Shown here: in pieces, positions 1 to 64,000 of the stretch
Numbering within the stretch: the stretch's first letter is position 1
Layout of the letters: each line of letters opens with the position of its first letter
DNA from: Felixounavirus LF110P1
Sequence record: OZ035744.1
DNA length: 64,000 nt
Strand: one strand, 5' to 3'
Notes under the pieces: generated by a model
Seen by the model: the letters and a program-made list of their open reading frames with translations, nothing else
What the model was told of the DNA's origin: nothing
Database searches by the model: none
Program-made: the position numbers and the translations under genes

Positions 1-741
1 GCACAGCTTTACACAACTGATTTTAAACCAACCCCTTCAGATATCGGTGCATACACTAAAGCTGAGACTGACCAGAAGATTGCACAGGCAGTAAGTGACT
101 CTACAGACCTTAATAAAATCTATCCAGTAGGTATTGTGACATGGTTTAACAGCAATGTTGACCCTAATACAGCACTTCCTGGTCTAACTTGGACTTACCT
201 GAACAATGGTGTTGGTAGAACTATCAGAATTGCAGCAGCAAACGGTTCAGATGTTGCTACAACAGGTGGTTCAGATTCTGTGACGTTAGCTGTTGGTAAC
301 TTACCATCGCACACCCATAGTTTCTCTGCTACCACTTCATCTTTTGATTATGGTACGAAGGGAACTAACAGTACTGGTGGTCATGCTCACTCTGTAAGTG
401 GTACAACAAGTGCTGCTGGTAACCACGCTCACCACTTAGGTTTGTTATTAGTTAATGGTGGTGATGCTTTGTACGGTTATACAACAGTTGGTAACAATAA
501 GACAAGGACTCTTGACTGGCTTGACAGAACTGATAACAAGTTCCCTAACACTAACACAACTGGTAACCATACACACACATGGTCTGGTACTACAAGCAAC
601 ACTGGTGCTCACACCCACTCTGTAGGTATCGGTGCTCACACTCATACAGTTAGTGGTAACACTGGTGGTACAGGTTCTGGTTCAGCATTTAGTGTTACTA
701 ACCAGTTCTACAAGTTAATGGCTTGGGTAAGAACTGCTTAA
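1..741 (+). CDS. tail fibre protein, C-terminal part (5' end outside window)
   Basis: Frame is open from nt 1 with no stop; Gly/Ser/Thr-rich with repeated H-x-H boxes (SHTHS, GGHAHS, GNHAHH, GNHTHT, GAHTHS, GAHTHT) typical of tail-fibre distal domains. Confidence 0.55.
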
Positions 742-820
742 TCCCTTATTGACTGATTGTTAAGATGGTGTTAATATTCTTTATGGGTATTCTCACCATC
801 TTGGCTGATGAGGTGATTAA

Positions 821-1015
821 ATGCCTACAATCCTAGCAATTCTTCTAAAAAATCTAGGTAGCTTCTTCTGGAAACTCATTTTATCCCTTCTAAGTGAATA
901 CATGATTGAGAAAGTGTTCTTTAAGCTTGCAAGATACCTTGCGAGTAAAACAGACACACCTATTGATGATGAGTTCGTAGATAACTTAGAAAAAGCTTTT
1001 AAGGGGGAGAAATAA
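821..1015 (+). CDS. small membrane protein (hypothetical)
   Basis: 64 aa ORF with hydrophobic N-terminus directly after tail-fibre gene. Confidence 0.3.
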   Translation: MPTILAILLKNLGSFFWKLILSLLSEYMIEKVFFKLARYLASKTDTPIDDEFVDNLEKAFKGEK

Positions 1016-1387
1016 ATGAAGTGGCTAGAGGAAGCTTTTAAAAATAATATTGGTGCAATTGTAATTGGTATTTTTAGTGTTATTGGGATGTATACCACTA
1101 TGCAAGTTTCAAGTGGTAAACAAGAAGTGTCTGTCACAACAAAGTTACAGCAGCTAGATAATTATTCCAAAAGTAACTATTCAGCTATTCGTGATTTACA
1201 GTCTGACATGAGACTGATTCAGCTAGGGATGGAGAACCAGAAAGTTCAGTTAGAGAATGTTAAGGGTGAAAACGCAAAACTTACCAAAACTCTTGATAAA
1301 TTCTCTGACAGTGTGAATAATCTGGCTCAATCAGTATCAGCCCTCCAAGCTATTACTGAAAAGAACACAAAGAATACTGAAAAATAA
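1016..1387 (+). CDS. membrane-anchored coiled-coil protein (hypothetical)
   Basis: N-terminal TM helix (IGAIVIGIFSVIGMY) then coiled-coil-like region; RBS GGGGAGAAATAA upstream. Confidence 0.35.
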   Translation: MKWLEEAFKNNIGAIVIGIFSVIGMYTTMQVSSGKQEVSVTTKLQQLDNYSKSNYSAIRDLQSDMRLIQLGMENQKVQLENVKGENAKLTKTLDKFSDSVNNLAQSVSALQAITEKNTKNTEK

Positions 1388-1392
1388 AGTTT

Positions 1393-1424
1393 AAGGCTCC
1401 TTTTTACGGGAGCCTTTTTTGTTT
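1393..1424. terminator. bidirectional rho-independent terminator
   Basis: hairpin AAGGCTCC-TTTTTAC-GGGAGCCTT followed by T-run, between convergent genes. Confidence 0.55.
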
Positions 1425-2323
1425 TACTTACCTACTGACAGAGGTGCTTCAATCTTCCCTGCATGTTGGTAGTTGTTAATGCCACCAATAAAATCACTTG
1501 CAGTGAGATGTTTTAGGTCACTTAAAGTGTTAAGTGGGATACCAATCTCAAAAGTTGGTGCATGGAACTCTTCATTGTTCATCAGTTCATAAACCTGCTT
1601 CATATGGTTCTGATAAATCTGAGTATCTCCAAAGACACCTATCAAATATCGTGGAGTGTATCCAGTCATCTTACAAAGGACTTCCAGAATAAAACCATAA
1701 GATGCAATGTTAAACGGAAGCCCTAAAAAGGTGTCTACAGAACGCTGATACCATTGTAAGTCAACTTCACCCTCGTTGGTGATATAAATCTGAAACAGAA
1801 CATGACAAGGTGCTAAAGCCATTGAGTTTGCTGCAATATCTGCTGCATTCCAAGCGTTAACAAGCATGTAACGGTCTGTGATATCACCCTTCATCTTCGC
1901 TACTAAGGTCTCTAACTGGTCTACAACACAACCATCATGACCCTCAAAGTTTCTCCACTGAACCCCGTAGATTCTACCACCTGCATCCTCTAACCAGTCT
2001 TGTTCAGAGGAATAATTAGAGCTTAACCAGCGTTTAAAATCATCTGACCAGATAGTCCAGCGTTCCCCATCATTTTCACCCCAAGTACGGTAACGAAGTT
2101 CACCAAGTTTATTCTCACCATTCAGGAACCATAAAGCTTCCCCAATAACTTGCCGTGTAAACACCTGTTTAGATGTTAAGAGTGGGAAACCAGTTCGCAT
2201 ATCAAAACGAAACTGTGGTGGAGCAAATGCAGAGATAACATCTCCAGTTCGTGTAGTACGCAGTTCACCAACGGATAAAACATGGTTCAGGATATTTTTG
2301 TAACTCAAATCAGCTTGTGACAT
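1424..2323 (-). CDS. td: thymidylate synthase
   Basis: 299 aa; ThyA-like motifs (FLGLPFNIASYG, PCHVLFQ), thyA-typical length. Confidence 0.9.
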   Translation of the reverse strand: MSQADLSYKNILNHVLSVGELRTTRTGDVISAFAPPQFRFDMRTGFPLLTSKQVFTRQVIGEALWFLNGENKLGELRYRTWGENDGERWTIWSDDFKRWLSSNYSSEQDWLEDAGGRIYGVQWRNFEGHDGCVVDQLETLVAKMKGDITDRYMLVNAWNAADIAANSMALAPCHVLFQIYITNEGEVDLQWYQRSVDTFLGLPFNIASYGFILEVLCKMTGYTPRYLIGVFGDTQIYQNHMKQVYELMNNEEFHAPTFEIGIPLNTLSDLKHLTASDFIGGINNYQHAGKIEAPLSVGK

Positions 2324-2324
2324 A

Positions 2325-2870
2325 TCAAAAGTGTCCTTTTACTTGTGGAACATAAATTTCAAAGGTTGCTTTACCATCATCCGATGGCCTTGACTGTACC
2401 TTTGCAAATACACGGCTATCATACAGCTTCTCAAAGAAGTTTTCAAAAGGTAAATGCACAGTGGCCTCTTCAGTAACTTTATGGAAGACTGTATGGAACA
2501 CCACACCAGCATACGGTAAAGCATTGACAAGGACACCTGCACCACCAATTACAAAGACATCTTCATCAATAGAGCTATCAAGATACTTCAAAAATGCTCC
2601 AAATGACTCTTTACTGGCTTTAGCATACATTACATCATCTTTGCCAAAGTCTATGCCTAAGTATGGTACAGAATTTGTTAAGATTAGGTTTGCACGTTCT
2701 GGTAGAGGTTTACTACCCAGAGTCTTAAAAGTCTCATTACCCATCACTACTAAGTTATTTTTAGTGAGTCTCTTAAACTCTTGCATGTCCTGTTTATGTC
2801 GAGGCCACGGCATACCAGTTGGAGTACCAAACTCACCATTTTCACCACTTGCAAAGATTAATTTAATCAT
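2325..2870 (-). CDS. frd: dihydrofolate reductase
   Basis: 181 aa; DHFR-like N-terminus (MIKLIFA...GMPW), VMGNETF and VIGGAGV motifs; immediately upstream of td as in many phages. Confidence 0.85.
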   Translation of the reverse strand: MIKLIFASGENGEFGTPTGMPWPRHKQDMQEFKRLTKNNLVVMGNETFKTLGSKPLPERANLILTNSVPYLGIDFGKDDVMYAKASKESFGAFLKYLDSSIDEDVFVIGGAGVLVNALPYAGVVFHTVFHKVTEEATVHLPFENFFEKLYDSRVFAKVQSRPSDDGKATFEIYVPQVKGHF

Positions 2871-3127
2871 TTTGTAAATCCTTTCTTAATGAACCAGTTG
2901 ATAACACTCTTCACAACTTTACTACGATGGTAGATAAAATGTGGAGAGGGTTGGTATGAACCATAAGCCCAGAAAGCGATAATTTCATTACACCCTGTGC
3001 ATCGGGTACTTTCTTCAGCAATATGACCGTTGACTATTTCACTTACCTCACCTTGTAAGTCTGTACACCCGCAATGTGGACAACGGATAGGTGTTCCATC
3101 AGACTCATAGCAGTGTTCAATTTTCAT
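2867..3127 (-). CDS. zinc-ribbon protein (hypothetical)
   Basis: 86 aa with CPHCGC...CTGCNE cysteine pairs. Confidence 0.4.
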   Translation of the reverse strand: MKIEHCYESDGTPIRCPHCGCTDLQGEVSEIVNGHIAEESTRCTGCNEIIAFWAYGSYQPSPHFIYHRSKVVKSVINWFIKKGFTK

Positions 3128-3643
3128 CTATTTAACCTCAAAAACTGGTTCAAGAACCAATATAAAGTCTACACAGTCATCTTCTTCATCCAGAATACCA
3201 TCAAAGTTCTTAGGTACAAAGTCGAAGAGGCTCATAGAATATCGGTCAGAAGTAACCCTGATAGTGTTCCCTATATTCTCTACAGTTAATATTGTACGGC
3301 TTTCTGTTACCTCACTTAGAAGATTACTCACAAAGTCATCTAAGAAGTGTTTCATCAGTGACTTGAAGCCTTTAGGGTAATCTGTACCAGAGTATGTTTC
3401 AATCTGAGGAACAAGCTTAACATTTATACTAGTCTTTGTTAAGAACGTTTTAGAGAACATGCTATCAGGTAGCTTACAAACAGTCTTTCCAGTACCTTCA
3501 TGTTCAATCTCAACAAAACCAGCTTCGTCGCCACATGTAACTATTTTAAAAGATGCTTCATTCTCATACTGTGAAGCCATAAACTTTTTAAGCATTTCTT
3601 TAAGGAAATCTGCATGAGCATCTTGTAAGTAGATATCAATCAT
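3128..3643 (-). CDS. hypothetical protein
   Basis: 171 aa ORF, tightly packed in minus-strand operon. Confidence 0.4.
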   Translation of the reverse strand: MIDIYLQDAHADFLKEMLKKFMASQYENEASFKIVTCGDEAGFVEIEHEGTGKTVCKLPDSMFSKTFLTKTSINVKLVPQIETYSGTDYPKGFKSLMKHFLDDFVSNLLSEVTESRTILTVENIGNTIRVTSDRYSMSLFDFVPKNFDGILDEEDDCVDFILVLEPVFEVK

Positions 3644-3656
3644 AGTTAATCACCTA

Positions 3657-4016
3657 TTATGGGAACAAGCACTTAATGTCATCGTTTTTGAAAACAAAAC
3701 TTGTGTAGTTGTGACCATCAACATCCAACCAAACAGCCTGAACATCCACACCATCAAGATTGTGGTAAAGTTCTTTGATGAAGTGGTCTTTCACAATCTG
3801 ACTGCTAGTTGTTTCCAGCTTAATGTTCGAGATTGCTGAACCTACAGCCATATAGCCCATGACACGTTTCTTTTCAGTATGCTTAATCTTACCATCTTTG
3901 TAAGCCATAATGAGACTGGAAAGAATCTTCACACCGTAATACTTTTCAAGGTGAGTAGGTACACCATAAAAGCCTAATGCGAAGTTTTCAGAGTGGATAA
4001 TGTTTTCACGTTTCAT
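3657..4016 (-). CDS. hypothetical protein
   Basis: 119 aa ORF. Confidence 0.4.
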   Translation of the reverse strand: MKRENIIHSENFALGFYGVPTHLEKYYGVKILSSLIMAYKDGKIKHTEKKRVMGYMAVGSAISNIKLETTSSQIVKDHFIKELYHNLDGVDVQAVWLDVDGHNYTSFVFKNDDIKCLFP

Positions 4017-4017
4017 A

Positions 4018-4347
4018 TTAATCTGCCAGCCTTAAATTGAAATTAACACCAAATTTTTCACATACCCCCAACATATACTCAAGGGAAACATTCCCAGTGA
4101 GGTGGATTATGTTGGATACACGAGCCTGAGAGATACCACAAATTTTAGCAACTTGCTCTTGAGAAAGACCTCTGGATTTAATCTCTCTCTTAAAACGATG
4201 TGCAACGAAGTCTCTCATTTCGTCTACATCCATTGGACAAATATAACTCTCCATTTCAGCCTCTCTATCAGCCTCCCAATCATCTTGTGGGGCATAAGGG
4301 TCAAAAACCTCATTCATCTTTCTTCTTCCGTTTGCGTGAAGTGTCAA
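4018..4347 (-). CDS. HTH (XRE-like) DNA-binding protein
   Basis: C-terminal helix-turn-helix-like segment LSQEQVAKICGISQARVSNI. Confidence 0.45.
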   Translation of the reverse strand: MTLHANGRRKMNEVFDPYAPQDDWEADREAEMESYICPMDVDEMRDFVAHRFKREIKSRGLSQEQVAKICGISQARVSNIIHLTGNVSLEYMLGVCEKFGVNFNLRLAD

Positions 4348-4522
4348 TCAATGAGTCTATGTTAGTAGCCCTGACCTTTTCACGTTCATCGTTAAGATAA
4401 TCGTCAAGAGCCTTTTCAATCTGTGAATCATCTTGACAGATAACTGTAAAGACTGTAAAGCCGTCTGTATCGTCAATTATCTTACCATAACCGCTTCTGG
4501 GATGTAACTTTTTAAGAGCCAT
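4310..4522 (-). CDS. hypothetical protein
   Basis: 70 aa ORF. Confidence 0.3.
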   Translation of the reverse strand: MALKKLHPRSGYGKIIDDTDGFTVFTVICQDDSQIEKALDDYLNDEREKVRATNIDSLIDTSRKRKKKDE

Positions 4523-4523
4523 A

Positions 4524-4907
4524 TCAAATACCTGTGCAGCTTCTGTTTTCTAAGAAATACTCAACACCATACATAGCTTTTTGCATCAAATCTTCTTTAA
4601 ACTGGATACGATGGTTGAGCATAGCCTGTACATCAATATCATCACGGTGTTTCTCTTTAATGTTTGCAGATTGCAGGAAATACTCTGCAAGAACACGATA
4701 CTGGTAGTCAGTCACCTTATCAGTCATCTCTGTTAAAGACTCTTCAGAGATGGGTTTAAGTAACTCACCTTTAGATAACGCAACACCTTTTACAATCTGG
4801 CAAGTGTCTTCTGGAACACCTGATAAGTCCACATTTGGAAGTTCTGTTGCATTGACTGGTAAGTTCATTGCCATAACCATTGCAGTAGCTAATAAAATCT
4901 TTTTCAT
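4524..4907 (-). CDS. secreted protein with signal peptide (hypothetical)
   Basis: N-terminus MKKILLATAMVMAMNLPVNA is a classic Sec signal peptide. Confidence 0.45.
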   Translation of the reverse strand: MKKILLATAMVMAMNLPVNATELPNVDLSGVPEDTCQIVKGVALSKGELLKPISEESLTEMTDKVTDYQYRVLAEYFLQSANIKEKHRDDIDVQAMLNHRIQFKEDLMQKAMYGVEYFLENRSCTGI

Positions 4908-5331
4908 AATGACCTCAAAGTTATATTAAATTTTGTATTACATTGAGTATAAAAATAAGCTATAACACCTGACTTGTCAACAGATTTTATAGCTTATTTG
5001 GCAGATTTTTTATAAGGCTACTGCCATCCTTCCATACATTACCTAACCAAGCCTAACATCACACAACCAGACCGAGCCGCACCCCGCCTTATTAAAAGAC
5101 CCTCTTAAAGACCTTTTAAAAAGGTAAGTCTCATTTTAATGTAGTTGAGACTAACTACCCATACCATACCTTACACCGCCGTACCACACCGAACATCACC
5201 AAACCATACCAAGCCAGAGCCTACTGTACCATACCGAACATCACTTAAAAACCCTCTTAGAAGACTCTTAAGTGATGCTGGTGAGTACCCGTTGGTTTAT
5301 GCTGCTCAGTATACTCACCAAATTTTCTATG

Positions 5332-5520
5332 TCAACAACTTTCTAATAAAGTTTTATGAAGACTTTGCTTAACAACCCGCCTCACATGCCTATGCTCTTT
5401 CTTAATAAAGAGTGACCTCTTCTTGACAGAGCGCCTATTCTTGTAAGTATTACTAGGATACTTATCATGAACCGGACAACAACTCCCCGGATTTGTAAAC
5501 TTGATAATCTCTCTTTTCAC
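5332..5520 (-). CDS. small basic protein (hypothetical)
   Basis: 62 aa, Lys/Arg-rich, abuts ligase gene. Confidence 0.3.
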   Translation of the reverse strand: MKREIIKFTNPGSCCPVHDKYPSNTYKNRRSVKKRSLFIKKEHRHVRRVVKQSLHKTLLESC

Positions 5521-6623
5521 TATTCATAATCCCTAATAACTAGCCCTACAGGGAACTGTAAAGACCCCTTACGAGTCATCTTCTGGAACTGAACCGTTAA
5601 AGGTTTCCCGATAAACTCTTCAGGATGTTCAGCAAGATACTGTTTCTTCTCGTGTGTAGTTTTCCATGAGACATCTACAAAGACGTTAGGAAGAGTCTCT
5701 ACAACGAACTTGCCATGACCACGTTTATCGGTCTTTACACCAGTCACTTTAAACTCTTCAGTGTGCATCTTCTTGTGCTTAATCAAGAAGTATGAACGGT
5801 GACCACACTCGTAGAAAGATTCTTCAGAGATTGAGCGGTACATTGCACCTTCAAACTTAGCTTCAACCCACTTATCATGAGCTTCATCAAACTCTTCCCA
5901 AGAATTTACACGACGAGACTTAACAGGGACAACTTTACAGCCATCTCTAAAGTCATTCAATGGTGAAGTCTCAATAATATCTCTACGCTCAGGCCACGTC
6001 TTAGTACTATCACAGATATCGTACCAGTAAAACTTAAGTAAATGTCTGTCAGGATTGTCTTCATTTTTAATCATGGAGACAATATCTTCTAAGTCCAACC
6101 CATGAGCATAGATTTCACCATCAAATTCATCAACATCTTTATGGAGCCTTAACATTGCCATAATGTCAGGTATTAGTTCAGTAGGTATTTTGTAAACAGT
6201 ATTCTCACGAGAATATGCTGTAAATACACTACCAATGCTTAAGTGCCTTGAAATCCTACAACGGACACCATCAAGTTTCGGTTGAGCATCAGCAGGGAAC
6301 TTCAGATACTTTGCATGGCTAACCTTTGCAGCATCATGAGCAAGTTGTACACCAACCTTCTCAGTGTTCTGTGCAGACTCTTTTGTGTAAGCATAACCTT
6401 TGCGGTCAACTTGCTTTTTATACTTAGCAGCAACTTCAAAGAGAGCTTGCTGTTCAGCATTACGCTCATTCTTTTTACCGATGTTCTTAGTCTCTGCTGT
6501 GTACTCTTCAAACATCATCTTACCATTTTCTTTACCGTAGGTTGTGATAACTTTGTCACCTACAGAAACACATGACCAGACATTGAAAGAGCCATCTTTA
6601 TTTTGTTTGTACAGTATTGTCAT
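5520..6623 (-). CDS. ATP-dependent DNA ligase
   Basis: adenylation motif PKLDGVRCR (KxDG); start placed at internal ATG (MTILYKQNK) preceded by GAGGA RBS rather than the track start 6659. Confidence 0.85.
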   Translation of the reverse strand: MTILYKQNKDGSFNVWSCVSVGDKVITTYGKENGKMMFEEYTAETKNIGKKNERNAEQQALFEVAAKYKKQVDRKGYAYTKESAQNTEKVGVQLAHDAAKVSHAKYLKFPADAQPKLDGVRCRISRHLSIGSVFTAYSRENTVYKIPTELIPDIMAMLRLHKDVDEFDGEIYAHGLDLEDIVSMIKNEDNPDRHLLKFYWYDICDSTKTWPERRDIIETSPLNDFRDGCKVVPVKSRRVNSWEEFDEAHDKWVEAKFEGAMYRSISEESFYECGHRSYFLIKHKKMHTEEFKVTGVKTDKRGHGKFVVETLPNVFVDVSWKTTHEKKQYLAEHPEEFIGKPLTVQFQKMTRKGSLQFPVGLVIRDYE

Positions 6624-6624
6624 T

Positions 6625-6816
6625 TTATTCCTCTGAGTGATACCAAGTATTGCAAGCATTACATGCGTAAAGCTCTAAGTCATTTTTATCCGGTTTATGA
6701 AAGCAGTTTGCTCCGCAGTGGCAACGGAATGGCCTTCCACCAACTGTCAGGATGAAGGATTGAACCTTTCCATCAGGAGTTCGTACAGCATTTTTATGCT
6801 TATCTTCTTTGTTCAT
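6625..6816 (-). CDS. zinc-finger small protein (hypothetical)
   Basis: 63 aa with CHCGANC...CNACN cysteine clusters. Confidence 0.4.
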   Translation of the reverse strand: MNKEDKHKNAVRTPDGKVQSFILTVGGRPFRCHCGANCFHKPDKNDLELYACNACNTWYHSEE

Positions 6817-7019
6817 TTTCTCTTACCACCAACCTCTACGTCGATAACTTGAACATCGCCAGCAACATCAAACTTATGAATGATGCTTTCCACAGTGTAA
6901 GTCCAACCATCAATGCGAACCAACTCACCTTCTCGTGGGACGATTGGATTACGTTGAGCTACGGTTGTAGTGGAGTGAACAACATCATAACAATAGATAT
7001 AGTTTACTAGGACTTCCAT
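6813..7019 (-). CDS. hypothetical protein
   Basis: 68 aa ORF overlapping neighbours by 4 nt. Confidence 0.4.
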   Translation of the reverse strand: MEVLVNYIYCYDVVHSTTTVAQRNPIVPREGELVRIDGWTYTVESIIHKFDVAGDVQVIDVEVGGKRK

Positions 7020-7028
7020 ATCTTCACC

Positions 7029-7283
7029 TTAAAAGAATAAGTCAGATGCTTTTGGGTTGATTAAACTCATGCAGTTTTGAAGCATGGCTTCATTGTACCC
7101 ATCTTGGCAAACTACGTAGAGTTTATCGAAAGTTTCTTTTGATGCTGGGGAGACTGATAACTCTTGGCATACACTAAGATACCATTCGTAATCTAAGCCT
7201 CTGCTCCAAGCGTCAGCGATTAGGGATGTAGCTTTGTCTTTGCTTCTGATAACTTCATCAGACTTTTCAATTTTACTGTTCAC
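7029..7283 (-). CDS. hypothetical protein
   Basis: 84 aa ORF. Confidence 0.4.
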   Translation of the reverse strand: MNSKIEKSDEVIRSKDKATSLIADAWSRGLDYEWYLSVCQELSVSPASKETFDKLYVVCQDGYNEAMLQNCMSLINPKASDLFF

Positions 7284-7445
7284 GATGTTCTACCTCTCTG
7301 TACGTTCGTCGATAGTTTATAATAAGCTGTGCTAACTCGTTGCTTTTAACATCTGAACGTAGCAGTTGCCAATCAAAACCTTTACCGACTCTTCCATATA
7401 AGCTAAATAATTTTACTTTGCGTTTCATTTTGGTACTCCCAATAC

Positions 7446-7658
7446 TCAGAGGCCAATACTAATACGTTCACCCTTGAGGACTCCTGTACGGTCTCTTACA
7501 ATCTTACCGTCAACAATAAGGATATGCGCAGACTTTAAAGATTCACTATTAAAACCTTTTACGAACTTACTAGGCATCACCACAATAAGCATCTCTTGAA
7601 TCAACTCTGGAGTGTAGCAGTTGTCGTGAAGTTGTTGGATAACGTCTGCAAGTTTCAT
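7446..7658 (-). CDS. hypothetical protein
   Basis: 70 aa ORF. Confidence 0.35.
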   Translation of the reverse strand: MKLADVIQQLHDNCYTPELIQEMLIVVMPSKFVKGFNSESLKSAHILIVDGKIVRDRTGVLKGERISIGL

Positions 7659-7709
7659 ATAACCTCCTATATCAGATATTGTATAAGGTACTCTTCCATG
7701 AGCACCTTG

Positions 7710-8273
7710 TCAAGATAGTTTTGCAAACTCTCCGTGGAGTTTCACAGCAGCTTCACAGTAAGCTTTATGGGCTTCTTCAGGGGTGTCAAACATACCAAGA
7801 TGATAGTTTTTACCTTGTAAACGAATCATTGCTCTAAATCTTACACCTATCTTCTGCACACCTTTTGGCAACCCAGATAGGGACTTTCTTGACCGATTGC
7901 AAGAGTTTTGTGAAGCTGTACAAACCCTTAAATTCAAGTACCTATTGTCCCAACCATCACCATTCTTATGGTCAACCTGTAAGGTTTTATCAGGCAGGTA
8001 TCCATCCACATATAGTATTGCTAGACGGTTAGCTTGGTAGCCTTTACCATCAAGCAATAACTGAACAGACTTGTGACCGTCTGTGTTTATCCTATAATTT
8101 CCTGCCTTTTTACCTCCAAAACGAGAGTTGAAGTTCTTATTGCCTCGTGATACCGGCTCTCTAAACTTCCAAGTAAAGACCCCTGTTTCGGGGTCGTAGT
8201 CCAATAGCTCCTTAAGACGAATTTCTGTAATCATTTCAACACCATCAATGTACTTCCAACCAGCTCTTACCAA
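7710..8273 (-). CDS. HNH homing endonuclease with AP2-like DNA-binding domain
   Basis: HNH-like core (QVDHKNGDGWDNRYLNLRVCTASQN) plus C-terminal AP2-like segment (GVRFRAMIRLQGKNYHLGMFDTPEEAHKAY); overlaps 3' end of DNA polymerase gene. Confidence 0.6.
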   Translation of the reverse strand: MVRAGWKYIDGVEMITEIRLKELLDYDPETGVFTWKFREPVSRGNKNFNSRFGGKKAGNYRINTDGHKSVQLLLDGKGYQANRLAILYVDGYLPDKTLQVDHKNGDGWDNRYLNLRVCTASQNSCNRSRKSLSGLPKGVQKIGVRFRAMIRLQGKNYHLGMFDTPEEAHKAYCEAAVKLHGEFAKLS

Positions 8274-10944
8274 CCTTACCTGTGCCAGTTACAAGTGTCT
8301 CACTCTTCAAACCTAAATTCTTAGATGCCTGACCATACATCCAGTCAGTTATGGCTTTAACTTCTTGAGTCATACTTTCTGGGCATTCCCAACTGTTTTC
8401 ATCGTGGTATGCCAGCAAAAGCCTAGCACCAATTGCTGGTTTTCGTCCATTTAATTTTGTCAGTCCTTCTTCACATGCTCTTCTACAAGCAAGGTTAATT
8501 GCCTCATTTTGAATCTGAGCCTCCGAACCCATAAGCAAATAATTCAATAACTTATGTGGAGATTTGCACCACAACCAAGCTCCAGCAACTTTTACAAAGC
8601 CCCCTTTAGAGATTGCAGCAGTCTTACCAAATACCTCTTCAAGTGCCTTTTTAGTTGCTTTGTAGTCAGCTTCCAAGTCATCTAGCAGCTTTTTAATTTT
8701 AGGCAAACGAATAAAGTAAGTCTGTTTAGTCAGCGCACCTTCCTGAGTAGTTGCAGCCTTAATCGTCTTAGCAAACTTCTCATCACCTGCACCGAACAGC
8801 AGTGCATAGATACCATTCTTAGCTTTCTTACGACCCTTGCTAATCTCATGAAGAAGATTCTCATCCTGAGTAGCTCGACAAGTCAAGATGTCCTGCTCAT
8901 CGTTCAAGTTAAAGTAAATACTGTTCAGTGTATGTGCATCAGTCCCTGAATAGACAACGTACAGGTCATTCTCAGAGTCATAGCGAAGGTACTTATCAAT
9001 CTCTGGGTTGAGGTACTCATCAAAGTGTTTACAGTAATAGCGTCCATCTTCTTGACGAATGAACTCAATTTCTTCTTTACCTTGCGTTACCGCTTTGGTG
9101 AAGTCTTTATCACCCATAAAGTTACAAAGAAGAACTAGCTGGGCTGAGTTCATATCTACAGAGACAACGTTAGTACCTTCCTCACAAATCCACACTGCCC
9201 TCATTGGTTCCCCATAGACAGCAGCACCAGATGGTACGTTTACAATACCATACTGTGTCATACGTCCAGTTGAAGTACCAAACACCATTGCACCAGCACT
9301 AAGGCGACCATCAGGACGAATCTGGTTCAACCAACCTTTTTCATCATCCTTTGAGTTCTCAATAGTTCTGCGTCGGTGCATCAAAGTGTAGTATTTAGCA
9401 ATCTTCTGTCCAAGCTCACCTTCAATCGTATCGTAAGATGATTCAGTAAGTTTTGGTGAAGTACGGATTAAGCAAGGCTCAAGCAAATCTGTGTACTTCT
9501 TCACAGACCAGTTATGCTCAATGTACTGGACGCCTTCGTGTTCAACATAACTCAAACCACACCGCTCAACCATTTCCTGCCACTTAGGATGCTTTGTAAT
9601 CATCTTTTTATTGTCTTTGAAACGACAAACTTTGACAGGGCGACCATCAGAGTCTTTCTTGTAGTTCCAGTCATCTGGAATCCAACCAACTGATTTCAAG
9701 TAGTCTTTAACAACTGCTACCTGAGTCATACGAGAAACTTCAAACTCAATTGGTGTATATGGTGCATCAATCAAACCTGTGTAGCGACTTGACTCAAGTT
9801 CAAAGTGGTTAACAACGTGGCTGTTATAGTACTTCACAGTTTTGACTGTTTTTACTGGCTTCCAGTCTTTGCATTTCTTGCCAATCTTTGCGTTCAACTC
9901 ATTGCAAATTGCACGAGCATCCTTCATTGCTACAAAGCCTTCCTTGTACTCTTCACCAGTTACAGTGTTGGTTGGTGTATAGCAATTCCTTTTTTCAATG
10001 TTAAAAATCTTTGTAGTTGGCTTACCAAATGGTTTGATTTCGTATGTCTGCATCTCGCCATTACGTACCTGCTGACGATACTTTGTCTTAGGGTACTTGG
10101 TAATTCTTTTCAGTCCATCTGCATGACCAAATGTTTCAACATACTCATTCCAAGCTTTTGCAAACTCTTCTCCAGTGACTTTACCTTTGGTCTTAATAGT
10201 TGGAGGTAGATGTGGTTCAACCTCTGAAGCAAGCTCATTAGTCAACTTGTCAAGTTCCTTTACATGGAACTCCATAAGCTCTTTATCAGCTTTCCAACCA
10301 TTGATAGCTTGTTGACTCATCCAGAAAGATGTTTCTTTAGCTCGCATGTAGGTTTCATAAGTGTCTATGCCACACTTCTTAAGCTTGAGATACTCATTAT
10401 CAAGTGCCCGTTTAGTTTTGGCGTTAATACGGATATCTTCTACAACACGAGTGAAGATTTCTGCATTCCACACACCCCAATGTTCAATCTCTGGTTTACG
10501 AACACCGACACGAGCACCCCATGCAGCCAAACCATGAGCACCTTTATAACCCTTTGGAGTTGGTCTATCCATCCACTGAACACGAGACTGGATAAGAGAA
10601 TCCTGAAAGAAATTACTCCACGGTTTACACTTTGGATTATCAAAGTTCCATAAATCGGGTGCAATGTGATTGAAAACCCACCAGTCATAACCAAGACCAT
10701 TATGAATGCAAAGACGTTTTGCCTTTAACGCAAACTCAATACCTTCACGTAAGCCACCCTTAATGTACTTGGTATACTTGTGACCGAGGATAGGCTCATC
10801 TGTAAAGACCCATACAGGTGGCTCTTCATCGTCAGATTTATAGTCTGCGAAAGCCATTACGTGCACTTTAGTGAACTCAAGGAGTAAACCATCAGTTTCT
10901 GTATCACCAACTAAATGTAAGTTTTTAAAATCTACGTTTTCCAT
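8245..10944 (-). CDS. DNA polymerase, family A, with 3'-5' exonuclease domain
   Basis: exo motif VGDTETDG at N-terminus; motif B-like KNGIYALLFGAG; motif C LLAYHDE; start placed at MENVDF (GAGGGAG RBS) rather than track start 10974. Confidence 0.9.
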   Translation of the reverse strand: MENVDFKNLHLVGDTETDGLLLEFTKVHVMAFADYKSDDEEPPVWVFTDEPILGHKYTKYIKGGLREGIEFALKAKRLCIHNGLGYDWWVFNHIAPDLWNFDNPKCKPWSNFFQDSLIQSRVQWMDRPTPKGYKGAHGLAAWGARVGVRKPEIEHWGVWNAEIFTRVVEDIRINAKTKRALDNEYLKLKKCGIDTYETYMRAKETSFWMSQQAINGWKADKELMEFHVKELDKLTNELASEVEPHLPPTIKTKGKVTGEEFAKAWNEYVETFGHADGLKRITKYPKTKYRQQVRNGEMQTYEIKPFGKPTTKIFNIEKRNCYTPTNTVTGEEYKEGFVAMKDARAICNELNAKIGKKCKDWKPVKTVKTVKYYNSHVVNHFELESSRYTGLIDAPYTPIEFEVSRMTQVAVVKDYLKSVGWIPDDWNYKKDSDGRPVKVCRFKDNKKMITKHPKWQEMVERCGLSYVEHEGVQYIEHNWSVKKYTDLLEPCLIRTSPKLTESSYDTIEGELGQKIAKYYTLMHRRRTIENSKDDEKGWLNQIRPDGRLSAGAMVFGTSTGRMTQYGIVNVPSGAAVYGEPMRAVWICEEGTNVVSVDMNSAQLVLLCNFMGDKDFTKAVTQGKEEIEFIRQEDGRYYCKHFDEYLNPEIDKYLRYDSENDLYVVYSGTDAHTLNSIYFNLNDEQDILTCRATQDENLLHEISKGRKKAKNGIYALLFGAGDEKFAKTIKAATTQEGALTKQTYFIRLPKIKKLLDDLEADYKATKKALEEVFGKTAAISKGGFVKVAGAWLWCKSPHKLLNYLLMGSEAQIQNEAINLACRRACEEGLTKLNGRKPAIGARLLLAYHDENSWECPESMTQEVKAITDWMYGQASKNLGLKSETLVTGTGKVGKSWLEVH

Positions 10945-10995
10945 TTTTACTCCCTCTAAAATCATTAACCTCATACATTACTGCAAAAAATTATA

Positions 10996-11032
10996 AAAAG
11001 CAAGTTGACAATGCACTTGACAAGGTGTTAAT
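10996..11032 (+). promoter_or_regulatory. sigma70-like promoter with tandem TTGACA boxes
   Basis: TTGACAATGCACTTGACAAGGTG-TTAATC; near-identical element recurs at 55813. Confidence 0.45.
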
Positions 11033-11201
11033 CTTTGCGAAGTGGGTTTTTACTTAAAAGGTTACTTAACAGTTTAACTATACAGATACTTTAAATCTCT
11101 TAAAAGATTATTTAATAGCTTTTAAAAAGCTTTAAAGTATAACGTATAGAATACGTTAAGATAAAAGATTAAAACTTAATAGTTACTTAAAAGAGGCTTA
11201 C

Positions 11202-11624
11202 ATGCAGAAAATGTTTGTTCACCCAGACATAGCTGACTTTGTTAGAGCTTTGCAGAAGTTGGAAGAACTTGACATTGCTGCTCAACGGGAATATGCTCAC
11301 CATCACAGGAGAATGGTTGATATACAACATGAAATAGAGTTGTCTGAAAACTATGAAGATGACTTAAAATGCTCTGTATTTGAGCATATGAAAGATGTTG
11401 CTACAGCAAGACGTAAAGCTAAAGACACAGTTGCTTTACTAGATTCTCTTAAAAAGAGGTTGCAAAGTGGTACAGACCTGTGTAATCTAGCGTCACTGAT
11501 TAACGATGTTGAAACTTCTTGGGATAGGCACTATTATCCACGTTCTGAAAAGACACTTGACTTTTCTTCATCAGAAAACTTAAAATGTTCTAGAAAGAAA
11601 CTTAACCAACTGAGAGAGAAATAA
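11202..11624 (+). CDS. hypothetical protein
   Basis: 140 aa ORF, first gene of plus-strand operon. Confidence 0.45.
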   Translation: MQKMFVHPDIADFVRALQKLEELDIAAQREYAHHHRRMVDIQHEIELSENYEDDLKCSVFEHMKDVATARRKAKDTVALLDSLKKRLQSGTDLCNLASLINDVETSWDRHYYPRSEKTLDFSSSENLKCSRKKLNQLREK

Positions 11625-11625
11625 T

Positions 11626-12438
11626 ATGAATATCAATGTGGAACAGATGCTTGAAGAGAAAGGTGTTGATGAAGCATTCTTAATCAATGCCGTAGAAAGC
11701 ATGGCTATGATTCTTCGTGGAAATAACTACACAGAACAGTTTATGCCTGCAAGCTACAACTTACCTGAAGACAAGTCTGATAGTAGTGCTTTTGCAGAGC
11801 AGGTTAATATGATGCTGTGTGACAAAACGCTTGCTTTAGCATCTATCGTTGTAGGTGTCGATGCTCTTGCAGAGTTCATTTTTTATGAGATGCAGAAAAA
11901 TGACTATATTGCCATGACATCTGAAGAAAAAGACTCGCTGCTGCTCTTAGATAATGATGAGCTAGTTGGCCTGTTAATTTCTTCAACGAGTGCTGTTATG
12001 GCTGCTCTTGAGAAGCGTATGAATGAGAAGTTGTCACGGTATGAAAAACTTGATTGGGGCGTAGAAGAATTAAACCCACGAATCAAAGAGATTATCCAGC
12101 AAACCAAAGCTTCTTTGGAAGAAGCTGTGAAAGATGATTATGTAGCTGGCATAGAACCACTACAGGTGAAAGTTGCATTGATGATGCCAGCTATCTCTAC
12201 GATGATGAATATCGTTGCATTAATCCAGCTTTCACAGATGATGGGTACAACCATCGAGTTCATTGAGAGTATGACTGGTGGTGTCAGTATGCAAGCAATC
12301 AATGATGTTTTGGTGAGCATTGGAGCTTCAATCATTGAAGAGAAACTGCGCATTAACTTTGGTGACGATTTTGTGAAGCAAATCGCAGCTATGGCTGAAA
12401 AAGAACACTCACAGATTACCACTGAACAACTGCACTGA
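11626..12438 (+). CDS. hypothetical protein
   Basis: 270 aa ORF. Confidence 0.45.
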   Translation: MNINVEQMLEEKGVDEAFLINAVESMAMILRGNNYTEQFMPASYNLPEDKSDSSAFAEQVNMMLCDKTLALASIVVGVDALAEFIFYEMQKNDYIAMTSEEKDSLLLLDNDELVGLLISSTSAVMAALEKRMNEKLSRYEKLDWGVEELNPRIKEIIQQTKASLEEAVKDDYVAGIEPLQVKVALMMPAISTMMNIVALIQLSQMMGTTIEFIESMTGGVSMQAINDVLVSIGASIIEEKLRINFGDDFVKQIAAMAEKEHSQITTEQLH

Positions 12439-12456
12439 GTTTTTATAAATATTACA

Positions 12457-12481
12457 AGCCTCCTTAGTTGGGGGCTTTTTA
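12457..12481 (+). terminator. rho-independent terminator
   Basis: AGCCTCC-TTAGTT-GGGGGCT hairpin then TTTTT. Confidence 0.45.
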
Positions 12482-12499
12482 GTAATTAAGGGAGATAGA

Positions 12500-13243
12500 A
12501 TGAGTAATATTATCGCATTTACTGGAAAGGCACGCTCTGGAAAAGACACCTCATGTTCTATTGTGAAGAACATCTTAGAGGATGAGTACGGCTACAATGT
12601 TGCTGTAATGGCCTTTGCAGACAACCTTAAAATGTCTGCATCAAAGATATTTGACCTGACTTGGAATGACCTGTATGGTGAAACTAAAGAGACTCCACAG
12701 GTATTTGACTTATCATATCCTGAACTGATGTTTAAAGTTACGGAAGCTATGGAGTTCACCTTCAGAGATGAACGTTACCATATGGACTTCAAGCTTATGT
12801 CAGAGTTAACCGGACGATTAATCATGGAGCTTAAGAAGGTTGCTAAACCTACCCTATTAACACGTCTGGGATTTAGTAAAAAGTATAAATTCTCATCAAG
12901 ACAAATTCAACAGATTTGGGGTACTGAAGTTGTCCGTAAAGTAATGGGCGACAAGTTCTGGTCTAAAGACCTTGAAAAAAGAATGGTTAGATTCCATGAA
13001 ATGTGCTCACTTAGAAATCAATATGGTTTTGTCTTAATCAGTGATTTAAGATTTGACTCTGAAGCTGAATGGCTGAGTAGATTTGCACACCAAACTATTG
13101 AAGTAAAAAGAGACAATGTGGACAAAGTTTCATCACATGTTTCAGAAAATGGGATTTCTACAAAATATGAGCGTGACATTATTCATAATAATGGTACTCT
13201 TGCAGACCTTGAGAACAAGCTAAGAGCCATCATTAAAGTTTAA
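12500..13243 (+). CDS. deoxynucleoside monophosphate kinase
   Basis: N-terminal P-loop IAFTGKARSGKDT resembles T4 gp1 dNMP kinase N-terminus. Confidence 0.65.
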   Translation: MSNIIAFTGKARSGKDTSCSIVKNILEDEYGYNVAVMAFADNLKMSASKIFDLTWNDLYGETKETPQVFDLSYPELMFKVTEAMEFTFRDERYHMDFKLMSELTGRLIMELKKVAKPTLLTRLGFSKKYKFSSRQIQQIWGTEVVRKVMGDKFWSKDLEKRMVRFHEMCSLRNQYGFVLISDLRFDSEAEWLSRFAHQTIEVKRDNVDKVSSHVSENGISTKYERDIIHNNGTLADLENKLRAIIKV

Positions 13244-13251
13244 AAGAGAGA

Positions 13252-13452
13252 ATGAAGATGAGAGTAAAAGACAATTTTAAAGTTATTGACCACCGTTTAG
13301 TGGAACTCTCATCTCTTTCCAATGAGGTAATGATTGAACGTCTTAAGAGAGTTGAATCACGAAGGAAAGAGATTGCAGATGAAATTCATGAACTGGACAA
13401 GATTGAAAATGGATTGAAGGCAGAACTACAACGAAGAGGTGCTAATGTCTAA
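13252..13452 (+). CDS. hypothetical protein
   Basis: 66 aa coiled-coil-like ORF. Confidence 0.4.
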   Translation: MKMRVKDNFKVIDHRLVELSSLSNEVMIERLKRVESRRKEIADEIHELDKIENGLKAELQRRGANV

Positions 13453-15430
13453 AGGTCGTAAATTGAAAGAGGCTGGTCAGTTTGTTGGTCATTGCGCATG
13501 TCCACGTTGTGGTTCATCAGATGCTGGTTCAATCTATCATCATGACGATGATTCTTATTCAATGACTTGCTTTAGTTGTAACAAAGGTTTCCCAGAGTGG
13601 GATTTTGATAAAGGACAAATCGTGAGCACTTATTCTACTGGTTCAGACAATAAAAACCGTACTTTCCGTGGAATGGATTTAGACGATGTAAAAGAAAACC
13701 TAGAAGCAATGGACTTGAAAGATAGGAAGATTCCTGCAAAAGTCCTTGAACGCTTAGGTATCAAGGTTGACATTGACAGTGATGGTGAAATTGACGCGCA
13801 TTTCTATCCAACTTACAAACGTAATGAAGATGGTAAGCTAGAGCACGTTGGCTACCGTGTTCGTCACCGTTACCCAGAAGACCATCCAAAAGAACACCTA
13901 CGAGGTAAGTTAAAAGACTTTTCTGGTGGTGTTGGAGACATTAAAGGTGAACTGGCAATGTTCGGTTCATGGATTGCTCCAGAAGGTGGTAACCGTCTAT
14001 TCATCTGGGAAGGTGAGATGGAATGTGCGACAGCAATCTATATGACTTCTCTTGCGATTAAGGATAAATCTCGTCGTAAGAATTACTGTCACGTATCTGT
14101 TCCATCAGGTGCAAACATCAAGTCTATCAAAGATAACTATCAGTACATTACATCATTTGATGAGATTTACTTGTGCTTTGATAACGATGAAGCAGGTGCT
14201 AAAGCCACTAAAGAGGCTGCTGGTATCCTACCTATTGAGAAGGTTCGTTTATTCCAGTATCCAGAAGGCGTAAAAGACCTTAACGAGTGGTGGACAAAGT
14301 TCTATAAAGAGAAAGACACAGTTCTGGAAGGATTTAAGCAGCGTATCTACAATGCACCTCGTTACTGTCCTGCTGGTATCAAGAACTTTGCAGATGGTTT
14401 TGAGGCAATGAAGAATCGTGGTCAGATTCCATTGATTCCTTTCCCAGAATCTTTCGGAGATTTGAACAGGCTGACTTATGGTGGTTACGGTTTAGGTGAG
14501 ATTACAACTATTGCAGCACCATCTTCAGTAGGTAAGTCAGCTTACACTCGTGAGATGATTTATTCAGCTTGGAAAGAAACTGATTATAATATCGGTGTAA
14601 TTCCTGTAGAAGATACCTATGAAGAGTTGATGGAGATGCTCTGTGCAATCCACCTGAGCAAGCAGATTTCTGAGATTCCTTATGACGAACGTGATTGGGA
14701 TGAATTGAAGAAGGCACACGCAGAACTGTCTAAGGGTCGTCGTATCCACATCGTTGACCATCAAGGGGCAATTGACCAAGATAACTTGCTGGAGTTTGTT
14801 GACTATCTTGTTAACAGCTTAGACTGTAAGATTATTATTCTTGACCCTATTACGTTGGCTCTGTCACGTTCAGATACGGATGAAGAGGAAGTTTTATCTG
14901 AGCTATTGCGTCGTTGCAAACGCTACCAGTATGCACAGGTGAACGTCTGTCACGTTCGTAAGAGTGCAGGTGGTCAGAAGGCTAACTCCGAAGGTGGAGA
15001 TATCTCTGAAGAGGATATTAAAGGTTCTGGTGCGTATTTCCAGATTTCTATGAACAACATTCTATTAATGCGTAACAAGGTTGACCCAGACCCTGTTAAG
15101 AAAAACTTGACAAAAATCAAGTTAACTAAATGCCGTCGTCATGGTAAGTCAACAGGTATTGCTGGTCATACTTGGTACAATCCAGATACAGGACGTCTCA
15201 TTAAAGCCTCTGGTTGTGGAGTTGACATTGATGGTGCAGCAGAAAATATTCGCCAACAGTTTGGTATTGGTGAAGCTGAAGACCATTACGATGACTCTTT
15301 GCCACATTATGAGGATGAAGTGTTTGACCGTGAGACTGGTGAAGTCTATACTGAAGAGCAGCGTCAAAGCTCAACGATTCCACCTGTATTAAGTGAGGAT
15401 GCAGATGACTGCCCGTTCGAAACTGAGTGA
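13445..15430 (+). CDS. primase-helicase (T7 gp4-like)
   Basis: N-terminal zinc ribbon CPRCGSSD...CFSCNKG; Walker A GEITTIAAPSSVGKSAYT; DnaB-like helicase C-terminal half. Confidence 0.85.
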   Translation: MSKGRKLKEAGQFVGHCACPRCGSSDAGSIYHHDDDSYSMTCFSCNKGFPEWDFDKGQIVSTYSTGSDNKNRTFRGMDLDDVKENLEAMDLKDRKIPAKVLERLGIKVDIDSDGEIDAHFYPTYKRNEDGKLEHVGYRVRHRYPEDHPKEHLRGKLKDFSGGVGDIKGELAMFGSWIAPEGGNRLFIWEGEMECATAIYMTSLAIKDKSRRKNYCHVSVPSGANIKSIKDNYQYITSFDEIYLCFDNDEAGAKATKEAAGILPIEKVRLFQYPEGVKDLNEWWTKFYKEKDTVLEGFKQRIYNAPRYCPAGIKNFADGFEAMKNRGQIPLIPFPESFGDLNRLTYGGYGLGEITTIAAPSSVGKSAYTREMIYSAWKETDYNIGVIPVEDTYEELMEMLCAIHLSKQISEIPYDERDWDELKKAHAELSKGRRIHIVDHQGAIDQDNLLEFVDYLVNSLDCKIIILDPITLALSRSDTDEEEVLSELLRRCKRYQYAQVNVCHVRKSAGGQKANSEGGDISEEDIKGSGAYFQISMNNILLMRNKVDPDPVKKNLTKIKLTKCRRHGKSTGIAGHTWYNPDTGRLIKASGCGVDIDGAAENIRQQFGIGEAEDHYDDSLPHYEDEVFDRETGEVYTEEQRQSSTIPPVLSEDADDCPFETE

Positions 15431-15682
15431 TAGCTATAAAAGAGAGGGGTTCACACCCTTATTTGAAGAAAAAAGTTTAAATAAATTTCATGAAGAGTGT
15501 TTGACAAAGATTGATAGGTTCTATAGAATGCTCCACATGAAATGCGATGGAGAAGTTGAAATAGAACAGCAGTTCCATCAAAGTATGATTACAGTCATCA
15601 TTACACTGCCTCAGCATAATATTGGTTGGCTGTTTATAATGAAAGAAAATGTGTTTGAATATCAAGTATATCGGAGAATATC

Positions 15683-15832
15683 ATGAAACACTCTAAAGCA
15701 TTTGAAAAAGTTTTTGGGGATTCCTTAAAAGCCACTGCTGGAAAACCAGCAAAATACTATGAAGAAAAACGTGTAAGAACTGGAAAAACTGCACGTAAAG
15801 CAGCTTCTAAAGATAAGCACAACTTCCAGTAA
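15683..15832 (+). CDS. small basic protein (hypothetical)
   Basis: 49 aa ORF with GGAGA RBS; not in the 60 aa track. Confidence 0.3.
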   Translation: MKHSKAFEKVFGDSLKATAGKPAKYYEEKRVRTGKTARKAASKDKHNFQ

Positions 15833-15904
15833 TTAGTATTTGACAATAGAGTATCAACAAATTAGAATTGGTACTCTTCATAAATTGAGATAGAGGTTTA
15901 AATA

Positions 15905-16762
15905 ATGTCTAAAGTTGTTAAAATGAAAGCTCCGGTAGAGAAGTACAACGGTACTGAACGTCAAACTCTGCGTTACCTGCTGAAAGATGTCTGGTTTTAT
16001 TACCTGAACACTTCACCACGTCCGGGAAAAGGTAAGTCTATTGATAAGAAATTCCCAGGCAAGGACTGTAACTACAGCGTATCAATTCTGGCAGAAGACG
16101 GTAACAAACTGTTTAAAGAGTTTACTAAGTCTAAGAAAAACCCAGAGGGTTGGGATAAAGTTACCACTGAAGCAGTTGATGCAGACGACTTCGAAGAGAA
16201 GTTTGGTTGTAAACCACCTTTTGAAGCAGACACTTACTACATCTTGAAAGTAAGTCGTGCAGCAGCTTATAAAGATGGTGCTGTATGGACAGCTAAACAG
16301 TCATTCCCTGTAATGCTGATTGAAGAAGTAAACGGTAAACGTGTAGCTGTTAAACAGCCGATGAAGAAAATCAAAGCTCAAGCATCTGATAAGCATGAAG
16401 ATGATAAGAACTATGATGTAATTCATCCAGATATTGCAGTTGGTAACGGTTCTTTTGGTAGTGTGATTCTTTCTACTCACTTCTACACTTTTGAGAACAA
16501 TGTTCTGACTAAACCTATTCAGGAACAGTTTATCATTGATACTCTTGTACCTTACACTGGTGGTAACGGTGCTAATGGTGAACCTGAACTGGATGAAGAT
16601 GAACTGGCTATGCTTGGTCTTGATGGTGTCGAAGATAACGGTGAAATCACTGAAGAAGACGCAACAGACCATAAATCTTCGAATGATTCTGATGATGGTG
16701 ATGATGAAGATTTGCCAGACCCAGATGACGAAGAGGATGAAGACTTCGATACAGAAGATTAA
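15905..16762 (+). CDS. single-stranded DNA-binding protein (candidate)
   Basis: 285 aa with strongly acidic C-terminal tail (DSDDGDDEDLPDPDDEEDEDFDTED), position between helicase and exonuclease. Confidence 0.5.
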   Translation: MSKVVKMKAPVEKYNGTERQTLRYLLKDVWFYYLNTSPRPGKGKSIDKKFPGKDCNYSVSILAEDGNKLFKEFTKSKKNPEGWDKVTTEAVDADDFEEKFGCKPPFEADTYYILKVSRAAAYKDGAVWTAKQSFPVMLIEEVNGKRVAVKQPMKKIKAQASDKHEDDKNYDVIHPDIAVGNGSFGSVILSTHFYTFENNVLTKPIQEQFIIDTLVPYTGGNGANGEPELDEDELAMLGLDGVEDNGEITEEDATDHKSSNDSDDGDDEDLPDPDDEEDEDFDTED

Positions 16763-16779
16763 TCTCTAAAGTTACTTTA

Positions 16780-16808
16780 AAGCCCTGTACTCCGTATGGG
16801 GCTTTTTC
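16780..16808 (+). terminator. rho-independent terminator
   Basis: AGCCC...GGGGCT hairpin then TTTTT. Confidence 0.45.
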
Positions 16809-16823
16809 ATATGGAGAGCCATA

Positions 16824-17864
16824 ATGGAGAAGTACACATTAACAAAACTTCCCGATTCAGTTACACATGTTTTTATTGACTCTGACAGTATTGCCTATAA
16901 AGGTGCTTGTGTAGTTGAGAAATCAAAATATAAATACGTCAATAAACTCACAGCAGAAGAATCTGAGCCATTTGATAATGCGAAAGATGCTGCAAGATGG
17001 TTAGCAGACCAGAGAATCCTTGTGGAAGAACTTGGCCTGACATTTGATGAAGATGAATGGGAAAGACAGACTTGGAAAGAAGCTAAGAGTGAAAAAGAAG
17101 CTATCATGGCTACTCAACAGGTGCTTCAGGAATGGCTTAAGATTGTTGGTAAAGAAAGAACTTGGGTAGGCTATTTAACAGAGAAAGGTGTGCATAAACA
17201 TAAAGACATTAAAGGTCTTGAGCACCAATATCAAGGTAACCGTAAAGATGCTGTCACACCAACACACTTAGTTGCTTGTCGTGAATACCTTTTATCCAGA
17301 CCAGAGTTCAAGCTCTTAAAGGGGGGCTTCGAAGCCGATTCAATCGTAATTGCTAAAGCTGAAAAGATGGGTAAGAAGGCTGCTCTTATGAGTATTGATA
17401 AAGACCTTCGACAAGCTGAAGGAACTTATTGTATTGATATGACTTATGAAAAATCACCACTAATCTTTATTGCTGATAATAATGTTGGTGATATCTGGGA
17501 TTGTCCTATCAAATCAAAACCAAAAGCTGCAAAAACAGTTGGTGTAGGTTTTAAGTTCTTATGCTATCAGGCTGTTGCTGGAGATAATGCAGACAACTAC
17601 TTCGGACTTAAAGGTGCTGGTAAAGTAGCTGTGATGAATGCTTTAGATGGTAAAGAGACCTACAAAGAGTGTCTTGATGCTATCTATGAACTCTATGCTA
17701 AAAAAGACTCTTATACCTATGTGTCATGGGATGGACAGACTGTTACAAAGACACCGTTAGAGTTAATGGAACAGCATTTCTGGATAGCATATCAAGAGAG
17801 AAATCCAAAAGACAATTTCTCTTTCAAGAAATATAATTGGGAGCCGTGTATGAATGAAGATTAA
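16824..17864 (+). CDS. 5'-3' exonuclease / flap endonuclease-like protein
   Basis: H3TH-like motif AGDNADNYFGLKGAGKVAV; acidic clusters; placement in replication module. Confidence 0.55.
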   Translation: MEKYTLTKLPDSVTHVFIDSDSIAYKGACVVEKSKYKYVNKLTAEESEPFDNAKDAARWLADQRILVEELGLTFDEDEWERQTWKEAKSEKEAIMATQQVLQEWLKIVGKERTWVGYLTEKGVHKHKDIKGLEHQYQGNRKDAVTPTHLVACREYLLSRPEFKLLKGGFEADSIVIAKAEKMGKKAALMSIDKDLRQAEGTYCIDMTYEKSPLIFIADNNVGDIWDCPIKSKPKAAKTVGVGFKFLCYQAVAGDNADNYFGLKGAGKVAVMNALDGKETYKECLDAIYELYAKKDSYTYVSWDGQTVTKTPLELMEQHFWIAYQERNPKDNFSFKKYNWEPCMNED

Positions 17865-18351
17865 AGGATTTGGCAATTGCCCTACCTACGGTCATTGGGT
17901 ATCTTTATGTGGGGAAGTTGACCCCACTAAACATTTTGGCTTTGTCTATTTAGTACACTGTAAGAAGACTGGACAATATTATATAGGAAAGAAACAGCTT
18001 AACAGTGTGACCAAAAGAAAAGTTGCTGGGAAGACTCGGAAGAAGGTAGTCACTAAGGAAAGTGATTGGATGACTTACGAAACCTCTTCTGAGTATATTA
18101 AAAAAGATATTGAGAGCTTTGGAAAAGAATTTTTTGACTTTTACATTATTCAGACCTACTACACAAAAGGTGGCCTAGTCTATGGTGAAGCAAACCTTCA
18201 ACATAAATTCGATGTAATGACAAAAAGGATTGACTCGAAGCTCAGACTCTTCTACAATGCCAATATTGCAGCAATTAAGTTTATTACTAAAGAAACTTAT
18301 GAAGATGCTGAAAAAAGAATCCATAAGGTAATGAAAGCAAATTGTGCTTGA
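17854..18351 (+). CDS. GIY-YIG-like endonuclease (candidate)
   Basis: GFVYLVHCKKTGQYYIGKK resembles the GIY-(x10)-YIG motif. Confidence 0.4.
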   Translation: MKIKGFGNCPTYGHWVSLCGEVDPTKHFGFVYLVHCKKTGQYYIGKKQLNSVTKRKVAGKTRKKVVTKESDWMTYETSSEYIKKDIESFGKEFFDFYIIQTYYTKGGLVYGEANLQHKFDVMTKRIDSKLRLFYNANIAAIKFITKETYEDAEKRIHKVMKANCA

Positions 18352-18372
18352 TAACTATTGAGAGAGAATAAA

Positions 18373-18603
18373 ATGTTTAACAAAAGTAAAGCTGTGAGTC
18401 ATGTAGCAAAAGTTGACAGTAAGATTGAAGAACTTGAGCGCATTCTTGCAAATGCTAGAGAGTCAATAATTAAAGAAGTTGAAGCTGTTGAATCACAAAT
18501 GCAGCATCTAATGCTTAAACGCCAAGAGCTACGTGAGCATCTGGAATATATTGAAACACGAGAGCTAAAGGTTAACAGATTTTTAAGGAGTCCAAATGTT
18601 TAA
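18373..18603 (+). CDS. hypothetical protein
   Basis: start at ATG after GAGAG RBS; coiled-coil-like. Confidence 0.4.
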   Translation: MFNKSKAVSHVAKVDSKIEELERILANARESIIKEVEAVESQMQHLMLKRQELREHLEYIETRELKVNRFLRSPNV

Positions 18604-19351
18604 CTCAAGAGAAGCAGTAAAAAACTGGAATCTTCGTTGTGGAAACACTCAAAAGAAACCTTACAGTGATGAGTATTGGGAATCTTTAAAATCCCAGTCT
18701 CTGTGTATGCTGGAAGAAGCAAAAGAGCTTGTAAAAGCAATTGAAGAGAAAGACCCCATTGAGACACTGGATGCTCAGGCAGATTTGCAATATGTTCTTG
18801 ACGGTTTGATTTACCTGTCACAACATGACCATAACGGTGCTATGAAAGCTGTTTGCCGTAATAATGACCTGAAGTACACAGATGACTATGAAGAAGCTTT
18901 AAAACGTCTTGCAGATATTGAGAAGCGTACTGGTCAAGAGTGTATTATCAGAATGTCAGTAGTTGATGGTAAAGAGTGGTATGCCATTGTTCGTGCAGCA
19001 GATGGGAAGATTATGAAGCAATCGAATCTCCCTAAAGTACAGCTTGGTGAATACATTGTAGAACTTGAAAGCCAAGAACTTTTTGTGGTAGTATCTGAGA
19101 CATGCGTTATCTGCAAAGGTATTGTAGATAGTTTAAAGGATTTGGGTGTAGATGGTTTTGTAGAAGTTAATCCAATTACCTCTAAAGCAGATAAAGACTT
19201 CTGTAAAGAGAATGGACTATGGATTGCAGATATTGTCTATTATGATGGTGAGCAGTTCCATGTAACCTCATACCCGAAACTGAATTATGATGCTAATAAC
19301 CTGAAGTGCTGGTTAAAAGGGGTTGGTTATAATGGATTCACAGAACATTAA
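18596..19351 (+). CDS. hypothetical protein
   Basis: 251 aa ORF. Confidence 0.45.
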   Translation: MFNSREAVKNWNLRCGNTQKKPYSDEYWESLKSQSLCMLEEAKELVKAIEEKDPIETLDAQADLQYVLDGLIYLSQHDHNGAMKAVCRNNDLKYTDDYEEALKRLADIEKRTGQECIIRMSVVDGKEWYAIVRAADGKIMKQSNLPKVQLGEYIVELESQELFVVVSETCVICKGIVDSLKDLGVDGFVEVNPITSKADKDFCKENGLWIADIVYYDGEQFHVTSYPKLNYDANNLKCWLKGVGYNGFTEH

Positions 19352-19655
19352 TAAAGAGGGTGTGGCTCAGAAGAGCCACTTCTCAAACTACAATATTTCT
19401 ATGACGGTGTTCATGAATGACCCGTTACTAGAAAAATATGGTGAGACTCCAGATACACTTCTGGACAATGAACAAGTTTTAAAAGCAGTCCTGTACAAAT
19501 ATGGGATTGATATTGAGAAAGAATATTCCTTTGAAATCTGCCAACACAGGAATACTTTCGGTAAAGTTGTGATGGCTCCACTCTTTATGGGTGTAGAAAG
19601 GACTGACTATGGTTGGTTATATCTAAAAAGAAACTTGGAGAAATACCGTGTCTAA
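19323..19655 (+). CDS. hypothetical protein
   Basis: 110 aa ORF. Confidence 0.4.
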   Translation: MVIMDSQNINKEGVAQKSHFSNYNISMTVFMNDPLLEKYGETPDTLLDNEQVLKAVLYKYGIDIEKEYSFEICQHRNTFGKVVMAPLFMGVERTDYGWLYLKRNLEKYRV

Positions 19656-19986
19656 AGCAAAAAAGCTATCTTATGATGATATTGTCTCAGGTGCTAAGTT
19701 AGGCGTTGACAGCCTCGGACAAGATGTTAAGCACGGGGACACAGTTATGTACTGTGATGACCGAAGAGGTAGAAGTGCAATCTTGTTTGGAAGAATTGTT
19801 TGCAAGATGCGAGGCAATTACGTTGTTGCAGACATGGATGTGAACGTTACACAAAAACTTGAAACACTTATGGATGATAATACATCATCATGGTTCCCCC
19901 TGAACTGTATGCACACTTCTTCAGTCACAAAAGTAAGTGATAAGTTTTACGATATGTGGCAGAATGAGCAAATTTTCAAGATTTAA
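19648..19986 (+). CDS. hypothetical protein
   Basis: 112 aa ORF. Confidence 0.4.
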   Translation: MSKAKKLSYDDIVSGAKLGVDSLGQDVKHGDTVMYCDDRRGRSAILFGRIVCKMRGNYVVADMDVNVTQKLETLMDDNTSSWFPLNCMHTSSVTKVSDKFYDMWQNEQIFKI

Positions 19987-19990
19987 ACTA

Positions 19991-20015
19991 GGGAGCCTCT
20001 TCGGAGGCTCTTTTC
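19991..20015 (+). terminator. rho-independent terminator
   Basis: GGGAGCCTC-TTCG-GAGGCTC hairpin then TTTT. Confidence 0.55.
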
Positions 20016-20032
20016 ATCTGTAGGATTCAAAA

Positions 20033-22267
20033 ATGATTAAGACAATTAAAAAATCAAACGGTACAGTAGTAAGCTTTGACCCAGAAAGACTGAATAAGTG
20101 GGCATCATGGGCAGATAAACGTGGAATTATCTGGTCAGAAGTCACTATGGAAGCTATGAAACGTGTCTATGAGGGTTGCACTACAAAAGAGATGCACCAA
20201 GCCATGATTGATGTTTGTGTTGATAAACAAACTCAAGAGTACTCAGATATGGCTGGACGACTACTTTTGGGTATTATCTACAAAGAAGCATTTGGAGGCT
20301 TTACTAAGGTTCCTACGCTGGTTACCTTCGTTAAAAATATGGAGAGAGCAGGACTTTGGGAGAAGATGGACTACTCACAGGAAGAGCTTGAATACCTGCA
20401 AGGTTACATTGTGCACTCAAAAGATATCTCTTACGGTTATGCAGTCTTGAAACAGTTCAGAGACAAGTATGGTATCCGTGATATTAAAACGGGAAGACTT
20501 TTTGAGTCACCACAATTTATGTTTATGGGTATGGCTATGAAAGCCTTTGAGAAGCAACCAAAGCACCGTAGATTACAAGATGTTATCAAGCTGTACACTT
20601 ACCTATCTGACCTGAAGATTAACGCTCCTACACCTTATCTGAATGGTTTAAGGGCCACTAAATCAGGTTATGCGTCATGCTGTTTGATTAAGGCAAATGA
20701 CACTGCCGAATCTCTCGGTATTGCTGCAAAGGTTGCTTATGATATGACTACAAAGCAAGCTGGCATTGGGATGCTGATGGAGACTCGTACTATTGGTGAT
20801 GGTATCCGTCAAAATACTATTGAGCACATGGGTAAACTACCTTATTACAAGCTTGTACGCTCATCTGTAGAGGCAAACAAACAGAAGAGTCGTGGTGGTT
20901 CAGCTAATAACTTCTACACTGCTCTAGACCCGCAGATTGAAGATTTACTGCGTTTGAAGCACCCTACAACGGTTCCTTCTAAACGTATTAATGAGATGGA
21001 CTACTCATTCGGCACAAACGATTATTTCTGGCAGTGTGTTCAGTATGATACAGATTGGTTGCTATTCTCTTACAAAGATGCACCAAAACTCTATGACATG
21101 TTCTACACAGCATCTGCTGATGAGTTTGCTATGGCAGTTGGTCACGCAGTGCATTCAGGTGTTAAGCACAGACGAGTAAAGGCTCGTGAAATTGCTAAAC
21201 TGTTTATCCAGCAGCGTTATGCAACAGGTCGTGTGTACCCATTCTTCACGAATAATGCAAACACACATACACCATTTAAAGAGCCTTTGAAGATGTCAAA
21301 TCTTTGTATGGAAATTGTATTGCCAGTGTATGGTTTTGAGAAAGAGACAGACCTTTACAGAGATGATGCTGTGAAAGAGGATGGTGAGGTGGCTCTTTGC
21401 TTCCTAGCTAGTTTGGTTGCAGGGAGAATTTCAGAAGATGAATACGCTGACGTTGCTTATTATGCTCTTGCAATGGTTGACTCCGTTATTGACCTTATGG
21501 ATTATCCGTATCCGTCGATGCGTAACCACGTTCAGAAGCGTCGTTCTGTTGGGATTGGCCTTACAAATGTGGCTCATTACCTTGCGAAGAACTACGTGAA
21601 CTACTCTTCACGAGCAGGTAAAACGAAACTTCATGAACTGGCAGAGATGCACTCTTACTATCTGCATGAAGCCTCTCTGAGACTTGCTAAAGAACGTGGC
21701 GTGCCAGAGTACATGAAGTTCACTAAGTATCCTGAAGGCTGGGTTCCTCCAAAGACAGCTAACAAGAAGATTGATGAAAAGCATGATGCAAAACTACGAT
21801 ATGATTGGGATGACTTAGCACAACGTATCAAAGAAAATGGTGGAATCCGAAACTCTGTATTAGAAGCTTACATGCCTAATGAGAGTTCTTCACTGGCAAC
21901 CAATACGACAAACGGCTTGTATCCAATTCGTGACTTTATTTTAACTAAAAAGTCTGCAACTGGTAACGTACTGTTTATTGTTCCAGATTATGAAGAGTTG
22001 AAGTATGTATATGAAATTGCTTGGGGTATTGACACCTTTGACCTGATTGATTGTTATGCAATTGTTCAAAAGTTCACTGGTCAAGCTATCTCTTCAGATT
22101 TCTATGTTGACTACGCAAAAGCTAAGAAGGTATCATTGGCTCAAGCTTTGAAGTACATGATTTATGCCAACTCGGTAGGTATGAAAACCATGTACTACCT
22201 TAACAGTCGCATTGGTGTAGGTAAATCTGCACTGCAAGATGCTTATTGCGAGGGTTGTGGTGTTTAG
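20033..22267 (+). CDS. nrdA: ribonucleotide reductase class Ia, alpha subunit
   Basis: 744 aa; NrdA-typical length; active-site motif NLCMEIVLP; C-terminal CEGCGV-type tail. Confidence 0.9.
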   Translation: MIKTIKKSNGTVVSFDPERLNKWASWADKRGIIWSEVTMEAMKRVYEGCTTKEMHQAMIDVCVDKQTQEYSDMAGRLLLGIIYKEAFGGFTKVPTLVTFVKNMERAGLWEKMDYSQEELEYLQGYIVHSKDISYGYAVLKQFRDKYGIRDIKTGRLFESPQFMFMGMAMKAFEKQPKHRRLQDVIKLYTYLSDLKINAPTPYLNGLRATKSGYASCCLIKANDTAESLGIAAKVAYDMTTKQAGIGMLMETRTIGDGIRQNTIEHMGKLPYYKLVRSSVEANKQKSRGGSANNFYTALDPQIEDLLRLKHPTTVPSKRINEMDYSFGTNDYFWQCVQYDTDWLLFSYKDAPKLYDMFYTASADEFAMAVGHAVHSGVKHRRVKAREIAKLFIQQRYATGRVYPFFTNNANTHTPFKEPLKMSNLCMEIVLPVYGFEKETDLYRDDAVKEDGEVALCFLASLVAGRISEDEYADVAYYALAMVDSVIDLMDYPYPSMRNHVQKRRSVGIGLTNVAHYLAKNYVNYSSRAGKTKLHELAEMHSYYLHEASLRLAKERGVPEYMKFTKYPEGWVPPKTANKKIDEKHDAKLRYDWDDLAQRIKENGGIRNSVLEAYMPNESSSLATNTTNGLYPIRDFILTKKSATGNVLFIVPDYEELKYVYEIAWGIDTFDLIDCYAIVQKFTGQAISSDFYVDYAKAKKVSLAQALKYMIYANSVGMKTMYYLNSRIGVGKSALQDAYCEGCGV

Positions 22268-22322
22268 TTTTAACAACTATGAGGGTCGTAAAAGACCCTC
22301 TAAAAATAACTTTGGAGAGACC

Positions 22323-22580
22323 ATGAAAGATTTAATAGAAAAACATGAGCGACCAATATACTTGCTCTACAAACCCCGCAAAGCATTGTACTATGTGAGC
22401 AGCACAGGTATCATGATAAAGCAGAATAATGACTTATGGGTCACTGGAGCCTCTTACATCTCTACAGCAGACGGTAAAATCTACGCAAGACCTTATGAGA
22501 TGTTCAACAAAGAAAATTGGGAAGTTTTAGACAGAAAACAAGCCTTAGAAATGATAAAGAAAGGAGAAATCACGCTATGA
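22323..22580 (+). CDS. hypothetical protein
   Basis: start placed at MKDLIEK after GGAGAGA RBS; intergenic hairpin GAGGGTC...GACCCTC upstream. Confidence 0.4.
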   Translation: MKDLIEKHERPIYLLYKPRKALYYVSSTGIMIKQNNDLWVTGASYISTADGKIYARPYEMFNKENWEVLDRKQALEMIKKGEITL

Positions 22581-23650
22581 TTAACCAGCACCCAATCTTT
22601 TTAGGTGGTGAGAGAAAAACTTTTGACTCACTTAATAAACACTACCCAAAAATCTTTGAACTTTATAAACAACAAAAAGCACAAGACTGGTCAGAAGATG
22701 AGTTCCCTTTTGAACAATCACGTCTTGATTTTGAGAGTGTCCCAGCATCAATGTCAGGTGTAATGCTTGAGATTCTTAAGTGGCAGTGGGAAGCAGATAC
22801 TCAAGTTGCTAAGAGCTTGGCATTTGCCTTTGCACCATTTATCTCTGATGACATCTATGCAACTGCAATTATGAAGCAGTCTGAGATTGAAAACCTACAT
22901 GCCCTTACTTACTCAGAGATTGTAAGGCAATGTATTAAAAACCCTGAAACAATCTTAGATGAGATTAACCAGAATATTGCTGTACAAGACCGATTAAAAA
23001 CTGTGAATCGTGTTCTTGAAGAATTGCTGGACGAAGGTATAAACTATCGGCTAAGTTATGTCCGTGACTCACTTCTGGATAAAGACCCTTTACACTTCCA
23101 TAAAGTGATTCTAAAAGGTCTATTTGCAGTGACTGCACTTGAAGGTATATCCTTTATGGCATCCTTTGCATGTACTTTTGCACTTGATGCTCAAGATAAA
23201 TTTCAGGGTATTGCTCAAGCTGTCCAGAAAATTATGCTTGATGAAATCCTTCACACTAAAATTGATATTGAAGTTTTAAAAGAAACTTTAAGAGATGATG
23301 AGTGGCAAAAAGCTTTCCAACAAATTCTTCCAGAGATTAAAGTAATCTTAGATGAAGTAGTTGAAAGCGAAGAGAAATGGTCGTATTATATCTTCTCCGA
23401 AGGACGCGCTGTAGTTGGATTAAATACAAAGCTTCTTCATGAGTGGGTTTACTATAATGCTGCCCCACTGTATGATATGTTTGGCATTCCCAGAGATTTT
23501 GTAGCTCCTAAAGAACCACCTTTGAAGTATATGATTAAGAAGATGGAAATTGATAAAGAGCAGAATGCTAATCAGGAGCAACAGAACGGTGCGTATTTAT
23601 TGAATACTGTTGTAGATGATTTGAATAGTGGATTTTTAGAGGTTCCTTAA
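22578..23650 (+). CDS. nrdB: ribonucleotide reductase class Ia, beta subunit
   Basis: about 357 aa following nrdA; start placed at MINQHPIF after AAAGGAGAAA RBS. Confidence 0.85.
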
Positions 23651-23892
23651 TGACTTATGTAATTTACTCCAAAACTGGATGCCCTCAGTGTGAGACTGCA
23701 AAGAATTTTGCAAAAGCTCGTGGTATTGACCATGTTGTAAGAATGTTAGGACAGGATTATGAACTGTCAGACCTGATGGATATTGCACAGATGCCAGTTC
23801 GTCAGATGCCATTCATCATGAAAACTGACGGTCAAAACCTAAAACCTGTTGGAACGCTACAGAATTTTATGGCAGAGGTGAATAATGCTTAA
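23650..23892 (+). CDS. glutaredoxin/NrdH-like redoxin
   Basis: 80 aa with CPQC active-site motif, adjacent to nrdB. Confidence 0.65.
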   Translation: MTYVIYSKTGCPQCETAKNFAKARGIDHVVRMLGQDYELSDLMDIAQMPVRQMPFIMKTDGQNLKPVGTLQNFMAEVNNA

Positions 23893-24091
23893 ACGCCTTT
23901 GGGAAGGTTTAGTTGTTGATGCACCAGCTATTGTGATTGGTATGCTTGTTGTTAACCTATTTACTGATTTTGAACAAGGTTCATTGTTTGGAGCCATGTT
24001 ACTATGGGTTATCTTTGAAATATTAGAAATACAGTTAGGCATCACTGAAAAACTAAGAGAACTCTTTTCGAAGTTTTCTAAAAAGATTTAA
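23885..24091 (+). CDS. small membrane protein (hypothetical)
   Basis: 68 aa with two hydrophobic segments. Confidence 0.35.
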   Translation: MLKRLWEGLVVDAPAIVIGMLVVNLFTDFEQGSLFGAMLLWVIFEILEIQLGITEKLRELFSKFSKKI

Positions 24092-24098
24092 AATGAAA

Positions 24099-24121
24099 GG
24101 GTCTCTTCGGAGACCTTTTTA
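24099..24121 (+). terminator. rho-independent terminator
   Basis: GGGTCTC-TTCG-GAGACC then TTTTT. Confidence 0.55.
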
Positions 24122-24139
24122 GTATGCAAAGGAGCAATA

Positions 24140-26284
24140 ATGAACAAAGTACAGATTATTAAAAAGAATGGCTCACTTGAAGAACCTGATATCAAAAAAG
24201 TTTTAGCAGCAGTCACAAAGTCAGCTAACAGAGTTGGTTATAAAGAGCTTCCACCAGATGTTACTCAAGCTCTTGAGTCAGCATTTATGAGGATTCTGGT
24301 AAAGTCCACTAAGCAGAATAATTTGCTAATTTCGGTAAATGATATTCACAGTATTGTTGAGGGTGCTTTGGCAGAAGTCAATCACGAGATTTATGAGTCT
24401 TACTCAACATATAGAAATTACCGTAAAGAGGTTGCTCAAAATTGGGATGAACTCTACCAGAAGACTAAAGATACACTCTTCTTAGGTGACCGAGAAAACG
24501 CTAATTTTGACAGCAGTTTAATTTCTACAAAAGGTTCAATTATTCGTGGTTATCTGACTAAAGAAATCTTTAAACAGTACCATTTAACACCAGAGGAACT
24601 TGAAGCCATTGAAAAAGGGTTTATCTACATCCATGATTTAAGAGACCTAATTTTTGGTGGTATCAACTGTTGCCTGTTTGACATTGGTAAAGTCCTGAAA
24701 GGTGGCTTTGAAATGTCTGGCATCGAATATTGTGAACCGAAGTCTGTACTGTCAGCCTTACAGGTTATTGGTGATGTAGTTCTTTCAGCAACTGCACAGC
24801 AATTTGGTGGCTTTACTTTAGCAGAGATTGATAAGGTACTTGTACCGTATGCTAAGAAGTCTCTACACTATCATGCTGAGAAAGCAGCATCTTATGGTAT
24901 TCCTAAAGAACATTACCACAATTATGTCATGGAGCAGCTACAGATTGAACTGACTCAGGGTTTCCAGTCACTTGAAATGAAACTAAACACTGTACCTTGT
25001 AGTCGTGGGGATTTTGCATTCACAACTTTGACATTCGGGTTACTTGACTCAGATATGTCCAATGAAGATAACCGACTGCAATACATGATTGCAAGTACTC
25101 TCCTAGATGTTCGTATGAATGGACAAGGTAAGAGCAAGAAGCCTGTTGTATTCCCTAAACTGGTTTATATTTATGACCAGAAGAGACACGATGAGAATAT
25201 CTGTCAAGGCCACCTGTACAGTAAAGCTATTGAGTGTTGCTCTAAAGCAATGTATCCAGACTTCTTAAGTGTATCTGGTCATGGTGCTGTAGCAGAGGCT
25301 TTTGAGCGTTCTGGTAAGGTTATTTCACCAATGGGTTGCAGAGCTTTCTTGTCTCCATATCTTAATGAGGATGGGGAAGAGTTCTACGTTGGTCGTGCTA
25401 ACATTGGTGCTGTATCTTTGAACTTACCAATGATTTACCAGTATTCTAAAGAGAATGGATTAGACTTCTGGACAGAACTTGATAAATATCTCGAAATGAT
25501 TCGTAGCTTCCATAAGAAACGCTACGAAATGATTGCTAATATGCCAGCAAGTTCTAACCCTCTTGCATTCACACAAGGTGGTCTGTACAAAGGAACTAAG
25601 AAACCTACTGACAAGGTTGGTTGGGATATTGTGAAGTCCTTCACAGCTTCTTTTGGTGTTACTGCGCTTGATGAGTTGTCTGTTCTTGCTGAAGGTAAAC
25701 GACTTCATGAAGTTGGAAGCTATAGTTTTGCATATGATGTTCTGGCATACATCAACATGAAAACCGAAGAGTTTAAAAATGAAGATGGCTTCTTATATGC
25801 CGTCTATGGTACTCCAGCAGAATCACTATGTGGGACTCAGCTAAAACAGTTCAGAGATATGTTTGGGGTTATCAAAGGTGTTTCCGATAAGGAATACTTT
25901 ACAAACAGTTTCCATATGAATGTTGCAGCAGACATCTCGCCATTTGAGAAGCAGGACTTAGAAGAGCCATTCTTCCATATCTGTAGAGGCGGTAGAATCC
26001 AGTATGTAAGAGTAGCTAACCCAGAAAACTTAACAGCACTTAAAAGTTGTATTACAAGAGGGATGTTGAAAGGTTTCTATCAGGGGCTTAACTTTGACTT
26101 AGCAATCTGTGAACATTGTGGTAACAGACCAAAGGCTGATGTTGAAGAATGTGAGGTTTGCCATTCACATGATATCTCTGTGATTAACAGGGTGTGTGGG
26201 TATCTTGGATGGACTAAGATTAAAGGTGAATCCCGAATGAACGATGCAAAAATCGCTGAGATTCGTGATAGAGTCTCTATGTAA
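24140..26284 (+). CDS. nrdD: anaerobic ribonucleotide reductase (class III)
   Basis: 714 aa; N-terminal ATP-cone-like segment; C-terminal Zn/glycyl-radical region CEHCGN...CEVCHSHD...RVCGYLGW. Confidence 0.9.
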   Translation: MNKVQIIKKNGSLEEPDIKKVLAAVTKSANRVGYKELPPDVTQALESAFMRILVKSTKQNNLLISVNDIHSIVEGALAEVNHEIYESYSTYRNYRKEVAQNWDELYQKTKDTLFLGDRENANFDSSLISTKGSIIRGYLTKEIFKQYHLTPEELEAIEKGFIYIHDLRDLIFGGINCCLFDIGKVLKGGFEMSGIEYCEPKSVLSALQVIGDVVLSATAQQFGGFTLAEIDKVLVPYAKKSLHYHAEKAASYGIPKEHYHNYVMEQLQIELTQGFQSLEMKLNTVPCSRGDFAFTTLTFGLLDSDMSNEDNRLQYMIASTLLDVRMNGQGKSKKPVVFPKLVYIYDQKRHDENICQGHLYSKAIECCSKAMYPDFLSVSGHGAVAEAFERSGKVISPMGCRAFLSPYLNEDGEEFYVGRANIGAVSLNLPMIYQYSKENGLDFWTELDKYLEMIRSFHKKRYEMIANMPASSNPLAFTQGGLYKGTKKPTDKVGWDIVKSFTASFGVTALDELSVLAEGKRLHEVGSYSFAYDVLAYINMKTEEFKNEDGFLYAVYGTPAESLCGTQLKQFRDMFGVIKGVSDKEYFTNSFHMNVAADISPFEKQDLEEPFFHICRGGRIQYVRVANPENLTALKSCITRGMLKGFYQGLNFDLAICEHCGNRPKADVEECEVCHSHDISVINRVCGYLGWTKIKGESRMNDAKIAEIRDRVSM

Positions 26285-26294
26285 AACTTGACAA

Positions 26295-26336
26295 GGTGAT
26301 GTGGGTCTTGATAGGCTTACATCACCTTTTTTTTTA
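26295..26336 (+). terminator. rho-independent terminator
   Basis: GGTGATGT...ACATCACC hairpin followed by T9. Confidence 0.6.
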
Positions 26337-26441
26337 TTGGATGTTAGATATGGCAGAGAGTATTATTGGGTTGTTCATAGGTTCTGTCTTACTAGGGTTC
26401 TTTTTAGGACTCTCTTATTGTGAATTGAAAGGTAAGTTAAA

Positions 26442-26642
26442 ATGCTTAAGATATCAAAAGCGTTGATATACATACTCCATATTCTAGTCTTCTTCTTTGG
26501 GGTTAGTGTTATGGTATGGGGTTTTTCAGACCCACAATGGAGTTTATCATATCATGGTCAGATGGATTTATGGTCATGCTTCAAACCATTTTTAGGGTTA
26601 GCTATAGCATTCAGTGCATTACCAACTAAGGTGAAATTATGA
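26442..26642 (+). CDS. small membrane protein (hypothetical)
   Basis: 66 aa, hydrophobic. Confidence 0.35.
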   Translation: MLKISKALIYILHILVFFFGVSVMVWGFSDPQWSLSYHGQMDLWSCFKPFLGLAIAFSALPTKVKL

Positions 26643-27034
26643 TTAAGTTGAGTCAAAAACAGTTAGAGTGGATTAAAGACTATGCCTCAGAGTGTGGCTC
26701 TTGTGAAAAGAATCACGTAAGATATTCAACATTCCACACGGTCTTCACATTGTATATCGGCGACAATGTTCTAAGTGATTCTGTAGAAGATGGTGTAGCA
26801 TTGCCTAATGAATTGCTTGACAAATTAGCTGTAGTCACTGGAACTTGGTCTGAAGAAGACGGTCATGAACTATCTAACGATATTGTCTTCTACAGTCTTG
26901 AAAACATCATGAATCCAGAGTACATTATGCTAATGACTTGCGCACAAGATTGTGTACCATTACAAAACTTCATTAAAGAGCACTGTGAAGAATTTATTAC
27001 TAAACAGGTTCCTTGTCAGGTGGTGTTTGAATGA
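26639..27034 (+). CDS. hypothetical protein
   Basis: 131 aa ORF. Confidence 0.4.
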   Translation: MIKLSQKQLEWIKDYASECGSCEKNHVRYSTFHTVFTLYIGDNVLSDSVEDGVALPNELLDKLAVVTGTWSEEDGHELSNDIVFYSLENIMNPEYIMLMTCAQDCVPLQNFIKEHCEEFITKQVPCQVVFE

Positions 27035-27330
27035 GTAAAACAATTCGAAGAAAAGGTTTAAAGAACGTTCATGGATTTTATGAGTGGAGAAATGAGGTAC
27101 GTAACAGAGAAAATGCTTCAGAGGTCTACTACCACTCTGATATGATGTCCAGAAAAGGTGGCTTTTACGACTTCACAAGTCAGCCTTGTAGAGAGATTAA
27201 GAAGGCTACTAAACGTCTTACAAGAACACAAATAAGGCAGCTTTCTAAGACATCCTTCTTAGATGAAGACTTTGACATTGATAGTAAGTCTCCAAAGAAA
27301 GCTGCTAAGAACACTTATATGTATTGGTGA
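27031..27330 (+). CDS. hypothetical protein
   Basis: 99 aa basic ORF. Confidence 0.4.
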   Translation: MSKTIRRKGLKNVHGFYEWRNEVRNRENASEVYYHSDMMSRKGGFYDFTSQPCREIKKATKRLTRTQIRQLSKTSFLDEDFDIDSKSPKKAAKNTYMYW

Positions 27331-27339
27331 GGTAACTAG

Positions 27340-27825
27340 ATGAATTACATGGAGATTAGACCATTTGACACAGCTAATGGTGAAGGGGTTCGTGTAAGCC
27401 TCTTCGTAGCTGGTTGTAAGCATCACTGTGAAGGCTGCTTTAACAGGGAGTCTTGGAAGTTTAATGCTGGTAAAGAGTTTACTTATGCAAACCTTTACGG
27501 GATTCTAAGACTTTTGGAAGATGATTCTTTAAGTGGTCTATCTATTCTCGGTGGAGAACCACTGGATGACCGTAATGTTGAAGAGGTCACAAAAATTTGC
27601 CAGAAGGTAAAGTCTATCTACCCAGAGAAGTCTATATGGCTCTGGACAGGTTTTCAACTACACGAAAAGATTCACTTAGATGTGATGAAATATGTTGACG
27701 TGGTGATTGATGGTAAGTATGATTCATCTAAACCAACAGTTAAACCGTATCGTGGTTCTGATAACCAAAACCTCTGGAGAAAAGAGTATGGATGGCAAGG
27801 CGATTGTCAGTGGAGAGCCGAGTAG
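27340..27825 (+). CDS. nrdG: anaerobic RNR activating enzyme (radical SAM)
   Basis: 161 aa; cysteine cluster CKHHCEGC near N-terminus; downstream of nrdD. Confidence 0.85.
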   Translation: MNYMEIRPFDTANGEGVRVSLFVAGCKHHCEGCFNRESWKFNAGKEFTYANLYGILRLLEDDSLSGLSILGGEPLDDRNVEEVTKICQKVKSIYPEKSIWLWTGFQLHEKIHLDVMKYVDVVIDGKYDSSKPTVKPYRGSDNQNLWRKEYGWQGDCQWRAE

Positions 27826-28108
27826 CGGTGGATTCAAACGCGGTGAGTTTGTTATGTCGTACTGTAACATGTCACTATTTGGTAGCTACAAAGTAAATCC
27901 AGAAACCATTGAAGAGTGGAAAGTCTATACTAAAAGTCTGTTTGACTCCACTGGTATGGAAGCATTGAAATGTATTGAGGATGCTGGAGTATTTAAAGTA
28001 AAATACAAAGCACATTTCTCAAATTTTTACGCGACAAACTTACGTGTTGATGATAAAGTTGTCTCAGTTACTGAAGAAGAACTTAATAAGTTCTGTATTA
28101 AACTTTAA
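27788..28108 (+). CDS. hypothetical protein
   Basis: ORF overlapping end of nrdG; start uncertain (track start 27707). Confidence 0.3.
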   Translation: MDGKAIVSGEPSSGGFKRGEFVMSYCNMSLFGSYKVNPETIEEWKVYTKSLFDSTGMEALKCIEDAGVFKVKYKAHFSNFYATNLRVDDKVVSVTEEELNKFCIKL

Positions 28109-28122
28109 TGAGAGAGACTAAA

Positions 28123-28389
28123 ATGGGAATTTTAGGTAATATGAAATCTGGCTTCTTGAAGGCACTGGCAAAAGCAGCAGCAATCATTTCTATAACTGGA
28201 AAGCAGGTTGGTGTAGATGCTTCAGCAGTTGCACAAGTTCTTACAAGCCAAATTGAACAGCAACCTTACATCTATGTAGGCCGTGGCAAAGGTGGTAAGA
28301 AACAAGCCCACCGTCCGTCTGGTGCAGCAGCTATTAAACGAGCAGCTAAGAAAGCTCGTAACCGTAAACGTAATAAGAAGGCTAAATAA
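28123..28389 (+). CDS. small basic protein (hypothetical)
   Basis: highly basic C-terminus KKARNRKRNKKAK. Confidence 0.4.
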   Translation: MGILGNMKSGFLKALAKAAAIISITGKQVGVDASAVAQVLTSQIEQQPYIYVGRGKGGKKQAHRPSGAAAIKRAAKKARNRKRNKKAK

Positions 28390-28391
28390 TC

Positions 28392-28712
28392 ATGAGCAAA
28401 GTTTATAACACTCGCAAATTACAGATTTTCGTACTGTGCCAGTTTATGGCTAAAGAGTATAACTTCTACTATTGCGGCACAGGTTTTATTAGTGATGATG
28501 ATGGCTCATACCTCCCATTCAAAGAAGCTGTAAAGCTCTTTAATGAAGAGAAAAGCTCTAAGAAAGATATTGAAAAGGTTAAGCTAACCTACAGCAAGAA
28601 AGATAAGAAGATTATCTGCCTAGATAACTTTGTAAAAGTTACTGGAGAAGCAAAAGAGTTTATGGATGAGAGTGAGATTTCATTCACAAGCATCTTGAAA
28701 GTAGCTCAGTAA
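28392..28712 (+). CDS. hypothetical protein
   Basis: 106 aa ORF. Confidence 0.4.
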   Translation: MSKVYNTRKLQIFVLCQFMAKEYNFYYCGTGFISDDDGSYLPFKEAVKLFNEEKSSKKDIEKVKLTYSKKDKKIICLDNFVKVTGEAKEFMDESEISFTSILKVAQ

Positions 28713-28725
28713 ACAGATACTATAA

Positions 28726-28752
28726 GGGAACTGTAAAGGTTCCCTTTTTATT
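28726..28752 (+). terminator. rho-independent terminator
   Basis: GGGAAC-TGTAAAG-GTTCCC then TTTTT. Confidence 0.55.
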
Positions 28753-28763
28753 TTGGAGATGAT

Positions 28764-29279
28764 ATGTATCTGTCAAACCTAAAACGTTCTGCTGCAATGT
28801 CAGTGCTAAGACTCAGCTTTGAGGAACGTCAAGAGTTCATTGACTCCCACCAATACGACCCCTCAAACTCCAATCACATGATTCTCTGGAATCGTGAAAG
28901 TACTCGTGAAAGAGCACTATTCCGTTATTACCCACACTACACTATAGATAACCTGTATGAATTGTTTGTTGTGAAGAACACCATTACAGTGCTCAATAAA
29001 CTTTGCAGATACACAGGCAGTCAATCCTTCACATTAGGCCATCACAAACCTGTTACAAAGGGTGGTGAGCATCACTGTGCAAACTGGTTTATTCAGACTA
29101 AACTTGATAACCAGAAGCAAGGGGATAACCTTCTAAGCACCCCTAAGATGACCTACGAAGAGCAAGAGAAATATATCAAAAATAATATGCCAGATGTGCT
29201 TGACAACCACTATACAGATTTGGCAATATCTCTCCTGTTGAAGTTCGAGACAGTTTATAGGGCAACTTACAATGGCTAA
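28764..29279 (+). CDS. HNH-like endonuclease (candidate)
   Basis: GHHKPVTKGGEHHCANW...N segment loosely resembles an HNH motif. Confidence 0.3.
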   Translation: MYLSNLKRSAAMSVLRLSFEERQEFIDSHQYDPSNSNHMILWNRESTRERALFRYYPHYTIDNLYELFVVKNTITVLNKLCRYTGSQSFTLGHHKPVTKGGEHHCANWFIQTKLDNQKQGDNLLSTPKMTYEEQEKYIKNNMPDVLDNHYTDLAISLLLKFETVYRATYNG

Positions 29280-29550
29280 AGAAAAGTGGGAGATTTTACC
29301 ATTAGTCAGTGAAGGTGGTAATGGTTGTGAGATGTACATGATACGTGGTCATGTTCCAGAACCAATTGCGCTTGAGATGGTAAACAACTTTACAGATGGT
29401 TCTTACAAAGACTTAGGAGAGCCAACTATAAAGCATCAATGGGTAAAGCCTGTACCAGACAGCACAGGTAACTGTAGTGTACTTTACCACGTTGTAGACC
29501 CTGTAAAATGCAAATCTGCAATGGCAGTAACAAACGTAACCTTTGATTGA
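29272..29550 (+). CDS. hypothetical protein
   Basis: 92 aa ORF. Confidence 0.4.
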   Translation: MAKEKWEILPLVSEGGNGCEMYMIRGHVPEPIALEMVNNFTDGSYKDLGEPTIKHQWVKPVPDSTGNCSVLYHVVDPVKCKSAMAVTNVTFD

Positions 29551-29565
29551 GATAGAGAGAAAACT

Positions 29566-30447
29566 ATGAAAACTGTTATTGAAGCCGTCATCACCGCACA
29601 AGAGAAATTCTTCCACACAGAAAAATTTAACATCATCCAATTCCCATCTGGAGAAATTGGTGGAAACTTCTCTGAAGATTTTGTTAAGTTTGCTGAGCGT
29701 AATGCTGGTAAGATTGATAATGTTATATTTACTGTACAGGGGTATGACAAAGATACACTGTTTGCATTAGCTTTGGCTAAGGATGCCGTTGACAGTCTTG
29801 TTCCCCAGAAATCAGCGATGAAAACCGTTGTTTTCGGGTTCTTACCAAATGCTCGATATGACCGCCACATGTTCAAAGGTGATGCAGCAGCACTGAAAGT
29901 CTTTGCCAACCTCGTTAATGCAATGGGTTTTGATGCAGTATGTGCTCTTGACCCTCACAGTAATGTTGCAGAAAACTTATTTAAGTGTTTTCAGAGCATG
30001 AAGCAAAAAGATGTGGCAGTACACTTTGCAAGTGACCCACGCATTGATTTCTTAGTAGCCCCAGATGCAGGTGCAGCTAAGAAGACTGAAGATGCCGCTA
30101 AAGAGGTGGATAAACCATATATCACAATGTCTAAAGTGCGTAACCTTAAGACTGGTGAAATTACTGGTATGCGAATCCTTGATGATGTTGATTTGACAGA
30201 TAAAACCGTCATGATTCTGGATGATATTTGTGATGGTGGGCGAACCTTCATAGAGGCAGCTAAACATCTTCGTGAAGCAGGTGCAAAACGTGTGGAACTC
30301 TATGTAACTCATGGTATTTTCTCTAAAGGTGTTGAAAACTTACTTGACAATGGTATTGACCATATCTACACTACAAACTCTTTGGGTGAAGCTAAAGACC
30401 GTGGCTTAACACATTACGCCCAAGTTACTGTAGTAACTATTGATTGA
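29566..30447 (+). CDS. ribose-phosphate pyrophosphokinase-like protein (PRPP synthetase family; candidate ADP-ribose pyrophosphokinase)
   Basis: 293 aa; phosphoribosyltransferase-type PRPP-binding loop VMILDDICDGGRTF; Prs-like length. Confidence 0.7.
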   Translation: MKTVIEAVITAQEKFFHTEKFNIIQFPSGEIGGNFSEDFVKFAERNAGKIDNVIFTVQGYDKDTLFALALAKDAVDSLVPQKSAMKTVVFGFLPNARYDRHMFKGDAAALKVFANLVNAMGFDAVCALDPHSNVAENLFKCFQSMKQKDVAVHFASDPRIDFLVAPDAGAAKKTEDAAKEVDKPYITMSKVRNLKTGEITGMRILDDVDLTDKTVMILDDICDGGRTFIEAAKHLREAGAKRVELYVTHGIFSKGVENLLDNGIDHIYTTNSLGEAKDRGLTHYAQVTVVTID

Positions 30448-30456
30448 AACTTTATA

Positions 30457-30478
30457 GGGGCTTGAAAGCCCCATTTTG
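30457..30478 (+). terminator. rho-independent terminator / intergenic hairpin
   Basis: GGGGCTTGAAAGCCCC then ATTTTG. Confidence 0.45.
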
Positions 30479-30492
30479 AGAGAGATTAAAAG

Positions 30493-32274
30493 ATGACTAA
30501 ATCACTTTATGCCGTACCAGCAGGTTTAAACGCAGATGCTTACAAATCTGGTCATGTTTACCAGTATCCTAGTGCAACAGAGTACTTGATGTTCAACCTG
30601 ACACCACGTAGTGACAAATGGTTTAACAGCCCTTTGGCAATTGACGGTGTAGTGGCTTTTGGTATTCAACGTTTCGTTAAAGATTACTTGATAGACCATT
30701 GGAACGCCACTTTCTTTGAACGTGACAAAAAAGAAGCAATTGACGAAATCTTAGAAGTCATGAACGGTGTTCTGGGCAAAGATGCTATTGGTCGAGAGCA
30801 TTGGGAAGCACTTCACGACTTAGGTTATCTGCCAGTCGAAGTATACGCTGTAGAAGAAGGCACAGTTGTTCCGATGCGTGTCCCAATGATTGTATTCCAG
30901 AACACTGTTTCAGGTTTCCATTGGGTAGCGGGGTATCTGGAAGATGCTTTCTCTGCTGAGATTTGGAAGGCTTGTACCATTGCAACTATTGCATTGCACT
31001 ACAAACGTATCTGTAAGAAGTGGGCTGACCTCACTTGTGACAACGACTTCCATTTACCTTATCAGTGCCATGACTTTGCTATGCGTGGTATGTCCGGCTT
31101 TACTGATGACGCATTTAACGCTGTAGGTCACTTAACCAGCTTTAAAGGAACTGATAGCTTCCCTGCTGTATACACTGCTAAACGAATCTATGGTCAGTCT
31201 TACCCAATCTCTGATATTGGTAGTTCTGTACCAGCCACTGAACACTCTGTAATGTGTGCAAACATTGCTTGGGAAGGTGGTAATGAATTGATTGAAGATG
31301 AAAGACGCTTTAAAGGTGAGTTACAAACCTTCCGTCGTTTTTTAACAGAAACTTACCCAACTGGTATTGCAAGTGTTGTTTCAGATACTTATAATTTCTG
31401 GAGAACTGTATCAGTCATATTACCAGAACTCCGTAAAGAGATTATGGAACGCAATGGCAAACTGGTAATTCGTCCTGATTCTGGAGACCCTGTGCATATT
31501 GTCACAGGATACAAAGCAATCCATTTAGAGTGTGCTAAAAAGGCTTATTACGAACACTTAAGCAAGCTTGAAGCCAGCGACACAATGTTGAATGCTGTTC
31601 TGAACATGAAGCTTGAAAACATCAATTATGGTATTGCTGGATGGCTACTGTCAGAAGGCTACGAAATGGTTGTTGACAGAGAAGACTTTGAAGTTGCTGA
31701 TACAGTACTGCTGAAGAATGCTTATATGGTTGGTTCTGCAAACGTTGTAACACGTCCTGTAGCAGAGATTGATGGAGCTATTAAGACCCTGTATAACATC
31801 TTCGGAGGGACTATCAACTCTAAAGGATTCAAGGTACTGGATGAGCATATCGGCCTTATCTATGGTGACTCTATCACGCTGGAACGTGCAAACGAAATCC
31901 TGAAGCGCCTTTATGAAATGGGTTTTGCAAGCTCTAACGTGGTGTTTGGTGTAGGCTCTTACACTTACCAGTACATGACTCGTGACACATTTGCATTTGC
32001 TGTCAAAGCAACTCTTGCAAGCATTGGTGGTAAAGAGATTATGCTTGCAAAAGACCCTAAAACAGATAGCGGTGTTAAGAAATCTGCCTTTGGTGGTGTA
32101 GCGCCTATGTGGGACGGTGATAAACTGAAAGCTGTAGATGGCTACGGATTCCAGAGTTTTGCAGATGTACTTGACCACCAAGCTTGTGCTTTACGTTTAG
32201 TCTTTAGTGACTCTGAGCAGTTTGGTTACACAACTCTTGGTGATATTCGAAATAATATTGACAAGCAGCTTTAA
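30493..32274 (+). CDS. nicotinamide phosphoribosyltransferase-like protein (NadV/NAMPT family)
   Basis: 593 aa with NAMPT-like N-terminus (MTKSLYAVPAGLNADAYKSGH) and length; adjacent to Prs-like gene. Confidence 0.75.
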   Translation: MTKSLYAVPAGLNADAYKSGHVYQYPSATEYLMFNLTPRSDKWFNSPLAIDGVVAFGIQRFVKDYLIDHWNATFFERDKKEAIDEILEVMNGVLGKDAIGREHWEALHDLGYLPVEVYAVEEGTVVPMRVPMIVFQNTVSGFHWVAGYLEDAFSAEIWKACTIATIALHYKRICKKWADLTCDNDFHLPYQCHDFAMRGMSGFTDDAFNAVGHLTSFKGTDSFPAVYTAKRIYGQSYPISDIGSSVPATEHSVMCANIAWEGGNELIEDERRFKGELQTFRRFLTETYPTGIASVVSDTYNFWRTVSVILPELRKEIMERNGKLVIRPDSGDPVHIVTGYKAIHLECAKKAYYEHLSKLEASDTMLNAVLNMKLENINYGIAGWLLSEGYEMVVDREDFEVADTVLLKNAYMVGSANVVTRPVAEIDGAIKTLYNIFGGTINSKGFKVLDEHIGLIYGDSITLERANEILKRLYEMGFASSNVVFGVGSYTYQYMTRDTFAFAVKATLASIGGKEIMLAKDPKTDSGVKKSAFGGVAPMWDGDKLKAVDGYGFQSFADVLDHQACALRLVFSDSEQFGYTTLGDIRNNIDKQL

Positions 32275-32288
32275 AAGTATATGATAAG

Positions 32289-32312
32289 AGGCTCCCGTAG
32301 GAGCCTCTTTAA
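32289..32312 (+). terminator. rho-independent terminator
   Basis: GAGGCTCC-CGTA-GGAGCCTC then TTT. Confidence 0.55.
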
Positions 32313-32327
32313 TTTCTGGAGAAAACT

Positions 32328-32663
32328 ATGAAAATCAAAGAGATGAACATCAACATTGTCTTAGAAGAACGTTGGGAGAACATCAATAAGCCTGAAGATG
32401 GCCATAAGTTCCTTAACAAAATTTTAGTAGCAGCTAAAGAAGAACTGACTGGTAAGATTGCAGCAGCAATCACAATAAAGGTCTGCGTAAAAGGTCTTCC
32501 AGACAATCACCAATTTGCACTTGACGAGTTTAAAGGAAGCTTCTACAATCCAAACAAACAGATGCTTGAAAGTAACTTTGCAGTGTCTACAAGTATCGTT
32601 CATGACAGAAGCTTTATCCTTTACAAGAATATGAGAGGTGAGTCATGCAAGCATATTGGATAG
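32328..32663 (+). CDS. hypothetical protein
   Basis: 111 aa ORF. Confidence 0.4.
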   Translation: MKIKEMNINIVLEERWENINKPEDGHKFLNKILVAAKEELTGKIAAAITIKVCVKGLPDNHQFALDEFKGSFYNPNKQMLESNFAVSTSIVHDRSFILYKNMRGESCKHIG

Positions 32664-32821
32664 AAATTTTGCTGTCACTTGGTAGTGTAGCAGTATTTGT
32701 TTACCTCCTTTGTAAGTACTTTGCAGAGCACAAAAAATGTGACTACTGTAATGGAGAGGGGTACATAAGGGCAGGATGTTGCCCTATGTGTGGTGGTTCT
32801 GGTAAAATGTTTAATAAGTAA
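32645..32821 (+). CDS. small membrane zinc-ribbon protein (hypothetical)
   Basis: 58 aa ORF (below track cutoff): hydrophobic N-terminus then CDYCNG...CPMCGG. Confidence 0.35.
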   Translation: MQAYWIEILLSLGSVAVFVYLLCKYFAEHKKCDYCNGEGYIRAGCCPMCGGSGKMFNK

Positions 32822-32849
32822 TTTAACAGTAAACTGAGAGGAAAGTATT

Positions 32850-35216
32850 ATGCGCATGGTAAATGACCACGCAGAAGTGATTAAGAGTTCAACTTCTTTA
32901 GAGACGTCTCAAGCACAGATTACAATGACACCTGAGATGTTCAGCCTTTTGAGTTCTGGTGTGTATACCTTTAAAGAAAGGGCAGTGATTCGTGAACTGT
33001 CATGTAACGCAGTAGATGCTCAGAAAGAAGCTGGAAAAGAGAACATCCCATTCCATGTGCATTTACCTACTCGTTTTGAGCCTTACTTCGAAGTTCGTGA
33101 TTTTGGAACTGGATTGACTCATGATAAAGTTATGAGTTTGTACCTAAACTATGGAGCTTCTACGAAGAATGACTCTAATGACTACATTGGTGCAATGGGT
33201 ATCGGCTCAAAGTCACCATTTGCAATTGCTCAGTCATTCACAGTATCTAGTTATGTTGACGGTGTTGTTAATAAGTACTCTGTTTATCTTGAGAATGGTA
33301 TCCCTCAAGTAACTAAGCTGACAACTAACCAAACAAAAGAACCTAATGGTTTAGCTGTACGTGTGGCAGTTGCTGACCACCGTATCTCAAAGTTCTTTGA
33401 AGAAGCTGGGAATGTGTACTCATACTTCACTGTAAAACCAGAAAGTAATATTGAGTACGACGATGTATTAGCAGATATGAACGTAATTGCCCGTGAAGAA
33501 GGTGTTTATGAGGCCATGATTCATAAGCACAGCTGGCGTTCTAGTGATAACAGGACAGAGTTTAATGTGGTGATGGGTAACATTGCCTATCCAGTGAACA
33601 TGGAAGCGTTACTTGGTGATGATTTCTTCAAAGTCTTGCCAGAGTTTTTCCGTAGGAGCGTAGACCTTGTAAACATCTACATGCCTATTGGTTCAGTTGC
33701 TATTGCAGCTTCTCGTGAAGCATTGCAGATGAATGACACGACAAAAAATGTTATCATTGAGGCTACTAAAAAGATAACTGAAGCCATTACAAAGGATGTT
33801 ATCAAGAAAGTTAATAGCCAACCTACACTCATGGATGCTGCACAGGCTTATGCTGAGTTACGTTTGAACTCACGAGAGATGTTTAATGCTGTGTGTCCAA
33901 AGCTAGAGTGGGGTGGCGTTAAGCTTGATTCTCTGGAAGAAGAATTGCTAAACATTCGTCGTGGAATTATCTACGCAGAAGACGGCTCAGTCATTTACGA
34001 ACGTGACGGTAAAGGTAATATTAAGGTTGATAGGAACGGGAACAATATCCCTAAAGTAGATTATCTTTATGACCCAGTTGCTTATGTCAAGTTTAACTCT
34101 TTAGAGAGTAAGATTCGTGCAACAGCACTATCCTACACTCAAGAGGCGAGCATGTTCAACATCTTTGGTGCAATGCGCAAAAGCCAGATTGGACAGTTTT
34201 TGTTCGTGATTAATGACCGTCGAAATAAAAATGGCACTGAGAAGACTGTTGGGCGTAACCAAATCTTGCGTGGTGCATGTCGAGACTATGCAAGTGAGTC
34301 TAGTCTGTTTCACAGATACAATGGTATTGTCTTTGTATTCTCGACTGAAAAAGAGTTAGATGACTTAATCAATCTGCACAAACTTGATAAAAGTTTGTTA
34401 AAGATTGTGAAAATGTCTGATAAGGAGCACCATTACCAGCGTAAAGAAGCTGTAAGAGGTGTTGTAAAACTCTGGAAAGCTGTTCCAGCAGAAGGTGTAG
34501 CTTCCTATAAAGAGGTTTCAGAAGACTTTGATACAATTGAAGAGCCTCAGCTTTACATTAAGGCAGTTGGTGACACAGTTGATGGCGAATGTTTTTGCTC
34601 ATCTCCAGAAGATGTAGCCAAGTCAGTTGCTAATGTTACAGGGAAGACAGTCTATGTTTTCCGAAAAGCAAATTGGAAAAAGATACCAGAAGACTGGATT
34701 GAAGTAGATGAGAAACTCTTGAACGATAGCTTAACTGATGTTCATTGGATTAATCATAACAGGTATATGACACGTATCTATATGAATGGTGTCCTTGACC
34801 TTACAAGCAGTTGGATTATTGCCAGAAACTTTACGTTCAATAACAGGAAGATTTCTCGTGGCTATTGCTATTCACGGGATACAAACAAAACTATCTTCCT
34901 AGAAGGTAATGAAGAGGCTGTAGAGGCAATGTTTGGTAAAATCCAGTATGTTGCTGCACCATTTGCATACACTTACACTATTAGTGTGTTGAAAACTTTG
35001 AAAGATTGTCTTGACAACGATACAAAGCTTTACAAGAAAATTAAGAAAGCTGGTGACCGTATGGTTATTAAGGTGACAAACTACCTTTCAAAAAGAAAAC
35101 AAGAAAACTTCTTGCTTTCCCATTTAGATTGGAATAAAGTGTCACCCATCGAAGTGAGTAAGTTCTTAGGTTTTGATGTGAAGTGTGTTCCAGAAGGAAC
35201 TACAGTTTACGATTAA
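32850..35216 (+). CDS. rIIA: rIIA-like protein (GHKL ATPase fold)
   Basis: 788 aa; N-terminal Bergerat-fold motifs (ELSCNAVDA, DFGTGL, MGIGSKS); followed by rIIB homologue. Confidence 0.7.
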   Translation: MRMVNDHAEVIKSSTSLETSQAQITMTPEMFSLLSSGVYTFKERAVIRELSCNAVDAQKEAGKENIPFHVHLPTRFEPYFEVRDFGTGLTHDKVMSLYLNYGASTKNDSNDYIGAMGIGSKSPFAIAQSFTVSSYVDGVVNKYSVYLENGIPQVTKLTTNQTKEPNGLAVRVAVADHRISKFFEEAGNVYSYFTVKPESNIEYDDVLADMNVIAREEGVYEAMIHKHSWRSSDNRTEFNVVMGNIAYPVNMEALLGDDFFKVLPEFFRRSVDLVNIYMPIGSVAIAASREALQMNDTTKNVIIEATKKITEAITKDVIKKVNSQPTLMDAAQAYAELRLNSREMFNAVCPKLEWGGVKLDSLEEELLNIRRGIIYAEDGSVIYERDGKGNIKVDRNGNNIPKVDYLYDPVAYVKFNSLESKIRATALSYTQEASMFNIFGAMRKSQIGQFLFVINDRRNKNGTEKTVGRNQILRGACRDYASESSLFHRYNGIVFVFSTEKELDDLINLHKLDKSLLKIVKMSDKEHHYQRKEAVRGVVKLWKAVPAEGVASYKEVSEDFDTIEEPQLYIKAVGDTVDGECFCSSPEDVAKSVANVTGKTVYVFRKANWKKIPEDWIEVDEKLLNDSLTDVHWINHNRYMTRIYMNGVLDLTSSWIIARNFTFNNRKISRGYCYSRDTNKTIFLEGNEEAVEAMFGKIQYVAAPFAYTYTISVLKTLKDCLDNDTKLYKKIKKAGDRMVIKVTNYLSKRKQENFLLSHLDWNKVSPIEVSKFLGFDVKCVPEGTTVYD

Positions 35217-35295
35217 AGTGTTTGACAAGGGGCTTCAAAGCCCCTTAGAATATCCTCACAAAATGATTTATTAACTAACAAGAGAGAGTAATAAG

Positions 35296-36405
35296 ATGAC
35301 TACTAAAACTAAAGCACAGATTGACGCAGAAATTTACAAACTGGTTAAAGAAGGTAAGCTGACTAAAACAGCTATTGCACAGAAATTTAATACTTCAACC
35401 CGTTCAGTCGGTCGTGCTGTAGAGCGTCATGAAGCAACATTAAAAGGGAATAAGAAGGTAACTTCTACACCAGCTACGAAGACTTTGAAACAAGTTGCTA
35501 AGACCTTTAAGAAGAAAGCTGGAAAACCAGTTGAAAAGGTAGTTAAAGACGCTGTACAGAAAGCTCCAGTAAATAAACTGCACGAAGCTATGCAGAAAGA
35601 TGACAAGATTGAGTACATGATTACTGGTGATTCTGTAATTATGACTTATGGTTCAGAATCTGAAATTGTTGAGTCTACTCATCCGAACTATCAAGAGATT
35701 GTAGTTCATGTTGTGAAAGGTGAGTTCAAGAAAGCATTTGAACTGATGAACATTCGTAAGTCTATCGAAAACTTCACGCAGGGAGCTATCACAATCAAAG
35801 GTGATAAGCTATTCTACGGTGCTGTTGAGATGCGTTCTACTCTGGTTGACCGTATACTTCACATGATGAAGACTGGTGATAAAGGTTTTGAACGACTTGT
35901 AATGTTCTTCGAAAAACTGATGGAAAACCCATCTAAAGATTCTGTAGAACAACTTTGGGGATTCATATCTCACCTTGATGTTGAAATTGATGAAGAAGGC
36001 TACATCATTGGTTGGAAGAAAGTCTCTACTCGTGAAGGCAAGCTGGTTGACTCCCGCACCTGCAAAGTACCTAATGATTTGGGTAACATTGTAGAAATGC
36101 CACGTTGGATGGTTGATAATAACCGTAACGTGACTTGCTCTCAAGGTCTTCACGTTGGTGCTTGGGATTATGTTCGTTACTTCTCAGGTGATACAATTCT
36201 GAAGGTTCGTGTCCATCCACGAGACGTTGTATCCGTACCAACTGATTACAACGATATGAAGATGCGCTCGTCTCGTTATGAAGTTGCAGCAATCGTTGAT
36301 AATCAACGTAAAGTACTGAAAGCATGGGATGGCAAGACTGAAGCTTTGCATGTCATCGTTGGTACTGCTGGAGAACTTATCTCTGAGCGTAAACGTGAAA
36401 TCTAA
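35296..36405 (+). CDS. rIIB: rIIB-like protein
   Basis: 369 aa; segments recalled as conserved in T4 rIIB (LFYGAVEMRSTLVDRIL, CSQGLHV, VRVHPRDVVSVPTDYNDMKMRSSRYEV). Confidence 0.7.
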   Translation: MTTKTKAQIDAEIYKLVKEGKLTKTAIAQKFNTSTRSVGRAVERHEATLKGNKKVTSTPATKTLKQVAKTFKKKAGKPVEKVVKDAVQKAPVNKLHEAMQKDDKIEYMITGDSVIMTYGSESEIVESTHPNYQEIVVHVVKGEFKKAFELMNIRKSIENFTQGAITIKGDKLFYGAVEMRSTLVDRILHMMKTGDKGFERLVMFFEKLMENPSKDSVEQLWGFISHLDVEIDEEGYIIGWKKVSTREGKLVDSRTCKVPNDLGNIVEMPRWMVDNNRNVTCSQGLHVGAWDYVRYFSGDTILKVRVHPRDVVSVPTDYNDMKMRSSRYEVAAIVDNQRKVLKAWDGKTEALHVIVGTAGELISERKREI

Positions 36406-36422
36406 TAAGTAATTTCTTAAAA

Positions 36423-36446
36423 GGCTGCTTCGGCGGCCTTTTTTAT
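36423..36446 (+). terminator. rho-independent terminator
   Basis: GGCTGC-TTCG-GCGGCC then TTTTTT. Confidence 0.6.
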
Positions 36447-36505
36447 TTGTATTTTGTGCAGAGTGCTGTATAATTGTTGTCACGATAAACTAAACAGGAG
36501 AACCA

Positions 36506-37054
36506 ATGAAGAAATTGATTCTAGGTTTGTGCTTAATGTTTACAGCACACTTATCTTATGCAGTTGACTGCCCAGAGCTATCAATTAGCCAAAAAGTAAA
36601 CATGTTAAAAGCTTACCAGTATGGTGAGAACAACATGGGTAAAGGTTGGGGTATCACTCTAGCTGCTATAGCCTTACAAGAGTCAGAGTTAGGTCTGAAG
36701 GTAGAGAATAAAAAGACACATGATTATGGTATTTTCCAGAATCACTTGAAGACTGTTGTAAAGCGTAACAAAATTAGCCCTAATGTGGCTAAAAAGAAAC
36801 TCTTAAAAGACTTTGACTATGCTGCAAAGGAAACGCACAAAGAGCTTGAGTTTTGGACAAAGGTACATGGTCAGCCAAAGTCAAAGAAGACTTTACAAAA
36901 AGTTTTAGCATCATATAATGCTGGGTATTCGTACAGAATCCCTAAAGCTAAGAAGTATTCTCAAGATGTCTATAACAACATGAAAGTTATTGCTCAATGT
37001 GAATTTGCAACAAACATTTCTAAGGTAAATCATGAAAAAATTAAGAAAGTCTGA
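36506..37054 (+). CDS. secreted lytic transglycosylase-like protein (candidate)
   Basis: signal peptide MKKLILGLCLMFTAHLSYA; SLT-like motifs ALQESELGL, GIFQN, SYNAG. Confidence 0.45.
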   Translation: MKKLILGLCLMFTAHLSYAVDCPELSISQKVNMLKAYQYGENNMGKGWGITLAAIALQESELGLKVENKKTHDYGIFQNHLKTVVKRNKISPNVAKKKLLKDFDYAAKETHKELEFWTKVHGQPKSKKTLQKVLASYNAGYSYRIPKAKKYSQDVYNNMKVIAQCEFATNISKVNHEKIKKV

Positions 37055-37727
37055 TGAAGTACTGTGTCATGCTTATGACTTACATCCTCATGAGTTAGGT
37101 CTTAATTCCTGTGTATGGACTCCAGAACAGTGTAGGGATTTTGAAGACACTGCAAGAGAAGTTGTATGTTCACTCGAAGAGTTCCACACATCAGAGCCAA
37201 TTGTGAATGTTGTAGATAAAGAGACTGGACAAACTATAGGCGTAAGTCGTGATAGCTTAGTCATAGTCAATAAAGACCTTGTAGAAAAAGGTAACCTTAT
37301 CTTAGCAGACATTGATGGTGTTCTTACAAATTTTAATCACGAAGATTGCTCAACGGAATTGATTGATGGGTCATTTTCACAGTACACTAATTTGCTTGAC
37401 TCTGTAAGTGCAAAGCCGACGTATGTTTTCAATATCATTGATGCAATTGCTAATCATGCTGCCATTGGACTCTTGACAGCTAGAGGTGAATCTCAGAGAA
37501 TCCCTACTGAGATGTTTTTAAGGCATTACATAGAGCATGATTACATGCTTTTTATGCGTGGTTTTGGAACTAACTCTATAAGTGCAGAAAGTTTGAAAGT
37601 GAGGATGATTCAGTCTTGCATTCTGCCTTACTTTAATATAGTATGTTTTATAGAAGACACAGAGAAGAATGTGCAGAAGGTGAACAGAATCCTTCCACAC
37701 ATCAAAACCATGTTAGTTAAACATTGA
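37032..37727 (+). CDS. hypothetical protein
   Basis: 231 aa ORF. Confidence 0.4.
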   Translation: MKKLRKSDEVLCHAYDLHPHELGLNSCVWTPEQCRDFEDTAREVVCSLEEFHTSEPIVNVVDKETGQTIGVSRDSLVIVNKDLVEKGNLILADIDGVLTNFNHEDCSTELIDGSFSQYTNLLDSVSAKPTYVFNIIDAIANHAAIGLLTARGESQRIPTEMFLRHYIEHDYMLFMRGFGTNSISAESLKVRMIQSCILPYFNIVCFIEDTEKNVQKVNRILPHIKTMLVKH

Positions 37728-37737
37728 GAGAAAACTT

Positions 37738-38202
37738 ATGAACAATATCATTACGGTAGCACTGGACGTTACGGCAAACAAATCTGAAGTAGTTCGTAAC
37801 ATTATCAAGAGCAACTTTGAGGGTAAAATCTTCCGTGCTGTCAACGTAAAAGCAGACGGTAACATCCGAGAGTATCGTGCTCTTTTGAATGTTAAGAAAC
37901 ACGTAAAGGGTTCTGGCTCAACCACAGCACACAAAGAAAACCTGATGACTATCTATGATATGGGGATGGCTTCAGAATTAGGTGCTGAAGGTATCGTTAA
38001 AGAAGGTGCTCCGTATCGCTCTTTCAATCTGGAAACTGCTCTTATGCTTTCCTTTACAAGTGGTTCTAAAACAACTACTTATCTCTTTACTGATGCTGCA
38101 ACGGTATCTGCTATCAAGGATAGCACTGTCAAAGCTGGGGTAGCTGCTGCTGCAAAAGCTTCTTCGATGGCTGCAAATGTCCTTGCTAAAGTCCTCGGTT
38201 AA
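37738..38202 (+). CDS. hypothetical protein
   Basis: 154 aa ORF. Confidence 0.4.
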   Translation: MNNIITVALDVTANKSEVVRNIIKSNFEGKIFRAVNVKADGNIREYRALLNVKKHVKGSGSTTAHKENLMTIYDMGMASELGAEGIVKEGAPYRSFNLETALMLSFTSGSKTTTYLFTDAATVSAIKDSTVKAGVAAAAKASSMAANVLAKVLG

Positions 38203-38214
38203 GGTTAAGATACA

Positions 38215-38236
38215 GGCTCCTTCGGGAGCCTTTTTC
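38215..38236 (+). terminator. rho-independent terminator
   Basis: GGCTCC-TTCG-GGAGCC then TTTTT. Confidence 0.6.
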
Positions 38237-38254
38237 ATTTCAGGAGATTGTTAA

Positions 38255-38602
38255 ATGACATTTAAAGAGTTCTGTCAAGCTACTTTCATAATTGTTTTCT
38301 TAGTTGGGGCAGGTGTCTGGGGAGGATACTCTTACAGAGACTATCAAGTTGCTGAAACTGAGCTAAACAATCAAAAGCTCATAAGTGTTGCTAAAGATGC
38401 TTATCAGGAAGGATTAGTCACACTGAGCACCAATTACAAAAATGATTTGAAAGATGTGCTTGCTAAGAATAAGCATACAAAAGAGGTACTAACATATGAA
38501 AAAACTAAGCCAGAGTTTTATAATGTTTGTGTTACTGATAACTATGTCAGGGTGTTCAACGAACAAAGTGAACAGTACATTCAAAAACTCCCAAGTAAGT
38601 GA
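38255..38602 (+). CDS. i-spanin-like protein (candidate)
   Basis: N-terminal TM helix (FIIVFLVGAGVWGGY) with periplasmic-type remainder; next ORF is embedded out of frame. Confidence 0.4.
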   Translation: MTFKEFCQATFIIVFLVGAGVWGGYSYRDYQVAETELNNQKLISVAKDAYQEGLVTLSTNYKNDLKDVLAKNKHTKEVLTYEKTKPEFYNVCVTDNYVRVFNEQSEQYIQKLPSK

Positions 38603-38765
38603 GAGTGATAAGTACACTCAAGAAGAGTCACGGTATATCATCAAAGGCAACACAGGCAGCGATGTAGCAGAAGCACTTGAGTTCTACCGTGACGGCTTTT
38701 ACCAGTGTACAATTAAAGCTAATAACCTTATTGACATGATTTTATTAGGGAATAAGCAGCAATGA
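38496..38765 (+). CDS. o-spanin-like lipoprotein (candidate)
   Basis: lipoprotein signal with lipobox (LLITMSGC); starts inside previous ORF in another frame. Confidence 0.4.
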   Translation: MKKLSQSFIMFVLLITMSGCSTNKVNSTFKNSQVSESDKYTQEESRYIIKGNTGSDVAEALEFYRDGFYQCTIKANNLIDMILLGNKQQ

Positions 38766-39031
38766 CAGAGAATCAAGACACTTTCTATGTAGAAGGTTAC
38801 TTACTGTTACCACGACCAAAAGAAACTTATATGCGAATCGACTTCTTACCAACCATTATGGATAATGTGATGTGTCATATCTTTATGCAAGGTGTCACAG
38901 CACAGCTTAAGCATGTTGGTAAAGAGTGCAAAATAAAGGTTGACACTCATCCAGAAATCAAAGAGAATCACTACACATGGTTCTTACCAGATTCTAAAGA
39001 AATCTTAGCAGTTCTTAAAACGAGGAAGTAA
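38762..39031 (+). CDS. hypothetical protein
   Basis: 89 aa ORF. Confidence 0.4.
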   Translation: MTENQDTFYVEGYLLLPRPKETYMRIDFLPTIMDNVMCHIFMQGVTAQLKHVGKECKIKVDTHPEIKENHYTWFLPDSKEILAVLKTRK

Positions 39032-39033
39032 CT

Positions 39034-46749: not shown

Positions 46750-48300
46750 TCCTTATACAATCTCTTTCCATCACCTTTCCAGAATCTTCCCACTGATTCG
46801 ATAGAACCTATCTCATACCTTAAAAGCAATAACTCTATAGTCTACGCTATAACCTCTTATCAAATCAACTTAAATATAAGCCCATAACCCGAAAGGGAAG
46901 GGCAACCGTTTAAACGCTCTATAAAGCTCTATAACAGCCTTATCAACCTAACTTAAGGGATTGCATTAACTCACCCTTAAAAGCCCTTTATAAAGCTTCT
47001 CAGAGACTTAAAAGAATCTTATAAGGGTGTAAGCTTTATTATCTCGTTAGCTATCTTGTGAACTACTAAACAAGCCCCTTGATAGTAACTGAAAAGTATG
47101 TTATAGGGGCTATAAAGTAGCTTAAAAGTTGCTTAAAAGTTACGTAAATGCTAGCCCCCTTAACATTCTCTTAACAATTTCTTAACAATCCCTACATAGT
47201 TATGCTTTTAAGGCACTTGTTAGCAACTTGTTAGCCCCTTGTTAAATCTCTGTTACAACCATGTAAAAGCCTTGTAAGAGTCTTTGACATAGCCTTAAAA
47301 GCTCCTGTAAAGCCCTATAAAGAGGTATCTGTACAGTTGGGGTGTAATTACTAGGAAGTGACTTAAAAGAGCTTATAAGGGGCTATAGAGAGCTTTTAAG
47401 AGGGCTATTTAGAGAATCACTAAGAAAGAGAGGGAACGATAAGAAAAGAGATAGTGACCATGTTAATAGCTTGTTAAAAAGATTAAATACTTGTTAGAAA
47501 CTTGTTAATTATCTTAACAAAATAACTCTTTAAAATTAACTTGTTAGCTCTTGTTAGTCATCTGTTAAGATTCTGTAAAGCTTACTCAGCACTTGTTAAG
47601 AGACTGTTACGCTCTTGTTAGTTCTGTTAAGAATCTATTAAGACCTTTGAAGAGTTGTTAAGAAGGTGTTAGAACTGTTAAGAGATTGTTAAGGATATTT
47701 TAAAATTTTGCAAAGTACTTGTAAGGGAGCTGTTAAGGGCTACCAAGCAGATATACATCTTCTACAGATATTTTTGAGTTCCTTCAAAGACCCTAAAAAA
47801 TGACTTGATAGTCCTATTTTATAAAAATTTTAAGATTCTGAATAATTACCTATACAGCCTTTTAAAAATACAGGTAATAACAGGCTTATAAGATACCTTG
47901 TTAGTACCGTGTTAGACCTTGTGAGATAAGGTCTGTGAAGATATTCCTGTTAAGTTTGTTAAAACAGTCTATATAGAGGCTTAGTAATACCTAGTGAACA
48001 CCTATAGAGGGTATCATAGCTTACCTAGAGATTAAGAGGTGTATAGGAGCTTCTAAGAGGGTGTAGAGGGATGGTTAAGGTGATTGTATAGGTTGTTAAG
48101 AAGGCTTGTTAGAAGAGTGTTTAGATGGCTATTTAGAAGGGCTATACAGAGGGCTATTGAGACCACTAGATAGTTACTAAGATACTATATAGTACTATAT
48201 AACTATATAGAGAGTAAGATTAAGAAGGTTGTTAAGAAGGATAGATATTTTGTTCACATATGATGGTGACCCAGAGGTTGGGACAACCGATAAAATTTTA
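46750..48300. repeat. ORF-free array of phased degenerate 8-mers (YTGTTARG, CTTAAAAG, CTATAAAG and reverse complements) at about 10-12 bp spacing
   Basis: dozens of copies, e.g. CTTGTTAG 47540, 47550; CTGTTAAG 47562; CTTGTTAAG 47592; CTTGTTAG 47614; CTGTTAAG 47624; inverted CTTAACA run 47160-47190; no ORF of 60 aa or more on either strand. Confidence 0.7.
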
Positions 48301-48342
48301 TAAAAGTAAAAAGCCCCCAATTAAGGAGGCTCTTAAGATATT

Positions 48343-48966
48343 TTAAATCAGTGTTTCCAGAACTGTTTTTAGTGATGACTTGGTTGTCTGATAAAAATGA
48401 GTAAAGCCATTGTTGTTATCAAATACCTGCATCATGATATCATCTCCCTTGATTGGGTACACTCGGATATCATAGTGAAAACCATTAAAGACACAAGAAC
48501 CACTACAGAATGTACTAAAGTCAGCCACTGAGATATACTCTTCATGTCCTGTGATTTTTATACAAACACCTTTACTCGGTCTCTTAGGATTGATATCTTG
48601 CATCACAGACATACTCTGTCCACCAAGAGATACCATAGTGACCACTTTACGGTTCTTCTGTCTAAAGTACATCTTAACTTTCTGCAAAGTGTCTTCATAG
48701 AATGGATAAGACCTTTCTACAAAGATTCCTTCAAGTGGCTCTTTACCATTTTCAACTTCTCTGTTATGCCGTACTGCAAAGATAATTTGTTCGAACCAGT
48801 CAAGATTTTCTTCGGAGAGTGCTTCCCGAACATCCTTCCAGTCAAGTACTAAGTAGTTACCTTCAACTTCTTTTAAGTTATCTTTTTCCATATCTATCAC
48901 ACCATTATCGTAAAACTTGATATTCTGGTACTGCGAATTTATTACTATTGTTCTTGATGAGGTCAT
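48343..48966 (-). CDS. hypothetical protein
   Basis: 207 aa ORF, last gene of minus-strand block. Confidence 0.45.
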   Translation of the reverse strand: MTSSRTIVINSQYQNIKFYDNGVIDMEKDNLKEVEGNYLVLDWKDVREALSEENLDWFEQIIFAVRHNREVENGKEPLEGIFVERSYPFYEDTLQKVKMYFRQKNRKVVTMVSLGGQSMSVMQDINPKRPSKGVCIKITGHEEYISVADFSTFCSGSCVFNGFHYDIRVYPIKGDDIMMQVFDNNNGFTHFYQTTKSSLKTVLETLI

Positions 48967-49369
48967 CCTCTGAAACTAAAAATGTAATACCACATAAGTG
49001 TCTGTAACGACTATCATACTCGAATATCTTAAACAGATATTTACCATCATGATAAACCTGTTGCACTTCACCTTCTGCAACAATCTCGCCTGTAATAAAA
49101 TTTTTTAGTTTATACACATTACCAACTTTAGGTACTGTTTTCATCTCAGGCTCTTTTAGTGCTACACCTATTTTTGCATCACCGAGTAAATGAGAACTCT
49201 CAAAAGCTACGTGTTTCATATAAGCTTCTGAGCATTCCCAGATAAAACAATGTACAAGAACCTTAGCAGCATGTCTTGAACAGTTCAACTTATCACAAAT
49301 TTCTGTGTACATCTCATCTTTAGTTGAGTTGTCAAGCATTGCTCTTTGCACTATCTCTTTTACTTTCAT
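48905..49369 (-). CDS. hypothetical protein
   Basis: 154 aa ORF. Confidence 0.4.
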   Translation of the reverse strand: MKVKEIVQRAMLDNSTKDEMYTEICDKLNCSRHAAKVLVHCFIWECSEAYMKHVAFESSHLLGDAKIGVALKEPEMKTVPKVGNVYKLKNFITGEIVAEGEVQQVYHDGKYLFKIFEYDSRYRHLCGITFLVSEDDLIKNNSNKFAVPEYQVLR

Positions 49370-49787
49370 AAGCTCTCCGAATAACCCTATTAAACATTTC
49401 TAAAGTCAGCTTTCCAGATTCTAAATGTGGCATGATGAGTTTTAAAGCTTTTTCAACATCATTCACAACATCTATTATACCTTCTGCATAGGCTTCTACA
49501 AGGATATCTTTTACGTTTTGTTGGTTACCTTTTTGTGGTATCACTAGACGCATATCAAAATCATTTGCTTGAGGATGGTCACTGCCACGCCAATAACCCT
49601 CTTTGTTAAAGCTGATGTAGTTACCGTGGTAAAAGTGTATACCATTAACTTTAAACTTTTCCAGTACAAGGCATTGAATGGGGTATTCAGTATCCCAATC
49701 CCTGACTCCTAGAACCTTCACTGTTGCGATATACTTCTGTGTTTTTGCATCTATGATGTCAAGTTCTTGACCAGCTATGATTTGCAT
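49332..49787 (-). CDS. hypothetical protein
   Basis: 151 aa ORF. Confidence 0.4.
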   Translation of the reverse strand: MQIIAGQELDIIDAKTQKYIATVKVLGVRDWDTEYPIQCLVLEKFKVNGIHFYHGNYISFNKEGYWRGSDHPQANDFDMRLVIPQKGNQQNVKDILVEAYAEGIIDVVNDVEKALKLIMPHLESGKLTLEMFNRVIRRAYESKRDSAKSNA

Positions 49788-49840
49788 ATTCGCTACCTTC
49801 TAAGTTTCTACAAAGGGGCTATCAAGTAACCCCTAAGTTA

Positions 49841-50086
49841 TTACTCAGACTTTTCAGTCTTCTTATCGGATTTCTTACTAGTCTTCTTCTCAGCTTTCTG
49901 CTCAGGTTCCTTCTCAGAAGTTGCCTTGATAACCATATCAAGAAGCTCTGATAAGTCACTCTTCAGCAAAGTAACAGGCTGCTCGTTGTAGAAGTTTTTG
50001 TCAAGATAAACTTTGAACTCTTCTATAGAAGGAAATCCAAAAATTGGTACAGGTGTCTTAATCATTTTTAGTTTCTCCATAAGCAT
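49841..50086 (-). CDS. hypothetical protein with basic C-terminus
   Basis: 81 aa; C-terminal KKTSKKSDKKTEKSE. Confidence 0.4.
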   Translation of the reverse strand: MLMEKLKMIKTPVPIFGFPSIEEFKVYLDKNFYNEQPVTLLKSDLSELLDMVIKATSEKEPEQKAEKKTSKKSDKKTEKSE

Positions 50087-50140
50087 CTTTCAAGATTGCC
50101 TTGTTAATCATTTCAGCGATTGCAAAACGAACACATACAG

Positions 50141-50644
50141 CTATAATTGTAGGTTGCATTCTTTACTTACCTCTTCAAGTTTAATCTCAGAGTCCTTAAG
50201 TCGTTTCTTATGAACTCTGAATCTTATTAGTGAGATGATGATACCAGCTAAAGGAACAGCATACAAGTACCAAACATCATGTACCTTTGCAGTAATCTGT
50301 GTGATAGTTAAATCTTGAGCTATGTAACTGATTGCTGATACGGCTAGTAATGTTGCTAAGAAGAAAACCAGTATCATAGCAATATTCAGACAACCTCTGG
50401 CATGGTATTCATGCTTAATGCACTTATTCTTCTCTTCAACAACCCTGTTGTAGTCGTTTGTAAAGTCTCTGTAGAAAGCTTTTAAGTATTCTTGAGTGTA
50501 GCCTTCAAAGCAACCTGTGCCGTACCAATAATCACCACCAAAGTGTGCTATGATACCGGTATCCCCATTTGGTTTGGTTACTCTCAAAGAGGTGTGATGA
50601 CGAGTATCCTGATAATCTATCTTATATCTTTCTTCGTAAATCAT
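50141..50644 (-). CDS. membrane protein (possible holin-like)
   Basis: 167 aa with two hydrophobic helices (ILVFFLATLLAVSAI, AVPLAGIIISLI); same strand block as lysozyme. Confidence 0.3.
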   Translation of the reverse strand: MIYEERYKIDYQDTRHHTSLRVTKPNGDTGIIAHFGGDYWYGTGCFEGYTQEYLKAFYRDFTNDYNRVVEEKNKCIKHEYHARGCLNIAMILVFFLATLLAVSAISYIAQDLTITQITAKVHDVWYLYAVPLAGIIISLIRFRVHKKRLKDSEIKLEEVSKECNLQL

Positions 50645-50859
50645 TTTCCAACCCCTCTCAATCGTTTATTCCACTCAAGGTCAACAAGTCTTTGCAGGAC
50701 TTTCCCTCTAGGTGTTACACCTTTTAAATCTGCATCGTAGCAACGGTAAAAGTCACCTTCAGCGTGTTTACCATAGCACTTTCTTATATTCTGACTTCTA
50801 CGATATTGCTCTAACAGGGACAGTTTGTAGTAATCTTCAACTGTAGTTAGCTTTTTCAT
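50641..50859 (-). CDS. hypothetical protein
   Basis: 72 aa ORF. Confidence 0.35.
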   Translation of the reverse strand: MKKLTTVEDYYKLSLLEQYRRSQNIRKCYGKHAEGDFYRCYDADLKGVTPRGKVLQRLVDLEWNKRLRGVGK

Positions 50860-50942
50860 TCTTTCACCATGAATCCTCTTAAGAAACTAAAAAGGGAACT
50901 ACCTCTCGATAGCTCCCATCATAGTTAACATTGTATATTTGG

Positions 50943-51524
50943 TCAAGAGTATTTTTTAGGCAGTAATGCGCTACGTTTGTTACTCTCTTCACTCAATAGT
51001 GCGATAAATTCGTCGCCTTTACCTTTCCACGGGCTGAATGAAGGGATATGTTCGCGGATAGCCTCAATCACTGTTTTAAGTGCTGTGTTCTTCATCCACC
51101 AATCAGAATCTGCTGATGCTACCACGTAGTATCCACCGTCATCAGTTAAAATTGGCTCTGAAATACATGGTGAAATCAAAGTGGTGATGATTGAACCGTT
51201 GTTCATGTAGTATGTGCGCTTCATAACCTTTTCAAGAAGCTTGTGAAGGTCACCAAACAGTGTTACAAGTTCTTTGTGGTCGATGTCTTTTTCGAGGCTT
51301 GCTCGATACTTCAATAGTGCAGCATCAACCTCTCTGTCATTGAATTTGAAGTACTGGACTTCATCAACAAGGCAAACACTGATATTGTTCACATTCATAG
51401 TCAACTTACAAACTTTTGCAGGAGAGTTGATGCTTGGTTGAAAAAGTGCAATACACCCTTCAATATTTCCAAAATGTTGTACCAGTGTTACTTGTGGAGT
51501 AATATTCTGTTGCTCTTCGGACAT
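50943..51524 (-). CDS. hypothetical protein
   Basis: 193 aa ORF. Confidence 0.4.
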   Translation of the reverse strand: MSEEQQNITPQVTLVQHFGNIEGCIALFQPSINSPAKVCKLTMNVNNISVCLVDEVQYFKFNDREVDAALLKYRASLEKDIDHKELVTLFGDLHKLLEKVMKRTYYMNNGSIITTLISPCISEPILTDDGGYYVVASADSDWWMKNTALKTVIEAIREHIPSFSPWKGKGDEFIALLSEESNKRSALLPKKYS

Positions 51525-51868
51525 TACAGTTTCCTCATTAAATACTTTTTAAGTTGTGTGTTAGGTTTCTCAAAAACTTCTATAGAAGATATCTTGACAG
51601 ATTCACCACGCATACCTGTGTGTTTGAATATATAGTACTCTAACATCCCTATGTACTTTGCTGGTAAGTCATGCTTGACATATACCGTCACAGAATCTTC
51701 AAACTCAACAACCTTTGTACCATCTTTGTAGTTAAACTCTTTAGGATGGTTGTAGTTGTCTATATCGTACATTAAGAAGAGTCTTTTACGTTGTAAGTCA
51801 AGCTTATTTGTTAAAGACTCTTTGATATCTGAGAAGTTTTTGTACACTGTGACATGGAGCTTACTCAT
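51524..51868 (-). CDS. hypothetical protein
   Basis: 114 aa ORF. Confidence 0.4.
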   Translation of the reverse strand: MSKLHVTVYKNFSDIKESLTNKLDLQRKRLFLMYDIDNYNHPKEFNYKDGTKVVEFEDSVTVYVKHDLPAKYIGMLEYYIFKHTGMRGESVKISSIEVFEKPNTQLKKYLMRKL

Positions 51869-52154
51869 CGTTAAACTCTCTGACGAAGAAATAGTTGACT
51901 TTGTTATTACCTACCATAAGGTCAAAGCAGGTATTCTCAAAAGGTTTGTTGTAGGCATCATATGAAGTGTACGTATCAGCTACTTGCTTAGTAGTGAGCT
52001 TTTTACTTGATGGATTTAAGAGGCCACCATACAGTTTCTTGATAGCCTCTTCTACAACAGACCAGATGATTTCGTCAGTAATTTCTTCGTACAGGTCAAG
52101 TTCACGCTCTAGTGAGAAGTCACAAATAGGGAAAATAACCTGTACTTTACTCAT
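51861..52154 (-). CDS. hypothetical protein
   Basis: 97 aa ORF. Confidence 0.4.
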   Translation of the reverse strand: MSKVQVIFPICDFSLERELDLYEEITDEIIWSVVEEAIKKLYGGLLNPSSKKLTTKQVADTYTSYDAYNKPFENTCFDLMVGNNKVNYFFVREFNDE

Positions 52155-52549
52155 TAACGAATTACCTGTGAGACTTGAATTGCTTCAGTTACTGACAAGT
52201 CACCTACTTTCTCTTCTTTGATAAAGGTGAAGGTAAGTTCAACAGGCTCTCGCTCTTCTTGCTCAACTGGAATACCATTAAGCTCATCAAAGATTGATTG
52301 GGTTGTCCAATCTTCACCACCATCTGGGTAGTGGATTGCGTAAAGTGGAAACTCTAAATTATACCAAGCAAAAACAGGGCAACCATCTGCATCATCTCGA
52401 CATCTGTGGAGATATGTGTTTGTACCTTCAAAATGCAAATGGAGATTACCATTCTTCTCAAATAGAAGAGCATCTTGCAGGTCTAGTTCCTCATTTTCGC
52501 TGTAACGGCTGACATCAACCTTAACATGGATATGACTGTTATTATTCAT
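52154..52549 (-). CDS. hypothetical protein
   Basis: 131 aa ORF. Confidence 0.4.
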   Translation of the reverse strand: MNNNSHIHVKVDVSRYSENEELDLQDALLFEKNGNLHLHFEGTNTYLHRCRDDADGCPVFAWYNLEFPLYAIHYPDGGEDWTTQSIFDELNGIPVEQEEREPVELTFTFIKEEKVGDLSVTEAIQVSQVIR

Positions 52550-52940
52550 AAAAACCTCTCTCTGCTTGTTCGATTTTTGCTCTTAAAATTTCGCAATGTT
52601 GTAAATGGTAGTTAGCTTCTTGTTCATGTGTTGCTAACTGCCTTTCCAGAACAGTTTTATAGTAACCTGCAAGTTGCTCTTTTGTCAACGGGTGTTCTGA
52701 AATAATATCCAGTCCACTTTCGCCAAGAGGGTTGAATTGTCCATGCTCATTGACATTGTAAGTCTCAAACTTGAACAGACCATTGTTCACAGACTCAATA
52801 GGCGACAGCTCAACAAGCTCTACAGTAAACCGTGTATATACCTTGTCACCTCTTGAAACCACATTGCTTCCGACAATGCGTACAAGCGAGCCATTACGAG
52901 TGTACTTAAAAGTTCCAAAGTCACTAGCCCAAAGCTTCAT
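52542..52940 (-). CDS. hypothetical protein
   Basis: 132 aa ORF. Confidence 0.4.
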   Translation of the reverse strand: MKLWASDFGTFKYTRNGSLVRIVGSNVVSRGDKVYTRFTVELVELSPIESVNNGLFKFETYNVNEHGQFNPLGESGLDIISEHPLTKEQLAGYYKTVLERQLATHEQEANYHLQHCEILRAKIEQAERGFYE

Positions 52941-52965
52941 AGTTTTCTCCTTAGAAAATAAAAAA

Positions 52966-52990
52966 GGCTCCCGAAGGAGCCTATGAAGAT
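52966..52990 (-). terminator. rho-independent terminator (minus strand)
   Basis: GGCTCC-CGAA-GGAGCC hairpin; A-run on plus strand gives T-run on minus strand after lysozyme gene. Confidence 0.55.
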
Positions 52991-52991
52991 A

Positions 52992-53456
52992 TTACTTTGG
53001 ATATACACTGTCAAGATAAATGTCAGCTTCCATTCTACGTCTGTTTTTCAGGCCGTTTGAAGTGACCTTCTTACCTTTTACTGTAACCTTGTTCCACCAC
53101 TGCATAGCTTCTGCACAACCGACCTTATTACCAGCATTGTGGCGCTTGATAAATGTAGAGTCCTGCATAGCTGTGATACCAATGTTGTATGTTTCACTTA
53201 CAAGTGCATCAAACTCATTCTGAGAAGTTGGAACCTTGATGGCTTTGTTCACTGCTGCAACGAACTTTTCAACATCTGCAAGAAGATACTGTTCAGCTTG
53301 TTCAGCGGTAATCTTCATACCCATCTTAACAGGTTTTCCGTCAATACGGATTGTCCCATACCCAATTGTTGGGATTCCGGCAGAGTCTTCGTAAGCCTCT
53401 AACTTCAGACCTTCGAAGAACTTAATAGCATCTAAACCTTTTCTTGAGAGTTGCAT
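52992..53456 (-). CDS. lysozyme (glycoside hydrolase family 24, endolysin)
   Basis: N-terminus FEGLKLEAYEDSAGIPTIGYGT matches the GH24 phage-lysozyme signature (catalytic E, TIGxG). Confidence 0.8.
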   Translation of the reverse strand: MQLSRKGLDAIKFFEGLKLEAYEDSAGIPTIGYGTIRIDGKPVKMGMKITAEQAEQYLLADVEKFVAAVNKAIKVPTSQNEFDALVSETYNIGITAMQDSTFIKRHNAGNKVGCAEAMQWWNKVTVKGKKVTSNGLKNRRRMEADIYLDSVYPK

Positions 53457-54340
53457 TATGCCTCCCCTGCTGGATTAACTGTAACTGTTGCTGCATTAGA
53501 TGTTACAGAGCCACCTGCGCCAGTCACTACACAGGTGTAGCTTCCTGCATCAGCAGCGGTTGCACCTTCTTTGGTGTAAGTTGCAGCAGTTGCGTCTGGG
53601 ATGACTTCCTCACCTTTCTTCCACTGATAACCTGTCGCACCTGTTGCCACAACATTCAGTGTTAAGGTCTCACCTTCAGTGATTTCTTGATTGGTTGGTT
53701 GCTGAGTGATTACCGGAAGTGCATTCACAGTCACTGTTGCTGCATCTGAGGTAACACTTGTTCCACCCTCTCCAGATACAACACAAGTGTATGAACCAGC
53801 GTCAGAAGGTGCTACTGACTGTTTTGTGTAAGTTGCAGAATTGGCACTAGGGATGTCCTCACCATCCTTCTTCCACTGATATCCAGTGGCGTTAGTTGCT
53901 AGAATGCTTAGAGTAAGTGTACCCCCTTCATTTACTGTTTGATTGGTTGGTTGCTGAGTGATTGTTGGTGGTGTGATGACATCTTTCAACTTAGCATTCA
54001 ACATTGAGAACGGCTTAACTCTTGCCAACCATTCACAGTAAATTGTGTCAACATCTTTACCATTGATGATTGCATACTGCAAATCCATGAAGAAATCAGC
54101 AGTTCTCATCTGTGCACCAACACTGTAAAGCAATTCATCACTAAATGGAACTTTGTAGTCTGGTTTGTAGTCAAACTTCTCAACTTCTGCAATATCAGCT
54201 TCAGGCCAATATGAACTATAGGTAAGTGGTAAAATAGCCTCTTGATATGTTCTAAAATCATATCTCTTACCAACCTTTACGTTTGCAATGAAGCCCTTCA
54301 CAAACTCTTTAAAGTCTGGGTAAGTCTTTGCTTTAATCAT
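53456..54340 (-). CDS. Ig-like domain protein (two tandem Ig-like repeats)
   Basis: two about 90-aa repeats (ITQQPTNQ...GYQWKK...AGSYTCVV); N-terminal 120 aa paralogous to the upstream ORF. Confidence 0.6.
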   Translation of the reverse strand: MIKAKTYPDFKEFVKGFIANVKVGKRYDFRTYQEAILPLTYSSYWPEADIAEVEKFDYKPDYKVPFSDELLYSVGAQMRTADFFMDLQYAIINGKDVDTIYCEWLARVKPFSMLNAKLKDVITPPTITQQPTNQTVNEGGTLTLSILATNATGYQWKKDGEDIPSANSATYTKQSVAPSDAGSYTCVVSGEGGTSVTSDAATVTVNALPVITQQPTNQEITEGETLTLNVVATGATGYQWKKGEEVIPDATAATYTKEGATAADAGSYTCVVTGAGGSVTSNAATVTVNPAGEA

Positions 54341-54708
54341 TTCTTTTTAGCCTCTAAATGTGCGTTTAGTCCAAAATAACCTTTGTGATGCGGAGATACA
54401 TCACCAACAACAATACCTTTAACCTTATAGCCTTTACCAATTACATACTGGATATCCATAAGGAATCTTCCAAGTCCAACAATATGGAACATTGGATATA
54501 ATAGGTTCTCAGAATCTGGAATATTGATTTCAGGTTTGTAGGTACGCTGTTCGATTGTTGGTGTAATATCTTCTTCAGGCCATTTGCTGAGTCTCCATGT
54601 CAAAGGTGTTGGGATAACATCATTAAGGTTGTACCTTTCACCATTTTGCACGGAATTGATATAGGATTGTAGGAAGCAATAAAAGTCTTTTGCACTCTTA
54701 GCTTTCAT
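54337..54708 (-). CDS. hypothetical protein, paralogue of N-terminal domain of the Ig-like protein
   Basis: MKAKSAKDFYCFLQSYINSV... aligns with MIKAKTYPDFKEFVKGFIANV... of the 53456-54340 product. Confidence 0.5.
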   Translation of the reverse strand: MKAKSAKDFYCFLQSYINSVQNGERYNLNDVIPTPLTWRLSKWPEEDITPTIEQRTYKPEINIPDSENLLYPMFHIVGLGRFLMDIQYVIGKGYKVKGIVVGDVSPHHKGYFGLNAHLEAKKK

Positions 54709-54755
54709 TAAATATCCTTATAAATAGTTAAAGGGGCATCAGCCCCTATTCACAC

Positions 54756-55346
54756 TTAAGCTTTGGTCTTAAGTAGGTTCTTAAGTTTTTTAAGATTCAT
54801 ACTCTCATCAAACTTAAAACCAAATCCATTGACATAATCAATGAACTCGGATTTCTTACTGAGTGACAATGCGTAACTCATATCAAAGTTATTACTTGTT
54901 TCTGCGTCTGGACTAGAGTTCACATCAAATGAAATTTCTGTAGGCTCTTGCTTACTCTTTCTCATGTTATCAACCAACAAACATGTATAATTTGCTGGAT
55001 AGAAATTTACACTACCATCAACGTAGCTGTACTTATTATTATGGATAAGGTTGGAAAATACCTTAAGGAATGTTTCTGAGTCGTGGCAAACAAGTTTGAA
55101 TTGGCTGCTCTCTCCAAGCGCAACTAATGAGTACGGACTTTCACTATCAAAGTCATAATTTTGATTCGATGCCGTTACTGTTACACGCATCAAGTTATTA
55201 GCAATAGTCTTCTGTTTAAAAGAATTTTGAACATAGTGAAGACCTCTATCACACTGATTGACTAGCTCTTTAAGCAGGTCATTTGCATATGGTGAATTAA
55301 TTGATACAGAGCCATCACTATTGTAATTAAAACTTACTGTTAACAT
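54756..55346 (-). CDS. hypothetical protein
   Basis: 196 aa ORF. Confidence 0.4.
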   Translation of the reverse strand: MLTVSFNYNSDGSVSINSPYANDLLKELVNQCDRGLHYVQNSFKQKTIANNLMRVTVTASNQNYDFDSESPYSLVALGESSQFKLVCHDSETFLKVFSNLIHNNKYSYVDGSVNFYPANYTCLLVDNMRKSKQEPTEISFDVNSSPDAETSNNFDMSYALSLSKKSEFIDYVNGFGFKFDESMNLKKLKNLLKTKA

Positions 55347-55573
55347 TTTTCAGTTCTCCTGCGGTTTATAATTTTGCTGCAATAGAGAAACGAAGTAAAC
55401 TCACTGGAAGAAACCATTAAGTGTTGTTCACTAGATTGAGCCATTGCCCTGAAATACATTCCAGTCAAAGCATCATAGTGACTATTCTTTCCAATTGAGG
55501 TTATATAGCCATGACTCTTTGCAGTTTGATATAAATCTATAATATCTGCGATTTCTAATTGGGAACTACACAT
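55340..55573 (-). CDS. hypothetical protein
   Basis: 77 aa ORF, first in minus-strand block. Confidence 0.3.
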   Translation of the reverse strand: MCSSQLEIADIIDLYQTAKSHGYITSIGKNSHYDALTGMYFRAMAQSSEQHLMVSSSEFTSFLYCSKIINRRRTEKC

Positions 55574-55812
55574 AGATAATCCTCTTGTCTTCTGTAATTT
55601 TGAAAGAACAGGTACAGACCAATTTCAGAGGATGAATAGTAGATTAACTCTACCCTTTTTGATTCCTTACAGTGATTGGTATTCTTACCTTTCTTCGGTT
55701 TATTTGATTTTCTCATTAAGTCTCCTTTGTAGAACAAGGCAGACCTACAGCTTTAAGTAAGATGGTACAGTAATCCATACAACAAGTCAAGAACTATTGC
55801 AAGTTAAAAAAG

Positions 55813-55850
55813 TTGTTGACAAAGTACTTGACAAGGTGTAGGCTTATAAA
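55813..55850 (+). promoter_or_regulatory. sigma70-like promoter with tandem TTGACA boxes
   Basis: TTGACAAAGTACTTGACAAGGTG-TAGGCT; near-duplicate of the element at 10996; divergent intergenic region. Confidence 0.45.
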
Positions 55851-55965
55851 TACTTAGAAGATAACTTAAAAGGTTCCTCTAAAAAGGCTATTTAAACAGA
55901 TATCTTTCTGGATATCTATCTTTTATCTTAAAAGCCTTTTAAGAGGTCTTATAAGAGGCATACCA

Positions 55966-56337
55966 ATGAAAAACAGAACAAACAAAGGCCAGTTTAAAAA
56001 AGGCCAGTCTGGAAACCCATCTGGAAGACCAAAAGGCTCTCGTAACAAAAGCTCACTTGTAAAAGCTCAACTGACCATTGATAATTCTGCTGAGTTTGCT
56101 GCAAAGTTGTTTGAGGCGGTTGTTACAAGGGATGCTGCTAAGCTTGCAGAGTTCGGTTTGACGACTGACGATGTAAACCTGAAGTCGATGATGGAGGCTG
56201 GTAAAACCATCATGACTCACTCAGCAGGTGAGATGAAAGCGATTGCAGCAGACACTAAGAAGACCCCTGATAATGGTGGTCAGTCTCAGACAGATAACAA
56301 ACCAACGTTCTCTGCTGTAGCGACTCTCAAAAAATAA
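55966..56337 (+). CDS. hypothetical protein with basic Gly-rich N-terminus
   Basis: MKNRTNKGQFKKGQSGNPSGRPKGSRNK. Confidence 0.45.
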   Translation: MKNRTNKGQFKKGQSGNPSGRPKGSRNKSSLVKAQLTIDNSAEFAAKLFEAVVTRDAAKLAEFGLTTDDVNLKSMMEAGKTIMTHSAGEMKAIAADTKKTPDNGGQSQTDNKPTFSAVATLKK

Positions 56338-56418
56338 TTTTAAAAGGTGTTGACAGACTCTACAAAGTTGCTCTAAAGTCTGTCACATCAAACAACAAAT
56401 GAGAGAAGAGAGTAAAAT

Positions 56419-57834
56419 ATGAGCGAGTTATTTAAACATGCGCACCTTCATGCAGGTCGAACTGAAAATGGTGCTGTAAACCATACTTCATCAATGTCTG
56501 CTTTAGTAGATTTTTATAAAGCTGCTGGTTCAAGTCGTAGCAATGTAGAAATCTTACCAGACCTTTTCTATAAAGCTTTGCATGAGGATGTTGATGTTGC
56601 AGTTCGTATTTTACTGCATATGCGAGATGTACGAGAAGGTATGGGTGAGCGTAAAGCTTTCCGAACTGTTTTACTTCAAGCGATTGAAGATAAAGTTTTA
56701 GAGCCTACGCAGGTTCTTCGCATTATGGATAAGATTGCAGAACTTGGTCGTTTTGATGACTTCAAAATCTTCGTAGGTACTCGTTTCGAGACAGATGCCT
56801 TCAAACATTTAGAAGCAGCATTACTAGACCCTGCAACAGCAGGTTTGGCGGCTAAGTGGTTACCACGAGTCAAACCACGTCATAAGAAGTTTGTAAAACG
56901 TTTCTGCAAGTTTGCCAACTTGAGTGAGAAAGAGTACCGCACACTGTTGTCTGCACTATCTGATACAGTTGAGCAAAAAATCTCTGCTAATGAGTTTGGT
57001 AAGATTGACTACAGTAAGATTCCTTCACTTGCTGCTGCACGTTACCAAAAACTGTTTAACCGCAAAGATGGAGAACGCTACAAAGCTTACATCGAGTCCT
57101 TATCAAAGGGTGAGACTAAGATTAATGCTGGTGCTGTTTACCCATACGATGTAATTAAATCTGTTAAGCATGGTAATGCAGATGTTGCTAATGAGCAGTG
57201 GAAAGCACTACCAAACTGGATGGCAGAGGGTGAAAACATCTTGTGTATGTCTGATGTTTCAAGCTCAATGTCTTGGGTGAATTTTGGTTCAATTACTGCT
57301 CTTGATATTGGTGTTTCACTTGCATTGTATGTAGCAGAACGTAATACAGGTTGCTTTAAGAATGAGTTGATGGTTTATTCAACAAACCCTCACTTCATCG
57401 AACTGAGTGGTGATTTACGAAACCGTCATCGTCAGGTGATGCGACACGTTGAATATGGCTCAACTAACTTACAAGCAGCTTTTGACCGTATTCTTGAAAC
57501 AGGTAAAAGAAACAACTTGACTCAGAAAGATATGCCAAGTAAGCTTATCATCTTCTCCGATATGGAGTTCAATCAGGTTGATGGAGCTAACGGTCGTACA
57601 AACTTTGAAGCAATTCGTAGTAAGTACAAAAAAGCTGGATACGAAATGCCTCAACTGGTATTCTGGTACTTAGCAAACCGTAATGGTACTTGCGAAGTGT
57701 CTGTTAAGGATAACGGTGTAGCAATGGTATCTGGTTTTTCTCCAGCTACTTTAAAAGCTCTGCTTGGTGGTGAGAAGTTTGACCCAATCAGCGTAATGCT
57801 CAAAGCAGTAATGATTGACCGTTATATCTGGTAA
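56419..57834 (+). CDS. vWA-domain protein with Ro60-like architecture (helical N-terminal domain plus C-terminal von Willebrand A domain)
   Basis: MIDAS motif DVSSS (DxSxS) in ILCMSDVSSSMSW, with later GSTNLQAAF and IIFSDMEF; about 270 aa helical N-terminal region. Confidence 0.55.
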   Translation: MSELFKHAHLHAGRTENGAVNHTSSMSALVDFYKAAGSSRSNVEILPDLFYKALHEDVDVAVRILLHMRDVREGMGERKAFRTVLLQAIEDKVLEPTQVLRIMDKIAELGRFDDFKIFVGTRFETDAFKHLEAALLDPATAGLAAKWLPRVKPRHKKFVKRFCKFANLSEKEYRTLLSALSDTVEQKISANEFGKIDYSKIPSLAAARYQKLFNRKDGERYKAYIESLSKGETKINAGAVYPYDVIKSVKHGNADVANEQWKALPNWMAEGENILCMSDVSSSMSWVNFGSITALDIGVSLALYVAERNTGCFKNELMVYSTNPHFIELSGDLRNRHRQVMRHVEYGSTNLQAAFDRILETGKRNNLTQKDMPSKLIIFSDMEFNQVDGANGRTNFEAIRSKYKKAGYEMPQLVFWYLANRNGTCEVSVKDNGVAMVSGFSPATLKALLGGEKFDPISVMLKAVMIDRYIW

Positions 57835-57852
57835 AAAGTTTTAAAAAGGGTA

Positions 57853-57881
57853 TTGACAATGTGTTTGATACCCTTTAATAT
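57853..57881 (+). promoter_or_regulatory. sigma70-like promoter ahead of tRNA cluster
   Basis: TTGACA - 17 nt - TAATAT. Confidence 0.5.
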
Positions 57882-57999
57882 GTTCTACATAGAAACGAAA
57901 TGAGAGCTTTTCTAAGATACTGAAAAATATTTTAAAAAAGTTCTTGACAACCACTAAAAAATAATGTTAAAGTGGTTACATAGAGTTTGAAAAGTTTAT

Positions 58000-58076
58000 C
58001 TCTGTTTAGCTCAGCTTGGTAGAGCGTTCCGTTTGGGGCGGTAAGGCCGGAGGTTCAAGTCCTCCAACAGAGACCA
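58000..58076 (+). tRNA. tRNA-Pro (anticodon TGG), CCA encoded
   Basis: cloverleaf by hand: acceptor CTCTGTT/AACAGAG, T-arm GGAGG-TTCAAGT-CCTCC, anticodon loop TTTGGGG. Confidence 0.6.
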
Positions 58077-58083
58077 AATTAAT

Positions 58084-58158
58084 GTTCCAGTAGACAAAAT
58101 GGTAAAGTCACCACTCTTTCAAAGTGGATATCTGAGGGTTCAAATCCCTTCTGGAACG
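58084..58158 (+). tRNA. tRNA-Glu (anticodon TTC)
   Basis: acceptor GTTCCAG/CTGGAAC, anticodon stem CCACT/AGTGG, loop CTTTCAA, T-loop GGTTCAAATCC. Confidence 0.6.
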
Positions 58159-58165
58159 CCAGTTT

Positions 58166-58240
58166 TGACAGAAGACCAATTACAGCAAACTTAATCTACT
58201 CATCTGACACGAAATCGGACAAAGAAGATATTTGGTCTGG
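58166..58240 (+). repeat. inter-tRNA repeat copy 1 (CAGAAGACC-N3-TACAGCAA ... GGTCTGG)
   Basis: family of at least four copies between tRNAs (58166, 58335, 58725, 58811); possible fifth at about 61115. Confidence 0.5.
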
Positions 58241-58251
58241 TCATTGAGAAT

Positions 58252-58325
58252 TGCGGGTATAGAGAAAGGGCGTCTCACATGTCTCATTAGCATGGTATCG
58301 GCAGGTTCGACTCCTGCACCCGCCT
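58252..58325 (+). tRNA. tRNA-Met (anticodon CAT), initiator-like 1:72 mismatch
   Basis: T-arm GCAGG-TTCGACT-CCTGC, anticodon loop CTCATTA, D-stem GAGA/TCTC. Confidence 0.6.
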
Positions 58326-58334
58326 CCAATTTTG

Positions 58335-58392
58335 CAGAAGACCGTATTCAGCAACAAAATACTTTTTGCGGATAAAAGAAAAAACACGGTCT
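58335..58392 (+). repeat. inter-tRNA repeat copy 2
   Basis: GCAGAAGACCGTATTCAGCAA...CGGTCTGG. Confidence 0.5.
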
Positions 58393-58405
58393 GGCAATGT
58401 ATTAA

Positions 58406-58479
58406 GGTTAGGAAGCACATAAGGTATGTGCGGTCGCCTGTTAAGCGAATGGCACAGGGTTCGAATCCCTGACTAACCG
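58406..58479 (+). tRNA. tRNA-Asn (anticodon GTT)
   Basis: T-loop GGGTTCGAATCCC, anticodon loop CTGTTAA, acceptor GGTTAGG/ACTAACC. Confidence 0.6.
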
Positions 58480-58491
58480 CCAAATTTAAAT

Positions 58492-58576
58492 GTGTCGTTA
58501 TCCCGTAGATGGTAGCGGTGGGGACTGTAAATCCCTTGTCATTGAGACTCGGTAGGTTCGACTCCTACACGACACA
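58492..58576 (+). tRNA. tRNA-Tyr (anticodon GTA), long variable arm
   Basis: 85 nt; anticodon loop CTGTAAA; T-arm GTAGG-TTCGACT-CCTAC; acceptor GTGTCGT/ACGACAC. Confidence 0.6.
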
Positions 58577-58584
58577 CCAATAAA

Positions 58585-58659
58585 GGTTATGTAGTTTAAT
58601 TTGGTTAAAATACTCCCCTGTCACGGGAGATGATGAGGGTTCAAATCCCTTCGTAACCG
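58585..58659 (+). tRNA. tRNA-Asp (anticodon GTC)
   Basis: anticodon stem CTCCC/GGGAG, loop CTGTCAC; T-loop GGGTTCAAATCCC. Confidence 0.6.
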
Positions 58660-58724
58660 CCAATTTTGAGAGGGCTATTTAGCCCCTCCCTTAAAGAGTT
58701 CTTACGAGTATTCTTTAAAGGAGC

Positions 58725-58797
58725 AGAAGACCAAATACAGCAAGAATGTATGAAATTTCAAGCCAATTTAATTTTGAAAATTTAAAACTTGGTCTGG
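58725..58797 (+). repeat. inter-tRNA repeat copy 3
   Basis: CAGAAGACCAAATACAGCAA...TTGGTCTGG. Confidence 0.5.
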
Positions 58798-58810
58798 CTC
58801 AACAAATTTA

Positions 58811-58942
58811 CAGAAGACCGTTTACAGCAAAACTTAAACAATCTATTTCTCCGGTAAAGAAAAGGCGAAGGTTCGATTCCTTCACTCGGCAGATGTCGAG
58901 TTGGTGTAATGGTAGCACTTAAGATGATAAACAACGGTCTGG
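58811..58942 (+). repeat. inter-tRNA repeat copy 4 (extended, contains tRNA-like T-arm and D-arm fragments)
   Basis: CAGAAGACCGTTTACAGCAA ... GCGAAGGTTCGATTCCTTC ... GTTGGTGTAATGGTAGCAC ... CGGTCTGG. Confidence 0.45.
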
Positions 58943-58943
58943 T

Positions 58944-59086
58944 AATTATCTTTGTAGATAAGTTATTAAGCTTACCTGTGAGTATGCGACCACAAAGGGT
59001 GAAAGGGTAAATTCTAGATTTAAACCCAACAAGGCACATCGCTACAGACCTTAAGCAAGTCTGGGTAGCTTATCTACAAAGATAAT
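58944..59086 (+). ncRNA. candidate structured RNA: 17-bp perfect inverted repeat enclosing about 110 nt
   Basis: TTATCTTTGTAGATAAG (58944) pairs with CTTATCTACAAAGATAA (59069); no ORF; sits between tRNAs. Confidence 0.3.
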
Positions 59087-59091
59087 TTAAT

Positions 59092-59165
59092 GGAAGTGTA
59101 GCAGAATGGTGATGCGGCAGACTTTTAATCTGACAGGCGATGGGTTCGAATCCCTCCACTTCTAC
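59092..59165 (+). tRNA. tRNA-Lys (anticodon TTT)
   Basis: acceptor GGAAGTG/CACTTCT, loop CTTTTAA, T-loop GGGTTCGAATCCC; paralogue of tRNA at 60757. Confidence 0.55.
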
Positions 59166-59172
59166 CAATATG

Positions 59173-59246
59173 GTTCAGTCGCAGATAAGGTAATGCAGGG
59201 GTTTCATAAGCCCTATGAATGTGGGTTCGATTCCCATCTGAACCTC
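59173..59246 (+). tRNA. tRNA-Met or Ile2 (anticodon CAT)
   Basis: acceptor GGTTCAG/CTGAACC (perfect), loop TTCATAA, T-loop GGGTTCGATTCCC. Confidence 0.55.
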
Positions 59247-59251
59247 CAATT

Positions 59252-59323
59252 GTGGGTTAGCATAAATGGTAATGCAAACGGCTGATAACCGTTAGAAGAG
59301 GGTTCGATACCCTCACCTACAAC
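59252..59323 (+). tRNA. tRNA-Ile (anticodon GAT)
   Basis: anticodon stem AACGG/CCGTT, loop CTGATAA; T-arm GAGGG-TTCGATA-CCCTC. Confidence 0.6.
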
Positions 59324-59341
59324 CAATTTCAATAAAGTTGT

Positions 59342-59370
59342 TGACATTGAGATGTGACTACTTTATAGTA
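59342..59370 (+). promoter_or_regulatory. sigma70-like promoter inside tRNA cluster
   Basis: TTGACA - 17 nt - TATAGT. Confidence 0.5.
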
Positions 59371-59661
59371 GATAAAATAATTCATAATATGTATAATTCA
59401 AACACCAATACATGAGCGTTAGACGTAACACAATGTGGGGAAATTTGTTGTACATATTCTGAATAGTTTTCGTTGCGTAGCGTCTATTTTGCAAATTTAA
59501 AATAAATGCAAACGACAATGTTTTTCTGGCAGTAGCTTGATAGGCTAAACACCAGTGAGGTCTTCCAATCCCTCATCAAAGAATTTGGCGTACTAGCCCA
59601 CGGTATGATTAATAAAGTGGGCATCTTTAAGGGCTTTCTAAGAGAGTCTTTAAAGATTAAT

Positions 59662-59735
59662 GCACCCTTAGTTCAATTGGATAGAGCAACGGTCTTCTAA
59701 ATCGTTAGTTACAGGTTCGAATCCTGTAGGGTGTA
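59662..59735 (+). tRNA. tRNA-Arg (anticodon TCT)
   Basis: acceptor GCACCCT/AGGGTGT, D-arm GTTC...GAGC, loop CTTCTAA, T-loop AGGTTCGAATCCT. Confidence 0.6.
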
Positions 59736-59880
59736 CCAATTAGTTAGCAGATTACTTAGACGACCTTAGCGGGTCTTCCTGTAGGGAGGTGGTCTGTATC
59801 TCATGTTTTCCAGAACATGTAAATAATCTGAGAAGGGGCTTTACAGTGTTGAGATAATACGGTAAGCTTCGAATTATAGT

Positions 59881-59960
59881 ATGGGACGATGTTAAGACTC
59901 TAAGGCATGAGCAACGGCTTCCAACACCGTTTCAAAGGGGTTCAACTCCTCCGTCCCATG
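59881..59960 (+). tRNA. tRNA, isotype uncertain (possibly Trp, anticodon CCA), atypical extended D region
   Basis: perfect acceptor ATGGGAC/GTCCCAT, T-loop GGGTTCAACTCC, CCA encoded; D-arm does not fold canonically by hand. Confidence 0.4.
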
Positions 59961-59976
59961 CCAAAGATTGTTTCGG

Positions 59977-60060
59977 AGAGAGTGGCGGTCAACGGAGACC
60001 AACCAGCCTTGAAAACTGGTGCTGCTGGAAACGGTACGGGTTCGACTCCTGCACTCTCTG
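59977..60060 (+). tRNA. tRNA-Ser (anticodon TGA), long variable arm
   Basis: 84 nt; acceptor AGAGAGT/ACTCTCT; D-stem GGTC/GACC; loop CTTGAAA; 16-nt variable region; T-loop TTCGACT; CCA encoded. Confidence 0.5.
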
Positions 60061-60087
60061 CCAAAATGATTTTTTAAGGTGATGATT

Positions 60088-60429
60088 ATGAAGAAAGGTT
60101 CAGTAGGTGAAATTGCTACACAATTAGCTTTCCTCAAAAGAGGTTATGAAGTGTATTCACCAGCTACAGATAATGCAAAGTATGACTTTCTAGTTCACAA
60201 AGATGGTTTGATTGAGACTGTTGAGGTAAAATCAACCTCAGTCAAAAGAGGTGAACTTTGGAGAGTGCAACTGAAAAGAGTTCGTTCTAACAAGAATGAA
60301 AATAGAATAATGAATTTTGATAACTCTCAAGTTGATTACTTAGCTGTTTACATTGAACCACTTGATAAAGTCATCATCTACAAAGCTAAAGATATCAAGT
60401 CTAAGACTGAACTTAGCTTAAAGATTTAA
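60088..60429 (+). CDS. small protein embedded in tRNA cluster (possible PD-(D/E)xK-type nuclease)
   Basis: about 113 aa; D...E-x-K-like arrangement (DFLVHKDGLIETVEVK); RBS AAGGTGA. Confidence 0.3.
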   Translation: MKKGSVGEIATQLAFLKRGYEVYSPATDNAKYDFLVHKDGLIETVEVKSTSVKRGELWRVQLKRVRSNKNENRIMNFDNSQVDYLAVYIEPLDKVIIYKAKDIKSKTELSLKI

Positions 60430-60671
60430 TACTCCGTCCATGCTTGTTCGCATTGTCGGTTTATCCCTCGTGTTGTCGTACACACTGATAAAGCACCTAG
60501 TAGGTGTCACGGAGAAGAGATAGTATCAAGCTCTCCAAAGGTTCTAGTCACCGGATTAAACAAGACTATGCAAAGGCCTTCTTAGGTCTTTTTAGAGGGC
60601 TTCTAAGGTTATTACAGCTTGTTGTGGAACCTTGTTGCTTAGGTTCTTAGAAGTTCTCTAAAAAGATTTAA

Positions 60672-60746
60672 TGGGAGATTGACGGTAATTGGTAAACCTA
60701 CCATCCTTAGAAGTTGGTGTTTGAGGGTTCGAATCCCTTGTCTCCT
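60672..60746 (+). tRNA. tRNA, probably Leu (anticodon TAG), short variable arm
   Basis: acceptor GGGAGAT/GTCTCCT (with G-U), D-loop AATTGGTA, loop CTTAGAA, T-loop GGGTTCGAATCCC. Confidence 0.45.
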
Positions 60747-60756
60747 ACCAAATTAA

Positions 60757-60829
60757 TGCAGGTGTAGCAAAATGGTTATGCGGCTGACTCTTAATCAGTA
60801 AGACGATGGGTTCAATTCCCTCCACCTGT
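60757..60829 (+). tRNA. tRNA-Lys (anticodon CTT)
   Basis: anticodon stem GCTGA/TCAGT, loop CTCTTAA; T-loop GGGTTCAATTCCC. Confidence 0.55.
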
Positions 60830-60838
60830 ACCATACAT

Positions 60839-60911
60839 TGGGGATGTAGTTTACATGGTTAAAACATAAGTTTTGCAAACTTAAGTACAGGGTTCAATTC
60901 CCTGCTTCTCC
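60839..60911 (+). tRNA. tRNA-Ala (anticodon TGC)
   Basis: anticodon stem TAAGT/ACTTA, loop TTTGCAA; T-loop GGGTTCAATTCCC. Confidence 0.6.
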
Positions 60912-60920
60912 ACCAATTAG

Positions 60921-60992
60921 TGCATCCATAGTTTAAACGGGAAAATTACAGTCTTCCAAACTGAGGTTGAGGGTTCGATTCCCTCTGGATGC
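60921..60992 (+). tRNA. tRNA-Gly (anticodon TCC)
   Basis: perfect acceptor GCATCCA/TGGATGC; loop CTTCCAA; T-loop GGGTTCGATTCCC. Confidence 0.6.
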
Positions 60993-61002
60993 TCCAAATT
61001 AA

Positions 61003-61076
61003 TGCTGCTTTCGTATAATTGGCTATTACACATCCCTTGTAAGGATGGAAATGCGGGTTCGAGTCCTGTGAGCAGC
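61003..61076 (+). tRNA. tRNA-Thr (anticodon TGT)
   Basis: anticodon stem CATCC/GGATG, loop CTTGTAA; T-loop GGGTTCGAGTCC. Confidence 0.6.
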
Positions 61077-61080
61077 ACCA

Positions 61081-61172
61081 ATTCAGAGGTCAAGTGAAAG
61101 ACCGCTGGTGTCAACTGAAGACCGTAACAAATTCCACGGAGTTGAGTTAGCGGCACAACTTCAGACCTCTTT
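61081..61172 (+). other. intergenic inverted-repeat element (AGAGGTC ... GACCTCT) containing a GAAGACC motif
   Basis: CAGAGGTCAAGTGAAAGACCGCTGGTGTCAACTGAAGACCG...CAACTTCAGACCTCT; no ORF. Confidence 0.3.
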
Positions 61173-61174
61173 CA

Positions 61175-61246
61175 CACTCGCTTAGTTTATATGGTAAAAC
61201 ATCACCCTTACAAGATGAAGAAAAAGGTTCAAGTCCTTTAGTGAGT
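61175..61246 (+). tRNA. tRNA-Val (anticodon TAC)
   Basis: loop CTTACAA; T-arm AAAGG-TTCAAGT-CCTTT; acceptor ACTCGCT/AGTGAGT. Confidence 0.5.
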
Positions 61247-61250
61247 ACCA

Positions 61251-61325
61251 TGTTCCAGTATCCCAATTGGCAGAGGATGCAAGCTCAAACCTTGTATTAG
61301 TGACGGTTCGAATCCGTCTTGGAAC
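61251..61325 (+). tRNA. tRNA, probably Leu (anticodon CAA), short variable arm
   Basis: acceptor GTTCCAG/TTGGAAC; D-loop AATTGGCAGA; stem GCAAG/CTTGT, loop CTCAAAC; T-arm GACGG-TTCGAAT-CCGTC. Confidence 0.45.
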
Positions 61326-61333
61326 ACCAATTT

Positions 61334-61406
61334 TGCAGGATTAGTTCAAATGGATAGAGCAACAGTCTACGAAGCTGTTAATAGGGGTTCGAATCCCTTA
61401 TCCTGC
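61334..61406 (+). tRNA. tRNA-Arg (anticodon ACG)
   Basis: perfect acceptor GCAGGAT/ATCCTGC; loop CTACGAA; T-loop GGGTTCGAATCCC. Confidence 0.6.
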
Positions 61407-61428
61407 GCCAGATAAAAAAGGTGATACT

Positions 61429-61671
61429 ATGCAAACATTAACAGTAGTTGAACATGAAAACTGTGAGAGTATTGAGTTTGTCAGGGTCATTGGTGTTGAA
61501 CACCACATTTTCTTAAAAGTGGGATACTTATGTGACCCCGCTAGAGTAGAAAGATTTATACGTGATTGTTTTGGTGGTAGACATCTGAAGAGTGTTATTT
61601 TTGAGACAGTTTTACCAGAAGGTTTAGAAACGAATAATAACATTTACCTCCTTACGAGGATTAGACAATGA
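61429..61671 (+). CDS. hypothetical protein (within tRNA cluster)
   Basis: 80 aa ORF with AAAGGTGA RBS. Confidence 0.4.
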   Translation: MQTLTVVEHENCESIEFVRVIGVEHHIFLKVGYLCDPARVERFIRDCFGGRHLKSVIFETVLPEGLETNNNIYLLTRIRQ

Positions 61672-62225
61672 GATACTTAAAGTATGCTTCATGGATTTTC
61701 CTAGCTTTGCTAGAACCATTAGCAGCAACCTTAGCAGTTATCTTAGCACCTTTCGTAGTTCCATTTTACAGTGAGAAGAAAGGCCACTTACCTTTCGGAT
61801 TTAGATGGATGGAGACATATGACAACCCAATTGATGGTGACGAAGGTCATATCGAACGATGGGCTAAGATTAGAAAGATTGGTAAGCTGGGTGTCTACAT
61901 GCAGAGAGTCGGATGGCTCTGGAGAAACAAAGCTTATAACTTCTCTTACCATGTATTAGGAAGAGATGTAAAAGATGTTACTAAGTGGAAAGGTAATATC
62001 AACGTAAGTTCTGACCCTGAAGATAATCAGACAGGTTATCTCCTAATGTGGAACAGTAATGCTTGGGGATTATTCGCTTTTATCCCATCAATTAAAGTCT
62101 TTGGTAAACAGTTTTACTGGAGAATTTATATTGGATGGAAACTAAAAAGTGTTGTCCCAGAAGAAAGAGCATTCTCAAGGGAAAGAGTTATGTTGGCATT
62201 CTTTATTCATCCACTGAGAAAGTAA
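61668..62225 (+). CDS. hypothetical membrane-associated protein (within tRNA cluster)
   Basis: 185 aa; N-terminal hydrophobic helix (WIFLALLEPLAATLAVILAPFVVPF). Confidence 0.45.
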   Translation: MRYLKYASWIFLALLEPLAATLAVILAPFVVPFYSEKKGHLPFGFRWMETYDNPIDGDEGHIERWAKIRKIGKLGVYMQRVGWLWRNKAYNFSYHVLGRDVKDVTKWKGNINVSSDPEDNQTGYLLMWNSNAWGLFAFIPSIKVFGKQFYWRIYIGWKLKSVVPEERAFSRERVMLAFFIHPLRK

Positions 62226-62232
62226 AGATTTA

Positions 62233-62305
62233 AAGGGGATTAGTTTACAAGGTTAAAACCTCGGTCTTTGAAATCGAAGAAGTTGGTTCAATTCCAACAT
62301 CCCCC
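62233..62305 (+). tRNA. tRNA-Gln (anticodon TTG)
   Basis: D-stem GTTT/AAAC; anticodon stem TCGGT/ATCGA, loop CTTTGAA; T-arm GTTGG-TTCAATT-CCAAC. Confidence 0.55.
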
Positions 62306-62310
62306 GCCAA

Positions 62311-62386
62311 TGCTCCATTACTCCAATTGGCAGAGAGGCCAGACTTAAAATCTGTGTTATGTATCGGTTCGAATCCGATATGGAGT
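62311..62386 (+). tRNA. tRNA, probably Leu (anticodon TAA), short variable arm
   Basis: paralogue of tRNA at 61251 (same D-loop AATTGGCAGA); loop CTTAAAA; T-arm ATCGG-TTCGAAT-CCGAT. Confidence 0.45.
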
Positions 62387-62394
62387 ACCAAATT

Positions 62395-62467
62395 TAGCGG
62401 TATAGCATAACTGGCAATGCAACAGTCTCTGAAGCTGTCCTATTAAGGTTCAAATCCTTATGCCGCT
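62395..62467 (+). tRNA. tRNA-Gln (anticodon CTG)
   Basis: acceptor AGCGGTA/TGCCGCT; stem ACAGT/GCTGT, loop CTCTGAA; T-loop AGGTTCAAATCCT. Confidence 0.5.
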
Positions 62468-62502
62468 GCCACTTCTAAGGGTTCTTACGAGAGTCCTTAA
62501 AT

Positions 62503-62574
62503 GTGGCCTTATCATAAATGGTAATGACCCATGCTGTGAACATGGTCTATACGGGTTCAAATCCCGTAGGTCAC
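62503..62574 (+). tRNA. tRNA-His (anticodon GTG)
   Basis: anticodon stem CCATG/CATGG, loop CTGTGAA; T-arm ACGGG-TTCAAAT-CCCGT. Confidence 0.6.
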
Positions 62575-62582
62575 CCCAATTT

Positions 62583-62657
62583 ATAGTCCAAGTAGCTTAT
62601 ATGGTTAAAGCGCGTGTCTGAAAAACATGAGAAGAGGGTTCAAATCCCACTGGACTA
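62583..62657 (+). tRNA. tRNA-Phe (anticodon GAA)
   Basis: perfect acceptor TAGTCCA/TGGACTA; stem CGTGT/ACATG, loop CTGAAAA; T-loop GGGTTCAAATCCC. Confidence 0.55.
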
Positions 62658-62676
62658 CCAATTTCAAAGGTGCTTA

Positions 62677-63411
62677 ATGAAAGAGATGACAGAACAAGGT
62701 AAGGAGATTTTTAATCTCTTAAAAACCGGTAAAGGGTTTTCTAACCCACTTATTACTGGTGCAGCAGTTCTCGGTGGAACCGTAGCTGCTTCTACATCAC
62801 TTGTAAGCTCTATTAGTTCTGTAACAGACCCTACAATGCAGGAGAAACTTGTTGCTGCTGGACTTACAACAGTCCTTCTAAACAGCTTTACAACAAGCCT
62901 TACAAGCACTACAGCAACTACTAAGACCCTGACAGACTACGGTCAAAAATCTATTGATGAGTTTTCATCACGTATGCAGGTAGCAAAGGGATATTCCAAT
63001 GTTATGGGTGCAGCAGGAGAACAAGTTGGTTGTACACCGTTCAGTGGTATTATGGGTGTTGCTACAGAATATGGTCAAAAAGCTATTGATACGATTAACA
63101 GTACACTAGAGAGTGTTAACGATGTATTAAGTTACTTACAAGACGCTATTGACAAGGGTCTTGATACTGTTTCTGATTTAGCTAACCAAGCTGTCAGTAA
63201 GATTAATGAAGGTATCTCAAAGATTACAGCTTATGCAGATGAAGTTGTGCAGATGATTGAAGAAGAAGCTGCCCTTATTGCAGAGTACCTTAAAACGAAT
63301 ATCAATGGGTTCTTAGCAGGTATCTTACCAGACTGGTTTGATGATGCCTGTAAAACTGGTGTAATTGACACTATTGCAACACCAGAAATGAAGAACGCAT
63401 TACAGAAATAA
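62677..63411 (+). CDS. Ser/Thr-rich hypothetical protein
   Basis: track ORF 62614-63411 begins inside tRNA-Phe; more likely start is the internal ATG (MKEMTEQ) after AAAGGTG. Confidence 0.45.
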   Translation: MKEMTEQGKEIFNLLKTGKGFSNPLITGAAVLGGTVAASTSLVSSISSVTDPTMQEKLVAAGLTTVLLNSFTTSLTSTTATTKTLTDYGQKSIDEFSSRMQVAKGYSNVMGAAGEQVGCTPFSGIMGVATEYGQKAIDTINSTLESVNDVLSYLQDAIDKGLDTVSDLANQAVSKINEGISKITAYADEVVQMIEEEAALIAEYLKTNINGFLAGILPDWFDDACKTGVIDTIATPEMKNALQK

Positions 63412-63430
63412 TGGAAGATTAACCCTAAAA

Positions 63431-63505
63431 GGTAAGGGAGCAGTTTGCTAAACTGCCAGTAGCTGAGAAATCGGTGTGCCAGTTCAAGTCTGGTATCTTC
63501 CTCCA
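63431..63505 (+). other. tRNA-like element (T-arm plus CCA end, non-canonical 5' half)
   Basis: T-arm GCCAG-TTCAAGT-CTGGT and 3' ATCTTCC-T-CCA, but upstream forms a 7-bp hairpin GCAGTTT/AAACTGC instead of D and anticodon arms. Confidence 0.3.
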
Positions 63506-63509
63506 ATTT

Positions 63510-63582
63510 GAATCCGTGACAGAAATGGCTATGTGCCTGTCTGCAAAACAGGTTTATAAGGGTTCGAGTCCCTTCGGATTCT
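63510..63582 (+). tRNA. tRNA-Cys (anticodon GCA)
   Basis: perfect acceptor GAATCCG/CGGATTC; stem CCTGT/ACAGG, loop CTGCAAA; T-loop GGGTTCGAGTCCC. Confidence 0.6.

Positions 63583-64000: not shown

Follow-up and report, generated by a model that had tools for sequence, protein, structure and literature searches.

A gene-free tract of helically phased words in Felixounavirus LF110P1 as the probable genome-end region of a short-terminal-repeat phage

What occupies 1668 bp without genes (46675-48342) in the genome of Felixounavirus LF110P1 (OZ035744.1), of which we analysed a 64,000-nucleotide stretch, hereafter the window? An earlier note made from the letters alone had described the tract as lacking any ORF of 60 aa or more, lying between the terminator of a plus-strand gene block and the end of a minus-strand gene block, and built almost entirely of short related words recurring at about one helical turn, an arrangement that it took as typical of cooperative protein binding, be it at an origin of replication, at a centromere for partition or in a region controlling packaging or injection. 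The coding claim holds, as the longest ORFs across the six frames are 35, 31, 37 and 41 aa, and terminators were found on both sides (46713-46732 and, on the minus strand, 48334-48309). The tract lacks ORFs because TAA or TAG is contained in nearly every word on both strands and, since a unit of 11 bp is not divisible by 3, the stops rotate through all frames.

Two families of 8-bp words are present in the tract, class-1 (TGTTA[AG]-type) and class-2 (CT[TGA][TA][TA]AAG). The motif CTNNNNAG has 62 copies in 46700-48340, compared with 12.2 +/- 3.3 (maximum 23) in 1000 dinucleotide-preserving shuffles, and its density is 21-24 per 500 bp in the tract vs about 4.6-5 in the remaining window. On the plus strand, CTTGTTAG is found eight times in the tract and 0 times in the other 62 kb. 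Neighboring CTNNNNAG pairs at 10-12 bp number 25, against 0.26 in the shuffles and 4.7 +/- 2.1 (maximum 12 in 2000 placements) when the same number of words is placed at random, so the reported recurrence every 10-12 bp passed its significance check. Distances between words peak at 10-12, 21-22, 31-36 and 42-44 bp, and GTTA[AG] words have a modal spacing of 11 bp. By a parameter-free measure, AA-dinucleotide power at periods of 10-12 bp as a ratio to the mean, the 600-bp segments starting at 46901-47201 rank top across the 64 kb. The orientation switches are likewise where they had been described, with TTAACA at 47160, 47171 and 47182, TGTTA[AG] at 47218, 47229 and 47240 and a direct run at 47542-47687. 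The words are strongly enriched, but "almost entirely" was an overstatement: strict CTNNNNAG words cover only about 31% of tract positions, and the arrays including their fixed spacers roughly half. From the sequence pattern, cooperative protein binding to the phased words is plausible.

The identity of the tract comes from its relatives. It matches 256 phage records, almost all from Felixounavirus or other Ounavirinae, and its central 591-bp segment matches 252, with 244 of them covering at least 80% of the query. The counterpart in Felix O1 is NC_005282 12771-13339, upstream of ORF24, which places the tract at the ORF23/ORF24 junction. In MW481326, a 581-bp "short direct terminal repeat" is annotated at both ends of the record, 457 bp past the last plus-strand gene and 631 bp ahead of the first minus-strand gene. 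Exact terminal duplicates of 581, 591 and 651 bp are present in the GenBank records of Pr103Blw, ZX4221 and NBEco005, with junctions identical to the window, and further records (ECP2307, pEP20, GE_vB_7A, ECOH1 and Erwinia phage Prophecy) have their first or last base at that position. These matches establish, at the level of sequence comparison, that the central 591 bp (47154-47744) are the orthologue of the exact short direct terminal repeat (DTR) found at both virion DNA ends in the genus. The physical ends of this phage are therefore expected at about 47154 (left) and about 47744 (right). The same sequence at both genome ends is seen in the orthologues and extends to this phage by about 90% identity; only one copy lies in the window because the assembly was not opened at the physical ends. 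The features, from left to right, are:

46685-46700: second GC hairpin, upstream of the plus-strand terminator.
46713-46737, plus strand: Rho-independent terminator ending the plus-strand gene block (Felix O1 ORF23 side), a hairpin at 46713-46732 with a T run from a terminator scan; the site is also annotated in ASO1A and Moogle.
46738-47153, plus strand: left flank, delimited by word counts by domain; in packaged DNA it would lie just inside the right-end DTR copy.
47152-47165, plus strand: left DTR boundary, with the cut placed between 47153 (..AAATGCTA) and 47154 (GCCCCCTTAACA..); the junction is identical in the three records with exact terminal repeats.
47154-47744, plus strand: the 591-bp sequence orthologous to the Felixounavirus short DTR, from terminal duplicates and annotation in relatives.
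47158-47190, minus strand: three reverse class-1 words (TCTTAACAAT) set 11 bp apart, the run beginning 5 nt inward from the left end.
47215-47260, plus strand: three forward class-1 words (CTTGTTAG, CTTGTTAG, CTTGTTAA) and the variant CTGTTAC, at 11-bp spacing.
47262-47415, plus strand: central class-2 block of the DTR (CTTGTAAG, CTTAAAAG, CTGTAAAG, CTATAAAG, CTTATAAG, CTATAGAG, CTTTTAAG, CTATTTAG).
47460-47737, plus strand: about 15 class-1 words with the consensus cTTGTTA[AG]g, most often 11 bp apart, in a long forward array that fills the right half of the DTR.
47731-47757, plus strand: right DTR boundary, with the cut placed between 47744 (..GGGCTACC) and 47745 (AAGCAGATATACA..).
47745-48300, plus strand: right flank; in packaged DNA it would follow the left-end DTR copy for about 550 bp.
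48309-48334, minus strand: Rho-independent terminator ending the minus-strand gene block (Felix O1 ORF24 side), from the terminator scan; the site is also annotated in ASO1A and Moogle.

The repeat itself is already known, having been mapped in close relatives. PhageTerm analyses of relatives gave DTR sizes of 581 bp (PMC8303462) and 613 bp (PMC6454146). In UAB_Phi87, Bal31 shortening of two SpeI fragments together with drop-offs in run-off sequencing defined a 608-bp DTR, which is printed as starting with AACATTTTCTTAACAA and ending with GTTAAGGGCTACCAA (PMC4837284). The run-off start corresponds to AACATT (window 47162), 8 nt inward of the left end based on duplicates, and the run-off sequence stops at ..GGGCTACCAA, a right-end difference from the duplicates of 2 nt; the published DTR thus fits the window boundaries within 9 nt. 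Both boundary sequences, ..TTACGTAAA(T/A)GCTA followed across the left cut by GCCCCCTTAACA.. and ..GTTAAGGGCTACC followed across the right cut by AAGCAGATATACA.., recur in Felix O1, Moogle and SUSP2 as well as in 17 further relatives, and related boundary boxes occur in two Erwinia phages. One report conflicts with this picture, as PhageTerm assigned SEP1, a Felixounavirus, heterogeneous termini and headful packaging of the pac type. Bardina et al. state that their tree of large terminases (TerL) agrees with packaging types (PMC4837284); in this phage the terminase gene is expected to lie outside the window. Taken together, we put the probability that the tract is the genome-end (concatemer-junction), packaging-end region of a Felix O1-like myophage with T7-type DTRs at roughly 85%. 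Of the functions offered by the earlier note, packaging was the right one, both physical ends falling inside the tract, whereas origin and partition found no support.

A replication origin would also explain dense phased direct repeats next to an AT-rich segment, if an initiator bound the words cooperatively and melted the AT-rich 47780-47880, and the tract coincides with a local extreme of cumulative GC skew. T7 moreover has secondary origins near its genome ends. However, the skew extreme is a maximum that simply tracks the switch of coding strand, and the DnaA box TTATCCACA is absent from 46675-48342 at up to 1 mismatch. A Pfam scan of the 10 flanking ORFs returned no domains, hence no Rep/initiator, ParA, ParB, ParR or recognisable DNA-binding domain. 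The words are 8 bp long on an 11-bp pitch, vs the 17-22 bp iterons typical of origins, and genes on either side are transcribed toward the ends and converge on the tract, while the early replication genes point away from each other at the 96/97 junction, close to window position 11000. That the tract is or contains an iteron origin is thus improbable. The same Pfam scan bears on a partition centromere (parS/parC-like) bound by ParB or ParR, which phased short repeats with orientation switches resemble formally. Felix O1 is presumably strictly lytic. It was treated as a lytic phage by Whichard et al. (PMC3185647), who name no partition genes. With no par domains in the flanking ORFs and the center of the tract being the terminal repeat of linear virion DNA, the centromere is close to refuted.

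To what extent the words themselves are under selection is a separate question from the identity of the repeat. The region is present and conserved in 20 relatives, the comparison that had been proposed for it, at 0.83 / 0.89 / 0.935 along the tract vs 0.88-0.90 in the flanking coding sequences. The lowest value belongs to the left flank, which carries almost only class-2 words (CTTAAAAG, CTATAAAG, CTTATAAG; nine copies) and a variable patch at 46770-46800, and the highest to the right flank, the most conserved part of the tract, which holds the AT-rich segment, class-1 words and GGCTAT..AGAGG and CTATATAG words. The right boundary reaches 0.98 (30-bp window from 47730). Word positions are conserved above spacers (0.918 vs 0.880, Mann-Whitney p = 3e-5), and the CT....AG shell is kept in 83% of aligned cells vs 70% for controls. 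Among approximately 40 distinct indels of at least 5 nt, 10 are 11 nt, 11 are 21-24 nt and five are 32-35 nt long, and the count of TGTTA[AG] stays at 17-22 although DTR length spans 570-638 bp. The layout and the boundary boxes extend to Mooglevirus (Moogle), Suspvirus (SUSP2) and two Erwinia phages, with the right-boundary box in the form AAG[CT]AGATATACA in Moogle, SUSP2, Prophecy and Ep030, and 47638-47757 is the only stretch still alignable to Erwinia (Kolesnikvirus-type) phages. The distant relatives come from blastn in "distant" mode; the 13 IMG/VR loci with a flanking protein are all close relatives at 86-93% identity.

These values also weigh on the view that the words have no sequence-specific function and that the region merely tolerates tandem-repeat slippage or unequal recombination, with only the boundary boxes mattering. 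Replication slippage between tandem units predicts indel quanta of 11 nt without any selection for phase, and DTR length does vary among relatives (569-651 bp). On the other hand, divergence in the tract does not exceed that of coding DNA, words are conserved above spacers, and genera with unalignable flanks still share the GTTAAG core, the layout of orientations and the number of words, all of which makes a neutral origin of the arrays quite improbable.

Inverted repeats connect the two DTR edges. The reverse run at 47158-47190 pairs with 47673-47694 as a 22-nt inverted repeat of 91% complementarity, TAGCCCCCTTAACA at the left edge is the outer half of an inverted repeat spanning the two boundaries, and TGTTAAGGGCTA (47731-47742) mirrors that arm next to the box AAGCAGATATACA (47745-47757) directly outside the right end. 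An outside-inward local alignment of the DTR ends scored 36 vs a shuffle maximum of 30; it matched words and not the boundary arms, and the boundary inverted repeat therefore rests on inspection and conservation. DNA folding around the left boundary was not compelling (z = -1.7).

The high conservation of the right flank, above that of its coding neighbors, could alternatively reflect RNA function if the tract were transcribed as a non-coding RNA, e.g., a Shine-Dalgarno-like decoy (AAGAGG, AAGAAGG). Several such purine words lie in the right flank, and the leaders of the mRNAs at 11050-11200 and 55860-55960 contain similar ones. Class-2 words also occur away from the tract, in leaders of early genes and in terminator loops; that they are not exclusive to the ends is a point against the packaging role. 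An Rfam scan at a permissive E-value returned no family, its best hit (E = 0.22) being on the terminator, and folding of right-flank RNA was not exceptional (z = -1.1 on the plus strand and -2.3 on the minus strand). A sigma-70 scan gave 12 weak sites where 6.6 +/- 3.0 were expected, and inside the tract no site exceeded a score of 9 of 12. Our literature search found no papers on a Felixounavirus transcriptome, and the main text of the PhageMaP study gives no intergenic result for Felixounavirus Bas63. With no convincing promoter and inward-facing terminators on both sides, we regard a non-coding RNA as highly improbable.

The arrays could also act after packaging, as a pause signal in DNA ejection, of which the first-step transfer of T5 is an example, or as sites for a protein that protects the ends against RecBCD or restriction. 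The arrays fill roughly 1 kb at either extremity of virion DNA, the part that would enter the cell first, and the most conserved segment, the right flank, lies just inside the left end. Yet the first kilobase lacks the genes that a first-step transfer must express, and no promoter-like site in the tract scores above 9 of 12. Such a role is improbable, although it is compatible with one in packaging.

For the genome-end reading, the T7-type scheme for short-DTR phages suggests by analogy how the tract might work. Replication would generate concatemers with one repeat per junction, where the terminase complex would recognise the junction and cut at two fixed boundaries, and DNA synthesis would duplicate the repeat to leave a copy at each end of the packaged genome. 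After infection, the two copies would let genomes recombine or anneal into concatemers. The words probably serve as phased binding sites for a packaging recognition protein: with one word of either family per 11-bp unit, or about one helical turn, they would offer putative sites on the same DNA face. The large terminase is the only terminase identified in UAB_Phi87 and Felix O1 (PMC4837284); the putative word binder could be the equivalent of a small terminase or a different protein that bends DNA and so wraps the junction. The reverse words at the left DTR edge and the forward array at the right, together with TAGCCC(CC)TTAACA and TGTTAAGGGCTA, would give the cut sites mirror symmetry, and the differing word content of the flanks may allow the machinery to distinguish left from right.

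A more ambitious reading joins all of these elements. In it, about 58 phased words over 1.6 kb would be the loading platform of the putative word-binding protein, the Ounavirinae equivalent of a small terminase, which would polymerise along one DNA face and wrap the junction; mirror words at the DTR edges would place two staggered cuts 591 bp apart; and class-2 words in two early divergent promoter leaders (approximately 11050-11200 and 55860-55960) would couple the shut-off of early genes to the start of packaging. As a whole, we consider this combination unlikely.

Most deposited Felixounavirus genomes, including OZ035744.1, were opened arbitrarily, and their annotations either show nothing in the tract or place spurious "hypothetical proteins" there. 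Read as the DTR, the tract would provide the true genome ends, the true length (about 590 bp more) and a rational coordinate at which to start the record. True ends matter for synthetic rebooting and for the engineering of Felix O1-type therapeutic or diagnostic phages. The papers that we found on the Felixounavirus repeat give its length or sequence, and the word arrays, phasing, flanks and boundary symmetry are undescribed there. New relative to these papers are the two word families, the conservation of words above spacers, the 11/22/33-nt indel quanta, the inverted edge words, the cross-genus layout and the likeness to T7. With hundreds of natural variants, the Ounavirinae should be a good comparative system for the role of such arrays and in the search for the recognition subunit apparently missing from these phages.

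Compared with known systems, the closest match is with the DTRs of Felixounavirus itself (UAB_Phi87, 608 bp; Ro111lw, 613 bp; Pr103Blw, 581 bp), whose sequence is orthologous and about 90% identical to that of the window, with the same boundary sequences, the same location between the convergent ORF23- and ORF24-side blocks and the same size class; nothing essential differs. Iteron origins and partition centromeres are likewise arrays of short direct repeats with helical phasing, but the tract has no adjacent initiator or par genes and no DnaA box, transcription converges on it, its unit is 11 bp and the segment is a virion DNA terminus.

T7 is the mechanistic paradigm for packaging with short DTRs. 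In general terms, one repeat per concatemer junction is duplicated at packaging (PMC10438801). The 160-bp terminal repetition of T7 and the tract share exact short DTRs at fixed ends, similar short A-rich words (CCTAAAG, CTTAAAG and CATAAAG in T7; CTTAAAAG, CTATAAAG and CTGTAAAG here) and the combination of words inside the repeat with a regular array in flanking DNA; at the T7 left end, C[CAT]TAAAG words lie within the repeat and a 13-bp-spaced array just inside. In contrast, T7 is an unrelated podovirus with a repeat about 3.7 times shorter and an array pitch of 13 vs 11 bp, and its left array is followed by early promoters, whereas both flanks here close with inward-facing terminators. The similarity of the words may be convergence because no homology is demonstrable. 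To our knowledge, the role of short-repeat arrays at T7-type ends, including those of T7, has never been established. At the R sites of lambda cosB with IHF and at SPP1 pacL/pacR, short sites about one helical turn apart on bent or wrapped DNA hold a small-terminase oligomer beside the cut, a concept that, as an analogy, would suit the tract. Those systems have 2-4 repeats in <200 bp and cos or headful packaging, while the tract has about 58 words over 1.6 kb and two cut sites. Relative to the short-repeat arrays at T7-type ends, those of the Ounavirinae are longer, comprise two word classes and bear clear signs of selection in word over spacer conservation, quantised indels and a layout shared across genera.

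The gene-free tract at 46675-48342 of the window is a concatemer-junction and genome-end region, with a short direct terminal repeat (DTR), in relatives found at both ends of the virion DNA, at 47154-47744. This conclusion follows from an annotated repeat, shared exact junctions and Bal31/run-off data in relatives. In phage Pr103Blw (MW481326) the two ends of the record both carry the annotation of a 581-bp "short direct terminal repeat", starting 457 bp past the last plus-strand gene and ending 631 bp ahead of the first minus-strand gene, so the physical ends, a PhageTerm result of its authors (PMC8303462), fall within this same gene-free tract. Exact terminal duplicates are present in three independently deposited genomes, Pr103Blw (581 bp), ZX4221 (591 bp) and NBEco005 (651 bp), all with the junctions ..TTACGTAAATGCTA/GCCCCCTTAACA.. 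and ..GTTAAGGGCTACC/AAGCAGATATACA.., and the window carries the same two. Several other records start or stop at the same DTR end point, including an Erwinia phage record starting at the homologous AGCCACTTTTACATTTCGTTAACAAC. UAB_Phi87 provides an experimentally mapped DTR with a sequence in print since 2016: two SpeI fragments were shortened by Bal31 and run-off sequencing gave a 608-bp repeat, printed as AACATTTTCTTAACAA to GTTAAGGGCTACCAA (PMC4837284), the counterpart of window 47162-47746. Ro111lw has a DTR of 613 bp (PMC6454146). One paper called SEP1, a Felixounavirus, headful-packaging, which we treat as a conflicting software call. Packaging, one of the options in the earlier note, was thus the right one, as the centre of the tract is the DTR and both physical ends lie inside the tract.

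Features of the tract, with conservation among 20 sequences (Felixounavirus, Moogle and SUSP2)
46713-46732, plus strand: inward-facing terminator left of the tract (terminator scan)
416 bp left of 47154: left flank of the DTR; conservation 0.83
47153/47154: left DTR junction, as in three relatives
47154-47744: DTR, from terminal duplicates in relatives; conservation 0.89
47160, 47171 and 47182, minus strand: three reverse class 1 words, the first 5 nt inside the left end
47744/47745: right DTR junction, as in three relatives
556 bp right of 47744: right flank of the DTR; conservation 0.935
48334-48309, minus strand: inward-facing terminator right of the tract (terminator scan)
Two flanking coding sequences: conservation 0.88-0.90

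The tract is the ORF23/ORF24 convergent junction of the Felix O1 map, which consists of four "transcriptons" (Whichard et al. 2010, PMC3185647). The window agrees with this map in GC content (~39%), strand layout and a cluster of 26 tRNA genes (58000-63585, all plus strand, following closely downstream of the divergent promoter region at 55.8 kb). The Felix O1 genome has the end of ORF24 at 13928 and the DTR equivalent at 12771-13339 (569 bp). With the tract as a 1.64-kb query, matches of 80-93% identity came from 256 phage records, of which 204 covered at least 80% of the query; nearly all were Felixounavirus or other Ounavirinae from Escherichia, Salmonella, Shigella and Citrobacter, and distant-mode blastn added Suspvirus, Mooglevirus and Erwinia phages. 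A full Felix O1-type terminal tract (84% identity) also occupies 135382-137076 of GU169904.1, the 147-kb record of Staphylococcus phage SA1, and its presence under a Staphylococcus label suggests that the record is chimeric or Felixounavirus-contaminated.

What the tract is was already established for close relatives, and GenBank has the DTR annotated in at least one record. The two word families, 11-bp phasing, quantised indels, boundary symmetry, conserved flanks, subfamily-wide conservation and the T7-array parallel are without description in PMC3185647, PMC8303462, PMC6454146 and PMC4837284. What the analysis mainly offers for this much-used group of phages is a correct annotation and a definition of the genome ends.

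The earlier note had described an ORF-free tract made almost entirely of periodic, orientation-switching words. Indeed, no ORF within 46675-48342 is longer than 41 aa. The shell common to the words, CTNNNNAG, occurs 62 times against 12.2 ± 3.3 (maximum 23) in 1000 dinucleotide-preserving shuffles, and 25 adjacent pairs lie 10-12 bp apart, against 0.26 in shuffles and 4.7 ± 2.1 when the same number of words is placed randomly. Pair distances peak at 10-12, 21-22, 31-36 and 42-44 bp, and CTTGTTAG, with 8 copies in the tract, is absent elsewhere on that strand of the 64 kb. The orientation switches listed are exact; the words are real, but their extent was overstated, as strict words cover ~31% of positions. 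ORFs are lacking as a consequence of the words, which bring stops (TAA or TAG) to both strands, and of the 11-bp unit, which shifts these stops through all three frames. Several relatives' records (e.g. MK482688-90, MH586731, NC_027360, PV798375) annotate 2-3 "hypothetical proteins" in the tract, which are probably spurious, as the tract is a terminal-repeat region and has no conserved ORF >41 aa; Danish wastewater phage records mark short "repeat_region" features instead. Across the window, AA-dinucleotide periodicity at 10-12 bp has its strongest single peak in the 600-bp segments that start at 45201-45701; this peak (45201-46300) overlaps a 176-aa ORF (45499-46029) and lies outside the ORF-free tract.

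The words form two classes, class 1 (cTTGTTA[AG]g, n=34, modal spacing 11 bp) and class 2 (CT[TGA][TA][TA]AAG, n=24). The left flank holds essentially class 2 alone, the DTR both, and the right flank class 1, GGCTAT..AGAGG and CTATATAG. Class 1 is asymmetric with structured orientation: apart from the three reverse copies, all but one of those in the DTR are forward, filling its right half. A 22-nt inverted repeat (91% complementary) pairs 47158-47179 with 47673-47694, and TAGCCCCCTTAACA (47152-47165) is mirrored by TGTTAAGGGCTA (47731-47742); thus, reading inward from either physical end gives a GC-rich box, then TTAACA words. Two conserved non-word elements, both containing GTGACC and retained in Moogle and SUSP2, lie at 47416-47462 (purine-rich, flanked by the inverted repeat ATCACTA..TAGTGAC, then CATG) and 48240-48280 (ATATTTTGTTCACATATGATGGTGACCCA, close to the right-hand terminator).

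Class 2 words also occur elsewhere in the window. The divergent promoter regions at 10990-11205 and 55800-55965 (Felix O1 96/97 and 40/41 junctions) have in common a double -35-like element, almost identical in the two (AAGTTGACAATGCACTTGACAAGGTGT and GTTGTTGACAAAGTACTTGACAAGGTGT), and their leaders are dense with class 2 words (ACTTAAAAGG, CTTTTAAGAGG, CTTATAAGAGG), the last word overlapping the first gene's Shine-Dalgarno sequence. Intergenic GC hairpins at 42314-42350 and 43920-43975 (GGGGCTTAAAAG...TAAGCCCC and GGGGCTTATAAGTCTGTAAAGTAAGCCCC, then AGATAAAGAGCTTT) carry them in their loops; these correspond to direct repeats of 57 bp that Felix O1 is reported to have between genes 15/16 and 19/20. 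At 41451-41548, 41913-42018 and 44831-44942 lie further duplicated intergenic segments, short and related to these.

The tract is under constraint, and the constraint is on the words: conservation is higher at word positions (0.918) than in spacers (0.880; p = 3e-5), with the profile rising from ~0.81 immediately outside a word to 0.88-0.96 within it. Among ~40 distinct indels of ≥5 nt, 10 are of 11 nt, 11 of 21-24 nt and 5 of 32-35 nt, and at DTR lengths of 569-651 bp the number of TGTTA[AG] copies is steadily 17-22. Phages with flanks that can no longer be aligned (Moogle, SUSP2 and two Erwinia phages) have kept the layout as well as the core word GTTAAG and two boxes, ATTTTGCAAAG and, immediately beyond the right boundary, AAG[CT]AGATATACA. 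Neutral slippage would account for the 11-nt indel quanta, but it leaves unexplained both the greater conservation of words than spacers and the persistence of layout across genera.

The tract is unlikely to be a replication origin, an option of the earlier note, though it may serve as one in a secondary role; against this option stand the lack of a DnaA box in the tract, neighbours without an initiator-like gene and transcription converging on it. The partition option of the earlier note is not supported, with no par domains found nearby and no partition genes reported for Felix O1 (PMC3185647). A non-coding RNA would be a further reading, but the tract has no Rfam match and no convincing promoter, and its predicted folds are unremarkable.

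By analogy with short-DTR phages such as T7, each concatemer junction would hold one repeat copy, terminase would cut two fixed boundaries and synthesis would duplicate the repeat (general statement in PMC10438801), after which the repeats would mediate concatemer formation. The words may be same-face, helically phased sites to which a recognition or bending protein binds, and the edge mirror symmetry would suit two staggered cuts by one recognition geometry; only the large terminase is identified in these phages (PMC4837284). Ejection control or end protection by the words would be a more speculative role, compatible with packaging. The tract is well suited to comparative work on what short-repeat arrays do at T7-type ends. 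The T7 left end (NC_001604) has the same design, with C[CAT]TAAAG words inside its 160-bp repeat and, immediately interior to that repeat, an array with a regular 13-bp spacing.

Follow-up and report, generated by a model that had tools for sequence, protein, structure and literature searches.

Two adjoining phage genes share an N-terminal domain, and only one of them continues into Ig-like repeats: what does each protein do, and why would a phage keep the shorter one? The question is raised by a locus in a window of 64,000 nucleotides (the whole stretch of DNA analyzed here; Felixounavirus LF110P1, record OZ035744.1). An earlier note, made from the letters alone, had read it as a paralogous pair with a homologous N-terminal domain of about 120 aa, the longer member carrying two tandem Ig-like domains and perhaps serving as a surface-displayed virion or cell-surface-binding accessory with a domain-less paralogue. 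The interval in question, 53456..54708, is filled exactly by two adjoining minus-strand ORFs, hereafter genes A and B (Table 1). The window is DNA of a Felixounavirus (a Felix O1-like myophage) and is 97.9% identical to Escherichia phage humlepung; 249 phage records match it, and their names are nearly all those of Escherichia, Salmonella, Shigella or Citrobacter phages or Felixounavirus. The locus as a whole is very probably best explained by A being the hexamer decoration protein Hex-Dec and B a tandem duplicate of its capsid-binding domain (CapBD) only.

Table 1. Features of the Hex-Dec locus, in coordinates of the window
Feature	Position	Strand	Basis or context
Intrinsic-terminator-like hairpin, AGGCTCCTTCGGGAGCCT then TTTTTTATTTT	52965..52982	(-)	directly 3' of endolysin
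Endolysin (Phage_lysozyme, GH24)	52992..53456	(-)	Pfam, PHROG
Gene A, Hex-Dec, 294 aa, 31.6 kDa, two-Ig allele	53456..54340	(-)	phmmer, Pfam, model
Ig-like domain 2 of A, aa 208-290	53471..53719	(-)	Pfam, model
Ig-like domain 1 of A, aa 123-207, I-set type	53720..53974	(-)	Pfam, model
CapBD of A, aa 1-120, with Arg79 and Arg107	53981..54340	(-)	alignment, structure match
Gene B, CapBD-only paralogue, 123 aa	54337..54708	(-)	BLASTP, PHROG, PDB, model
Hairpin GGGGC-TGAT-GCCCC then T-rich run	54733..54746	(-)	between a 196-aa ORF and B

Gene A is Hex-Dec of the Felix O1-like phages, the same protein as ORF36/gp36 of Felix O1, gp20 of Sf14 and gp124 of Bas63 (the Bas63 Hex-Dec), and none of the results spoke against this identification. 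A phmmer search of the PDB aligned it collinearly, over residues 1-290, with chain S of 9ncf from Bas63 (E = 1.3e-246) and chain S of 9c2d from Sf14 (E = 9.4e-165); its CapBD is 95% and 87% identical to theirs, respectively, and in the structural model of A this domain matches them with TM 0.82 and 0.81. Like A, both the Bas63 Hex-Dec (9ncf chain S) and Sf14 gp20 (9c2d/9c3a chain S) begin with the CapBD and continue with I-set Ig domains, occupy the slot between the B paralogue and the endolysin gene, and possess Arg79 and Arg107, two residues found in the A of the window and in all the aligned A-type sequences. The number of Ig domains differs, with two in the window, four in Bas63 and three in Sf14. 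Felix O1 gp36 and ORF37 are the orthologues of A and B in the same gene order, B being 98% identical; the CapBD of gp36 is 97% identical to that of A, both proteins are 294 aa long, and apart from the published name of gp36, "major tail protein", which is now known to be wrong, there is no substantial difference between them.

The location of this protein family is known from two cryo-EM studies, in which the Bas63 Hex-Dec and Sf14 gp20 are monomers at the centers of capsid hexamers with their Ig domains pointing outward, and occupy the edge hexamers of a T=9 capsid (PMC12609058, PMC11821841). For Sf14, Arg79 and Arg107 were reported as salt-bridge partners of Asp221 in the major capsid protein, and gp20 was detected by mass spectrometry (PMC11821841). 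Neither study found density on the other, three-fold hexamers (PMC12609058, PMC11821841), from which Hex-Dec is kept because Asp221 is positioned differently there (PMC11821841). Furthermore, Felix O1 gp36 (31,610 Da, against a computed 31,576 Da for the A of the window) was identified by mass spectrometry of purified virions, with 44% coverage (PMC3185647). In PhageMaP, g124 of Bas63 mattered on E. coli S17-1. As the homologues sit on the capsid in the cryo-EM maps and were recovered from virions by mass spectrometry, the idea of a surface-displayed decoration was right, and absence of the protein from virions, which would have spoken against it, is contradicted by its close homologues.

By analogy with these near-identical proteins, A would occupy the 60 edge (pentamer-proximal) hexamers of the T=9 capsid as one monomer per hexamer, its N-terminal CapBD (about 118 aa) plugged into the center; Arg79 and Arg107 would anchor it there to the acidic ring of Asp221, and a flexible string of Ig-like domains would project outward. 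Reasoning from T4 Hoc, this string may let particles adhere weakly to surfaces, mucus or cells, or may modulate their aggregation. That Hex-Dec is a capsid decoration has been known since 2025, and its presence in virions since 2010; this main result is therefore of little weight, as it concerns a published and solved decoration that more than 200 sequenced Felix O1-like phages carry with hardly any change.

A useful outcome is the correction of the database label "tail protein", which is outdated for Hex-Dec. Most database records, as well as phrog_3995, present A as a "tail protein" or "putative tail protein", and matches to PHROG families of major tail proteins do exist, although they are confined to the Ig region (residues 96-208). 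The label derives from the Felix O1 annotation, which is older than any structure (PMC3185647), and it is at odds with the cryo-EM location of the homologues (PMC12609058, PMC11821841); the top PDB matches of A are models built into capsid maps, and its N-terminal domain matches capsid-bound chains only. The capsid reconstructions 9ncf and 9c2d thus refute a role in the tail, which has virtually no chance of being correct.

The Ig-like nature of the two repeats, as claimed in the earlier note, is well founded. Ig_3 scores 80.9 bits against a Pfam gathering cutoff of 30, Ig_2 and I-set are also above their gathering scores, and NCBIfam gives A only a sub-threshold Ig match. Both repeats are modeled as β-sandwiches of the Ig type, with pLDDT of 94-97, and the model of A matches tandem Ig structures such as those of Robo, MuSK and titin with E of about 1e-14. 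The repeats (aa 123-207 and aa 208-290) share 70% protein identity (E = 5e-38) and 69% DNA identity, and it is because of the latter value that Tandem Repeats Finder did not report them at the DNA level. While the A of the window has two such domains, its relatives have from one to four, a variation that was already described (PMC12609058).

T4 Hoc is the obvious point of comparison. Both proteins are monomers at hexamer centers, in which a small capsid-binding domain bears a projecting string of Ig-like domains. As decorations both are dispensable, and their presumed role is in adhesion or aggregation. PHROG families of "Hoc-like head decoration" proteins match A, but only in its Ig region (residues 122-292), and the order of the domains is reversed, as the CapBD is N-terminal in Hex-Dec and C-terminal in T4 Hoc. 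A therefore works like Hoc and is not a member of the Hoc family. For T4, we know of no paralogue made of the capsid-binding domain alone. Unlike T4 Hoc, Hex-Dec is found on edge hexamers only, and its CapBD is larger than that of Hoc, differs from it in topology, has pseudo-C2 symmetry and shows minimal similarity to it in sequence (PMC12609058).

More distant relatives occur in Kolesnikvirus (the group of Erwinia phages Hena2 and phiEa21-4) and in a Hafnia phage, where a CapBD homologous to that of A, with 29-37% identity, is encoded at the same position, between an ORF of about 200 aa and the endolysin gene; the Hena2 protein is annotated as structural. C-terminally the proteins are different (206 and 321 aa) and lack the GYQWKK motif, and the gene is single-copy in these phages, with no B paralogue. 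Wider searches were run with profiles. The one derived from alignment A1, a profile of 210 positions that took in the Ig columns, compared with 1.84 billion representative proteins, gave 62,223 hits swamped by the Ig repeats of giant proteins, and is therefore uninformative on remote relatives of the CapBD. When an alignment of the CapBD only (A3) was used against IMG/VR, 30 loci were found with no new architecture or lineage, and the matches fell in the same identity bands as the named records of Felixounavirus, Mooglevirus and Suspvirus and of Kolesnikvirus.

Gene B is a tandem duplicate that comprises the CapBD and nothing else. BLASTP aligns it with A at 38% identity over 101 aa (E = 2e-16), B matches the family of A (phrog_3995) at 8.6e-15 and A that of B (phrog_4463) at 1.4e-15, and B also finds the solved homologues of A, 9ncf_S at 9e-12 and 9c2d_S at 3.6e-11. 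In the multiple alignment the homology spans the whole domain of 118-120 aa up to a common LNAxL motif, with 26 positions invariant across both paralogue families, and B terminates exactly at the linker that joins the CapBD to the Ig domains in A; both the shared domain and the domain-less state of B postulated in the earlier note are thus borne out. No match to B was found in Pfam or NCBIfam. Its AF2 model is of moderate confidence (pLDDT 65, pTM 0.68) and in the PDB matches only 9ncf_S and 9c2d_S (TM 0.63, probability 1.0), the next hit having E > 1. The B family comprises 51 clusters, in none of which an Ig domain was found; its complete-looking members are 120-124 aa long, none exceeds 124 aa, and the few shorter ones come mostly from short contigs. 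The two anchoring positions distinguish the paralogues, since residue 79, Arg in A, is an invariant Gly in B, and residue 107, also Arg in A, is His or Gln in B, with Arg in one cluster. The Kolesnikvirus outgroup retains Arg and Lys at positions 79 and 107.

B is ORF37 of Felix O1, FDI99_gp021 of Sf14, ORF40c of VpaE1 and phrog_4463, and is equated with g125 of Bas63 by gene order only. No mention of it was found in the literature searched, including both cryo-EM papers (PMC12609058, PMC11821841), so that the gene is apparently undescribed.

Among the Felixounavirus, Mooglevirus and Suspvirus loci tabulated, 38 of 41 possess B, and all 38, across the three genera, have an uninterrupted reading frame of 122-124 aa. 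Its dN/dS is 0.08-0.20, against 0.02-0.05 for the CapBD of A, and this range holds in all 21 genome pairs compared; on these substitution patterns, B is under purifying selection. Comparison with the outgroup, where the single Hex-Dec homologue has the same position and B is absent, places the duplication in the ancestor of Felixounavirus, Mooglevirus and Suspvirus. In one natural lineage, that of phages REP11 and Z31, the gene is a degraded pseudogene: its start codon reads ATA in place of ATG, and both phages lack the same internal stretch of about 230 bp. B is therefore dispensable.

These observations bear on what B might do. It is possible, and we put it forward tentatively, that B still recognizes hexamers of the capsid protein, weakly or transiently, as a dispensable accessory and not as a stable decoration. 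Such a protein may act on procapsids or on free capsomers, or may modulate where and when Hex-Dec binds. Against B as a capsid binder speak its replaced anchor residues, the lack of reported density on the three-fold hexamers, its pseudogene state in REP11 and Z31, the moderate confidence of its model, and the published virion lists: ORF37 does not appear in the Felix O1 virion list, which had a cutoff of at least 25% coverage (PMC3185647), ORF40c is not among the additional virion proteins reported for VpaE1, and B is neither listed among the Sf14 virion proteins nor mentioned for Bas63. A more specific version, in which capsid hexamers have in B a second functional ligand, either binding the three-fold or procapsid hexamers closed to Hex-Dec or competing with Hex-Dec and so tuning the number of Ig fibers per particle, is unlikely on present evidence. 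Were it true, B would add to capsid decoration a regulatory layer that, to our knowledge, is undescribed for any phage. If B does bind capsid hexamers, the pair would be a simple natural system in which to study the choice of decoration between geometrically distinct hexamers, and phage display on therapeutic phages of the Felix O1 type might gain in B a minimal tag for anchoring to the capsid.

It is rather improbable that B is a genuine second decoration protein, capping the 20 three-fold hexamers or sharing the sites of Hex-Dec, and was missed as a small protein averaged out by icosahedral symmetry. The CapBD fold of its model, its late expression together with A and the purifying selection would suit such a protein; a copy with altered anchor residues could fit the three-fold site, where Asp221 is positioned differently, and the coverage required for the Felix O1 proteome list leaves room for a protein to be overlooked. 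Nevertheless, both cryo-EM papers state that the other hexamers carry no density (PMC12609058, PMC11821841), B is not reported in the virion proteomes just cited, and two phages have it as a pseudogene. Alternatively, B could be a functionless leftover of the duplication that is drifting to loss, as its loss or pseudogenization in some natural isolates, its evolution two to four times faster than that of the CapBD of A, and the disappearance of the anchoring arginines might indicate. This account is highly improbable in view of the low dN/dS in 21 of 21 genome pairs, the intact frame of constant length at every locus where B was found, the conserved coupling of its stop codon to the start codon of A, and the 26 positions that both families hold invariant.

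B ends and A begins within the overlapping codons ATGA; likewise, A ends and the endolysin gene, the last one before a strong terminator, begins within TAATG. A is directly upstream of the endolysin gene in every relative examined. The overlap between B and A is kept in all three genera; in Suspvirus it is 8 nt long and A is in the other frame relative to B. This junction could also suggest a programmed -1 frameshift at AAAAAG that joins B and A in one protein with two CapBDs, as B of the window ends in GCT AAA AAG AAA TGA and A lies in the -1 frame with respect to B. However, Sf14 and Moogle lack the motif (GCT AAG AAA TGA) and Suspvirus has the other frame, A starts at an ATG of its own in all the genomes compared, with an annotated upstream ribosome-binding site in Moogle, and Felix O1 gp36 was matched to a product of 31.6 kDa (PMC3185647). 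As both the motif and the frame relation vary between genomes, the fusion was rejected as having next to no likelihood.

The window has no capsid gene, and A lies outside the structural module, as do the Hex-Dec genes of the Ounavirinae; a distance of more than 10 kb from that module has been reported (PMC12609058). In Felix O1, expression of ORF36 and ORF37 is highest at 60 min, like that of the structural genes, while the neighbors on either side, ORF35 and ORF38, reach their maximum at 25 min (RT-PCR, PMC3185647). In the phage of the window, B would be translationally coupled to A and both would be transcribed late, as shown for the timing in Felix O1. A late-promoter motif search upstream of B gave 18 matches to AACTATTTATAAGG against 12 expected, which is not significant, and a sigma-70 promoter scan was at chance level. 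The hairpin upstream of B is conserved in the three genera with a variable loop, and its Felix O1 counterpart is a predicted terminator (Table 2 of PMC3185647). The terminator-like hairpin at the other end closes the run of B, A and endolysin genes, and the homologous site is annotated in phage Barry.

With 94-98% identity of this region to many Felixounavirus genomes, the window belongs to a Felix O1-like myophage. Two minus-strand ORFs and no others fill 53456..54708, exactly as the earlier note had read them: gene B, and gene A, which encodes Hex-Dec, the capsid hexamer decoration protein of these phages. Neighbouring genes overlap end to start: ATGA holds the B stop and the A start codon, TAATG the A stop and the endolysin start codon.

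Features of the window and pseudogenes of B in homologous loci of related phages
Feature	Position	Strand	Remarks
Terminator-like hairpin, strong	52965..52982	-	after endolysin
GH24 endolysin	52992..53456	-	next gene after A
Gene A	53456..54340	-	294 aa
Gene B	54337..54708	-	123 aa
Hairpin, conserved	54733..54746	-	between B and upstream 196-aa ORF
Ro60/TROVE-like "RNA-binding protein" (DUF2828)	56419..57834	+	471 aa
Block of 26 tRNA genes	58000..63585	+	just downstream of DUF2828 gene
B pseudogene, locus L003 (REP11)	2306..2497		
B pseudogene, locus L004 (Z31)	2306..2497		

The N-terminal domain of about 120 aa claimed to be common to the two products was recovered by BLASTP (38% identity over 101 aa, E=2e-16), by the match of each protein to the other's PHROG family (about 1e-15), and by multiple alignments, in which the similarity spans the entire 118-120 aa domain up to a common LNAxL motif, where B terminates and A runs on into the linker TPPTITQQ. 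The two tandem repeats of A (aa 123-207 and aa 208-290) are 70% identical as protein (E=5e-38) and 69% as DNA, and exceed the Pfam gathering scores of Ig_3, Ig_2 and I-set. AlphaFold2 modelled both with a pLDDT of 94-97, and the model matches tandem Ig structures (Robo, MuSK, titin) with E about 1e-14. The earlier observation is confirmed in all details. With the Ig-domain profile (53471..53974, minus strand), 62,223 representative proteins were matched at E<=0.001, many of them giant proteins carrying dozens of repeats. Outside phages, the best match with a solved structure is GhpA, the Aureispira grappling-hook protein (E=1e-44). In a profile search for relatives of the capsid-binding domain (CapBD), Ig columns got into the profile and spoiled the result.

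In a phmmer search of PDB sequences, A matched 9ncf chain S (E=1.3e-246), the Bas63 "Hex-Dec" of 460 aa with four Ig domains, and 9c2d chain S (9.4e-165), Sf14 gp20 of 372 aa with three. In the T=9 capsid these proteins are monomers bound centrally on the edge (pentamer-proximal) hexamers, with Ig domains that are flexible and unresolved in the structures (PMC12609058, PMC11821841); Arg79 and Arg107 of gp20 form salt bridges to Asp221 of the major capsid protein (PMC11821841), and both are present in A. More than 10 kb set the Hex-Dec gene apart from the structural module, and among relatives it encodes one to four Ig domains (PMC12609058). Across the 44 loci tabulated, Hex-Dec has one Ig domain at a length of 210 aa, two at 294 aa, three at 372-377 aa and four at 461 aa. 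With its 294 aa, A thus represents the two-Ig allele of a decoration protein that is known and structurally solved. In Felix O1, ORF36/gp36 is equally long, has a CapBD 97% identical to that of A, and occupies the same slot beside the lysin; it was detected at 44% coverage in purified virions and then named "tail protein" (PMC3185647). The surface-displayed virion accessory proposed earlier has counterparts in the capsid-bound homologues and in gp36. In PhageMaP, the Ig-domain protein of Bas63, g124, mattered more on E. coli S17-1 (PMC11482910).

Homology to the solved structures essentially shows the mechanism, in which the CapBD would dock into the acidic pore of edge hexamers and the two Ig domains would project off the capsid. 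For these domains an adhesion or aggregation role like that of T4 Hoc has been proposed in print, and by analogy may apply to A. A works like Hoc, yet is not a member of its family: its domains run in the opposite order, its CapBD has a different fold, and only its Ig region gives Hoc-like PHROG matches. It belongs to the Ounavirinae Hex-Dec family, with which it agrees in all testable defining features, so that the finding, in the form stated, was known before. The one element missing from the literature searched, both cryo-EM papers included, is the paralogy of Hex-Dec and the neighbouring 123-aa gene. An IMG/VR scan returned only loci of the two kinds already seen.

The label "tail protein", used for Hex-Dec in RefSeq, PHROGs (phrog_3995) and most GenBank records, rests on Ig-domain similarity only and is outdated. 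Some UniRef names extend it to the 123-aa paralogue, and the VpaE1_ev108 record has an "S-layer homology / glug motif" protein for Hex-Dec; all these labels are older than the capsid structures.

Gene B is Felix O1 ORF37, Sf14 FDI99_gp021 and VpaE1 ORF40c, and probably, by gene order, Bas63 g125. Its family comprises 51 clusters at 90% identity; none falls below 67% identity to the window's B, and none has an Ig domain. Members that look complete have 120-124 aa, and most of the few shorter ones are from short contigs. B was found in 38 of the 41 tabulated Felixounavirus, Mooglevirus and Suspvirus loci. Kolesnikvirus (Erwinia phages) and a Hafnia phage lack it; in them, one lone Hex-Dec homologue occupies the corresponding slot, flanked by a ~200-aa ORF and the endolysin. 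B is therefore a tandem copy of the CapBD, duplicated after the split from these lineages. The outgroup homologues are nearer to A than to B. Over 21 genome pairs, dN/dS was 0.08-0.20 for B; in A it was 0.02-0.05 over the CapBD and 0.09-0.29 over Ig domain 1. These values mark B as a real gene that is under selection.

The best-supported reading is that B is a CapBD-fold protein, made late in step with Hex-Dec and not stably incorporated. Its model, of moderate confidence (AlphaFold2, pLDDT 65, pTM 0.68), has 9ncf_S and 9c2d_S as its sole PDB matches (TM 0.63, probability 1.0; all other hits E>1). Like ORF36, ORF37 of Felix O1 falls by RT-PCR in the late class (60 min), alongside structural genes, and the flanking ORF35 (lysin) and ORF38 peak at 25 min (PMC3185647). 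This fold and timing would also suit a true second decoration, which is nonetheless unlikely. B has lost the known anchor residues, with an invariant Gly at position 79 and His or Gln at position 107, positions at which Kolesnikvirus keeps Arg and Lys. ORF37 is missing from the Felix O1 virion list (PMC3185647), the VpaE1 study adds only gp54, gp58 and gp68 to the Felix O1 set, and the Sf14 paper never mentions gp21 (PMC11821841). Both cryo-EM papers mention no paralogue and report no density on the 20 three-fold hexamers (PMC12609058, PMC11821841).

A functionless remnant is less probable still, given the selection on B, even though B has decayed to a pseudogene remnant in the Felixounaviruses REP11 and Z31, with ATG changed to ATA, a common internal deletion of ~230 bp and frameshifts. 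About 19 of 252 phage records, some possibly partial, have no full-length match to B. Despite its conservation and the selection on it, B is dispensable. A weak or transient contact of B with capsid-protein hexamers, in the procapsid, on the free capsomer or by modulating Hex-Dec loading, is a serious though tentative candidate; an unrelated new function takes the remaining probability. In Z31 the Hex-Dec ORF is itself cut short, at 134 aa, and what the deposited record encodes is a CapBD without an Ig domain.

Felixounavirus B falls into two allele classes, ~96-99% and ~84-89% identical to the window's B (eight homologous loci compared: L011, L017, L021-L023, L026, L028, L031). The classes do not follow the adjoining Hex-Dec CapBD (93-98% throughout), which suggests recombination between the coupled genes, or allele exchange.

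The hairpin upstream of B, GGGGC-NNNN-GCCCC with a T-run, lies only ~25 nt from the B start codon and is kept across three genera (loci L005, L008-L011, L013), with a loop of TGAT, TAAC or GAAA. Motif and sigma-70 scans of the window sequence identified no promoter for B/A. The 3' end of B (54341..54355, minus strand) reads GCT AAA AAG AAA TGA, in which AAAAAG looks like the slippery site of dnaX, and A lies in the -1 frame. Mooglevirus and Suspvirus do not conserve the motif, which is probably incidental; a B-A frameshift fusion was rejected because neither motif nor frame relation is conserved. Elsewhere in the window, the DUF2828 protein is a homologue of Bas63 gp130, which by PhageMaP counters the ppl defence system, and some "tRNAs" were speculated to be Y-RNA-like partners (PMC11482910).

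What the first reader, a model, noticed from the sequence alone, without database searches (positions are those of the whole stretch)
56419..59090. Ro60-like vWA protein beside the tRNA cluster, with possible tRNA-like structured RNA nearby
The 471-aa product combines a helical N-terminal region with a C-terminal vWA domain carrying a complete MIDAS motif (DVSSS...T...D). That is the architecture of Ro60/Rsr and of related phage proteins. Bacterial and phage Ro60 orthologues are reported to be encoded next to Y-RNA-like RNAs that contain tRNA-like modules. Within 1 kb downstream, among the tRNAs, there are non-tRNA structured segments: a T-arm-like hairpin GCGAAGGTTCGATTCCTTC, an acceptor-like hairpin ACTCGGC/GTCGAGT, a D-arm-like GTTGGTGTAATGGTAGCAC, and a 17-bp perfect inverted repeat (58944 and 59069) enclosing about 110 nt. 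These could form a Y-RNA-like partner.
Basis: partly seen in the sequence, partly recalled or inferred. Interest (0 to 1): 0.7.

Follow-up and report, generated by a model that had tools for sequence, protein, structure and literature searches.

The report
Phage Ro60-like protein and Y-like RNAs
A Felix O1-type phage encodes a ring-shaped Ro60-like protein and, hidden between the tRNA genes just downstream, four or five small RNA genes that look like its RNA partners, one of them a rearranged tRNA mimic; the same protein-plus-RNA pairing recurs in very different phages and resembles a class of small RNAs so far thought unique to social amoebae.

Summary

The tRNA-like pieces at 58867-58918 form one module in the order T arm, 7-bp acceptor hairpin, D arm, which is the YrlA order. 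This module sits inside the fourth of four paralogous units (U1-U4, 58166-58945). Each unit is closed by a covarying helix, 5'-AAG..., followed by UUACAGCAA, and ends in ...CUG-3'.

This unit type is strand-linked to homologous genes:
- A covariance model built on it found 117 of 119 hits on the gene strand in viral loci.
- It found 64 of 64 hits on the gene strand in an independent set of genome loci.
- The phages include Klebsiella, Vibrio, Listeria, Campylobacter, Staphylococcus, Bacillus and Mycobacterium phages.

Rfam YrlA does not hit the window, but it weakly hits the relatives' tRNA-like units. The small units match Dictyostelium Class I RNA best, though below threshold.

A 2024 preprint already called the Bas63 orthologue gp130 Ro60-like and showed it counters the Ppl defence. 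It did not identify the RNAs.

Verdict: a new variant of the Ro60-Y RNA kind. RNA binding is inferred, not shown.

The parts
56350..56379 (+). sigma-70-like promoter upstream of the Ro60-like gene
   Evidence: TTGACA-18-TAAAGT, 10 of 12 consensus positions. This is a consensus match only.
56419..57834 (+). Ro60-fold protein gene: helical repeat ring plus vWA domain with MIDAS. Pfam DUF2828+DUF7788, PHROG 850. Orthologue of Bas63 gp130.
   Evidence: It is 98% identical to bas63_0130.
57853..57973 (+). two sigma-70-like promoters (57853-57881 and 57944-57973) ahead of the tRNA and small-RNA array
   Evidence: Consensus matches only.
58166..58243 (+). U1, a small Y-like or Class-I-like RNA unit between tRNA-Glu and tRNA-Met. 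It has an outer helix UGAC/GUCA and the core AAGACCAA-UUACAGCAA...UUGGUCUG.
   Evidence: Pattern and fold. Model R1 scores 34.7 bits, E 2e-5 over 945 kb; this unit was not in the seed.
58332..58397 (+). U2, a small unit between tRNA-Met and tRNA-Asn. It has an outer helix UUGC/GCAA and the core AAGACCGU-AUUCAGCAA...ACGGUCUG.
   Evidence: R1 scores 33.2 bits, E 5e-5; not in the seed. It is the best non-tRNA Rfam hit of the region: Dicty_Class_I_RNA at 24 bits, below threshold.
58721..58800 (+). U3, a small unit with outer helix GAGC/GCUC
   Evidence: R1 scores 32.4 bits; this unit is a seed member.
58808..58945 (+). U4, a YrlA-like unit. It has the same closing helix (UUAC/GUAA, AGACCGUU/AACGGUCU) and UACAGCAA motif, and encloses a permuted tRNA-like domain.
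   Evidence: The fold gives a multi-branch junction with V-like hairpin, T arm, acceptor hairpin and D arm. Found by the scanner. R1 gives a local hit on its 5' part, 14.3 bits. Conserved in Bas63, Sf14 and L001-L005.
58867..58918 (+). tRNA-like module of U4: T arm 58867-58883, 7-bp acceptor-like hairpin 58884-58901, U8-like UG, D arm 58904-58918
   Evidence: Strict scan: 20 hits against 0 in shuffles. Partial tRNA model match over the T arm and acceptor 3' strand. In Sf14 the hairpin is ACACG/CGUGU, a compensatory change.
58944..59087 (+). E5, a long-stem structured element with 22-nt inverted-repeat arms. It holds an internal mini hairpin at 59046-59063, AGACC-UUAAGCAA-GUCU-G. It is possibly a fifth, divergent member.
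   Evidence: z -5.95. Both the stem and the mini hairpin keep pairing through changes in Sf14. Neither R1 nor Rfam detects it.

Best explanation
The 471-aa protein is a Ro60-fold RNA-binding ring with a vWA/MIDAS domain. It belongs to the DUF2828/DUF7788 family, a sequence family distinct from TROVE. Units U1-U4, and perhaps E5, are its cognate small RNAs, the counterpart of Y RNAs.

Inferred steps:
1. The units are transcribed with the tRNAs from the early-type promoters at 57853 and 57944.
2. They are released by the tRNA-processing machinery. U1 and U2 sit in tRNA-sized slots, 7-9 nt from the neighbouring tRNA ends.
3. The invariant module is the protein-binding site. It consists of the terminal helix starting at a G-C pair, the single-stranded UUACAGCAA next to its 5' strand, and the 3' CUG.
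4. The variable interior is the effector side. In U4 it is a circularly permuted tRNA mimic with a 7-bp acceptor hairpin, which tRNA enzymes (RNase P, CCA-adding enzyme, TruB/Dus) or a host exoribonuclease could recognise. This is what happens with bacterial YrlA.
5. The RNP would adjust RNA turnover, quality control or repair during infection.

The protein also has a defence-countering activity, shown for the Bas63 orthologue against Ppl, which does not need the phage RNAs.

Shown here: the fold, the motif, covariation, and strand-specific genomic linkage.
Inferred: expression, processing, binding and function.
For: Fold and MIDAS:
- The Ro60 fold is matched over the full length.
- The MIDAS residues are invariant.

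Paralogue covariation:
- The four paralogous units share one architecture.
- Their outer and inner helix pairs differ between units but stay complementary.

Linkage in viral loci:
- In 81 loci carrying homologues at 40-98% identity, a pattern scanner found 145 units on the gene strand, 24 on the other strand and 12-14 in shuffles.
- 67 of 81 loci have at least one unit, often 5-35 nt from the gene and in loci without any tRNA gene.

Helix covariation in 35 aligned mini-units:
- 6 of 7 helix pairs change on both sides.
- There are 90 compensatory cells against 25.7 in shuffles, and a covariation score of 0.966 against 0.207 (0 of 500 shuffles reach it).
- Controls with the 3' partners slid by 1-3 columns score 0.23 or less.
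- The two pairs that the scanner did not require also covary (A-U 24, U-A 8).

Covariance model R1:
- 119 hits in 945 kb, 117 on the gene strand. The window is hit only at U1, U2 and U3.
- Independent test on 80 GTDB genome loci: 64 of 64 hits on the gene strand, clustered next to the gene.

Named phages with units beside the gene:
- Bas63, Sf14, Klebsiella FBKp34, Vibrio ValKK3, Listeria LP-064, Campylobacter F360, Staphylococcus S-CoN_Ph16, Bacillus Tsamsa and Mycobacterium Snenia.

Link to YrlA:
- tRNA-like units of relatives are hit by Rfam YrlA at 25-40 bits, below threshold, with E down to 5e-6.
- Some acceptor hairpin loops encode a discriminator base plus CCA. This fits the RNase P and CCA processing shown for M. 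smegmatis YrlA (PMC4201824).

Context and experiment:
- Listeria phage LP-064 has an RtcB ligase 1.3 kb downstream, echoing the bacterial rsr-yrlBA-rtcBA operon.
- The Bas63 orthologue is functional in vivo as a Ppl counter (10.1101/2024.10.10.617714).
Against: - There are no expression, processing or binding data for this phage or for any DUF2828 protein.
- The protein has no detectable sequence similarity to TROVE.
- Rfam YrlA and Y_RNA do not hit the window even at E<=10.
- The YrlA 5' motif GNCGAA is absent from the 5' end of the units.
- The conserved GGUCUG lies on the 3' strand, not the 5' strand as in Y RNAs.
- The inner helix CUUAA/UUAAG of U4 is not kept in Sf14.
- Bas63 gp130 alone, expressed from a plasmid or from T7, counters Ppl. 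At least that activity needs no phage-encoded RNA.
- 25 of 88 viral loci and 46 of 80 genome loci have no R1 hit at E<=0.01. Some of these are truncated or carry larger units that the mini model cannot see.
- The scanner selected for pairing, so the percentage of paired cells is biased upward.
Confidence: 0.7

Rival explanations
1. The units are cis-acting elements rather than stable trans-acting RNAs. They would be autoregulatory operators in the UTRs of the gene's own mRNA, or processing and spacer signals of the tRNA precursor. The protein might or might not bind them.
For: - In most loci the unit lies within tens of nucleotides of the gene's stop or start codon.
- In Vibrio phage ValKK3 the unit (L084:3963-4008) overlaps the start codon at 4001.
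- In the window the units lie exactly between tRNAs.
Against: - In the window a promoter pair and two tRNAs separate the gene from U1.
- Units occur in 3-5 tandem copies.
- Some units carry complete tRNA-like domains with encoded CCA, which makes sense only for a processed stable RNA.
- Many host loci have no tRNAs to process.
- The closest Rfam families are stable small RNAs.
Confidence: 0.13
2. The tRNA-like segments are decaying tRNA pseudogenes, and the flanking repeats are chance or duplication remnants of the tRNA array with no function.
For: - The region is a dense tRNA array in which duplication and decay are expected.
- The tRNA model gives a partial hit on the 3' half (22-23 bits).
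- No Rfam family reaches its threshold.
Against: - The permuted order (T arm, closed 7-bp acceptor hairpin, D arm) recurs in unrelated phages with different sequences and intact pairing. It gives 0 hits in shuffles.
- There is compensatory change in Sf14.
- The same closing helix and motif occur in loci without tRNAs, with strong covariation and a strand bias of 117:2 and 64:0.
Confidence: 0.03
3. The protein works alone as a protein-level inhibitor of host defence, for example through its vWA/MIDAS face against Ppl. The adjacent RNAs would be an independent phage small-RNA family that merely shares an early-expressed neighbourhood.
For: - gp130 alone counters Ppl from a plasmid and in T7.
- vWA/MIDAS domains are protein-interaction modules.
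- The Listeria phage homologue CKA15_055 is found in purified virions (PMC12282133).
Against: - The linkage holds across phages of Proteobacteria, Firmicutes, Actinobacteria and Campylobacter, whose neighbouring genes otherwise differ. It is always on the same strand and usually immediately adjacent.
- The Ro60 fold is an RNA-binding ring whose known partners are exactly such stem-plus-tRNA-like RNAs.
Confidence: 0.12
4. The repeats act at the DNA level, as protein-binding iterons, recombination or homing sites, or miniature mobile elements.
For: - E5 has a 22-nt near-perfect inverted repeat.
- The units are repeated four times within 800 bp.
Against: - The strand asymmetry of the motif is extreme (117:2 and 64:0).
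- The helix sequence is free to vary while pairing is kept.
- G-U pairs occur in the helices of relatives and extend the E5 stem, as read directly from the sequence.
- The tRNA-like tertiary-motif nucleotides are kept (T loop UUCGAUU, D loop GG).
Confidence: 0.02

Closest known systems
Bacterial and mycobacteriophage Ro60 (Rsr) with YrlA/YrlB Y RNAs (Chen et al. 2014, PMC4201824; Rfam RF02553)
   Same: - A ring-plus-vWA protein is encoded on the same strand, within 1-4 kb of several small RNAs.
- One RNA carries a tRNA-like domain in the order V, T arm, acceptor-like hairpin, D arm, closed by a terminal stem. Smaller partner RNAs lack the domain.
- A 7-bp acceptor hairpin, in relatives with an encoded CCA, recalls M. 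smegmatis YrlA, which RNase P cleaves and which receives CCA.
- The cluster E mycobacteriophage 'Ro-like' protein (Snenia gp54) is itself DUF2828+DUF7788. It is followed by three units with the same ACAGCAA motif, and the middle one hits RF02553 at 39 bits.
   Different: - The protein is not TROVE by sequence.
- The window RNA is not found by RF02553 or RF00019.
- The signature is AAG-helix / UUACAGCAA / CUG instead of the 5' GNCGAA motif.
- The units are interleaved with bona fide tRNAs in one array.
Bas63 (Escherichia phage JohannRWettstein) gp130, PhageMaP preprint 10.1101/2024.10.10.617714
   Same: - It is the orthologue: 98% identical, in the same position upstream of tRNA-Pro.
- They showed it counters the Ppl defence, and they guessed that Y RNAs hide in the tRNA region.
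   Different: - They suggested that some annotated tRNA genes might be Y RNAs. The candidates found here lie in the unannotated gaps (Bas63 82073-82139, 82240-82297, 82695-82762, 82782-82907). They lie partly under the small reverse-strand ORFs bas63_0137/0138.
- No RNA motif or family-wide linkage was described.
Thermus phage phiLo Ro60 with Yrl1/Yrl2 (PMC12135203; PDB 9l5y)
   Same: - A phage Ro60-fold protein with two adjacent Y-like RNAs.
- Binding, and a ternary complex with host PNPase, were shown in vitro.
   Different: - The phiLo protein is a TROVE-domain Ro60.
- Its RNAs carry the CGAA motif in a bulge and no CAGCAA module.
Dictyostelium Class I RNAs (Rfam RF01414; Kjellin et al. 2021, PMC7919456)
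   Same: - Size: 42-65 nt, against 51-71 nt here.
- The 5' AAG has an invariant G paired to the C of a 3' CUGU.
- A short terminal helix conserved in structure but not in sequence.
- The motif CCUUACAGCAA lies directly 3' of the 5' strand. Its near-invariant U3, C6, C9, A10 and A11 are all matched.
- An A-rich, variable interior.
- RF01414 is the best or only non-tRNA Rfam hit for U2 (24 bits) and L012:6410-6470 (28.9 bits).
   Different: - All scores are below the gathering score of 41.5.
- Class I RNAs are eukaryotic genes, probably Pol III transcribed, with a DUSE promoter. They are reported as unique to dictyostelids.
- Their known direct binder is the RRM protein Rnp1A.
- No link to a DUF2828 protein has been reported. 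I could not test whether Dictyostelium encodes one.
Circularly permuted or split tRNA genes (my own knowledge: Cyanidioschyzon merolae permuted tRNAs)
   Same: The 3' half (T arm plus acceptor 3' strand) precedes the 5' half (acceptor 5' strand plus D arm).
   Different: - There is no anticodon arm under selection. The V-like loop differs between Felixounavirus, L001 and Sf14.
- The break point is closed by the CAGCAA-bearing helix, so a decoding tRNA cannot result.

Membership tests
Ro60 / TROVE protein family (Pfam PF05731 plus vWA) | Significant sequence match to the TROVE domain | tested here: not met
   Pfam at E<=1 gives only DUF7788 (3e-43) and DUF2828 (1e-29). Neither a phmmer nor a 26-sequence profile search of all PDB chains finds any Ro60.
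Ro60 / TROVE protein family (Pfam PF05731 plus vWA) | Helical-repeat ring followed by a vWA domain (overall fold) | tested here: met
Ro60 / TROVE protein family (Pfam PF05731 plus vWA) | MIDAS motif DxSxS...T...D in the vWA domain | tested here: met
   D279, S281, S283, T349 and D381 are invariant in 26 homologues.
Ro60 / TROVE protein family (Pfam PF05731 plus vWA) | Binds Y RNA stem and misfolded RNA ends | not testable with these tools
   Requires RNA immunoprecipitation, gel-shift assays or a structure.
YrlA (Rfam RF02553; Chen et al. 2014) | Encoded within about 4 kb of the Ro60-type gene, on the same strand | tested here: met
   U1-U4 lie 332-1111 nt downstream of the stop codon on the + strand.
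YrlA (Rfam RF02553; Chen et al. 2014) | T-arm-like and D-arm-like stem-loops separated by an acceptor-like stem-loop, enclosed by a terminal stem | tested here: met
   58867-58918 inside 58808-58945. The same layout occurs in L011, L027, L054, L077, L078, L081 and L083.
YrlA (Rfam RF02553; Chen et al. 2014) | GNCGAAN0-1G motif near the 5' end (proposed Rsr contact) | tested here: not met
   The 5' region reads CAGAAGACCGUUUACAGCAA. The only GGCGAAG (58863-58869) overlaps the T stem and is absent from distant relatives.
YrlA (Rfam RF02553; Chen et al. 2014) | Score at or above the Rfam gathering threshold (69 bits) | tested here: not met
   The window gives no hit even at E<=10 in 171 nt. Relatives score 24.7-39.6 bits.
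Dictyostelium Class I RNA (Rfam RF01414) | Short terminal helix with an invariant 5' G paired to the C of the 3' CUG(U), in an RNA of about 42-65 nt | tested here: met
   In A7 the G3-C68 pair is invariant in 35 of 35 sequences, the 3' G in 35 of 35, and units are 51-71 nt long. U2 core is 57 nt; U1 is 69 nt and U3 is 71 nt.
Dictyostelium Class I RNA (Rfam RF01414) | 11-nt motif CCUUACAGCAA next to the 5' strand, with U3, C6, C9, A10 and A11 near-invariant | tested here: met
   CAGCAA is invariant and UUA is the majority in A7. U1 and U4 read UUACAGCAA, U2 AUUCAGCAA and U3 AUACAGCAA.
Dictyostelium Class I RNA (Rfam RF01414) | Score at or above the gathering threshold (41.5 bits) | tested here: not met
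   U2 24 bits, U4 12.8 bits, L012 28.9 bits.
Dictyostelium Class I RNA (Rfam RF01414) | Dictyostelid nuclear gene with a DUSE promoter; binds Rnp1A | tested here: not met
   The source is a Felixounavirus. Binding is not testable here.
DUF2828/DUF7788 protein family (Pfam PF11443, PF25043) | Both Pfam domains above their gathering scores | tested here: met
   103.8 bits against a cut-off of 29, and 148 bits against 27.1. PHROG 850 at E 1e-183.

The most novel reading that the evidence does not exclude
The AAG-helix / UUACAGCAA / CUG small RNA may be the universal ligand of DUF2828/DUF7788 Ro60-fold proteins. Under this reading, the Class I RNAs of Dictyostelium, reported as unique to social amoebae and of unknown mechanism, are the eukaryotic members of the same RNP system.

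The protein family also occurs in eukaryotes (Pfam family, plant literature) and in giant viruses of protists. The uncharacterised protein DDB_G0281243, pulled down with Class I RNA DdR-21, would be a candidate partner.

This would define a second, ancient Ro-Y-like RNP that spans phages, giant viruses and eukaryotes. In phages it has repeatedly acquired tRNA-like effector domains.
Probability: 0.3. Interest if true: 0.9.

Novelty: new variant of a known kind. Interest (0 to 1): 0.72.

Why it matters
**Testable RNA candidates for a protein with a known phenotype.** Bas63 gp130 counters the Ppl defence and boosts T7. This work gives concrete candidates with coordinates for its RNA partners, where the published guess pointed at the annotated tRNAs.

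**A widespread unannotated phage RNA family.**
- It defines a small-RNA family with strong covariation that is tightly linked to a protein family of thousands of members. The protein occurs in 709 of 50,697 phage records, from E. coli to Listeria, Staphylococcus, Mycobacterium and Campylobacter phages.
- The family is missing from Rfam.
- Spurious small ORFs are often annotated over it.

**A wider view of the Ro-Y partnership.** The pairing of a Ro60-fold ring with a stem-plus-tRNA-mimic RNA extends beyond TROVE proteins and beyond the GNCGAA recognition motif. That is useful for understanding what these RNPs recognise.

**A possible partner for Dictyostelium Class I RNAs.** If the resemblance reflects a shared protein partner, a 20-year-old open question about an abundant eukaryotic ncRNA class becomes directly testable.

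Tried and rejected
**Alternative pairing register.**
- I considered GGUCUGG as the 5' strand and CAGAAGACC as the 3' strand, enclosing tRNA-Met, as in the Y RNA polarity.
- I rejected it because the flanking pairs covary only within a unit (UGAC/GUCA, UUGC/GCAA, GAGC/GCUC, UUAC/GUAA).

**Known RNA families.**
- Rfam gave nothing at the gathering thresholds or at E<=10 for Y_RNA or YrlA in the window.

**Sequence route to Ro60.**
- A phmmer search and a profile search of PDB found nothing.
- NCBIfam also found nothing.

**Alignments for a model of the tRNA-like units.**
- MAFFT alignments A2-A5 were too poorly registered in the acceptor and D-arm region to build a reliable covariance model. Alignment A6 had a register break.
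- I therefore modelled only the mini units (A7, R1). As a result U4 is supported by pattern, fold and orthologue comparison, not by its own model E-value.

**Dictyostelium protein.**
- I tried to learn whether DDB_G0281243, or any Dictyostelium protein, is DUF2828.
- The afdb50 fold library was not available.
- Literature searches for DDB_G0281243, DUF2828 and UCP015417 gave nothing useful.
- Avesson 2011 and Aspegren 2004 are not held.
- The question stays open.

**Prior description of the motif.**
- A literature search for the motif string found only primers.

**Abundant RNAs of Listeria phage CKA15.**
- I tested whether the published 'three abundant RNAs' are these units.
- The most abundant region instead coincides in position with a ROOL RNA match. 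That paper's data therefore do not yet confirm expression of the units.

**E6 (61081-61175).**
- It is not a member by any model used.

Full report
**Source and layout**

The window is a Felixounavirus (Felix O1-like myovirus), 99% identical over the finding to Escherichia phage vB_EcoM_ASO1A. ORF 56419-57834 (+, 471 aa) lies behind a sigma-70-like promoter. Two more promoter-like sites follow it, then an array of 26 tRNA genes on the same strand from 58000 to 63585.

**The protein**

- Pfam assigns DUF2828 (N-terminal part, 1e-29) and DUF7788 (vWA part, 3e-43), with no TROVE hit at E<=1. PHROG 850, 'RNA-binding protein', matches end to end.
- Neither the single sequence nor a 26-sequence profile finds any Ro60 in the PDB.
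- An AlphaFold model built on that alignment is confident (pLDDT 84.9, pTM 0.86).
  - Its 11 best Foldseek matches in the PDB are all full-length Ro60/TROVE proteins: human, Xenopus, Deinococcus Rsr and Thermus phage phiLo.
- The MIDAS residues D279, S281, S283, T349 and D381 are invariant in homologues down to 43% identity.
- So the protein works like Ro60 at the level of fold, but it is a member of a different sequence family.

That family is large:
- There are 2553 hits among the candidates scored.
- Homologues occur in 709 of 50,697 phage records. These cover Escherichia, Salmonella, Vibrio, Aeromonas, Campylobacter, Listeria, Staphylococcus, Enterococcus, Bacillus and Mycobacterium phages. 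The mycobacteriophage copies are annotated 'Ro-like RNA binding protein'.
- It also occurs in giant viruses of protists.

**The RNAs in the window**

They run in the order T arm (58867-58883), 7-bp hairpin ACUCGGC/GUCGAGU (58884-58901), UG, D arm (58904-58918). This is the order of a tRNA opened at the anticodon side and closed at the acceptor end, which is the layout described for YrlA (PMC4201824).

I then noticed that this module is the interior of the fourth of four repeated units. CAGAAGACC...GGTCTGG occurs three times at 40-70 nt spacing, where none is expected. A fourth pair spans 58811-58942.

All four units fold with the same terminal structure:
- an outer 4-bp helix;
- a small internal loop;
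- the helix AGACCNN/NNGGUCU.

Both the outer pairs (UGAC/GUCA, UUGC/GCAA, GAGC/GCUC, UUAC/GUAA) and the inner pairs differ between units yet stay complementary. This fixes the pairing register and argues against the alternative register that would enclose tRNA-Met.

Directly 3' of the 5' strand, every unit carries (U/A)U(A/U)CAGCAA.

U1 (58166-58243) and U2 (58332-58397) fill tRNA-sized slots, 7-9 nt from the ends of neighbouring tRNAs. Normal tRNA processing would therefore release them. That step is inferred.

**Relatives**

I fetched 80 IMG/VR loci encoding homologues. A strict scan for permuted tRNA-like modules found them only on the gene strand, and never in shuffles. Hits came from the window, L001-L005, L011, L027, L054, L077 and L078.

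Inspection showed a shared frame around them at 40-45% protein identity:
- a closing helix beginning (A/U)G and ending C(U/A)G;
- UUUCAGCAA or UUACAGCAA after the 5' strand;
- an A-rich run before the 3' strand.

A scanner for that frame found 145 units on the gene strand, 24 on the other strand and 12-14 in block shuffles. 67 of 81 loci had at least one.

The commonest form is a 55-61 nt hairpin RNA placed 5-35 nt after the stop codon, or just upstream of the gene, in contigs without any tRNA gene. Examples are AGGUUCC-UUACAGCAA...GGAACCUG and UGGUUCC...GGAACCAG, whose first pair shows an A-U to U-A compensatory change. The tRNA-like domain is thus an optional insertion into a simpler conserved RNA.

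**Statistics**

- An alignment of 35 distinct mini units (A7) gives 7 helix pairs, of which 6 change on both sides.
  - There are 90 compensatory cells against 25.7 in column shuffles.
  - The covariation score is 0.966 against 0.207; 0 of 500 shuffles reach it.
  - Controls with the 3' partners slid by 1-3 columns score 0.23 or less.
  - The scanner required five of the pairs, so the percentage of paired cells is biased. The two pairs it did not require also covary.
- A covariance model of A7 (R1) found 119 hits with E<=1 in 945 kb, counting both strands. Of these, 117 were on the gene strand, and the two others had E>0.3.
  - 63 of 88 loci had a hit at E<=0.01.
  - In the 64-kb window the only hits are U1 (34.7 bits, E 2e-5), U2 (33.2 bits, E 5e-5) and U3. 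U1 and U2 were not in the seed.
- As an independent test I fetched 80 loci from GTDB genomes. R1 gave 64 hits at E<=0.1, all on the gene strand. Nearly all lie within a few hundred nucleotides of the gene.

**Named phages**

Units lie beside the gene in the following phages:
- Bas63/JohannRWettstein: four units.
- Shigella phage Sf14: four units.
- Klebsiella FBKp34: three small units plus a tRNA-like one, placed between the gene and its tRNA array.
- Vibrio ValKK3, Listeria LP-064 (three units, upstream of the gene) and Campylobacter F360.
- Staphylococcus S-CoN_Ph16 (three units) and Bacillus Tsamsa (two units).
- Mycobacterium phage Snenia: three units.

Snenia's 'Ro-like' protein is also DUF2828+DUF7788. 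Its middle unit is hit by Rfam YrlA at 39.3 bits, E 4.6e-6, below the threshold of 69.

Other tRNA-like units give YrlA scores of 25-40 bits. The window's U4 gives none.

Several acceptor hairpin loops in relatives encode a discriminator base plus CCA. [quoted passage not shown]

In Sf14 the U4 acceptor hairpin is ACACG/CGUGU, a compensatory change, and the V-like loop differs. So the V-like loop is not an anticodon under selection. The inner helix CUUAA/UUAAG is not kept, which I count against that detail of the fold.

**The inverted repeat**

The element at 58944-59087 has 22-nt arms and the strongest fold signal of the region (z -5.95). It is a separate element that starts where U4 ends. 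Against Sf14, its long stem keeps pairing through changes. It contains a mini hairpin, AGACC-UUAAGCAA-GUCU-G, whose counterpart in Sf14 is AAACC-CUUUAGCAA-GGUUU-G. It may be a divergent fifth member. No model confirms this.

**What is already known**

- A 2024 preprint on PhageMaP studied Bas63, whose gp130 is 98% identical to this protein and sits at the same position.
  - It reports that deleting g130 sensitises Bas63 to the Ppl defence.
  - It reports that gp130 alone rescues T7 on Ppl.
  - It guesses that some annotated tRNAs might be Y RNAs.
- The Ro60-like nature of this protein is therefore not new.
- The RNAs were not identified there. They lie in the unannotated gaps, partly under small reverse-strand ORFs (bas63_0137/0138). 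The equivalent in the window is ORF 58782-59039 on the minus strand.
- gp130's anti-Ppl activity without phage RNAs is evidence that at least one function does not need them.
- Y-like RNAs next to TROVE-type Ro60 are known in mycobacteriophages and in Thermus phage phiLo, where binding and a PNPase complex were shown.
- A Listeria phage paper proposed that three abundant transcripts upstream of its homologue are Y RNAs. The position of the most abundant one matches a ROOL RNA hit in the related phage LP-064 (87.4 bits). The units found here lie 74-335 nt upstream of the gene.
- LP-064 also has an RtcB ligase 1.3 kb downstream, recalling the bacterial rsr-yrlBA-rtcBA operon.

**An unexpected resemblance**

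The only non-tRNA Rfam family that picks up the small units is Dicty_Class_I_RNA (RF01414). It scores 24 bits on U2, 12.8 bits on U4 and 28.9 bits on L012:6410-6470. The last was the only hit to a unit in 56 kb searched against 4227 families. All are below the gathering score of 41.5.

The published description of Class I RNAs (PMC7919456) lists these features:
- a length of 42-65 nt;
- a 5' AAG;
- a 6-bp terminal helix conserved in structure only;
- the 11-nt motif CCUUACAGCAA with U3, C6, C9, A10 and A11 near-invariant;
- a 3' CUGU whose C pairs with the invariant 5' G.

This matches the phage consensus (R1: aAGGaUgcUUACAGCAA...gcAuCCUGu) point for point.

That paper reports Class I RNAs as unique to dictyostelids. 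One of four proteins pulled down with a Class I RNA, DDB_G0281243, has unknown function. I could not determine whether Dictyostelium has a DUF2828 protein. No held paper links Class I RNAs to Ro60 or Y RNAs. I therefore report this as the most novel reading that is not excluded, not as a finding.

**Conclusion**

The locus encodes a Ro60-fold protein of the DUF2828/DUF7788 family. It also encodes four, possibly five, small RNA genes interleaved with tRNAs that carry the family-wide signature of that protein's genomic partner. One of them has a YrlA-type permuted tRNA mimic.

Membership in TROVE, YrlA (RF02553) or Class I (RF01414) fails the sequence or score criteria, so this is best filed as a new variant of the Ro60-Y RNA kind. 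Expression, processing, binding and biological role remain inferred. The Bas63 system offers a direct way to test them.

Noticed in passing
window 58944-59087: Strongly structured element with 22-nt inverted-repeat arms (z -5.95), immediately after U4. Its stem and an internal AGACC-UUAAGCAA-GUCU-G mini hairpin (59046-59063) keep pairing through changes in Mooglevirus Sf14. It may be a divergent fifth member or a different RNA.
   Followed up: partly
window 61081-61175: A 95-nt structured spacer between tRNA-Thr and tRNA-Val (z -2.96) that contains CUGAAGACC. It is 95% identical in Sf14. Neither Rfam nor R1 matches it, and its function is unknown.
   Followed up: partly
window 58663-58722: Two hairpins between tRNA-Asp and U3: GAGGGGCUAAAUAGCCCUCUC-like and CUUUAAAGAGUUCUUACGAGUAUUCUUUAAAGG. 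The whole stretch 58663-58805 folds with z -3.1. They may be a terminator or processing site inside the array.
   Followed up: no
window 58782-59039 (- strand); Bas63 bas63_0137/0138: Small reverse-strand ORFs overlie U3, U4 and E5. In Bas63 they are annotated as hypothetical proteins. They are probably spurious calls over ncRNA genes.
   Followed up: partly
window 60079-60429: A 116-aa PD-(D/E)XK endonuclease (Pfam PDDEXK_5, 3e-17) is encoded inside the tRNA array. It may be a homing-type or RNA/DNA nuclease.
   Followed up: partly
window 59326-59661, 59739-59976 and 60430-60672: Three further non-coding gaps of 240-340 nt in the tRNA array. One has a near-consensus promoter at 59341-59369. 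There are weak sub-threshold tmRNA-type Rfam hits at 59268-59661. None of this is explained.
   Followed up: no
L085 (Listeria phage LP-064) 2429-2980: ROOL RNA (RF03087) matches at 87.4 bits, E 1.6e-16, just under its threshold, about 1 kb upstream of the Ro-like gene. This corresponds in position to the hyper-abundant CKA15_059-061 transcript that a 2025 paper tentatively called Y RNA. An RtcB ligase lies 1.3 kb downstream of the gene.
   Followed up: partly
L084 (Vibrio phage ValKK3) 3963-4008: The single 43-46 nt unit overlaps the start codon (4001) of the DUF2828 gene. This hints at translational autoregulation in that lineage.
   Followed up: no
L012, L013, L014, L017, L025 mini units (e.g. 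L012:6408-6471): The variable loop of many mini units repeats AGCAA two or three times (CAGCAA...AAGCAA...AAGCAA), as if the protein-binding element were iterated.
   Followed up: no
L088 (Bacillus phage Tsamsa) 3480-3800: A GC-richer, apparently structured stretch of about 320 nt lies between two CAGCAA units upstream of the gene. It has no Rfam match at E<=0.5.
   Followed up: no
PMC12282133 (Listeria phage CKA15): The homologue CKA15_055 was detected in purified virions with 57% sequence coverage. The Ro60-like protein may therefore be packaged and delivered with the genome.
   Followed up: no
L078 10588-10662: A phage tRNA with anticodon CUA, called tRNA-Pyl by ARAGORN and therefore an amber suppressor type, lies in the tRNA array of a distant relative that also carries four units.
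   Followed up: no

What the first reader, a model, noticed from the sequence alone, without database searches (positions are those of the whole stretch)
58160..58945. Repeat family CAGAAGACC-N3-TACAGCAA ... GGTCTGG between tRNA genes
At least four inter-tRNA spacers (58166, 58335, 58725, 58811) begin with CAGAAGACCNNNTWCAGCAA and end 40-120 nt later with GGTCTGG, complementary to AGACC; a related GAAGACCGTAACAAA occurs at about 61115. They could be promoter-like boxes, processing signals, small RNAs, or remnants of a small mobile element. A second motif GTTCTTACGAG occurs twice (58697, 62479).
Basis: seen in the sequence. Interest (0 to 1): 0.45.

Follow-up and report, generated by a model that had tools for sequence, protein, structure and literature searches.

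The report
Phage Y-like RNAs beside Ro60-like gene
The four repeats are genes for small structured RNAs, one of them a tRNA look-alike, and they belong to a large RNA family that I could not find described anywhere, that is encoded next to a Ro60-like protein gene in many phages and bacteria, and that closely resembles the 'Class I' RNAs of social amoebae.

Summary
CAGAAGACCNNNTWCAGCAA occurs four times (58169, 58335, 58724, 58811; 0.05 expected by chance), and each copy ends in GGTCTGG. The window is a Felix O1-like phage. The ORF just upstream (56419-57834; Pfam DUF2828+DUF7788) folds like Ro60, the protein that binds Y RNAs. Each repeat has a 'handle': AAG, a 6-bp end-to-end stem, a single-stranded NUWCAGCAA, a variable middle, the return strand, then UG. 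Unit 4's middle is a permuted tRNA-like domain (V, T, closed acceptor, D), the layout of bacterial YrlA Y RNAs. A covariance model built only from distant viral contigs recovers these four units as the top four hits in the window (the fourth only partly). In 155 unrelated DUF2828 loci from viruses and bacteria it gives 130 hits, all on the gene's strand and mostly within 600 nt of the gene. The stem covaries strongly. About half of the 50 RNA-bearing viral loci checked have no tRNA nearby. The repeats are therefore most likely Y-like RNAs that partner the Ro60-like protein, not promoters, processing signals or mobile-element remnants. The family has no Rfam match at threshold. Its only repeated sub-threshold match is Dictyostelium Class I RNA, which has almost the same design. 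RNA expression and protein binding are untested.

The parts
56419..57834 (+). ORF of 471 aa: Ro60-like RNA-binding protein (helical-repeat ring plus vWA-like domain), the proposed protein partner of the RNAs
57853..57973 (+). Two sigma-70-like promoter matches (57853-57881 and 57944-57973) ahead of tRNA-Pro, which could drive the tRNA/RNA cluster
   Evidence: Consensus scan, 10 of 12 positions each. This is a consensus match only, not proof of function.
58169..58240 (+). Unit 1, about 72 nt. Handle stem 58174-58179 / 58232-58237, motif UUACAGCAA 58180-58188, UG 58238-58239. Lies between tRNA-Glu and tRNA-Met.
   Evidence: Family model R1 gives 32.5 bits, E 8e-6. RF01414 gives 17.5 bits.
58335..58394 (+). 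Unit 2, 60 nt. Handle stem 58340-58345 / 58386-58391, AUUCAGCAA 58346-58354, UG 58392-58393. Lies between tRNA-Met and tRNA-Asn.
   Evidence: R1 gives 36.5 bits, E 7e-7. RF01414 gives 24 bits.
58724..58797 (+). Unit 3, 74 nt. Handle stem 58729-58734 / 58789-58794, AUACAGCAA 58735-58743, UG 58795-58796.
   Evidence: R1 gives 33.1 bits, E 6e-6.
58811..58942 (+). Unit 4, 132 nt. Handle stem 58816-58821 / 58934-58939, UUACAGCAA 58822-58830. It encloses a permuted tRNA-like domain.
   Evidence: MFE fold. R1 matches the 5' part at 19 bits, E 0.025. The Rfam tRNA model matches the V/T/acceptor-3' part at 22.9 bits, below the gathering score of 29. Pair counts on 11 orthologues are.
58833..58923 (+). 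tRNA-like domain of unit 4. Anticodon-stem-like helix 58833-58837 / 58919-58923; V hairpin 58846-58862; T arm 58867-58883 (GAAGG UUCGAUU CCUUC); closed acceptor hairpin 58884-58890 / 58895-58901 (ACUCGGC AGAU GUCGAGU); D arm 58904-58918.
   Evidence: The order V-T-AS-D is as described for YrlA. In the acceptor helix 3 of 7 pairs show compensatory changes and 98.7% of cells are paired; the T and D arms are invariant. Three different acceptor hairpins occur across Ounavirinae.

Best explanation
The four units are genes for small non-coding RNAs that act like Y RNAs. They are probably transcribed with the phage tRNA cluster and cut out when the flanking tRNAs are processed. Each RNA has a conserved 'handle': AAG, a 6-bp stem joining the two ends, a single-stranded NUWCAGCAA next to the 5' strand, and UG after the 3' strand. 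The handle is most likely the binding site for the Ro60-like protein encoded just upstream (56419-57834). The variable middle would be a cargo or adaptor module. In unit 4 this module is a tRNA mimic with a closed acceptor stem, and the handle sits where the anticodon loop would be. That would let the RNP engage tRNA-recognising enzymes or nucleases. The RNP most likely works in RNA or tRNA surveillance, repair or counter-defence during infection. Shown here: the repeat, the covarying stem, the tRNA-like fold, the Ro60-like fold of the ORF, and the strict gene-RNA linkage across about 155 distant loci. Inferred: transcription and processing, binding to the protein, and the biological role.
For: (1) The motif occurs four times against 0.05 expected. 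(2) The ORF model matches only Ro60/TROVE structures over its full length. A preprint independently calls the Bas63 orthologue Ro60-like, shows that it counters the Ppl defence, and guesses that Y RNAs hide among the downstream 'tRNAs'. (3) In 75 viral contigs whose DUF2828 protein is only 39-47% identical, a strict descriptor (G-N5, 3 nt, CAGCAA, 10-220 nt, complementary N5-C, TG) hits 61 times on the gene's strand, once on the other strand, and 0-1 times in controls. Of the 61 hits, 44 lie within 600 nt of the gene. (4) Model R1, built from 24 of those distant RNAs with no Ounavirinae included, finds units 2, 3, 1 and the 5' part of unit 4 as the top four hits in the whole window on both strands. 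(5) R1 gives 66 of 66 hits on the gene's strand in the viral set. In an independent set of 80 bacterial genome contigs it gives 64 of 64. There the stem is 99.3% paired and all 6 pairs covary, against 36-45% paired when the partner is slid. (6) About half of the 50 RNA-bearing viral loci checked have no tRNA within 6 kb. (7) Unit 4 has the V-T-AS-D order of YrlA with compensatory changes in the acceptor helix. Distant members also carry tRNA-like cargo, some with NCCA after the acceptor 3' strand. (8) Cultured phages show the same arrangement: Listeria phage LMTA-57 has three tandem RNAs upstream of the gene and an RtcB ligase nearby, and Mycobacterium phage BobsGarage has two RNAs after its 'Ro-like RNA binding protein' gene.
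Against: No expression, end-mapping or binding data exist for any member. The canonical Ro60-binding motif of YrlA (GNCGAAN0-1G near the 5' end) is absent. Pfam does not call the protein TROVE, and the similarity to Ro60 is by fold only (12-16% identity). In bacterial loci most RNAs sit just upstream of the gene, which would also suit a cis-acting leader. The folding energies of units 1 and 3 alone are not unusual (z -0.6 and -1.2).
Confidence: 0.75

Rival explanations
1. The units are cis-acting leader or trailer elements of the Ro60-like mRNA, for example autoregulatory binding sites for the protein, and not free-standing RNAs.
For: In the bacterial set 36 of 51 hits lie within 600 nt upstream of the gene on the same strand. 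The handle could equally be a protein-binding operator.
Against: In the window the units lie 335-1100 nt downstream of the ORF, beyond two promoter-like sites and between tRNA genes. In the viral set about as many copies lie downstream (21) as upstream (23). Two to four tandem copies with unrelated middles, including tRNA mimics, are hard to explain as leaders. Known Y RNAs are also co-transcribed with rsr.
Confidence: 0.1
2. The units are processing or spacer signals for maturation of the polycistronic tRNA precursor, such as nuclease recognition stems.
For: All four lie in tRNA spacers, 7-8 nt after one tRNA and 11 nt before the next for units 1 and 2.
Against: The same RNA family flanks DUF2828 genes in about 25 of the 50 RNA-bearing viral loci checked that have no tRNA within 6 kb. 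Most tRNA spacers in this window lack the motif. A processing signal needs neither a conserved 9-nt single-stranded motif nor a tRNA-like cargo.
Confidence: 0.05
3. The units are remnants of a small mobile element or decayed or permuted tRNA pseudogenes with no present function. In a variant of this idea, unit 4 is a permuted gene for the missing tRNA-Trp.
For: The units have terminal inverted complementarity. Unit 4 contains tRNA parts in permuted order, and the phage lacks a tRNA-Trp.
Against: Orientation is strict (130 of 130 model hits on the gene's strand). The stem covaries while the motif is held constant across phyla. The position next to one gene family is conserved. Unit 4 has no anticodon loop, because the handle occupies that place. 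Units 1-3 have no tRNA parts.
Confidence: 0.04
4. They are functional small RNAs, but the partner is some other factor (host Hfq, PNPase, the RtcB ligase, or a defence nuclease they decoy), and the linkage to the Ro60-like gene reflects only a shared pathway.
For: No binding data exist. The handle differs from known Ro60-binding sites. Some loci also carry an RtcB ligase.
Against: The RNA and the DUF2828 gene are the only pair seen to co-occur at short range across viral, bacterial and cultured-phage loci. Tight gene-RNA adjacency is the hallmark of the known Ro60-Y RNA pairs.
Confidence: 0.06

Closest known systems
Bacterial and phage YrlA / Y RNAs bound by Ro60 (Rsr) (Chen et al. 2014, PMC4201824; Thermus phage phiLo Yrl1/2, PMC12135203)
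   Same: Several small RNAs are encoded beside, and on the strand of, a Ro60-fold protein. The 5' and 3' ends pair. One RNA per genome carries a tRNA-like domain in the order V, T, closed acceptor stem, D, with invariant T and D arms and a covarying acceptor stem. Other copies are shorter and lack that domain.
   Different: The conserved handle is NUWCAGCAA beside a plain 6-bp stem, not GNCGAAN0-1G/CGAA in a bulged helix. The protein is Pfam DUF2828+DUF7788, not annotated as TROVE, so these loci were outside the 2014 survey, which took only TROVE-annotated genomes. In this phage the RNAs are embedded in a 26-tRNA cluster.
Dictyostelium Class I RNAs (Rfam RF01414; Kjellin et al. 2021, PMC7919456)
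   Same: The design is almost identical: the RNA starts AAG, has a covarying 6-bp stem joining the ends, CCUUACAGCAA next to the 5' strand (phage: NUWCAGCAA; some viral members carry CCUUACAGCAA exactly), an A/U-rich variable middle, an A- then C-rich run before the 3' strand, and ends C-UG(U). The usual length is about 55-65 nt, with rare long members that have structured inserts. RF01414 is the only Rfam family that repeatedly matches the phage RNAs.
   Different: Scores are below the gathering score (12.8-28.9 against 41.5 bits). [quoted passage not shown] Whether dictyostelids have a DUF2828 protein could not be tested here.
Stable non-tRNA RNAs in the phage T4 tRNA cluster (species 1 and 2; from my own knowledge, not tested here)
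   Same: Small stable RNAs of unknown function that are co-transcribed with, and processed from, a phage tRNA gene cluster.
   Different: No Ro60-like partner or CAGCAA handle is known for them. No sequence comparison was made here.

Membership tests
YrlA-type Y RNA (Chen et al. 2014) | Encoded within a few kb of a Ro60 orthologue and on the same strand | tested here: met
   The units start 335-977 nt downstream of ORF 56419-57834 on the + strand. The ORF is Ro60-like by fold. It is Pfam DUF2828, not TROVE.
YrlA-type Y RNA (Chen et al. 2014) | GNCGAAN0-1G motif near the 5' end (the presumed Ro60 contact) | tested here: not met
   It is absent from the 5' regions of all four units. A GGCGAAG string at about 58864-58870 lies at the base of unit 4's T stem and reads GGAGAAG in orthologues, so it is not a conserved motif.
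YrlA-type Y RNA (Chen et al. 2014) | tRNA-like domain in the order V, T, acceptor-like stem-loop, D | tested here: met
   Met by unit 4 only. Units 1-3 lack it, as the YrlB-type partners do.
YrlA-type Y RNA (Chen et al. 2014) | Bound by the Ro60 protein; carries tRNA-type modifications | not testable with these tools
   This needs RIP or EMSA and modification mapping.
Dictyostelium Class I RNA (RF01414) | Score at or above the Rfam gathering score of 41.5 bits | tested here: not met
   Unit 1 scores 17.5, unit 2 scores 24 and unit 4 scores 12.8 bits; unit 3 has no hit. The best viral relative (L055) scores 28.9 bits.
Dictyostelium Class I RNA (RF01414) | Short covarying stem joining the 5' and 3' ends, with the conserved motif CCUUACAGCAA beside the 5' strand and a C-UG end | tested here: met
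   The window units carry the 6-bp stem, (N)UWCAGCAA and C-UG. At family level the stem is 99.3% paired and all pairs covary. The spacer is 1 nt shorter than in D. discoideum.
Dictyostelium Class I RNA (RF01414) | Dictyostelid nuclear gene with a DUSE promoter about 60 nt upstream | tested here: not met
   The window is a Felix O1-like phage of enterobacteria, so a eukaryotic promoter does not apply.
tRNA | Cloverleaf with open acceptor ends and a 7-nt anticodon loop, detected by ARAGORN or Rfam RF00005 at 29 bits or more | tested here: not met
   ARAGORN calls no tRNA in 58663-59091. RF00005 gives only a partial match of 22-23 bits to unit 4. The acceptor stem is closed and the handle replaces the anticodon loop.
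Ro60 / TROVE protein (for ORF 56419-57834) | Helical-repeat ring plus a C-terminal vWA domain | tested here: met
   Foldseek gives full-length matches to 9kop, 9l5y, 2i91, 2nvo and 1yvp, with probability 1.0 and TM 0.44-0.65.
Ro60 / TROVE protein (for ORF 56419-57834) | Sequence-level match to TROVE or to solved Ro60 chains | tested here: not met
   Pfam returns only DUF2828 and DUF7788. phmmer against PDB finds nothing significant. NCBIfam has no hit.

The most novel reading that the evidence does not exclude
The DUF2828-linked 'CAGCAA-handle' RNAs and the Dictyostelium Class I RNAs are one RNA family, or at least share a homologous protein partner. Class I RNAs, abundant developmental regulators thought to be unique to social amoebae, would then be eukaryotic Y-like RNAs of a Ro60-like (DUF2828/TROVE-type) RNP with relatives in phages and bacteria. 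DUF2828 proteins do exist in eukaryotes: the annotation of an Aeromonas phage Aeh1 homologue cites Arabidopsis T31B5.30.
Probability: 0.35. Interest if true: 0.9.

Novelty: new variant of a known kind. Interest (0 to 1): 0.8.

Why it matters
Ro60-Y RNA particles are a conserved RNA-surveillance machine, and their bacterial and phage branches are only partly mapped. This result assigns RNA partners to a large, uncharacterised Ro60-like protein family: DUF2828 / PHROG 850, present in 709 phage records of the collection searched and in many bacterial assemblies. It defines a new, easily searchable handle motif. It also names the actual candidate Y RNAs behind a published phenotype, the countering of the Ppl defence by Bas63 gp130. 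The modular design, one handle with interchangeable cargo that includes tRNA mimics and even a whole embedded tRNA, suggests a general adaptor system that phages use around tRNA metabolism and host defence. If the Dictyostelium link holds, it would give Class I RNAs, whose mechanism is unknown, a directly testable one.

Tried and rejected
- Rfam (4227 families) gave no hit at threshold other than tRNAs in the window region, and only tRNAs and a tmRNA in 11 related loci. No YrlA or Y_RNA match appeared even at E up to 10.
- I considered unit 4 as a permuted gene for the missing tRNA-Trp. I rejected this because there is no anticodon loop and the same handle occurs on units with no tRNA content.
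- I considered the units as promoter boxes. No strong sigma-70 match coincides with the motif (one weak 9/12 site lies inside unit 1), and an RNA stem covaries.
- The 61117 'related' element is not recovered by R1.
- A sequence-only HMM of the phage RNAs against D. discoideum Class I sequences gave only weak scores (E 0.2-9). The resemblance lies in stem plus motif architecture.
- phmmer of the ORF against PDB sequences found nothing. Only the fold comparison worked.
- The AFDB library was unavailable, so I could not ask whether Dictyostelium has a DUF2828 protein. A text search of the partial D. discoideum proteome in a paper supplement found no DUF2828 signature peptides, but only a small, truncated part of the proteome is held there.
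- Avesson et al. 2011, which lists the four Class I-binding proteins, is not held. The supplements of Chen et al. 2014 are not held.

Full report
CONTEXT. The window is a Felix O1-like phage: 95-98% identical to many Felixounavirus genomes, with 340 related records. ARAGORN finds 26 tRNA genes on the + strand between 58000 and 63585. They cover every amino acid except Trp.

OBSERVATION. CAGAAGACCNNNTWCAGCAA matches four times (58169, 58335, 58724, 58811), all on the + strand, even when two mismatches are allowed. Shuffles give 0.05. Each copy ends at a GGTCTGG (58234, 58388, 58791, 58936). The units are therefore 58169-58240, 58335-58394, 58724-58797 and 58811-58942. The two bases after ACC pair with the two before GGT and differ between copies (AA/TT or GT/AC). 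This is what a base-paired stem looks like. The 'related' sequence at 61117 lacks the CAGCAA and GGTCTG parts. The GTTCTTACGAG motif is a separate hairpin-tip element.

THE NEIGHBOUR. The ORF directly upstream of the tRNA cluster (56419-57834, 471 aa) is Pfam DUF2828 plus DUF7788 and PHROG 850 'RNA-binding protein'. It has no sequence match to solved structures. An AlphaFold model from a 43-sequence alignment (pLDDT 88) matches only Ro60/TROVE structures over its full length. These are Thermus phage phiLo Ro60, Xenopus Ro and Deinococcus Rsr, with E 3e-8 to 3e-6. Isolated vWA domains follow far behind. A 2024 preprint reached the same fold assignment for Bas63 gp130, the gene directly upstream of the tRNA cluster in another Felixounavirus. 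It showed that this gene counters the Ppl defence system and speculated that some downstream 'tRNA genes' are Y RNAs, without identifying any. That our ORF is the orthologue is inferred from synteny.

ANATOMY OF THE UNITS. Unit 4 folds into a closing stem (GACCGU/ACGGUC) around a multi-branch domain. The domain contains:
- a variable-arm-like hairpin;
- a T arm (GAAGG UUCGAUU CCUUC);
- a 7-bp acceptor-like helix closed by a 4-nt loop (ACUCGGC AGAU GUCGAGU);
- a D arm (GUGU AAUGGUA GCAC);
- a 5-bp helix (CUUAA/UUAAG) in the place of the anticodon stem.

This V-T-AS-D order with a closed acceptor stem is the layout Chen et al. described for YrlA, the tRNA-mimicking bacterial Y RNA. Across Ounavirinae the acceptor helix occurs in three sequence versions that all pair. 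On 11 orthologues 3 of its 7 pairs show compensatory changes and 98.7% of cells are paired, while the T and D arms are invariant. Units 1-3 share only the ends with unit 4. All four have AAG, a 6-bp stem, N-U-W-CAGCAA, a variable middle, the complementary strand, and UG.

IS IT A FAMILY, AND WHAT IS IT LINKED TO? I fetched 75 viral contigs whose DUF2828 protein is only 39-47% identical to the window's.
- A strict descriptor (G-N5, 3 nt, CAGCAA, 10-220 nt, complementary N5-C, TG) hit 61 times on the strand of the gene. It hit once on the other strand, never on reversed sequence, and 0-1 times in shuffles. Thirty-nine of the 75 loci had at least one hit, and 44 of 61 hits lay within 600 nt of the gene.
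- The stem sequences differ everywhere (GATTAG/CTAATC, GGTTCC/GGAACC, GGATAG/CTATCC and so on), while the flanking AA, the motif and the UG are constant.
- A covariance model (R1) built from 24 short members of this distant set, with no Ounavirinae included, was run on the whole 64-kb window, both strands. Its four best hits were unit 2 (36.5 bits, E 7e-7), unit 3 (33.1 bits), unit 1 (32.5 bits) and the 5' part of unit 4 (19 bits, E 0.025). Nothing else scored below E 0.2.
- Over the 75 viral loci R1 gave 66 hits at E 0.1 or better, all on the gene's strand.
- In an independent set of 80 bacterial and archaeal genome contigs with a DUF2828 homologue (33-42% identity) it gave 64 hits, again all on the gene's strand.
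- Of the 51 hits there with E 0.01 or better, 40 lie within 600 nt of the gene, counted by hand. In those 51 the stem is 99.3% paired and all six pairs covary, against 36-45% paired when the partner is slid. That alignment is fitted to the model, so the strand bias and the position are the unbiased evidence.
- Cultured phages show the same arrangement. Listeria phage LMTA-57 has three tandem copies just upstream of its DUF2828 gene and an RtcB-type ligase 1.3 kb downstream. Mycobacterium phage BobsGarage has two copies right after its 'Ro-like RNA binding protein' gene.
- About half of the 50 RNA-bearing viral loci checked have no tRNA gene within 6 kb. The RNA therefore goes with the protein gene, not with tRNAs.
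- The middles are modular. Some are short and A/U-rich. Some are permuted tRNA-like domains, several with NCCA after the acceptor 3' strand. One holds a complete normal-order tRNA-like sequence (L084). One recurrent module is of unknown nature.

MECHANISM (INFERRED). By analogy with Ro60-Y RNA particles, the invariant handle is the likely docking site for the Ro60-like protein, and the variable middle recruits or mimics something else. Unit 4 would present a tRNA shape. The association with tRNA clusters and RtcB ligases, together with the published anti-Ppl phenotype of the protein, points to RNA or tRNA surveillance, repair or counter-defence. In this phage the units sit 7-8 nt after one tRNA and 11 nt before the next (units 1 and 2), downstream of two promoter-like sites. 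Release by the tRNA-processing nucleases is plausible. None of this has been measured.

COMPARISON WITH WHAT IS KNOWN. The units work like YrlA/YrlB Y RNAs but fail one defining feature, the GNCGAAN0-1G motif. The 2014 survey examined only genomes annotated with a TROVE protein, so DUF2828 loci were not covered. Rfam 15 has no family that reaches threshold. I found no paper describing these RNAs.

The one Rfam family that keeps appearing below threshold is RF01414, Dictyostelium Class I RNA. It scores 17.5, 24 and 12.8 bits on units 1, 2 and 4, and 28.9 bits on a viral relative, against a gathering score of 41.5. The published description of Class I RNAs is: start AAG, a 6-bp covarying stem joining the ends, the 11-nt CCUUACAGCAA next to the 5' strand, a variable middle, and end CUGU. 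Together with the D. discoideum sequences themselves (GTTGAC-CTTA-CAGCAA ... GTCAAC-TG), this matches the phage consensus almost feature for feature. The difference is one extra spacer base. Some viral members even carry CCTTACAGCAA exactly. Class I RNAs are reported to be unique to Dictyostelia, and their mechanism is unknown. Whether this is homology or convergence is open. I could not test whether dictyostelids encode a DUF2828 protein.

VERDICT. The best reading is a set of four Y-like small RNA genes that partner the adjacent Ro60-like protein. They belong to a widespread RNA family that I could not find described: a new variant of the Ro60-Y RNA theme. Confidence that these are functional RNAs linked to the DUF2828 gene is high. 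Confidence that they bind that protein is good but rests on inference.

Noticed in passing
window 58944-59091 (+): A 148-nt element directly after unit 4 folds into a long, perfect terminal stem with internal hairpins (z -5.7). One internal hairpin, CAGAC-C UUAAGCAA-GUCUG, looks like a closed mini-version of the handle. Phage tootiki has CAGACC-CUUUAGCAA-GGUCUG and SUSP2 has CAAACC-CUUUAGCAA-GGUUUG, a compensatory change. It may be a fifth, atypical RNA of the same system. Model R1 does not detect it.
   Followed up: partly
window 58689-58721 and 62476-62499 (+); also 59623-59657 and 60582-60671: GTTCTTACGAG occurs exactly twice, each time at the tip of a hairpin with a CUUUAAAG-type stem. Similar strong hairpins (z -4.1 and -5.3) sit just before tRNA-Arg (59662) and tRNA-Leu (60673). 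This is a second repeated hairpin family in the cluster, perhaps processing or termination sites.
   Followed up: partly
It is not a member of the CAGCAA-handle family.
   Followed up: partly
window 59326-59661, 59739-59976, 60430-60672 (+): Three long spacers without tRNAs lie inside the cluster. Region 59472-59661 gives a weak tmRNA match (16 bits, E 0.002) and 59268-59540 a weak permuted-tmRNA match. Two distant DUF2828 loci carry a tmRNA: L083 (88 bits, above threshold) and L068 (ARAGORN call).
   Followed up: no
window 58000-63585: The 26 phage tRNAs cover 19 amino acids. tRNA-Trp is the only one missing.
   Followed up: no
window 60079-60429 (+) and 61668-62225 (+): Protein genes are embedded in the tRNA cluster: a small PD-(D/E)XK endonuclease (PF11645, 3e-17) and a DUF7338 protein (4e-62).
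   Followed up: no
L084 5735-5834; L112 7796-7918 and 10485-10607; L049/L050/L054/L056/L057/L067: Cargo modules vary among distant family members. L084 has a complete normal-order tRNA-Thr-like sequence inside a handle. The two L112 members have permuted tRNA-like domains whose acceptor 3' strand is followed by ACCA or CCCA. The six other loci share a recurrent unknown module, CCUUUCUGGAGGGGAAAGCAAAAACUCGCC.
   Followed up: partly
L206 (Listeria phage LMTA-57) 5308-6455; L207 (Aeromonas phage Aeh1) 2348-3928: The Listeria phage has an RtcB-type 'tRNA-splicing ligase' gene 1.3 kb downstream of its DUF2828 gene. The Aeh1 homologue is annotated as similar to Arabidopsis T31B5.30, so the protein family reaches eukaryotes.
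   Followed up: no
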